The notes under the pieces: generated by a model
The model's input: only the letters and a program-made list of their open reading frames with translations
The model's database searches: none
What the model was told of the DNA's origin: nothing
Part shown: piece after piece, positions 1-20,000 of the stretch
How the letters are laid out: every line of letters begins with the position of its first letter
How positions within the stretch are numbered: the first letter of the stretch is position 1
Position numbers and translations under genes: made by a program
From: an uncultured virus (IMG/VR IMGVR_UViG_3300030426_000047)
Taxonomy: Duplodnaviria > Heunggongvirae > Uroviricota > Caudoviricetes
Length of the DNA: 20,000 bases
Virus record (IMG/VR): IMGVR_UViG_3300030426_000047
Direction: 5' to 3' (one strand)

Positions 1-443
1 GTCCTGGTGTGGGCCCGGACAAAGCTCACTCCGCCCGCCACCTTTTTCCGACCGGCTTTGATATCGCCCGCCGGGTTTTTCCTGCTGTGCGCCGGGATCT
101 TCGCCACCACCGTGCCGAAGGAAAACTTCTTGGCCCCATAATTATGGACGGCGGCATAGATCACATTGGTGCCGACAATGACCCGATCCCCGGCGATGGT
201 CGAGGTGATCGAGTTCTGCAGCCGGCCGCTCTTGCGCAGCGTCTGGCCGCGCTTGCCGGTTACCCGCTTTGAGGCCACCCATTTATTCGGCCTGCCACCC
301 GCCCTGAAGTTGTAGCGGATGGACTCCCGGGCGATCGCGCCGATGATGCGCAGTCCGTCCTTCTTGTTTGCGCCTCGCTGGACGATCTTGGTGCAGACCT
401 TCTGCAATTCGCGGTCATCTATTTTTATGCCTGGGCTGATCAT
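1..443 (-). CDS. Phage virion morphogenesis protein (Mu gpG-like), runs off the window edge
   Basis: Not in the ORF track. Manual translation from ATG at 443: MISPGIKIDDRELQKVCTKIVQRG...TLRKSGRLQNSITSTIAGDRVIVGTNVIYAAVHNYGAKK..., matching the L-x2-SGRL-x2-SI / VGTN-x2-YAA-x-H-x2-G pattern. Follows gpF as in Mu. Confidence 0.85.
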   Translation of the reverse strand, partial: MISPGIKIDDRELQKVCTKIVQRGANKKDGLRIIGAIARESIRYNFRAGGRPNKWVASKRVTGKRGQTLRKSGRLQNSITSTIAGDRVIVGTNVIYAAVHNYGAKKFSFGTVVAKIPAHSRKNPAGDIKAGRKKVAGGVSFVRAHTR

Positions 444-545
444 CGGAATGTGTGTTTAAAACATGTTTAATTTTTTCTGTGCTTGACGGACGCCCCTTAT
501 CCTGCACGACCAAGCGCACCCCCGGTAAATTCGCTTACAGGGCAT

Positions 546-1322
546 TTACGGCGTTTTCTTCTCCAAAAATTCTCCAAGTTCCGCCTCGACCAATTTAGCC
601 AGCTCCGGCGGGTAGTTTTTCAGCCGCTCGCGGATGATCTTTTCAGTGTTCTGCCACCAGTCCTTGCCCGGGTTGTTATCAAAACCCCTATCCGGGGTGA
701 CCTGCGCCGTCGCCCGCACCGCCCCGGTGCCGGTATTCACCAGCTCGGTTTCTCCGGTCGCGGGGTTCTCCGTGGCGAGATTCAAGCCCCTCGCCTGCAC
801 CTGGTCCTGTGTCAGACCTGACACCGAGCACCGACAGCCGTAGCCGTTGGGCGGATACCAGCTATTCCAGATCGGATGGTTGGCCGGATAGACCCTGCCG
901 TCCATGTCCCGGTGGGTTGGCCTGGTAACGCCGTCGTTAATGGCGTCATACATCCAGTAGGGCAGGACATCCGTTTCGGCCTGCAGCTGGTCATAGCGCC
1001 CGACGTTATAGGCGGTCTGGATATTGGTCTGGAAGATATTGGCCACCCGCCATGGGGTCTTGCCATGCCAGCCTCGCCGGGCAAAGATCTCTTCGCAATC
1101 CTCCCGAAACTGGGCAAAGCTGGTACCCTCGTCAATTGCCTGCTGCAGCGCCTGAAAAACCGTGTTCAGCTCATCGCCCTTGGCAATGCCCGAGACGGCG
1201 AAGGCCCGGCCCTTGACTTCATCGGCGAGAGCCTTGAACTCATCCGCTTCCAGCTGGACCTTGTCGCGCCAGAAGGCCTGTGCCCCATGCATGGGCAGTT
1301 TGAATGATTTATCAAGCGCCAT
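546..1322 (-). CDS. Head morphogenesis / minor head protein (Mu gpF, SPP1 gp7 family)
   Basis: Motifs IFQTNIQTAYNVGRY, YDAINDGVTRPTH, YPPNGYGCRCSV, GFDNNPG. Start placed at ATG 1322 (MALDK), overlapping the end of the portal gene. Confidence 0.92.
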   Translation of the reverse strand: MALDKSFKLPMHGAQAFWRDKVQLEADEFKALADEVKGRAFAVSGIAKGDELNTVFQALQQAIDEGTSFAQFREDCEEIFARRGWHGKTPWRVANIFQTNIQTAYNVGRYDQLQAETDVLPYWMYDAINDGVTRPTHRDMDGRVYPANHPIWNSWYPPNGYGCRCSVSGLTQDQVQARGLNLATENPATGETELVNTGTGAVRATAQVTPDRGFDNNPGKDWWQNTEKIIRERLKNYPPELAKLVEAELGEFLEKKTP

Positions 1323-2811
1323 CCTGCACCATCTTGCGGCCCAGCAGCTGGCCATTGATCATGGCGTTATCGAGCCCGATCTGCAGGCGGCTGACATCCA
1401 TCTGAGGATAAAAGGCCAGCAGCCCATCCATTGCCTCTTCATAGCTGTTTGCCGCCCGGACGATTTTCAAAATCTGTTTTTCATTTCCGGCAAGCGGGTC
1501 AGTGCCGGTCGAGGCCGCGCCCTGATCCTCCAGCGCCTGCTGTGCGGGCGAGAATATTTTCTTGCTCTCCACAATCGCCTTTTCGGCAAATTCAGGCGGA
1601 GCATAGCCGGTAACGGGCGTGATAACGGTAGGCCCACCCTCGGGCTCCGGCAGGTTGAAGGTTTTGTACCAATAGTCGGGAGCCACCTTGACGCCGATCT
1701 TGCCGACCAGGATCGCATCGCGTTCGGCCAGCTCTTTCAAGACCGACTCTTTTTCGGTGATATAGCCGAACTTCGGATAGTCGATGACTCCGGCAAAATT
1801 GTAGTCGACCAGCCACTTGATCAGCGTCTCGTTGAAACACTCGGCGAGCATCCCGGCATCCGCCTCTTTGATATCCTGGCGTACCCCATCGTGGGTCTGA
1901 GAGGCCCCATACGAACCGCCGCTGGATGACATTTCAGTGGTCAGCGTCTGGCCGAGGACAGCCTTGCTGATCTGCCGGTCCATGTAGTCGCAGAGCGATT
2001 CATACGTGACAGTGCCGCCGCGCGACGCCTCCATCAACTCGACTACCATCGTGTCCGGAATGATGATGCCGGTTTCGGAATGGATGGCCGCGACCGCGTC
2101 TTTTAAAGTCTTCTTGTCGGCATCCTTGGCACCGGCAGGATACTTGCCGACACCTGTGGGCATGCCGAATTTTTCCAGGAAGATGAGCCAGAACCGAATG
2201 CCCTGTTTTTTAAACCACACCGGCCACCACAGGCGCTGGCCCAGGGCCTTGCCGTAAGGGTTGTCGCTTGAGCCGTACGAGAAGACGATAAACTTGCGCT
2301 CCGGTACCGCCTCACCCTCGCGGGGCTGGGCCTTGGTCAGCATCCGCAGTTCACGCGCCTTGGAAAAGCCGAAGCGCCTGGGGTGCTTGGCCAGGATCCT
2401 GGCCGGGACAATTTTCTTATCCAGTTCCACCCACATGATCTCACCGACATAGTAGCCGTACAGGATGCCCTGCAGCAGCTCCTGGGCCGCTTGCAGCAGG
2501 TTGCAGTTTTTTAATACCTTGGTGACGTAAGCGGCGATCTCCCGAGAACGATCGTCATCGGCGCCGGGAGTGACTTCCCATTTCTCACCGGCAACGGCCA
2601 GGTACCTGGTCTGCAGGACCGAGCCGGAATGCGCATCACGATCGACCTCGTCATAGAGCTTCAGCCCTTTGCCTTTCGATTCAGTCAGGACCGTGCTGTC
2701 CGGGTTGTCGAGGAAATAGCCCTCGGTAATGTCGATGTCCTTGGTGATGACCGCGATTTCGTCGGCTATCGGCACCGCGCCCCGGGTTTGCTGTTGCGTT
2801 GTTTCTGCCAT
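1312..2811 (-). CDS. Portal protein (Mu gp29 / DUF935 family)
   Basis: Motifs DAHSGSVLQTR, NPYGKALG, FLEKFGMP, ISKAVLGQTLTT; directly after terL. Start placed at ATG 2811 (MAETT), just after the terL stop. Confidence 0.93.
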   Translation of the reverse strand: MAETTQQQTRGAVPIADEIAVITKDIDITEGYFLDNPDSTVLTESKGKGLKLYDEVDRDAHSGSVLQTRYLAVAGEKWEVTPGADDDRSREIAAYVTKVLKNCNLLQAAQELLQGILYGYYVGEIMWVELDKKIVPARILAKHPRRFGFSKARELRMLTKAQPREGEAVPERKFIVFSYGSSDNPYGKALGQRLWWPVWFKKQGIRFWLIFLEKFGMPTGVGKYPAGAKDADKKTLKDAVAAIHSETGIIIPDTMVVELMEASRGGTVTYESLCDYMDRQISKAVLGQTLTTEMSSSGGSYGASQTHDGVRQDIKEADAGMLAECFNETLIKWLVDYNFAGVIDYPKFGYITEKESVLKELAERDAILVGKIGVKVAPDYWYKTFNLPEPEGGPTVITPVTGYAPPEFAEKAIVESKKIFSPAQQALEDQGAASTGTDPLAGNEKQILKIVRAANSYEEAMDGLLAFYPQMDVSRLQIGLDNAMINGQLLGRKMVQDGA

Positions 2812-2813
2812 AT

Positions 2814-4313
2814 TTACCGCCCCATGAACCCGGACATATCGAAGCTTGCGCACCGTCTGCCGGTTGATTCGAATTCAATTAACTTTTCCCCGCCTTCCTG
2901 CCTAATGGCAAAGTCCGCCATCGCCCCGGCTATTCCGGAGTCTCCGTGTCGCTTGGTATTATCCTGTCCGGTGTTTTTGGTTGCAGGAAGCTTGGCTACC
3001 CCGTTGATGACTTTGAAGGCCCGGTGATCCTCGATCACGTCTGCGTCTTTTGGCAGCAGGATTGACTTATCTTCAAAGGCTGCTTTGTACTTCGGCATAT
3101 TTTCCCGGTACCAGGCTTCCGACAGCATCACCTGGGATATCTTTTCGATGCCGTATTTCTGCATGGCGACTTCAGCCAGGTATTGACCGTTGCCGCGAGC
3201 ATCGAGTGCGCCATGGTGAAACTTGGGCAAGTGGTCGATGATGAAAAACAGGATCTGGCGTTGCTGATGGAAAGGCATATTGCGCAGTTCGAGCAAGAAG
3301 ACCGCCCGCCAGGTTGCCCCCTGGGTTTCCTGCAGGGGCAGGATAACGGTCAGATCGCCGGTTCTGGCAAAATCCTCGCCGAAGACGGTCTGCCGGTTTG
3401 GGTCGAGTCCTGCCAGCAAAGGCTCCAACACATCTTCGCACCAGGCTTCGATAACACTGCTCCGATGCTCTTCACTCATTTCGTTGAACTCGTCGGTCTG
3501 GCCGTAGCGGATGACCGGGATCTCATCCGACATACATCCCTCGATCATGGTGCGGGCAAGGTATGTGCCTGAGCCTTGAGCAGGTATGCAAAAAAGTTCC
3601 TCCTGGGCGTCATCGCCGTAGGAGGTAACAATCTCCGCCCGCCAGGCCTTTTGTGCCTCCTCGCTCCACACGCTCTTTTTGCGCATGCAGATCCGCTTGT
3701 ATAAACCCTCGTTTAAAGCGTCATCGAAATCGATTCGATGCAGGCTGTATGGCTTGCGCCCGGCGCGGATATCATTCACCAGCTCGTTAAAGGGATTTGT
3801 GTCACCATCATGGGTAGAGATGATCCTGACCTGGCCACCCCACATGAGAAGAGCCAGCGCTGCTTTCAACAGCTCGGCAAGGTTGTCGTGGAATGCTGCC
3901 TCATCGATTATGACCCGACCCTGCTTGCCGCGCAGGTTGTTCGGGCGGCTGGAAAGGGCGACGATCCGATTGCCGGAGGCGAAGGTGATCCGGAAAATCA
4001 GGATGTCCTTGTCTTCATCTTTCAGCACCGACTCCTCGACGGCACCGGCAGCGAATTGATAGTGTTTGGCCCAGGCCGCGCAGTCGTTGATGAACTCTTC
4101 GGCCATGTCCTTGTTGTAGCCGATATACCAGACGTCATCACCGGCGGCGGATGCGGCATAGAGCGTATTGTCAGCGGCCTCGGACCAGGACAAACCGATC
4201 CGCCGCGACTTCTCGCATACCTTGACCGTGGCATTGTCTGCTGCCCACCGTTGCTGATATGGCAGCAGGACGGCCGGGGTCCGGTCTTTTATGCGCGCGC
4301 CGATTTCCATCAT
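2814..4313 (-). CDS. terL: Terminase large subunit (Mu gp28-like)
   Basis: LLPYQ Q-motif, Walker A-like KSRRIGLSW, Walker B VIIDEAAF, coupling motif ISTH, nuclease acidic motifs GEDFARTGD and HGDSGIA. Confidence 0.95.
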   Translation of the reverse strand: MMEIGARIKDRTPAVLLPYQQRWAADNATVKVCEKSRRIGLSWSEAADNTLYAASAAGDDVWYIGYNKDMAEEFINDCAAWAKHYQFAAGAVEESVLKDEDKDILIFRITFASGNRIVALSSRPNNLRGKQGRVIIDEAAFHDNLAELLKAALALLMWGGQVRIISTHDGDTNPFNELVNDIRAGRKPYSLHRIDFDDALNEGLYKRICMRKKSVWSEEAQKAWRAEIVTSYGDDAQEELFCIPAQGSGTYLARTMIEGCMSDEIPVIRYGQTDEFNEMSEEHRSSVIEAWCEDVLEPLLAGLDPNRQTVFGEDFARTGDLTVILPLQETQGATWRAVFLLELRNMPFHQQRQILFFIIDHLPKFHHGALDARGNGQYLAEVAMQKYGIEKISQVMLSEAWYRENMPKYKAAFEDKSILLPKDADVIEDHRAFKVINGVAKLPATKNTGQDNTKRHGDSGIAGAMADFAIRQEGGEKLIEFESTGRRCASFDMSGFMGR

Positions 4314-4753
4314 TCACCTATGCCCAGGATACGCCTGCGAATGTCGTCAACCGTAGCATCGGACAGCCCGCCTTTTTCTTTCTTGATCTCGGTGACAACT
4401 TCTTCGGCCACCCTGTGCGCCTTCTCCATTTTGTCCCAGCGCTCGAGCAGCGCGCCCATTTTGGCTAATGCGTCCATCTTCTGGGCGGTGCGATTCTCGG
4501 GAGTACATTCCTCCAGGTGAGCAAGCTGATCTTCAAAGAGATCACGCAGCCGTTGGATGTTGCCGCGCTTCTGGCTCCTCGCCCGGTCCCACTCGTCCAT
4601 GGTCTGGTTCGGGTCTTTGCTATCCGCCTTCCACCGGGCAAGGCTCGTTACCGAGACGCCCAGCTGCTCGCCGATCGCCGACAGGTTATGGCCGTCCGCA
4701 TATAGCCGCTGCGCCTGGTGACCGAGCACCGCCTTGTCGCCTTTAGTTGCCAA
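4310..4753 (-). CDS. Putative terminase small subunit (DUF1804 / Mu gp27-like HTH protein)
   Basis: N-terminal HTH (AQRLYADGHNLSAIGEQLGVSVTSLARWK...EWDRAR), C-terminal GLSDATVDDIRRRILGI; immediately upstream of and overlapping terL. TTG start at 4753 inferred from an upstream GGAG. Confidence 0.75.
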   Translation of the reverse strand: MATKGDKAVLGHQAQRLYADGHNLSAIGEQLGVSVTSLARWKADSKDPNQTMDEWDRARSQKRGNIQRLRDLFEDQLAHLEECTPENRTAQKMDALAKMGALLERWDKMEKAHRVAEEVVTEIKKEKGGLSDATVDDIRRRILGIGE

Positions 4754-4991
4754 GGGCTTTCTCCAGTGAGTGGATCTGGGTGTTGACCGAGAGCAGGTCC
4801 GCCTGGACCATGACCAGCTCATCCATCTGCTGTGCGGCCAAAGCAATCTCCATGTCCTCGATCTCCAGCAGGTGCGGGTTGATTGCCGGAGCTATCGACC
4901 GGCACAGTCCCTTGCCTTTCATCTGCAGCTGGGTGCGCTTGGCCTTGAGGCCTGCCAGCTTGCCCTGCATCATCAACCTTTCATGACTCAT
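4743..4991 (-). CDS. Hypothetical coiled-coil phage protein (82 aa)
   Basis: ATG at 4991 (MSHERLMMQGKL...) overlaps both neighbours, as in a translationally coupled operon; heptad-like helical sequence. Confidence 0.7.
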   Translation of the reverse strand: MSHERLMMQGKLAGLKAKRTQLQMKGKGLCRSIAPAINPHLLEIEDMEIALAAQQMDELVMVQADLLSVNTQIHSLEKALGN

Positions 4992-5349
4992 CTTGGATAT
5001 CCTTTGGCTTTGCGTTTTTGCGGATGAGTGGGCAGTGCATATTCCCCTCGATAGCCGAGCGCAGCGCCTGCACTTCGGCGGCGGCCCAGACCACCGTTTC
5101 GCGATCGTCTTTCGCCATTTCCCTGTAATTTCCGGCCAAGTCTTTAATCCCTTCAACCTGGGCAAAATTGTTGTTGTACATTGTCACCACTGCCTCGAAT
5201 CGCCTATGCTGGAAAATTGAGATAATGACCAGCACAAGCCAAGGGCCGAGCAACACCCCAAGGCAGAGCGTCATGATCGGCGTTGTGCCGGTGACGCCTA
5301 CCAGGGTAGATAGTGAGTTTAAAAGGGCGGTGATCTCTGCCGGTGACAC
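4981..5349 (-). CDS. Hypothetical membrane protein
   Basis: GTG start at 5349 (TAGTG overlap with the TraR stop) with GGAGGAG RBS; hydrophobic segment IMTLCLGVLLGPWLVLVIISIF. Confidence 0.7.
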   Translation of the reverse strand: MSPAEITALLNSLSTLVGVTGTTPIMTLCLGVLLGPWLVLVIISIFQHRRFEAVVTMYNNNFAQVEGIKDLAGNYREMAKDDRETVVWAAAEVQALRSAIEGNMHCPLIRKNAKPKDIQDES

Positions 5350-5567
5350 TATCGTCTCCTCCTTTCGATTTCCTCTAGCTTTGTGGCACAATCAACACAG
5401 TGGCTGACTCCCGGCAAAAACGTTCGACGTGCTTCGGGGATCTCGTCACCGCAATCGATACAGTTTGTCCTGGACACTCCGGAAAAACCCGCAACCCGTG
5501 CCTGCAGGGACAACGCCTGTTTTAGAAACTGGGCATCCAACTCCTGAGCCTGGTCGAACTGATCCAT
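5349..5567 (-). CDS. TraR/DksA C4-type zinc finger protein
   Basis: MDQFDQAQE N-terminal DxxDxA motif and CIDCGDEIPEARR...PGVSHCVDCA. Confidence 0.93.
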   Translation of the reverse strand: MDQFDQAQELDAQFLKQALSLQARVAGFSGVSRTNCIDCGDEIPEARRTFLPGVSHCVDCATKLEEIERRRR

Positions 5568-5723
5568 TTATTGTTTCGCCTTCTCGATCTTGTGGCCGAT
5601 ACCGATCAAGGCCAGCGCCGCTGTCAGCTGTTGCATTCCGGTGGCGGTGTCACCGTTCATCAAACTCACCACGCCAAGACCGGCCGTACACGCGGCGGCA
5701 AGCCAGGTTTTCCATCCCTTCAT
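5568..5723 (-). CDS. Small two-TM membrane protein, putative holin (51 aa)
   Basis: MKGWKTWLAAACTAGLGVVSLMNGDTATGMQQLTAALALIGIGHKIEKAKQ: two hydrophobic helices and a basic C-tail; ATGA overlap with the endolysin stop. Confidence 0.6.
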   Translation of the reverse strand: MKGWKTWLAAACTAGLGVVSLMNGDTATGMQQLTAALALIGIGHKIEKAKQ

Positions 5724-6247
5724 GCTGTCTTCTCCCTGGTTGTGAGCTGCTCGTAAAGCCGCTCGATTTTTGCTACATAGTCGATGGTTTCCTTCGAATG
5801 ACGGCCGGTCACTTCCGGCAGGGCCATGGTGATGGACTGCCATTTGTCGGAGGGCAGATTGGCAAGTGTGGCAATCTTCTGAGCTTTGATGATATGACCA
5901 GGCCCGGCGTTATAGCTGCCGAGCATGAAGCGGATCCGCTCGATGCCGTCTTCCTTCTTCCAGATATTCCAGCACTGCCGATCGTAGGCGATGCCGAACC
6001 GAATGTTGTTATGAGGCAGTGGGGAAGGAACGGTGCCGAGCTTTTTAGCCATGTCTGACTCAGTACCCGGCATCAGCTGCATGATACCGAACGCCCCCAC
6101 CGGGGAGACCGCTTCCGGATTAAGTGACGATTCGGCGATACCCTGGGCCTTGAACCACTGCCACGGCAAGATTTGATAAAAGAACTCCAGGGCAGACACC
6201 TGGAAGTAGCGGTCGTAAATGTTTGGATATGTGCGTTGTCCCTTCAC
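5720..6247 (-). CDS. Lytic transglycosylase (SLT domain) endolysin
   Basis: Catalytic IAESS, AVSPVGAFGIMQLMPGT, SYNAGPG and ETIDYV motifs. GTG start at 6247 is inferred. Confidence 0.92.
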   Translation of the reverse strand: MKGQRTYPNIYDRYFQVSALEFFYQILPWQWFKAQGIAESSLNPEAVSPVGAFGIMQLMPGTESDMAKKLGTVPSPLPHNNIRFGIAYDRQCWNIWKKEDGIERIRFMLGSYNAGPGHIIKAQKIATLANLPSDKWQSITMALPEVTGRHSKETIDYVAKIERLYEQLTTREKTA

Positions 6248-6343
6248 GCTTCCCCCATTGTCCTTGAACTGTGAACCAGGCAGCCGGAGCGGTCCAGGTT
6301 TGGACCACCCCGGCAACCAGGCGGAGATCAGAATGTCTGTGGT

Positions 6344-6391
6344 AACTTATAGGGGATTACGGGAGAGGCGGGTCAGTCTGAATTACTTCAG
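6344..6391 (-). promoter_or_regulatory. Putative Mor-activated late promoter
   Basis: Dyad CTGAA-TTAC-TTCAG (6378-6391) centred ~33 bp upstream of a -10-like TATAAG (6351-6346, - strand), with no good -35; lies between mor and the first late gene. Confidence 0.5.
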
Positions 6392-6413
6392 GAGTTTTAA
6401 AGCGGGGAAGGAA

Positions 6414-6434
6414 GGGGTGGTGTTTGGCCACCCC
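6414..6434 (-). terminator. Possible terminator hairpin after mor
   Basis: GGGGTGG-N7-CCACCCC stem 16 nt past the mor stop, followed on the - strand by pyrimidine-rich TTCCTT (weak U-tract). Confidence 0.4.
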
Positions 6435-6450
6435 ATCTGGAAGGAATTTG

Positions 6451-6771
6451 TTAAAACAGTTTCATCTGACGATCCTCGCCCGGCTGCTGCCCGAGGATCG
6501 TGTAGACATGGCGCTCGCTGAGGTTGTACTTGCGGGCCAGCTCGGTAACGGAAATGCCGCCGCGATCGTATCGCGCCCGGAGCTGCTTATCCCGCCAGCG
6601 GTTCAAATGCCGCTTGTGGCCGAAAAAGCAGGCGGTTGTACCGTTGAATAGCTCCGAGATCTCCAGCGCCGTCCGCACTCCGACCTTTTCCGCCAGCATC
6701 CGCAGATCGCCGTTCAGCTCATCAATTTCGGGCAGGCAGTCATCCGGCAGATCGTCAATCGAGTAGCTCAT
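6451..6771 (-). CDS. mor: Mor/C-family transcription activator
   Basis: LAEKVGVRTALEISELFNGTTACF, RDKQL, and C-terminal HTH SVTELARKYNLSERHVYTIL; last early/middle gene, after gemA. Confidence 0.9.
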   Translation of the reverse strand: MSYSIDDLPDDCLPEIDELNGDLRMLAEKVGVRTALEISELFNGTTACFFGHKRHLNRWRDKQLRARYDRGGISVTELARKYNLSERHVYTILGQQPGEDRQMKLF

Positions 6772-7202
6772 CTCAATTCCCTCTCAGTAAAATCCACGCC
6801 TTCACGAAGCCCCCAGGCTTTCAGGCTTTCGATCAGGATGTGGCAATCGGCACCATCGCACCATTTGAGGTTGTCGATGTGGGTCACTCGTTTAACATAC
6901 GCCTGCAGGGCGCGATCGGATGAATTGCGGATAACCTTTGCCTTTGCCATGGTGATCCACATGGCTACGATCTTCCGATGCTGAGGGTCATCGTATTTTG
7001 GCGACATCTTTTTTGATGACCGCGCCTTCCAGCCCTTAGCCTTGAAGATTTCGAGCAACTTGTCGGCTTGAAATGGAGAAAGGTTTGACGAAGATTTGAC
7101 CTTGAAATTGAAGCTGAGAATATCCCGGTAAATCTCGTCGGTGATGCCGAGTTCCTTCTTGGCGATATGGATCTTTTGACGCTGAGCTGTTGTCGGCGGC
7201 AT
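6768..7202 (-). CDS. gemA: GemA-like regulatory protein (Mu gp16 / DUF1018)
   Basis: KIHIAKKELGITDEIYRDIL, KIVAMW, SDRALQAYVKR, LIESLKAW; directly upstream of mor. Confidence 0.9.
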   Translation of the reverse strand: MPPTTAQRQKIHIAKKELGITDEIYRDILSFNFKVKSSSNLSPFQADKLLEIFKAKGWKARSSKKMSPKYDDPQHRKIVAMWITMAKAKVIRNSSDRALQAYVKRVTHIDNLKWCDGADCHILIESLKAWGLREGVDFTERELR

Positions 7203-7333
7203 TATTTGGTCACCTCCTGAACGGTCGACACATCGTCAGTCCATTGCATTGCACCGCCAAGAAGTTGAGCCGAGCAAGCAGGGCAGAGACTCTCATCGAT
7301 CACTGCAACAGCTCCGCAGCCGCCGCACTTCAT
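7202..7333 (-). CDS. Zinc-ribbon microprotein (43 aa)
   Basis: Not in the ORF track. MKCGGCGAVAVIDESLCPACSAQLLGGAMQWTDDVSTVQEVTK*; ATGA overlap upstream and TAATG overlap with gemA; two CxxC motifs. Confidence 0.7.
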   Translation of the reverse strand: MKCGGCGAVAVIDESLCPACSAQLLGGAMQWTDDVSTVQEVTK

Positions 7334-7875
7334 TTCATCCGATTTACTTTCCATTCTTCCATTTCCTCATCGGTCGGTTTGGTATCCCGCAAGCCTTGGA
7401 CATATTGATCCAGCGGATTCGAGATGGCTGTCGGTACCCGGTTGTTATTGGCGGTTCGGCTGACCGGCCCCTTGTTTCGTTCGGCCTGGGAATCGGCCTG
7501 ATCGGCCATATCCCAGGCGATCGATTTCAGATAATTATGATTCGGCATCGGTAAAGTTAGACGGAAACGCTGCTCGACCATCTTCTCAATTGCCTGCACC
7601 CAGATCCTGGGCGGGCACGGACGAGCGACCTTATGATCGATCTCGACATGACCGGCGGCAACCAGCTGCTTAATTTCAGTCAGCAGCCTGGTTGCCTTTT
7701 TGGTCTGCATGGCCCGACCAGCCACAGGCCGGAAAAGGCTGAGGTAATGGAAGACTACAGGCTGAATTTCCTTCGGCAGATCGACCAGGACACCGCAGAG
7801 CTGCCGGTGTTCGGTCTCGGAGAGGAACCATTCGATCGGTGCGACGGTCCCGCATGTTTGGCATGTTCCGTTCAT
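7330..7875 (-). CDS. Conserved Mu-like prophage protein with N-terminal CxxC
   Basis: Start placed at ATG 7875 (MNGTCQTCG...); YLSLFRP and LPMPNHNYL motifs resemble an early-region family of Mu-like prophages. Confidence 0.75.
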   Translation of the reverse strand: MNGTCQTCGTVAPIEWFLSETEHRQLCGVLVDLPKEIQPVVFHYLSLFRPVAGRAMQTKKATRLLTEIKQLVAAGHVEIDHKVARPCPPRIWVQAIEKMVEQRFRLTLPMPNHNYLKSIAWDMADQADSQAERNKGPVSRTANNNRVPTAISNPLDQYVQGLRDTKPTDEEMEEWKVNRMK

Positions 7876-8045
7876 ATCTTTTTCCACTGGCAGATTTTTC
7901 CGGTACGCCAATCCTTGCACCAGTCTCCTCTTGCCTTGCGGCACCATTCCACAGGACAGCCTGATCCTGCTGGGTAAGCGATACAGCCTGGGAGTTCGAC
8001 GGGTACGTCTCTCCCTGGCTTTTGTTTTGTCTCTTCTTTCACCAT
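7872..8045 (-). CDS. Cys/Trp-rich microprotein (57 aa)
   Basis: Not in the ORF track. MVKEETKQKPGRDVPVELPGCIAYPAGSGCPVEWCRKARGDWCKDWRTGKICQWKKI*; GGAGG RBS, TGATG overlap upstream and ATGA overlap downstream. Confidence 0.7.
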   Translation of the reverse strand: MVKEETKQKPGRDVPVELPGCIAYPAGSGCPVEWCRKARGDWCKDWRTGKICQWKKI

Positions 8046-8287
8046 CACTTACCTCCATTCTCTTGGTGCAACCGGCAATTTTTGGCAATCTCTTGGTCGC
8101 TCAAGACGACGGTACCGTCATCGTCAGGGCCATTCAGCCCGGCAAACGCATCACCCCTGACATAGTTTCTCGCAGGCCTGCCGCTTTGCCTCGGATCCCG
8201 TTTAAGGAATTCAACGACATACTCCTGACCGCCGATATTGCTAAACAGAATCATTTTCGATCCTGGCCTTATTCGATTAGCTTTCAC
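8045..8287 (-). CDS. Hypothetical phage protein (80 aa)
   Basis: GTG start at 8287 behind GGAGGG (VKANRIRPGSK...); directly downstream of the hammerhead ribozyme. Confidence 0.65.
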   Translation of the reverse strand: MKANRIRPGSKMILFSNIGGQEYVVEFLKRDPRQSGRPARNYVRGDAFAGLNGPDDDGTVVLSDQEIAKNCRLHQENGGK

Positions 8288-8304
8288 CTCAAACCCTCCG
8301 TTCA

Positions 8305-8363
8305 GGCTGCTTTTCAAACCGGAGGAACCACCCTCCGATGACCCCGGCATGCCGGGGTTTCGC
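8305..8363 (-). ncRNA. Type II hammerhead ribozyme, U3-A8 core variant
   Basis: - strand: GC GAAA CCCCGG-CAUG-CCGGGG UC AUCGGAGG-GUGGUU-CCUCCGGU UUGAAAA GC AGCC. Shows a 2-bp stem II, GAAA, stem III, GUC cleavage triplet, 8-bp stem I, core UUGAAAA, and a loop I GGUU / 3' AGCC pseudoknot. Intergenic and on the operon's sense strand. Confidence 0.85.
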
Positions 8364-8367
8364 TTTG

Positions 8368-8607
8368 TTATTTGGACGTGACAAAATCCCATTCTTGCAG
8401 ATTCGCAACAATTTCATCGAAACCAGGTACCGAGAATTCGTCTCCAGGATTCATAGTTTCTTTGTTGATTTCGTCTCTCAAAAACATCCCCACGTTTTTT
8501 CTGATTTCGCCGATATTCGTGTTAGTGCTGAAATCTTCGAGCAGCTCATTCATATCGACCAAAACCTTAAAACTGACTGTCACTACCAATGGCCTCAGTT
8601 CTTTCAT
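8368..8607 (-). CDS. Hypothetical acidic phage protein (79 aa)
   Basis: GGAGG RBS, operon orientation; stop lies 4 nt before the ribozyme. Confidence 0.7.
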   Translation of the reverse strand: MKELRPLVVTVSFKVLVDMNELLEDFSTNTNIGEIRKNVGMFLRDEINKETMNPGDEFSVPGFDEIVANLQEWDFVTSK

Positions 8608-8610
8608 GAT

Positions 8611-8820
8611 CTACCTCCCCAGATATCCGCAGTTAACAGCCGACCCTTTACCATTCGTATACGAGCCCAGGTAATGCCCACACGTAACCTTCTTCGTCGG
8701 ATCGGTGATCATGCTCACACAGACACATTCCAGCGGACAATCCGCCACGGTGCAGGCTGAGGTGATAACCGCCATCCGCCGCACGCCTGCCTCTTTGGTA
8801 TCGATCGATGCCATAATCAC
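8611..8820 (-). CDS. Cys-rich small hypothetical protein
   Basis: GTGA overlap with the DUF3164 stop; six Cys (CTVADCPLECVC...CGH...CGY). Exact start is uncertain. Confidence 0.6.
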   Translation of the reverse strand: MIMASIDTKEAGVRRMAVITSACTVADCPLECVCVSMITDPTKKVTCGHYLGSYTNGKGSAVNCGYLGR

Positions 8821-9440
8821 ACCCCCGCAACGTCAAGGGGGATCTGCTCCCAGCGGTCGGTATCCTGCACTCGCTCGTAGATCCGCACATACTCCCGACT
8901 GCCGGCAACAGTAAGACTGTCGTTGATCGCGGCCATGGCCCGCAGCCACCGCTCATCCTCGATATTGAATTTCCGCAAGGAAAGGATCCGCTTGGCGTTG
9001 ACATTACCCGCCCGATCGACAGAGAAGGCGTCGTTCACCAGGGCCTTCAGTTCAGGCCCGGACGAAGCGGTCCACTCATTGAGACATTGGTCGATCAAGT
9101 CCTTCGCCACCTGCAGCCGCTCATCAAAGACAAACGACTCGGCAACGGCCCGCATTACCCGGTACCGGCCGTCAAAGCTCATCAGCGTCACGTTCCCCTT
9201 GTTGCCGCCCAGGCTGGTGTCATACTCCGAGGCTGACAGCTCGATAAACTGCTCGATCTCCTCAAACGCCGAGTTTTTAAACACCTGCAGCATAGCCTTG
9301 ACATCCTTCGCTTTGGCCACCAACGCCTTCACCAACTCATCCCTGATCTTGTCGATATCCTTCACCATCGACTCCGGCACCAGATGGCCCCTGGCGTCTT
9401 CCATGTATCCTTCCGGGATCTGCTTCTTACGCTCTTCCAT
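8817..9440 (-). CDS. DUF3164 family protein
   Basis: IPEGYMEDARGHLVPE, GGNKGNVTLMSFDG, FDERLQVAKDLIDQCL, YVRIYER, IPLDVA. Confidence 0.9.
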   Translation of the reverse strand: MEERKKQIPEGYMEDARGHLVPESMVKDIDKIRDELVKALVAKAKDVKAMLQVFKNSAFEEIEQFIELSASEYDTSLGGNKGNVTLMSFDGRYRVMRAVAESFVFDERLQVAKDLIDQCLNEWTASSGPELKALVNDAFSVDRAGNVNAKRILSLRKFNIEDERWLRAMAAINDSLTVAGSREYVRIYERVQDTDRWEQIPLDVAGV

Positions 9441-9810
9441 ATTTCCCTCCAGTCAGCTCAAAACTTTTCCGTTTCGAATCGAGATAATCACGAGCCCTCA
9501 GCACAAACGCTTCAGCCGCCAGCATGGCCACCTGGATCTGTCCGTCATTCATCTCCTCGGCATCATCAAGTTCCCCGCCCAGCAACTCATGAAGGGCAAC
9601 ACCACTGCTCACCACATCCTCACGCAGTGCAATCAATACCCGCTGCATACAGGGATGATCGGGAGTGATATTGCTCAGCATGAGCAATAAATCGATTTTC
9701 ATTTCCTTGATTTTTTTTGACGCCTCATCCATCCCGGACACACTCACCGCAGGCTGGATCTCGTTCAGTTTGACAATCATTTCCTTTGCCATTTCAGCTA
9801 TTGCAAACAT
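9427..9810 (-). CDS. Hypothetical helical phage protein
   Basis: Fills the operon between neighbours with a short overlap; no recognisable motif. Confidence 0.65.
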   Translation of the reverse strand: MFAIAEMAKEMIVKLNEIQPAVSVSGMDEASKKIKEMKIDLLLMLSNITPDHPCMQRVLIALREDVVSSGVALHELLGGELDDAEEMNDGQIQVAMLAAEAFVLRARDYLDSKRKSFELTGGKYGRA

Positions 9811-9814
9811 GGTA

Positions 9815-10138
9815 TTACCCCCTAAAATCGCATTTACGGCAGGCCATATACAGCCGGATCGTCGCCGGGTTGCCTGCCGATGTTATTCGTTGAGCACGCT
9901 GGTAGGTGTTCGCACACTGCCCCGGCTCGATCTGGCCGAGAATAGGGCAGGTGACCAGACCGTCATTGCCGTAAAACTTCATTATTTTCATCTCGATCGC
10001 ATCCGTTGACGCGCCGTATTTATCATTGAGAACCTGACTAAGAGTGGTCGAACTGATCCCCAGCTCGGTTGTCACCTCGGCCCGGCCCTTCATATCGACA
10101 TGGCGCTGAAGGATTGCCTTACATGAATCACTGAGCAT
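9815..10138 (-). CDS. HTH DNA-binding protein with C-terminal Cys cluster
   Basis: HTH ELGISSTTLSQVLNDKY followed by VTCPILGQI...C...ACRKC; typical of genes downstream of B in Mu-like prophages. Confidence 0.75.
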   Translation of the reverse strand: MLSDSCKAILQRHVDMKGRAEVTTELGISSTTLSQVLNDKYGASTDAIEMKIMKFYGNDGLVTCPILGQIEPGQCANTYQRAQRITSAGNPATIRLYMACRKCDFRG

Positions 10139-10637
10139 CGTTTTTGACCTCCGGAATTATCGGCCGTTTCGGCCCAGGGTCTTTTATCAGCATATAGACC
10201 TGCTGACGGCTGTCTTTGCCGGTAATCCGCAGGTACCCGTCTCTAACGAGCAGCTTGGTGAAGTCCTCACAGCTGCCGAGGCCCGCGCCGGAGAGACGAA
10301 CCAACTCCTTCCGGGTAAAGCGCCGTCTAGCCCGGATCAACCGCCACATCTTATCACGCAACGTGTCCCGCTTTGGCTGTGGGATAAACTCTTCAAGGAT
10401 CGGTTTTTCCAGAATCTTCCACGTCGGATTTCTTCTCGCCCGGCCTACCTCGCCGAACTTCGGCGGCACCTTGTTATCCTCGACCTCTTCCAGATTCCCT
10501 TCCCGTACCAGCCGGTCCATGACCCGCAAGACCGGCTTGCGCGGCCGGTCAGCGCCACTGATAACCTGCTCCAGCGACACCAGTTTCCCCTCTTTGAGTT
10601 TTATGAGAAATTCGATGACTGGTTCCAATACTGTCAT
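10128..10637 (-). CDS. Tandem winged-helix DNA-binding protein (putative)
   Basis: Two wHTH-like repeats (...VMDRLVREGNLEEV; MWRLIRARRRFTRKEL...LLVRDGYLRI...PGPKRP). ATG at 10637 follows the ATPase stop. Confidence 0.7.
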   Translation of the reverse strand: MTVLEPVIEFLIKLKEGKLVSLEQVISGADRPRKPVLRVMDRLVREGNLEEVEDNKVPPKFGEVGRARRNPTWKILEKPILEEFIPQPKRDTLRDKMWRLIRARRRFTRKELVRLSGAGLGSCEDFTKLLVRDGYLRITGKDSRQQVYMLIKDPGPKRPIIPEVKNDAQ

Positions 10638-10638
10638 G

Positions 10639-11328
10639 CTACCCTCTCGCCTCGAAGGCCTTGAGATGCGCACTGGTGATTGACTCCAGCTTGTTCCTCG
10701 CGGCCAGTTGCTCGGCCCTGGTGAACCAGGTCGCGGTCAGCCGAAGCTTGCCCTTGCCGGACTGAGCGATGTAATCGATCGCGCATTCGGAAAGGTTGGC
10801 GCTGCAGATCTCCTCGGCCAGGTCGGCGATCTCGTCACGAGCAAACAGCTCGAACTTGACCACGGCCGTGAACCTGTCATAAAGATGACGAAAACGCTTA
10901 AGCTTTGCGTCGACGTTCTCCATGCCCATCATGATAATCGGCGTATTGGTCATGTCATTGATATCCCGCAGGACCTCGACCGCACCACCTCTGATCAGGT
11001 AGTCGACCTCGTCGATAATGATCGGCCGGGGCCGCTCAATGAGCTGCTCTACTATTCGATTGAATAGTTTGTCGGTGGAAAACTCCGGTGCCTCTCCCAG
11101 TTCGGCCACGATGTTGGCCAGCAGCGACCGCCGTGAGCTGATGTCCCTTGCCCTGATATAGGGGACATCGTTCTGCGCGGCGTACCACTGGCCGACATCT
11201 GTCTTGCCGGTACCGGGAGGGCCAAAAAAAAGGCCGTTGCCGATCCTGCCCTTGATCGGTGTGTTGACCACCTCAACGCCATGCAGAAAGCGCTTAACGT
11301 TCTTGGTGATTGCAAAATTCTCGGTCAT
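10639..11328 (-). CDS. Transposition ATPase (MuB-like AAA+)
   Basis: Walker A GPPGTGKT, Walker B IIIDEVDYL, LRDIND, PIIMMG; directly after the transposase; AGGAGG RBS. Confidence 0.9.
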   Translation of the reverse strand: MTENFAITKNVKRFLHGVEVVNTPIKGRIGNGLFFGPPGTGKTDVGQWYAAQNDVPYIRARDISSRRSLLANIVAELGEAPEFSTDKLFNRIVEQLIERPRPIIIDEVDYLIRGGAVEVLRDINDMTNTPIIMMGMENVDAKLKRFRHLYDRFTAVVKFELFARDEIADLAEEICSANLSECAIDYIAQSGKGKLRLTATWFTRAEQLAARNKLESITSAHLKAFEARG

Positions 11329-11366
11329 GCTTTAATTTCCTCCTTGTTGTGAAGCTTTACTTTTAA

Positions 11367-11390
11367 GGCCGGGTGTTACCGCACCCGGCC
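11367..11390. other. GC-rich hairpin between transposase and ATPase genes
   Basis: GGCCGGGTG-TTACCG-CACCCGGCC, a perfect 9-bp stem in the A-B intergenic gap. Confidence 0.6.
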
Positions 11391-11396
11391 GCTCTT

Positions 11397-13607
11397 TTAT
11401 GCATTAGCCCGATGCTGTTCTTCCAGGCCGACCTTCTTCCTTAAATCTCCCTGCAAGGCCATGTAGCTCCGGCCGTTTGCCGAATCGTAATACTTGTTCA
11501 AAAAGTCGAATTCCCATTTGGTGAGCTTGCGTTTTCCCCGCCTGGTCTCGGTCCAGATCTGATCGTAGGTGTCGGCGTCCGAGCGCAGCAGAATCACTTT
11601 TTCCGCTTTCTTTTCCGGCTTAATGGCGGCAAGTTTCTCCTCGTTAAGAGATATGGTTATCGGGTCCGGCCCGGCGTTCAGCCGGGTGATGGTCTCCATG
11701 GCGTCCGCCGCCATCGCCGCCTGATCGAGGGCGGGCGTTGTCGCCGCCTCCCGGCGTACCGGGAATTCGACGATGTTTTCGATCTTGCTCTCACGGTAGG
11801 TAAGAATTTCCTCATGGATATTGGCGACGGCCTGCTCCTTTGCCAGCCGTTTCAATTCTTTTGCACCTTCTTTCACCAGCTTCTTCTGAGCATTTTTGAC
11901 CTTCATCGCCACCTCGGCCCGATTGATGCCGGTGCGTAATGGGTCTTGCGCAATACAGAAGAAGGTGCCTTTCTCGGCGTCGAAGAGATAAATGGTGCCC
12001 AGATCAATCGGATCGAGTTTGACCCGAGCCACGGTGCCGACTTCCGGCAGTGCGTCGCTGATATAGGTGATATTGTCGACGCTGACCCCGGTCTTGCCGA
12101 CCATCCTGGTACCGCCGCTTGCCGCCTCGGCCAGTAGGATATCCAGCGCCCGTTCATTGGCGATAATGCGGATCGACTCCTGCCAGGCCCTGGCCACTTC
12201 GATGGGAGTCCGGTTATTCAGACCGTGGTGCCGGTTTTGATGGTAGATGGCATGGCACCAGCGATCGCAGTATTTTTGCAGTTCCTCGGCTGTCATTCTG
12301 ATTTCGACGCACGATTCCGGCTCCCGGTCCATCAGACGTTCGGCGAAGCTGCGCCGAGCCTCTATGTCTTTGCGATCAGCGACGGAATGGCCGATATAGC
12401 CAGGCATGGTTTCCTGAAAGCTGTGGGCAAAGGTCTTAAAGGCTCGTTCAATATGCGGTTTTGCTTCGGGAGTAAAAGGAGGACACAGGACCTGATCGAT
12501 ATTCAGATCCTCAAAGACCTGGATAATATGACGGCTGACATAGTCGGAACCGTTGTCGGTCTTGGCGATTTCAGGGATTCCCCAGTCGAGCAGGGATCGA
12601 CGGATTAAGGCTGCCACTGCCGTTGCCCTGGATGTCTTTGATACATGTAGCTTAAGCCTTCTGGAGTAGACGTCTATAACCCCTATAAGGCAATACCGGC
12701 CATCGGCCAGCATCACGTCTGCGGGCGTTGAGTCAAATTCCCACACCTGATTAAGCCGCACTACCTGCTCGGAGGCATCGCCCAGGGCGAACTGCCTCTT
12801 GTTTCGCCACTTGTCGGGATTCGTGCAATATTCCAGAAGGCTGGCGTTCTCCTGCTTCCAGCTGTTGACAAATCGCCGAACCGCACTCATGCCTGGAACT
12901 TTGCCGAATCGTACTTCGAGGGCGAGCTGCAGGGTTGCAAAAGTTGAGTGCGGATGTCCCTTCAGCATGCCCAGAATAAAATCTCTTTGCTCAGGACTGA
13001 GCGAGGATGAGCCTTTTTTTGGATTGCAGTAGCCGGGCAACAAGCCGGGCAGGCCGTCCTGCTGAAACGCAGCCTGCCACCGGCACAACGTCGACCAGGA
13101 GACCTGTTTGACGTGTGCCTGGATGTGGTCTGCGATTCTGATCTCACCGCGATTGTAGAGCAGGCAGAACTGGGCAGTCCCTTTCTTGCGGTTCTCGGCT
13201 TGTGAGGCTGCAAGAAAGTTTTCCCAGGTTCGCATGATGTCCCGACGAGCATAGGCGATGGCCTGTTTCTCGGGCGGCAGTGCTCCGAAAGCGGCGAGCT
13301 GCGCCTCGACCTCGATCTTGTGGCGCTCTTCGGCTCCTTTTCGTTCTTGGGCCAGTTCGTTTCCGGCTTCCGCACCGGCTAGGGCTGCAGGTGTCCCGGT
13401 CAGAAGCATAGCGGTAGCGTCATGGCGGGCGAAAGCAATACGCACGTCATCCGGTAAATAACGAATGACGTACATCATTTCAAACCCGCCCTGAACACGC
13501 CTTTTGACGATTTTCCAGTTTTCCTTGTCGGCTCGACGCCTTACGGATCTCTGGGTGATATCGAGTGCGGCGGCTATCTCGCTGGCGCTGACGGTTTTCA
13601 TGCTCAT
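11397..13607 (-). CDS. Mu-like DDE transposase A
   Basis: N-terminal Mu DNA-binding-like domain (SASEIAAALDITQRSVRRRADKENW...RVQGG), HTH (VSWSTLCRW), DDE core WEFDST / KTDNGSDY / KPHIERAF, YHQNRHHGL. Confidence 0.95.
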   Translation of the reverse strand: MSMKTVSASEIAAALDITQRSVRRRADKENWKIVKRRVQGGFEMMYVIRYLPDDVRIAFARHDATAMLLTGTPAALAGAEAGNELAQERKGAEERHKIEVEAQLAAFGALPPEKQAIAYARRDIMRTWENFLAASQAENRKKGTAQFCLLYNRGEIRIADHIQAHVKQVSWSTLCRWQAAFQQDGLPGLLPGYCNPKKGSSSLSPEQRDFILGMLKGHPHSTFATLQLALEVRFGKVPGMSAVRRFVNSWKQENASLLEYCTNPDKWRNKRQFALGDASEQVVRLNQVWEFDSTPADVMLADGRYCLIGVIDVYSRRLKLHVSKTSRATAVAALIRRSLLDWGIPEIAKTDNGSDYVSRHIIQVFEDLNIDQVLCPPFTPEAKPHIERAFKTFAHSFQETMPGYIGHSVADRKDIEARRSFAERLMDREPESCVEIRMTAEELQKYCDRWCHAIYHQNRHHGLNNRTPIEVARAWQESIRIIANERALDILLAEAASGGTRMVGKTGVSVDNITYISDALPEVGTVARVKLDPIDLGTIYLFDAEKGTFFCIAQDPLRTGINRAEVAMKVKNAQKKLVKEGAKELKRLAKEQAVANIHEEILTYRESKIENIVEFPVRREAATTPALDQAAMAADAMETITRLNAGPDPITISLNEEKLAAIKPEKKAEKVILLRSDADTYDQIWTETRRGKRKLTKWEFDFLNKYYDSANGRSYMALQGDLRKKVGLEEQHRANA

Positions 13608-14491
13608 CCCTTCAGGTGCATGTGGTCTTCAAGCAGCTGCTTGAAGGTATCATTAAGGAGTTTCGGCGTTGCGCATTCGACGTGCAGCACCCAGGTGTCA
13701 CCATGGTGATATTCCTCTATCACTCGCGCTTTCGTGTCCATGCGGAAGATCCGGAAACCGGCTTTCTTCAGCTTCTCCCGGTCGGCGAGTTCCATCGCGC
13801 AGCCGTAGCCGTCGAGGGTTCCGGGGACGGCCTCCGCGACCACTTCAAGCAGGCCGAGCAGGACATTATGGACTGTTTTGCGCGAGGTGTAGCGCCAGTT
13901 GGCCTCCCTCTCTATCCGGACCTGATCGAAGAACCGGTCAAAGGCTTCAACAAATTCGGGGGATTGGAAATCGGTGCGGTTTTCCCGGGTCTCTTTCTTG
14001 GTTTTCTCGACATGCTTGTCGATGGCCTCGCCCTTATAGCTGAGGACTGCTTTCTTTACGGCTTTGGCGGTTATCTTGGTGCCTGATTCTTGGGCGTCAT
14101 TTACCAGACTCTGCCAGACTTCTACCTGTTCCTCGGGTGGGAGTTTGGCGAGTTCGCGGGCTTGGGCTTCGTTGGTGGGAAGGGGGATTGCTATCGATCC
14201 TTCAGCTTCTCCTTTGACAACAATTGTTGTCAAATTATCATAAACAGTTTTTGAAGCTATCAACTGATCAGCTCTTTGGTGCGACATGTCCCAAAGATCC
14301 CGGCAATACTCTTCAAAAGCCTTATAGCTCTGTCTATATAAACGCCTATCGCGGATCTCAGCCAGGGCGTTGCCGACAGCAACAAATCCGGTGAAATTTT
14401 CTTTAATTATTGATTCAAGCTGTGAAAGTCTCTTGTTTTCAGCAACAGACAGTTTACCCCCTTGAATAATCTCTGGAACCAGTGCGCTCAT
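13604..14491 (-). CDS. Phage protein with DUF3102-like N-terminal DNA-binding domain
   Basis: FVAVGNALAEIRDRRLYRQSYKAFEEYC...ADQLI, LPTNEAQAREL, ITAKAV; AAGGAG RBS; ATGA overlap with the transposase. Family name is tentative. Confidence 0.65.
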   Translation of the reverse strand: MSALVPEIIQGGKLSVAENKRLSQLESIIKENFTGFVAVGNALAEIRDRRLYRQSYKAFEEYCRDLWDMSHQRADQLIASKTVYDNLTTIVVKGEAEGSIAIPLPTNEAQARELAKLPPEEQVEVWQSLVNDAQESGTKITAKAVKKAVLSYKGEAIDKHVEKTKKETRENRTDFQSPEFVEAFDRFFDQVRIEREANWRYTSRKTVHNVLLGLLEVVAEAVPGTLDGYGCAMELADREKLKKAGFRIFRMDTKARVIEEYHHGDTWVLHVECATPKLLNDTFKQLLEDHMHLKG

Positions 14492-14493
14492 GG

Positions 14494-14631
14494 TCAACTC
14501 TCCTTACCCGGCTTATGTCTCTTACTCTCAAGTGCCATCAGCTCTTTCACTGCCTGCTCTACCATCGCCTTTTGCCTAGCTTTGATTCTGGCAACCATCT
14601 CCGCCCTGGAAACCGATCCACTGTTCTTCAT
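14494..14631 (-). CDS. Small helical hypothetical protein (45 aa)
   Basis: Not in the ORF track. MKNSGSVSRAEMVARIKARQKAMVEQAVKELMALESKRHKPGKES*; GGAG RBS; fills the gap between its neighbours. Confidence 0.6.
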   Translation of the reverse strand: MKNSGSVSRAEMVARIKARQKAMVEQAVKELMALESKRHKPGKES

Positions 14632-14633
14632 CG

Positions 14634-15101
14634 CTAACTCTCCATGTCTTCCAAGTATTTTAGTCTCTTGCGCTTTTCGGCTCGTGCCTTGCGCTCCTGT
14701 TCATCATATTTCTGGATCTCTGCCCGTAACGCCTCCGGTCCCGGCATGGCGAACATCCCGCCACGCTCGACCAGCAGCCTGATCGGCTCGCTGCTGCCGG
14801 TTGCCCGGCAGAATGCCGGGAGATATTCGGCCGGTACCCGATGCCGGTCTTTCGATTCGGCTGTCCATGCATCAATTGTGGTTTTGGTAACTTCGACGCC
14901 GAGCAGATGACTCATCTCTCCGGCAATTTGATGTCTCGACAAAGGGCAAGTTTTTATTGCCTCGATCAACGCCACGCGCAGGCTGTTAGCGATATCCATT
15001 TCGCCTTCCCTGGTTTGGGTCGGCTGGCTCTCCGCAACCTGTTTGAGGACGTCAAAAAGCGACATCTGCCTTGTGTCTATTTTTGTCTTACGTTTAGGCA
15101 T
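14634..15101 (-). CDS. Phage regulatory protein (CII-like HTH)
   Basis: LSRHQIAGEMSHLLGVEVTKTTIDAWTAESK...PAEYLPAFCRATG; second gene of the early operon. Start placed at ATG 15101. Confidence 0.7.
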   Translation of the reverse strand: MPKRKTKIDTRQMSLFDVLKQVAESQPTQTREGEMDIANSLRVALIEAIKTCPLSRHQIAGEMSHLLGVEVTKTTIDAWTAESKDRHRVPAEYLPAFCRATGSSEPIRLLVERGGMFAMPGPEALRAEIQKYDEQERKARAEKRKRLKYLEDMES

Positions 15102-15441
15102 TGCCGTCTTTTTGCTTTTTAGGTACATTGCTGTTTTGCAGCCACTTTTCCTGAAGATCCTTTTCGCGCTGCCCGGTCTGTTTCTTGATCTCCTGCTTGA
15201 TCAAGCGCGGCAAAACAGTATGGGAACTTGTCCCCCAGGCTTCTTCCCGTGTAAGGCCGAGCAACCTGGCGACAGCTTCTTCGATTTCCCGATTGGATCT
15301 GAGAGCCTTTGATCCGTCTGTGAGTGTATAGGTGGCGCCTTTGATTACCTTTTGAGTTGAGTGGTAGCCGAAACCTATTTGCTGGGCGATGTCACGGATC
15401 GAAAAACCGCGAATCCAGATGAGTTTTTGGAGGTTATTCAT
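15094..15441 (-). CDS. Ner/Cro-like HTH regulator
   Basis: First early gene, divergent from the repressor; RGFSIRDIAQQIGFGYHSTQKVIKG and IEEAVARLLGLTREEAW resemble Ner/Nlp. Confidence 0.75.
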   Translation of the reverse strand: MNNLQKLIWIRGFSIRDIAQQIGFGYHSTQKVIKGATYTLTDGSKALRSNREIEEAVARLLGLTREEAWGTSSHTVLPRLIKQEIKKQTGQREKDLQEKWLQNSNVPKKQKDGNA

Positions 15442-15494
15442 ATTTGCCAAATGGTTTTTCTCTGTTGTCGTCTAATTAACGTTTTTATATAGAC

Positions 15495-15523
15495 ATTATT
15501 AACGAATCATTAATTTATGTCAA
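15495..15523 (-). promoter_or_regulatory. Early lytic sigma70 promoter (Pe-like)
   Basis: - strand TTGACA (15523-15518), 17-bp spacer, AATAAT (15500-15495), pointing into the ner-like gene. Confidence 0.7.
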
Positions 15524-15543
15524 CAGAAAACAACGATTCGTTG
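15498..15543. promoter_or_regulatory. Putative repressor operators
   Basis: Related dyads ATTAACGAATCATTAAT (15498-15514) and CAACGATTCGTTG (15531-15543); the first covers the promoter spacer. Confidence 0.55.
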
Positions 15544-16029
15544 ATTGAAGCGGACGTGATTGAACGCGCCAAGACCATTGCGCGCACAAGCACAGATAAA
15601 GACTTTGCCGATATTTTGGGGATTTCTAGCGCTGATTTCGGACAAAGAAAAAAGAGATCAACTCTCCTTCCTCTGATAACGCGATGGGCCATTAAACAGA
15701 ATGTTGATTTGAACTACCTGCTAAGGGGATCTTCGACAGCAACCTCAAACTCGCTTGACCCTGACCCTGAGATAGCCAGTCTATTGGAGGGTGCTAGGCG
15801 TGTTTTGACCAGTGGCAACCCGATAGCTTTCGATGCACTTGAACGAAACATCAGGTATTTCGCGCACGCTATCGCGGCAGAGAAACGCGCCGATGAAATG
15901 GGCAGACAGATTCAAGAAATGAAAGATGATTTCAATATTATCAAAGCAGAAATGGCCAGACTGAAACGCGAAAACTTGCGTATCGATATGGATGCAGAGG
16001 AACAATCATTAAAGAAGAAAGCAAGGTGA
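15517..16029 (+). CDS. Prophage repressor (CI-type HTH, no S24 peptidase domain)
   Basis: DKDFADILGISSADFGQRKKR...NVDLNYLLRG phage-repressor HTH; divergent from the ner-like gene; C-terminal coiled coil. Confidence 0.85.
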   Translation: MSTENNDSLIEADVIERAKTIARTSTDKDFADILGISSADFGQRKKRSTLLPLITRWAIKQNVDLNYLLRGSSTATSNSLDPDPEIASLLEGARRVLTSGNPIAFDALERNIRYFAHAIAAEKRADEMGRQIQEMKDDFNIIKAEMARLKRENLRIDMDAEEQSLKKKAR

Positions 16030-16093
16030 TTTTCGTAGTATTCTAATAGCACATATGCACACAAAAACATAACACATTGCGTAATTGAAACGG

Positions 16094-16559
16094 GTCCGAC
16101 TTTCAATTTTGCTTAAATACGCCCCATGAGGTCTTAATACCTTTTTATTATTAAAAATCCAGAACGTCTATACTTCAGTGTGGCATGTCCGACTTCGCGT
16201 CCGACTTTGCCCTTAGAAGTCGGACACAAGAGAGGAGATCGGGAAGATGCCTTTATGCACCAATTGTGGATACCAGGGAAAGGCCAAGCGCATAACGAAA
16301 GGCTCAATTGGAATTGAGATAATCCTCTGGCTACTGATGATATTACCTGGAATTCTATATTCAGTATGGCGCCTGTCCTCAAGATACGACGGATGCCCTA
16401 CCTGCGGTGCCAACAACCTGATACCTCTCAACAGCCCTGTGGCTGATAAGTTTCTAGCATCACTTAAAGTTCCATCCGAAAAAGAAAACAAACGCCCCAA
16501 GGTGGAAGATGATTTAGACGATCAACCAAACGTCTACGTCATAAAATAACGTCAGACTT
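16094..16559. repeat. Dispersed GTC-N-GACTT motif (five copies, intergenic)
   Basis: GTCCGACTT at 16094, 16187, 16199; inverted AAGTCGGAC at 16217; GTCAGACTT at 16551. Confidence 0.7.
16247..16549 (+). CDS. Small membrane protein with CxxC-hydrophobic-CxxC (LITAF-like zinc ribbon)
   Basis: CTNC...IGIEIILWLLMILPGILYSVW...CPTC; GAGGAG RBS. Confidence 0.75.
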   Translation: MPLCTNCGYQGKAKRITKGSIGIEIILWLLMILPGILYSVWRLSSRYDGCPTCGANNLIPLNSPVADKFLASLKVPSEKENKRPKVEDDLDDQPNVYVIK

Positions 16560-16580
16560 CACGTCACTTCGGAGGACAAA

Positions 16581-16847
16581 ATGCAAGATCGAATCAGGAA
16601 AACAATCCCAGTAAACGAAGATCTCACCGTCATCTGCTACGAGGACCCCACCCCAGGCGAAGGCTCATACATCTCCATCAAAAACAACCGACCAGTCCAC
16701 GACATGCCCGGCGAGGTCCTCATCGCCCCAGCCGACACCCCGGCCCTGCTCAAAGCCATCACCGAGGCAACAATCAACTCAGTTCTCATTGACGGCCTCC
16801 GCAGCGACAGACGCTCTTCTTTAGATAGATGGCAACATGAACAATAA
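16581..16847 (+). CDS. Hypothetical protein (88 aa)
   Basis: GGAGG RBS; overlaps the next ORF. Confidence 0.65.
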   Translation: MQDRIRKTIPVNEDLTVICYEDPTPGEGSYISIKNNRPVHDMPGEVLIAPADTPALLKAITEATINSVLIDGLRSDRRSSLDRWQHEQ

Positions 16848-17337
16848 TTACTTAAACATAGCAGCTTATATTGTTCTTTTTGGTTTTAGTTTGCTCTTTG
16901 GTTTTTTAGGTAAACCAACAGAAATGGGTCTTGCAATTCTTGCAGGTTCTCTTGGCTTGGCGTTTTTAAATATCGATAAAATTAAGAGATTTAAAGGCGC
17001 TGGTTTTGAAGCAGAAATGAAAGAAAAACAGCTTAATGCCATAATTCAAAAAGAGACAGAGCCGGTTGAAGAAATTAGCCATGGTTTTACTTGTGAAGCC
17101 TATGGGTCAGACGAGAAAAGTGGAAAGGTGATTAAAGCGCTGCTAAACGAAAGATATACCTGGCGATATCTCGAAGGAATTTCAAAGGAATCTGGTTTGT
17201 CCAGAGAGGAGTCTCTAGAGATTTTAAATTGGCTATATTACAACCAATTAGCGACTCAAATTGTAAGTGATAGTGGCAAGTTATGGAGCTTGACGGCTAA
17301 AGGGAGAAACGTTTTTGCAGCAAGTTATGGAGCTTGA
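16837..17337 (+). CDS. Membrane-anchored winged-helix protein (putative)
   Basis: Two N-terminal hydrophobic segments, a IKRFKGAGFEAE linker, and C-terminal wHTH-like WRYLEGISKESGLSREESLEILNWL...WSLTAKGR. Confidence 0.7.
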   Translation: MNNNYLNIAAYIVLFGFSLLFGFLGKPTEMGLAILAGSLGLAFLNIDKIKRFKGAGFEAEMKEKQLNAIIQKETEPVEEISHGFTCEAYGSDEKSGKVIKALLNERYTWRYLEGISKESGLSREESLEILNWLYYNQLATQIVSDSGKLWSLTAKGRNVFAASYGA

Positions 17338-17363
17338 CGGCTAAAGGGTGAAACGTTTTTGCA
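17276..17363 (+). repeat. 44-bp tandem duplication
   Basis: GCAAGTTATGGAGCTTGACGGCTAAAGGG(A/T)GAAACGTTTTTGCA at 17276-17319 and 17320-17363; 43 of 44 positions identical. Confidence 0.95.
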
Positions 17364-17466
17364 AACTGCTAGATTCTCCACAACACTTATCGACGGCCTT
17401 CGTAGCAGTCAGATCTCGACGCAAGAAAAAACATTGCAAATGTAGCTCTGGCTGGGGAGAGAAAAC

Positions 17467-18084
17467 ATGCCACTCACGATATACGCCCTGGAAAAATTTG
17501 TTGCCCAGGATATTTCGCAGCTTACTGAATGTATCGCAGTTCCGGTAGCTTCGGAATTTCCTGATTCCAGTTCTTGGTTGAAGTTTTTCGTGCTCAATTC
17601 GATATTTAAAATCACTTTACCAAATGACAGAGCCGCCTTTGCTTTCGCCATAATTCGGCGTGCGGAGGGGGCTATCGAGGATTACGAAACAGCCAGGGAA
17701 GCTCTTGTGAGGATTGCAGCCGGTGACAAAAGCATTTCCGTCTACTTCCGATGCCTTCGCCACTTCGAATCGTCGATCGCTTCGCTTTATCAAGCTTTGG
17801 ATTTTATTCGCAAGGCACTGAAGATCAATTTATTCGATCAAGGCGACGACAGCCCTGAGGAAAGACTGAACTTGCTTTACAACCGAAGCAAGCATGCCGC
17901 CCCCGAGAAGCTGCCTGAGGGCCAACTGCATGCGATCTGGATTCGAAAGACGGGGCTATTCACCGATGGAGCAAGTTTGACCTTCGACGAACTACGAAAT
18001 CTAATATGCTTTATTAGTGGCATCGCCGATATGTTTGCAAAGGGAGAATATCCGAACCAACCAAGCAGTTCACCCGACCCCTGA
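17467..18084 (+). CDS. Hypothetical all-helical protein, possible HEPN-like domain
   Basis: 205-aa ORF with GGAG RBS; ERLNLLYNRSKH near the C-terminus resembles the HEPN (R/x)N-x3-H motif. Confidence 0.6.
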   Translation: MPLTIYALEKFVAQDISQLTECIAVPVASEFPDSSSWLKFFVLNSIFKITLPNDRAAFAFAIIRRAEGAIEDYETAREALVRIAAGDKSISVYFRCLRHFESSIASLYQALDFIRKALKINLFDQGDDSPEERLNLLYNRSKHAAPEKLPEGQLHAIWIRKTGLFTDGASLTFDELRNLICFISGIADMFAKGEYPNQPSSSPDP

Positions 18085-18176
18085 ACAAAAGCCATAACGA
18101 AACTGCCCCTGTTCACCGGTATGATTGCTGGCAGAGCATAAAGAACGTCATGATTAATTTTTCTTATGAGGGTTAC

Positions 18177-19112
18177 ATGCTGGATCACAAAAAAAGATGG
18201 ATTTTTTACTACAAAAACTTTCTCAGACCTCGCCCAGATGATGCACCATACACCTCCATGAGGGATATTTTAAACAAGTTACAAAGCCGCTGTGATCAAG
18301 GTGAGTGCGTAAAATTACTTGAAAATAATACAGCAGCAATCAGATTAAAGGAAATAATCATCGACGATATAAACCAGATCGCCGTATTATTATTTCAATA
18401 TAGTGATACAAAAATATCGGATCCAGCTTTTGTTGACCTTGAGAAAGGGACACTTCGCGTAGAACCAAAGCTGGAAGGTGAGGGTGTGGCAATTTCAGCT
18501 CATATGGTTTTATCTCTGAAACCGGAACACATTCGGGGCGCTACTTATCTGACACTGCTGGAAGATGTCCCTGGTATTGGAAAAACCAAAATTGAACCTT
18601 TTTTAACTTCTGAATTTAAGGCAGTATTTGATGATCGTTACCCGAACTATGAGGGGAAGTATGTCAAATACAGACCTACCTTTGAAATGAATGGTTATCT
18701 GGCTGAATCACTTAAAGATGGGCTAGACAAGGGATACATAAATGGATTTGAACTCAAAAAATTTTCTCATGTTGATGGTGGTCTTGATGAGGAAGGATAT
18801 GTTAAAGTTGAATCTCACGCAGTCAAACTGAAGACAGTAAGAAAATTCGAGGGTGATGAGGCGATTGGTGTTATTAACAGGATGAAAGAGCGAGCTAAAA
18901 GATTAAATTATTCTGAATTGGTAGTACAGTATCAAAGGAAAGAGGGTAAATCAAAATCAATCCCAGTATCTACTGCCAGGGAAGATGCAGGAGATGCTCT
19001 CTTTTCCAAATTCGAAATCATTAGTGTTCTAGAGCCATTACCTCAATGTTTGTCAGAGATCAGGAAAGAAGTAGCCAGCAAAATGTCCGCCTTGCTTATT
19101 GACTCACGTTAA
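18177..19112 (+). CDS. Soluble accessory protein, candidate sensor of a two-gene anti-phage system
   Basis: Long AT-rich ORF without TM segments. ATG 18177 behind GAGGG preferred over 18150. Its stop lies 15 nt before the ATG of a multi-TM gene. Confidence 0.7.
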   Translation: MLDHKKRWIFYYKNFLRPRPDDAPYTSMRDILNKLQSRCDQGECVKLLENNTAAIRLKEIIIDDINQIAVLLFQYSDTKISDPAFVDLEKGTLRVEPKLEGEGVAISAHMVLSLKPEHIRGATYLTLLEDVPGIGKTKIEPFLTSEFKAVFDDRYPNYEGKYVKYRPTFEMNGYLAESLKDGLDKGYINGFELKKFSHVDGGLDEEGYVKVESHAVKLKTVRKFEGDEAIGVINRMKERAKRLNYSELVVQYQRKEGKSKSIPVSTAREDAGDALFSKFEIISVLEPLPQCLSEIRKEVASKMSALLIDSR

Positions 19113-19127
19113 AATCCAGGAGTGTAT

Positions 19128-19727
19128 ATGAATGCTTTATCCCGATTGCTTCGCCCTTTGGATTACATGCGGATCAGACATCCTGAAAAGCTAAGCTATG
19201 ATTTTATTATTCCAGCCATATTAACCGCTTTAATTGTCGCTTTGTTGCTGCTTTTGCCAAAGCCAGTGCAACTATCGGGAAAAGATGGATTGTTCGCTGC
19301 CATAGTCGGTTTGCTACAGATTTTAACAGGATTTTATATCGCATCACTGGCCGCAATAGCCACATTCAAAAAAGAGGGTATGGATCAAACGATGCCCGGC
19401 GATCCTCCTACTCTTAAGACCAGTTTCAGGGGGAAAATCAGGATCGATCAACTAACAAGAAGACGCTTTTTATGTCTCATGTTTGGGTACTTAGCCTTTG
19501 TGAGCGTGTTTCTGTATTTTGTAGGAAATGGAGCTCTGTTGGTGAGTGACAATTTGAAGCTTGTTATTTCTGCTAAGTTATACCCGATTGTAAAATGGAG
19601 TTGTGTTACTGCTTATTTGTTCATCACATCGAACCTAATCATTACCACGTTATTAGGTCTATATTATATGGTCGACAGAATTCATCGCAATGAGGGTAGC
19701 ATTGAGGGTGGCCAAGACATCGACTGA
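19128..19727 (+). CDS. Integral membrane protein (~4 TM), candidate effector
   Basis: AGGAG RBS; hydrophobic segments FIIPAILTALIVALLLLL, LFAAIVGLLQILTGFYIASLAAIATF, FLCLMFGYLAFVSVFLYFV, AYLFITSNLIITTLLGLYYMV. Confidence 0.75.
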   Translation: MNALSRLLRPLDYMRIRHPEKLSYDFIIPAILTALIVALLLLLPKPVQLSGKDGLFAAIVGLLQILTGFYIASLAAIATFKKEGMDQTMPGDPPTLKTSFRGKIRIDQLTRRRFLCLMFGYLAFVSVFLYFVGNGALLVSDNLKLVISAKLYPIVKWSCVTAYLFITSNLIITTLLGLYYMVDRIHRNEGSIEGGQDID

Positions 19728-19728
19728 T

Positions 19729-19924
19729 GGTTTCAAACCTTGCGACATATTTCATTAATAAGCAGTCATTTTTGAAAATATGGTCCCAACAGACTTTTTT
19801 TAAAGTTTAGTCTGAAATTATTTGAAAAAAACAAACCATTTCAAAAGCATCACCAACTTTTTTCAAACAAATTCACTCTTGTTTCCTTTGTCTCTCTAGG
19901 TTTCATACCTTGGACCCCCCTACA
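19729..19924 (-). promoter_or_regulatory. Putative prophage left end (attL) with transposase-binding repeats
   Basis: GGTTTCAAACCTTG (19729-19742) and GGTTTCATACCTTG (19899-19912), 13 of 14 identical; terminal TACA at 19921-19924; AT-rich spacer with further TTTCA(A) motifs. Confidence 0.7.
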
Positions 19925-20000
19925 GAAACAGCAACAGCGCAGTGATTTGCGCGACTTTTAGCATCAGGAAAATAGGTTAGCGATCTTTGGAGAAGGCTTG

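Follow-up and report, generated by a model that had tools for sequence, protein, structure and literature searches.

Perreault et al. (2011; PMC3088659) described type II hammerhead ribozymes whose loop I forms a pseudoknot with the 3' tail and whose stem II can be reduced to as little as 2 bp. In the part of that report drawn upon here, hammerheads are found near prophage genes, and a single gene or a short block of genes can be flanked by several of them. The same part states that the core positions C3/G8 covary to U3/A8 in a number of natural ribozymes and that activity of these pairs in vitro had been shown. A U3-A8 covariant with about 1,300 descriptor hits is also listed for Penelope-like elements in the section used of Cervera and de la Pena (2014; PMC4209133). 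The extract considered of Eckert et al. (2023; PMC10085705) names the genes of Mu-like phages as those with which hammerhead and twister ribozymes of bacteria are most strongly associated. Cleavage ends of three type II hammerheads were recorded in Desulfovibrio vulgaris RNA by cyPhyRNA-seq, as given in the corresponding portion of Olzog et al. (2021; PMC8782182).

Here, we analysed a stretch of 20,000 nucleotides (in the following termed the window) from an uncultured virus of the Caudoviricetes (IMG/VR record IMGVR_UViG_3300030426_000047), which contains a candidate for such a ribozyme on its - strand. In topology, pseudoknot and prophage intergenic setting the window element resembles the type II class (RF02276; PMC3088659), as far as this class is portrayed in the part of the report cited above, and it shares the core of the class except for U3/A8 in place of C3/G8 and a rare A at position N7. 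The natural U3-A8 covariants in the cited portions of PMC3088659 and PMC4209133 display the same compensated exchange of C3-G8; the motifs of the Penelope-like elements are, however, described there as eukaryotic mini-hammerheads of type I, whereas the window element is of type II. The three Desulfovibrio vulgaris ribozymes (loc 1-3), according to the portion used of PMC8782182, are likewise of type II and located near hypothetical and phage-like genes, but they belong to another host family and another prophage than the window, and this likeness is one of type and setting. Finally, the window provides a case of the association with Mu-like phages outlined in the extract of PMC10085705, the slot between DUF3164 and gemA being a tally of the present analysis. 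Ribozyme class, type II form, pseudoknot, U3-A8 core and the association with Mu-like phages have all been published, and as a discovery the element, a further copy whose core variant and context had both been described, matters little.

Identity and genomic setting of the element

The Rfam model Hammerhead_II (RF02276) matched the - strand over its complete length (model positions 1-66 of 66) with a score of 48.7 bits, compared to a cut-off of 37 bits, and an E-value of 1.9e-07 (Table 1). It is the sole Rfam family above its gathering score on both strands of the window, and a permissive Rfam scan of the window added chance-level matches to unrelated families only. A lineage model made from the hammerhead elements of related viral loci, termed R1, assigned 75.2 bits to the window element. 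A preliminary description, prepared from the sequence alone, had interpreted the intergenic gap as a type II hammerhead with a 2-bp stem II, a pseudoknot between loop I and the 3' tail and a compensatory U3-A8 core. Reading of the sequence retrieved all of its listed elements at the stated coordinates on the - strand, the Rfam search, which it had proposed as a check, agrees with the type and with the short stem II, and the homologues treated below bear out the same two features as well as the pseudoknot and the core. The data support the assignment of the window element to the type II hammerhead family.

The order of the helices is that of type II, with an open stem II of 2 bp and with stems I and III closed by loops. 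Stem III is composed of A15.1-U16.1 and six G-C pairs, and stem I of eight pairs, seven of the Watson-Crick type and one U.G. Apart from positions 3 and 8, all consensus core bases are present, namely U4, G5 and A6 (8316-8314), A9 (8311) and G12-A14 (8361-8359), and A15.1-U16.1 (8358/8341) and H17, here C17, also match the consensus. In an alignment of 22 sequences these bases are invariant, except for H17, which is C or A. The exchanged positions U3 and A8 correspond to nucleotides 8317 and 8312 of the core strand. The predicted scissile bond between 8340 and 8339, derived from the Rfam alignment, lies 52 nt upstream of the GTG at 8287, in accordance with the approximate distance proposed earlier. 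Calculation of the minimum-free-energy fold returned stems I and III; the z-score of the folding energy is, however, only -1.84, and 11 of 200 shuffled sequences fold equally well, so that the case rests on the covariance model and on the comparison of homologues and not on folding energy.

Table 1. Coordinates of the ribozyme parts and of the surrounding genes in the window, listed in the direction of transcription.
Feature	Position	Strand	Remarks
Mu-type transposase (rve core and Mu-transpos_C)	11397..13607	-	
MuB-like AAA ATPase	10639-11328	-	
DUF3164 gene	8817..9440	-	PF11363, E 2.9e-83; marker upstream of the ribozyme slot
Small ORF	8611-8820	-	between DUF3164 and the 79-aa ORF
79-aa ORF upstream of the ribozyme	8368..8607	-	stop TAA 8368-8370, 4 nt before stem II
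Type II hammerhead ribozyme, whole Rfam match	8301..8365	-	RF02276 and R1
Stem II, 5' strand GC	8362..8363	-	pairs with 8309-8310 (G8363-C8362 with G8310-C8309)
Core G12 A13 A14	8359..8361	-	invariant in 22/22 aligned elements
Stem III hairpin	8341..8358	-	8358-8352 with 8347-8341, 7 pairs, loop CAUG
C17	8340	-	position from Rfam alignment; predicted cleavage 3' of C17 (8340/8339)
Stem I hairpin	8318..8339	-	8339-8332 with 8325-8318, loop GUGGUU
Core strand UUGAAAA (U3 U4 G5 A6 A7 A8 A9)	8311..8317	-	consensus CUGANGA
Stem II, 3' strand GC	8309..8310	-	from sequence and RF02276
3' tail AGCC	8305..8308	-	possible pseudoknot with loop I GGUU (8329-8326)
Shine-Dalgarno sequence GGAGGG of the downstream gene	8294..8299	-	6 nt before GTG 8287
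80-aa ORF downstream of the ribozyme	8045..8287	-	GTG start
252-aa ORF	7330-8088	-	
gemA, downstream of the ribozyme	6768..7202	-	PF06252, E 5.3e-30
mor-family transcription activator	6451..6771	-	PF08765, E 4.9e-09

Domain matches around the element yield the order MuA, MuB-like ATPase, DUF3164, hammerhead, GemA and Mor, as it had been read before from the sequence; mor is followed on the - strand by genes for an SLT transglycosylase, a terminase, the Mu portal and Mu F. Two further features typical of Mu-like phages were noted, a gene for a CI-type repressor (15517-16029, + strand), which diverges from the early operon, and, downstream of mor, an ORF with a TraR/DksA zinc finger (5349-5567, - strand). 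Surrounded by these Mu-like phage genes, the hammerhead fills the gap between the 79-aa and the 80-aa ORF on the coding strand. Neither of these two ORFs has a match in Pfam or PHROG. The 80-aa ORF is 79% identical to an ORF of the viral locus L005, and its start at GTG 8287 is supported by the GGAGGG motif located 6 nt upstream and by the alignment with L005, which begins at this codon. A longer ORF of 115 aa (8045-8392, ATG at 8392), which would render the element coding, was rejected because the protein conservation in L005 begins at GTG 8287 and because the element evolves through paired RNA changes. Between 7800 and 9000 we found neither a promoter-like site nor a terminator-like site on the - strand, which makes a co-transcription of the ribozyme with the early operon plausible.

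A blastn comparison of window positions 7900-8900 with phage GenBank records gave no match. Another IMG/VR record (G001) is 100% identical to the window across 4,570 nt and carries the identical element. The nearest bacterial records are metagenome-assembled genomes (MAGs) of Desulfobulbaceae and Desulfopila, whose DUF3164 genes are 85-99% identical to that of the window. The closest genomic relatives of the prophage are Desulfobulbaceae MAGs.

Homologous elements and conservation of the fold

By means of the DUF3164 gene, 44 related viral loci were gathered, which are referred to by L numbers. Two successive sets of 20 loci were scanned with Hammerhead_II, which exceeded its threshold in 9 loci of the first set and in 18 of the second, and R1 revealed homologous elements downstream of DUF3164 in 28 of the 44. 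With R1, no hammerhead was detected in the remaining 16 loci (L009-L017, L019, L020 and L041-L045), and in 13 of these (L009-L017, L019, L020, L041 and L042) no other ribozyme family of Rfam reached its gathering score. At positions 5727-5906 of L015, downstream of DUF3164, Rfam matches to isrK (51.6 bits) and to C4 antisense RNA (60.1 bits) lie adjacent to each other. Hammerheads are also present in four to five of nine bacterial genome loci (L305, L306, L308 and L309/L310), the carriers being two Desulfobulbaceae-type MAGs, one unclassified Proteobacteria MAG and one Acinetobacter. Wherever gemA and mor were covered by the fetched DNA (8 of 11 representative loci), the hammerhead lies between DUF3164 and these two genes; the fetched stretch of the remaining three loci yielded no GemA. 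Two additional candidates were dropped, a second hammerhead in L305 (4021-4125), which obtained 17.2 bits with the lineage model and no Rfam match at E-values up to 1, and a partial antisense match of 22 nt in L030 (E 0.97 with the lineage model).

For the analysis of covariation 22 of 30 elements were aligned, those left out (L002, L005, L024, L026, L032, L034, L036 and L039) being identical to kept rows or different from them by 1-2 bases; the aligned structure included the pseudoknot and the pair between positions 3 and 8. Standard pairs are formed in 95.2% of the alignment cells, and 16 of the 25 pairs have changed on both sides, counts which, given the shared descent of the homologous elements, do not represent independent events. 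None of 500 shuffles reached any of the observed covariation measures, and the pairing dropped to 31-41% when the 3' partners were slid by 1-3 columns. Double-sided changes affect seven of nine aligned pairs in stem III and seven of eight in stem I. Stem II is nearly uniform in the 22 homologues; its first pair is G-C in 21 of them and G-U in one, and its second pair is C-G in 21 and unpaired in one. In the pseudoknot, columns 41 and 65 covary (C-G in 14 and G-C in 8 of the 22 elements), and columns 42 and 64 form G-C throughout (22/22). The pair between positions 3 and 8 is C-G in 19 elements, U-A in three and mismatched in none, which is the covariation that the preliminary description had anticipated for homologous prophage intergenic regions. 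The overall pattern corresponds to what a conserved hammerhead fold predicts and shows that the element is conserved under selection for this fold.

Two hammerheads (4273-4338 and 5085-5149) occur in L003 and L308, which represent the closest Desulfobulbaceae prophage relative, and bracket three small ORFs (4351-5082). The first of them has a U3-A8 core and the second a canonical one. The 5' half of the second hammerhead is identical to that of the window element, and its stem I contains an A.G mismatch. This second copy, L308b/L003b, either resulted from recombination of two ribozymes or represents an intermediate, by one step, between the stem of an L306-like element and that of a window-like one.

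The neighbourhood of the homologous elements also brings up a different weighting of their role, namely that an active ribozyme is kept mainly for a function at the DNA level, as a conserved island at which unrelated early-gene cassettes recombine, and not as a tuner of gemA and mor. In pairwise comparisons the element is 84-92% identical between flanks that are non-homologous, L003, L006 and L007 align locally only over the ca. 60-74 nt of the ribozyme, and the homology to L004/L005 resumes at window position 8370, 5 nt before the element. Moreover, the flanking ORFs of the window and of L308 are devoid of protein similarity, and in the second copy of L308, which carries the A.G mismatch, a window-like 5' half is joined to a canonical 3' half. 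However, crossing over at any conserved sequence is an incidental outcome of its conservation, one C-to-A change in an L306-like element accounts for the mismatch in L308b just as well, and the covariation indicates selection on RNA pairing and not on the DNA sequence. We consider a primary role at the DNA level to be unlikely and prefer an RNA-level function of a self-cleaving hammerhead.

The exchange at core positions 3 and 8

The U3-A8 core, in each case combined with A7, is carried by the window and the record identical to it, by L004/L005 and by the first copy in L003 and L308. These carriers comprise three distinct sequences, which differ only in loop III and in pair-preserving changes of stem I (A-U to C-G and G-C to G.U). 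The nearest canonical element, that of L305, has stems identical to those of the first copy in L308 (L308a) and differs from it essentially in the core letters.

For a broader comparison, viral contigs were scanned with one type II pattern in all four combinations of positions 3 and 8, and matches with at least five consecutive pairs in both stems were counted as folded. U3-A8 gave 50 raw matches with three folded elements plus one real element which failed only through an N, all four of them belonging to this lineage. The two single changes gave 48 (U3-G8) and 28 (C3-A8) raw matches, none of which folded. For C3-G8, the matches listed comprise 155 elements in 133 loci, of which at least 111 folded. 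An A at N7 is rare and was found in 3 of 111 canonical elements among the matches listed. A second scan in metagenomes, limited to stem III of the lineage and left open at positions 3 and 8, provided 17 elements, all of them folded, with C-G in 15, U-A in two and no mismatch; both U-A elements are sequences already known.

Within the scanned pattern, which demands GCGAAA and AGCAGC and to which U3-A8 hammerheads with another stem II or tail are invisible, positions 3 and 8 change together or not at all, as had been supposed beforehand from the window element. Under the same restriction, the U-A form is rare and confined to one small clade of Desulfobulbaceae prophages. The U3-A8 core of the window is best described as a putative compensated double change of the C3-G8 tertiary pair. 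Near-identical backgrounds such as L305 and L308a contain either C3-G8 or U3-A8 and never an intermediate, which supports the view that the 3-8 pair is a tertiary contact under selection. The evidence that the U3-A8 form itself persists under selection is thin, because the lineage is small and contains three distinct sequences. The tolerance to an exchange of the 3-8 pair reportedly depends on surrounding elements, to go by the title of a 2007 article of Przybilski and Hammann, to which Perreault et al. refer for the in vitro activity of such pairs, and the activity of the U3-A8 core in this context cannot, therefore, be assumed to equal that of C3-G8.

The deviating core might alternatively be that of a decaying relic which is catalytically dead, its core having drifted at three positions (C3U, N7A and G8A) so that only two hairpins remain. 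Its Rfam score of 48.7 bits is below the 54.8-74 bits of the canonical relatives, and the U3-A8 form is rare, four elements in viral contigs standing against at least 111 canonical ones and two of the 17 metagenome elements carrying it. But the drift would have hit both partners of the 3-8 pair and, in N7, a free position, and would have left all other core bases intact, and the single-change combinations were never found in a folded state (0/48 and 0/28). Furthermore, the stems of the U3-A8 lineage keep their pairing by a compensatory change from A-U to C-G, and natural U3-A8 covariation is reported, with reference to activity in vitro, in the part of PMC3088659 used here. A dead relic is, in our judgement, very improbable. 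That the GC-rich hairpins are no ribozyme in function but a terminator, an attenuator or a protein-binding site can practically be dismissed, since the terminator-like call on the + strand (8340-8359, stem III antisense and then TTTCGCTTTGTT) is one such site versus 1.1 expected from shuffles, no T-run follows either hairpin on the - strand, and the covariation of the 3-8 pair and of the pseudoknot, like the invariant core (GAAA and UGA..A), would be left unexplained. The call on the + strand arises from the GAAA core together with the upstream A-rich stop region, read backwards.

Stop codon, ribosome-binding site and possible function

The position of the ribozyme between two reading frames is tightly defined among the relatives. 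In all of 35 elements, which include duplicates in the form of the same prophage from two collections, the stop codon of the upstream ORF ends at most 2 nt from model position 1, which places it 0-4 nt ahead of stem II. In 21 of them a start codon with a Shine-Dalgarno-like motif (lacking in one case) comes no more than 22 nt after stem II, in 11 the start codon comes at 77-80 nt, and in three it is located elsewhere or absent. In Mu-like loci of the Acinetobacter type (L030, 3989-4387; L021, 4052-4387), an ORF with an Acb2/Tad1 hairpin domain, which characterizes a family of anti-defence sponges (PF24729, E about 1e-13), is found just upstream of the hammerhead, as is an HU gene; in L030 the stop codon of the Acb2/Tad1 ORF abuts the start of the ribozyme at 4386.

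The layout was also surveyed class-wide on canonical C3-G8 elements, which were found by the pattern and not by homology to the locus. Among the matches listed, 73 of 108 have a stop codon that follows six or more open codons and ends between -1 and +2 nt relative to the first G of stem II, compared to 6-18 of 108 in control windows of 4 nt further upstream. A Shine-Dalgarno-like motif begins at most 10 nt after stem II in 63 of 110 of the matches listed. The tight succession of stop codon, ribozyme and ribosome-binding site thus looks like a property of the class. A dense ribozyme cluster was encountered in L222 (2,946 nt of a viral contig of 57 kb), where ten canonical type II pattern matches, among those listed, are distributed over about 3 kb, roughly one per 250-400 nt.

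In synthetic biology, hammerheads serve as insulators in a comparable position. RiboJ is a synthetic insulator part from a plant satellite RNA, and insulators of this type place a hammerhead and a hairpin before the ribosome-binding site and make downstream expression independent of the upstream RNA. The window exhibits an analogous layout of stop codon, ribozyme, Shine-Dalgarno sequence and start, a likeness that may be understood as a functional analogy only.

Based on the covariance models and the comparison of homologues we propose that the window element is very probably a functional type II hammerhead in the early mRNA of a Mu-like prophage, which cuts itself after C17 and whose U3-A8 core keeps its activity. 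In this scenario, the ribozyme would be transcribed within a long early mRNA, and the RNA would fold into stems I and III, the 2-bp stem II and the pseudoknot between loop I and the 3' tail, the double change to U3-A8 keeping the ribozyme active. Self-cleavage after C17 (8340) would generate two RNA halves. The upstream RNA, encoding the transposase, the MuB-like ATPase, DUF3164 and the small ORFs, would keep its stop codon and presumably end with the stem III hairpin and a 2',3'-cyclic phosphate. The downstream RNA, encompassing the 80-aa ORF, the 252-aa ORF, gemA and mor, would carry a 5'-OH and have the stem I hairpin at its front, starting 30 nt ahead of the tail, with the Shine-Dalgarno sequence close behind. 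Stability and translation of the two halves, the transposition genes on the one hand and the block ending with gemA and mor on the other, might become uncoupled, and the ribozyme might act as an insulator or processing site. One may further conjecture, with the preliminary description, a tuning of gemA and mor or of middle or late gene activation by the ribozyme.

The distances also allow a more speculative extension. As in phage type II hammerheads, including that of the window, the stop codon lies 0-4 nt from stem II and the ribosome-binding site about 10-20 nt after it, a terminating ribosome would have to open stem II together with a portion of stem III. Whether the ribozyme folds and cuts might then depend on the translation of the preceding gene, and the cut would sever the translational coupling to the downstream gene, the element being a translation-sensing mark and not a constitutive processing site. 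We regard such a gating by translation as rather unlikely. The rare U3-A8/A7 core could, on this premise, be a rate-tuned version of a translation-gated switch in the phage clade.

Irrespective of the exact role of the self-cleaving hammerhead, two aspects extend beyond the single locus. First, searches with the consensus string CUGANGA miss real members which a covariance model finds; the window element with its UUGAAAA core is an example, as had been predicted for it. Second, the early operons of Mu-like phages of Desulfobulbaceae and Acinetobacter contain a recurrent ribozyme slot between DUF3164 and gemA, which offers a place to test the role of hammerheads in phages.
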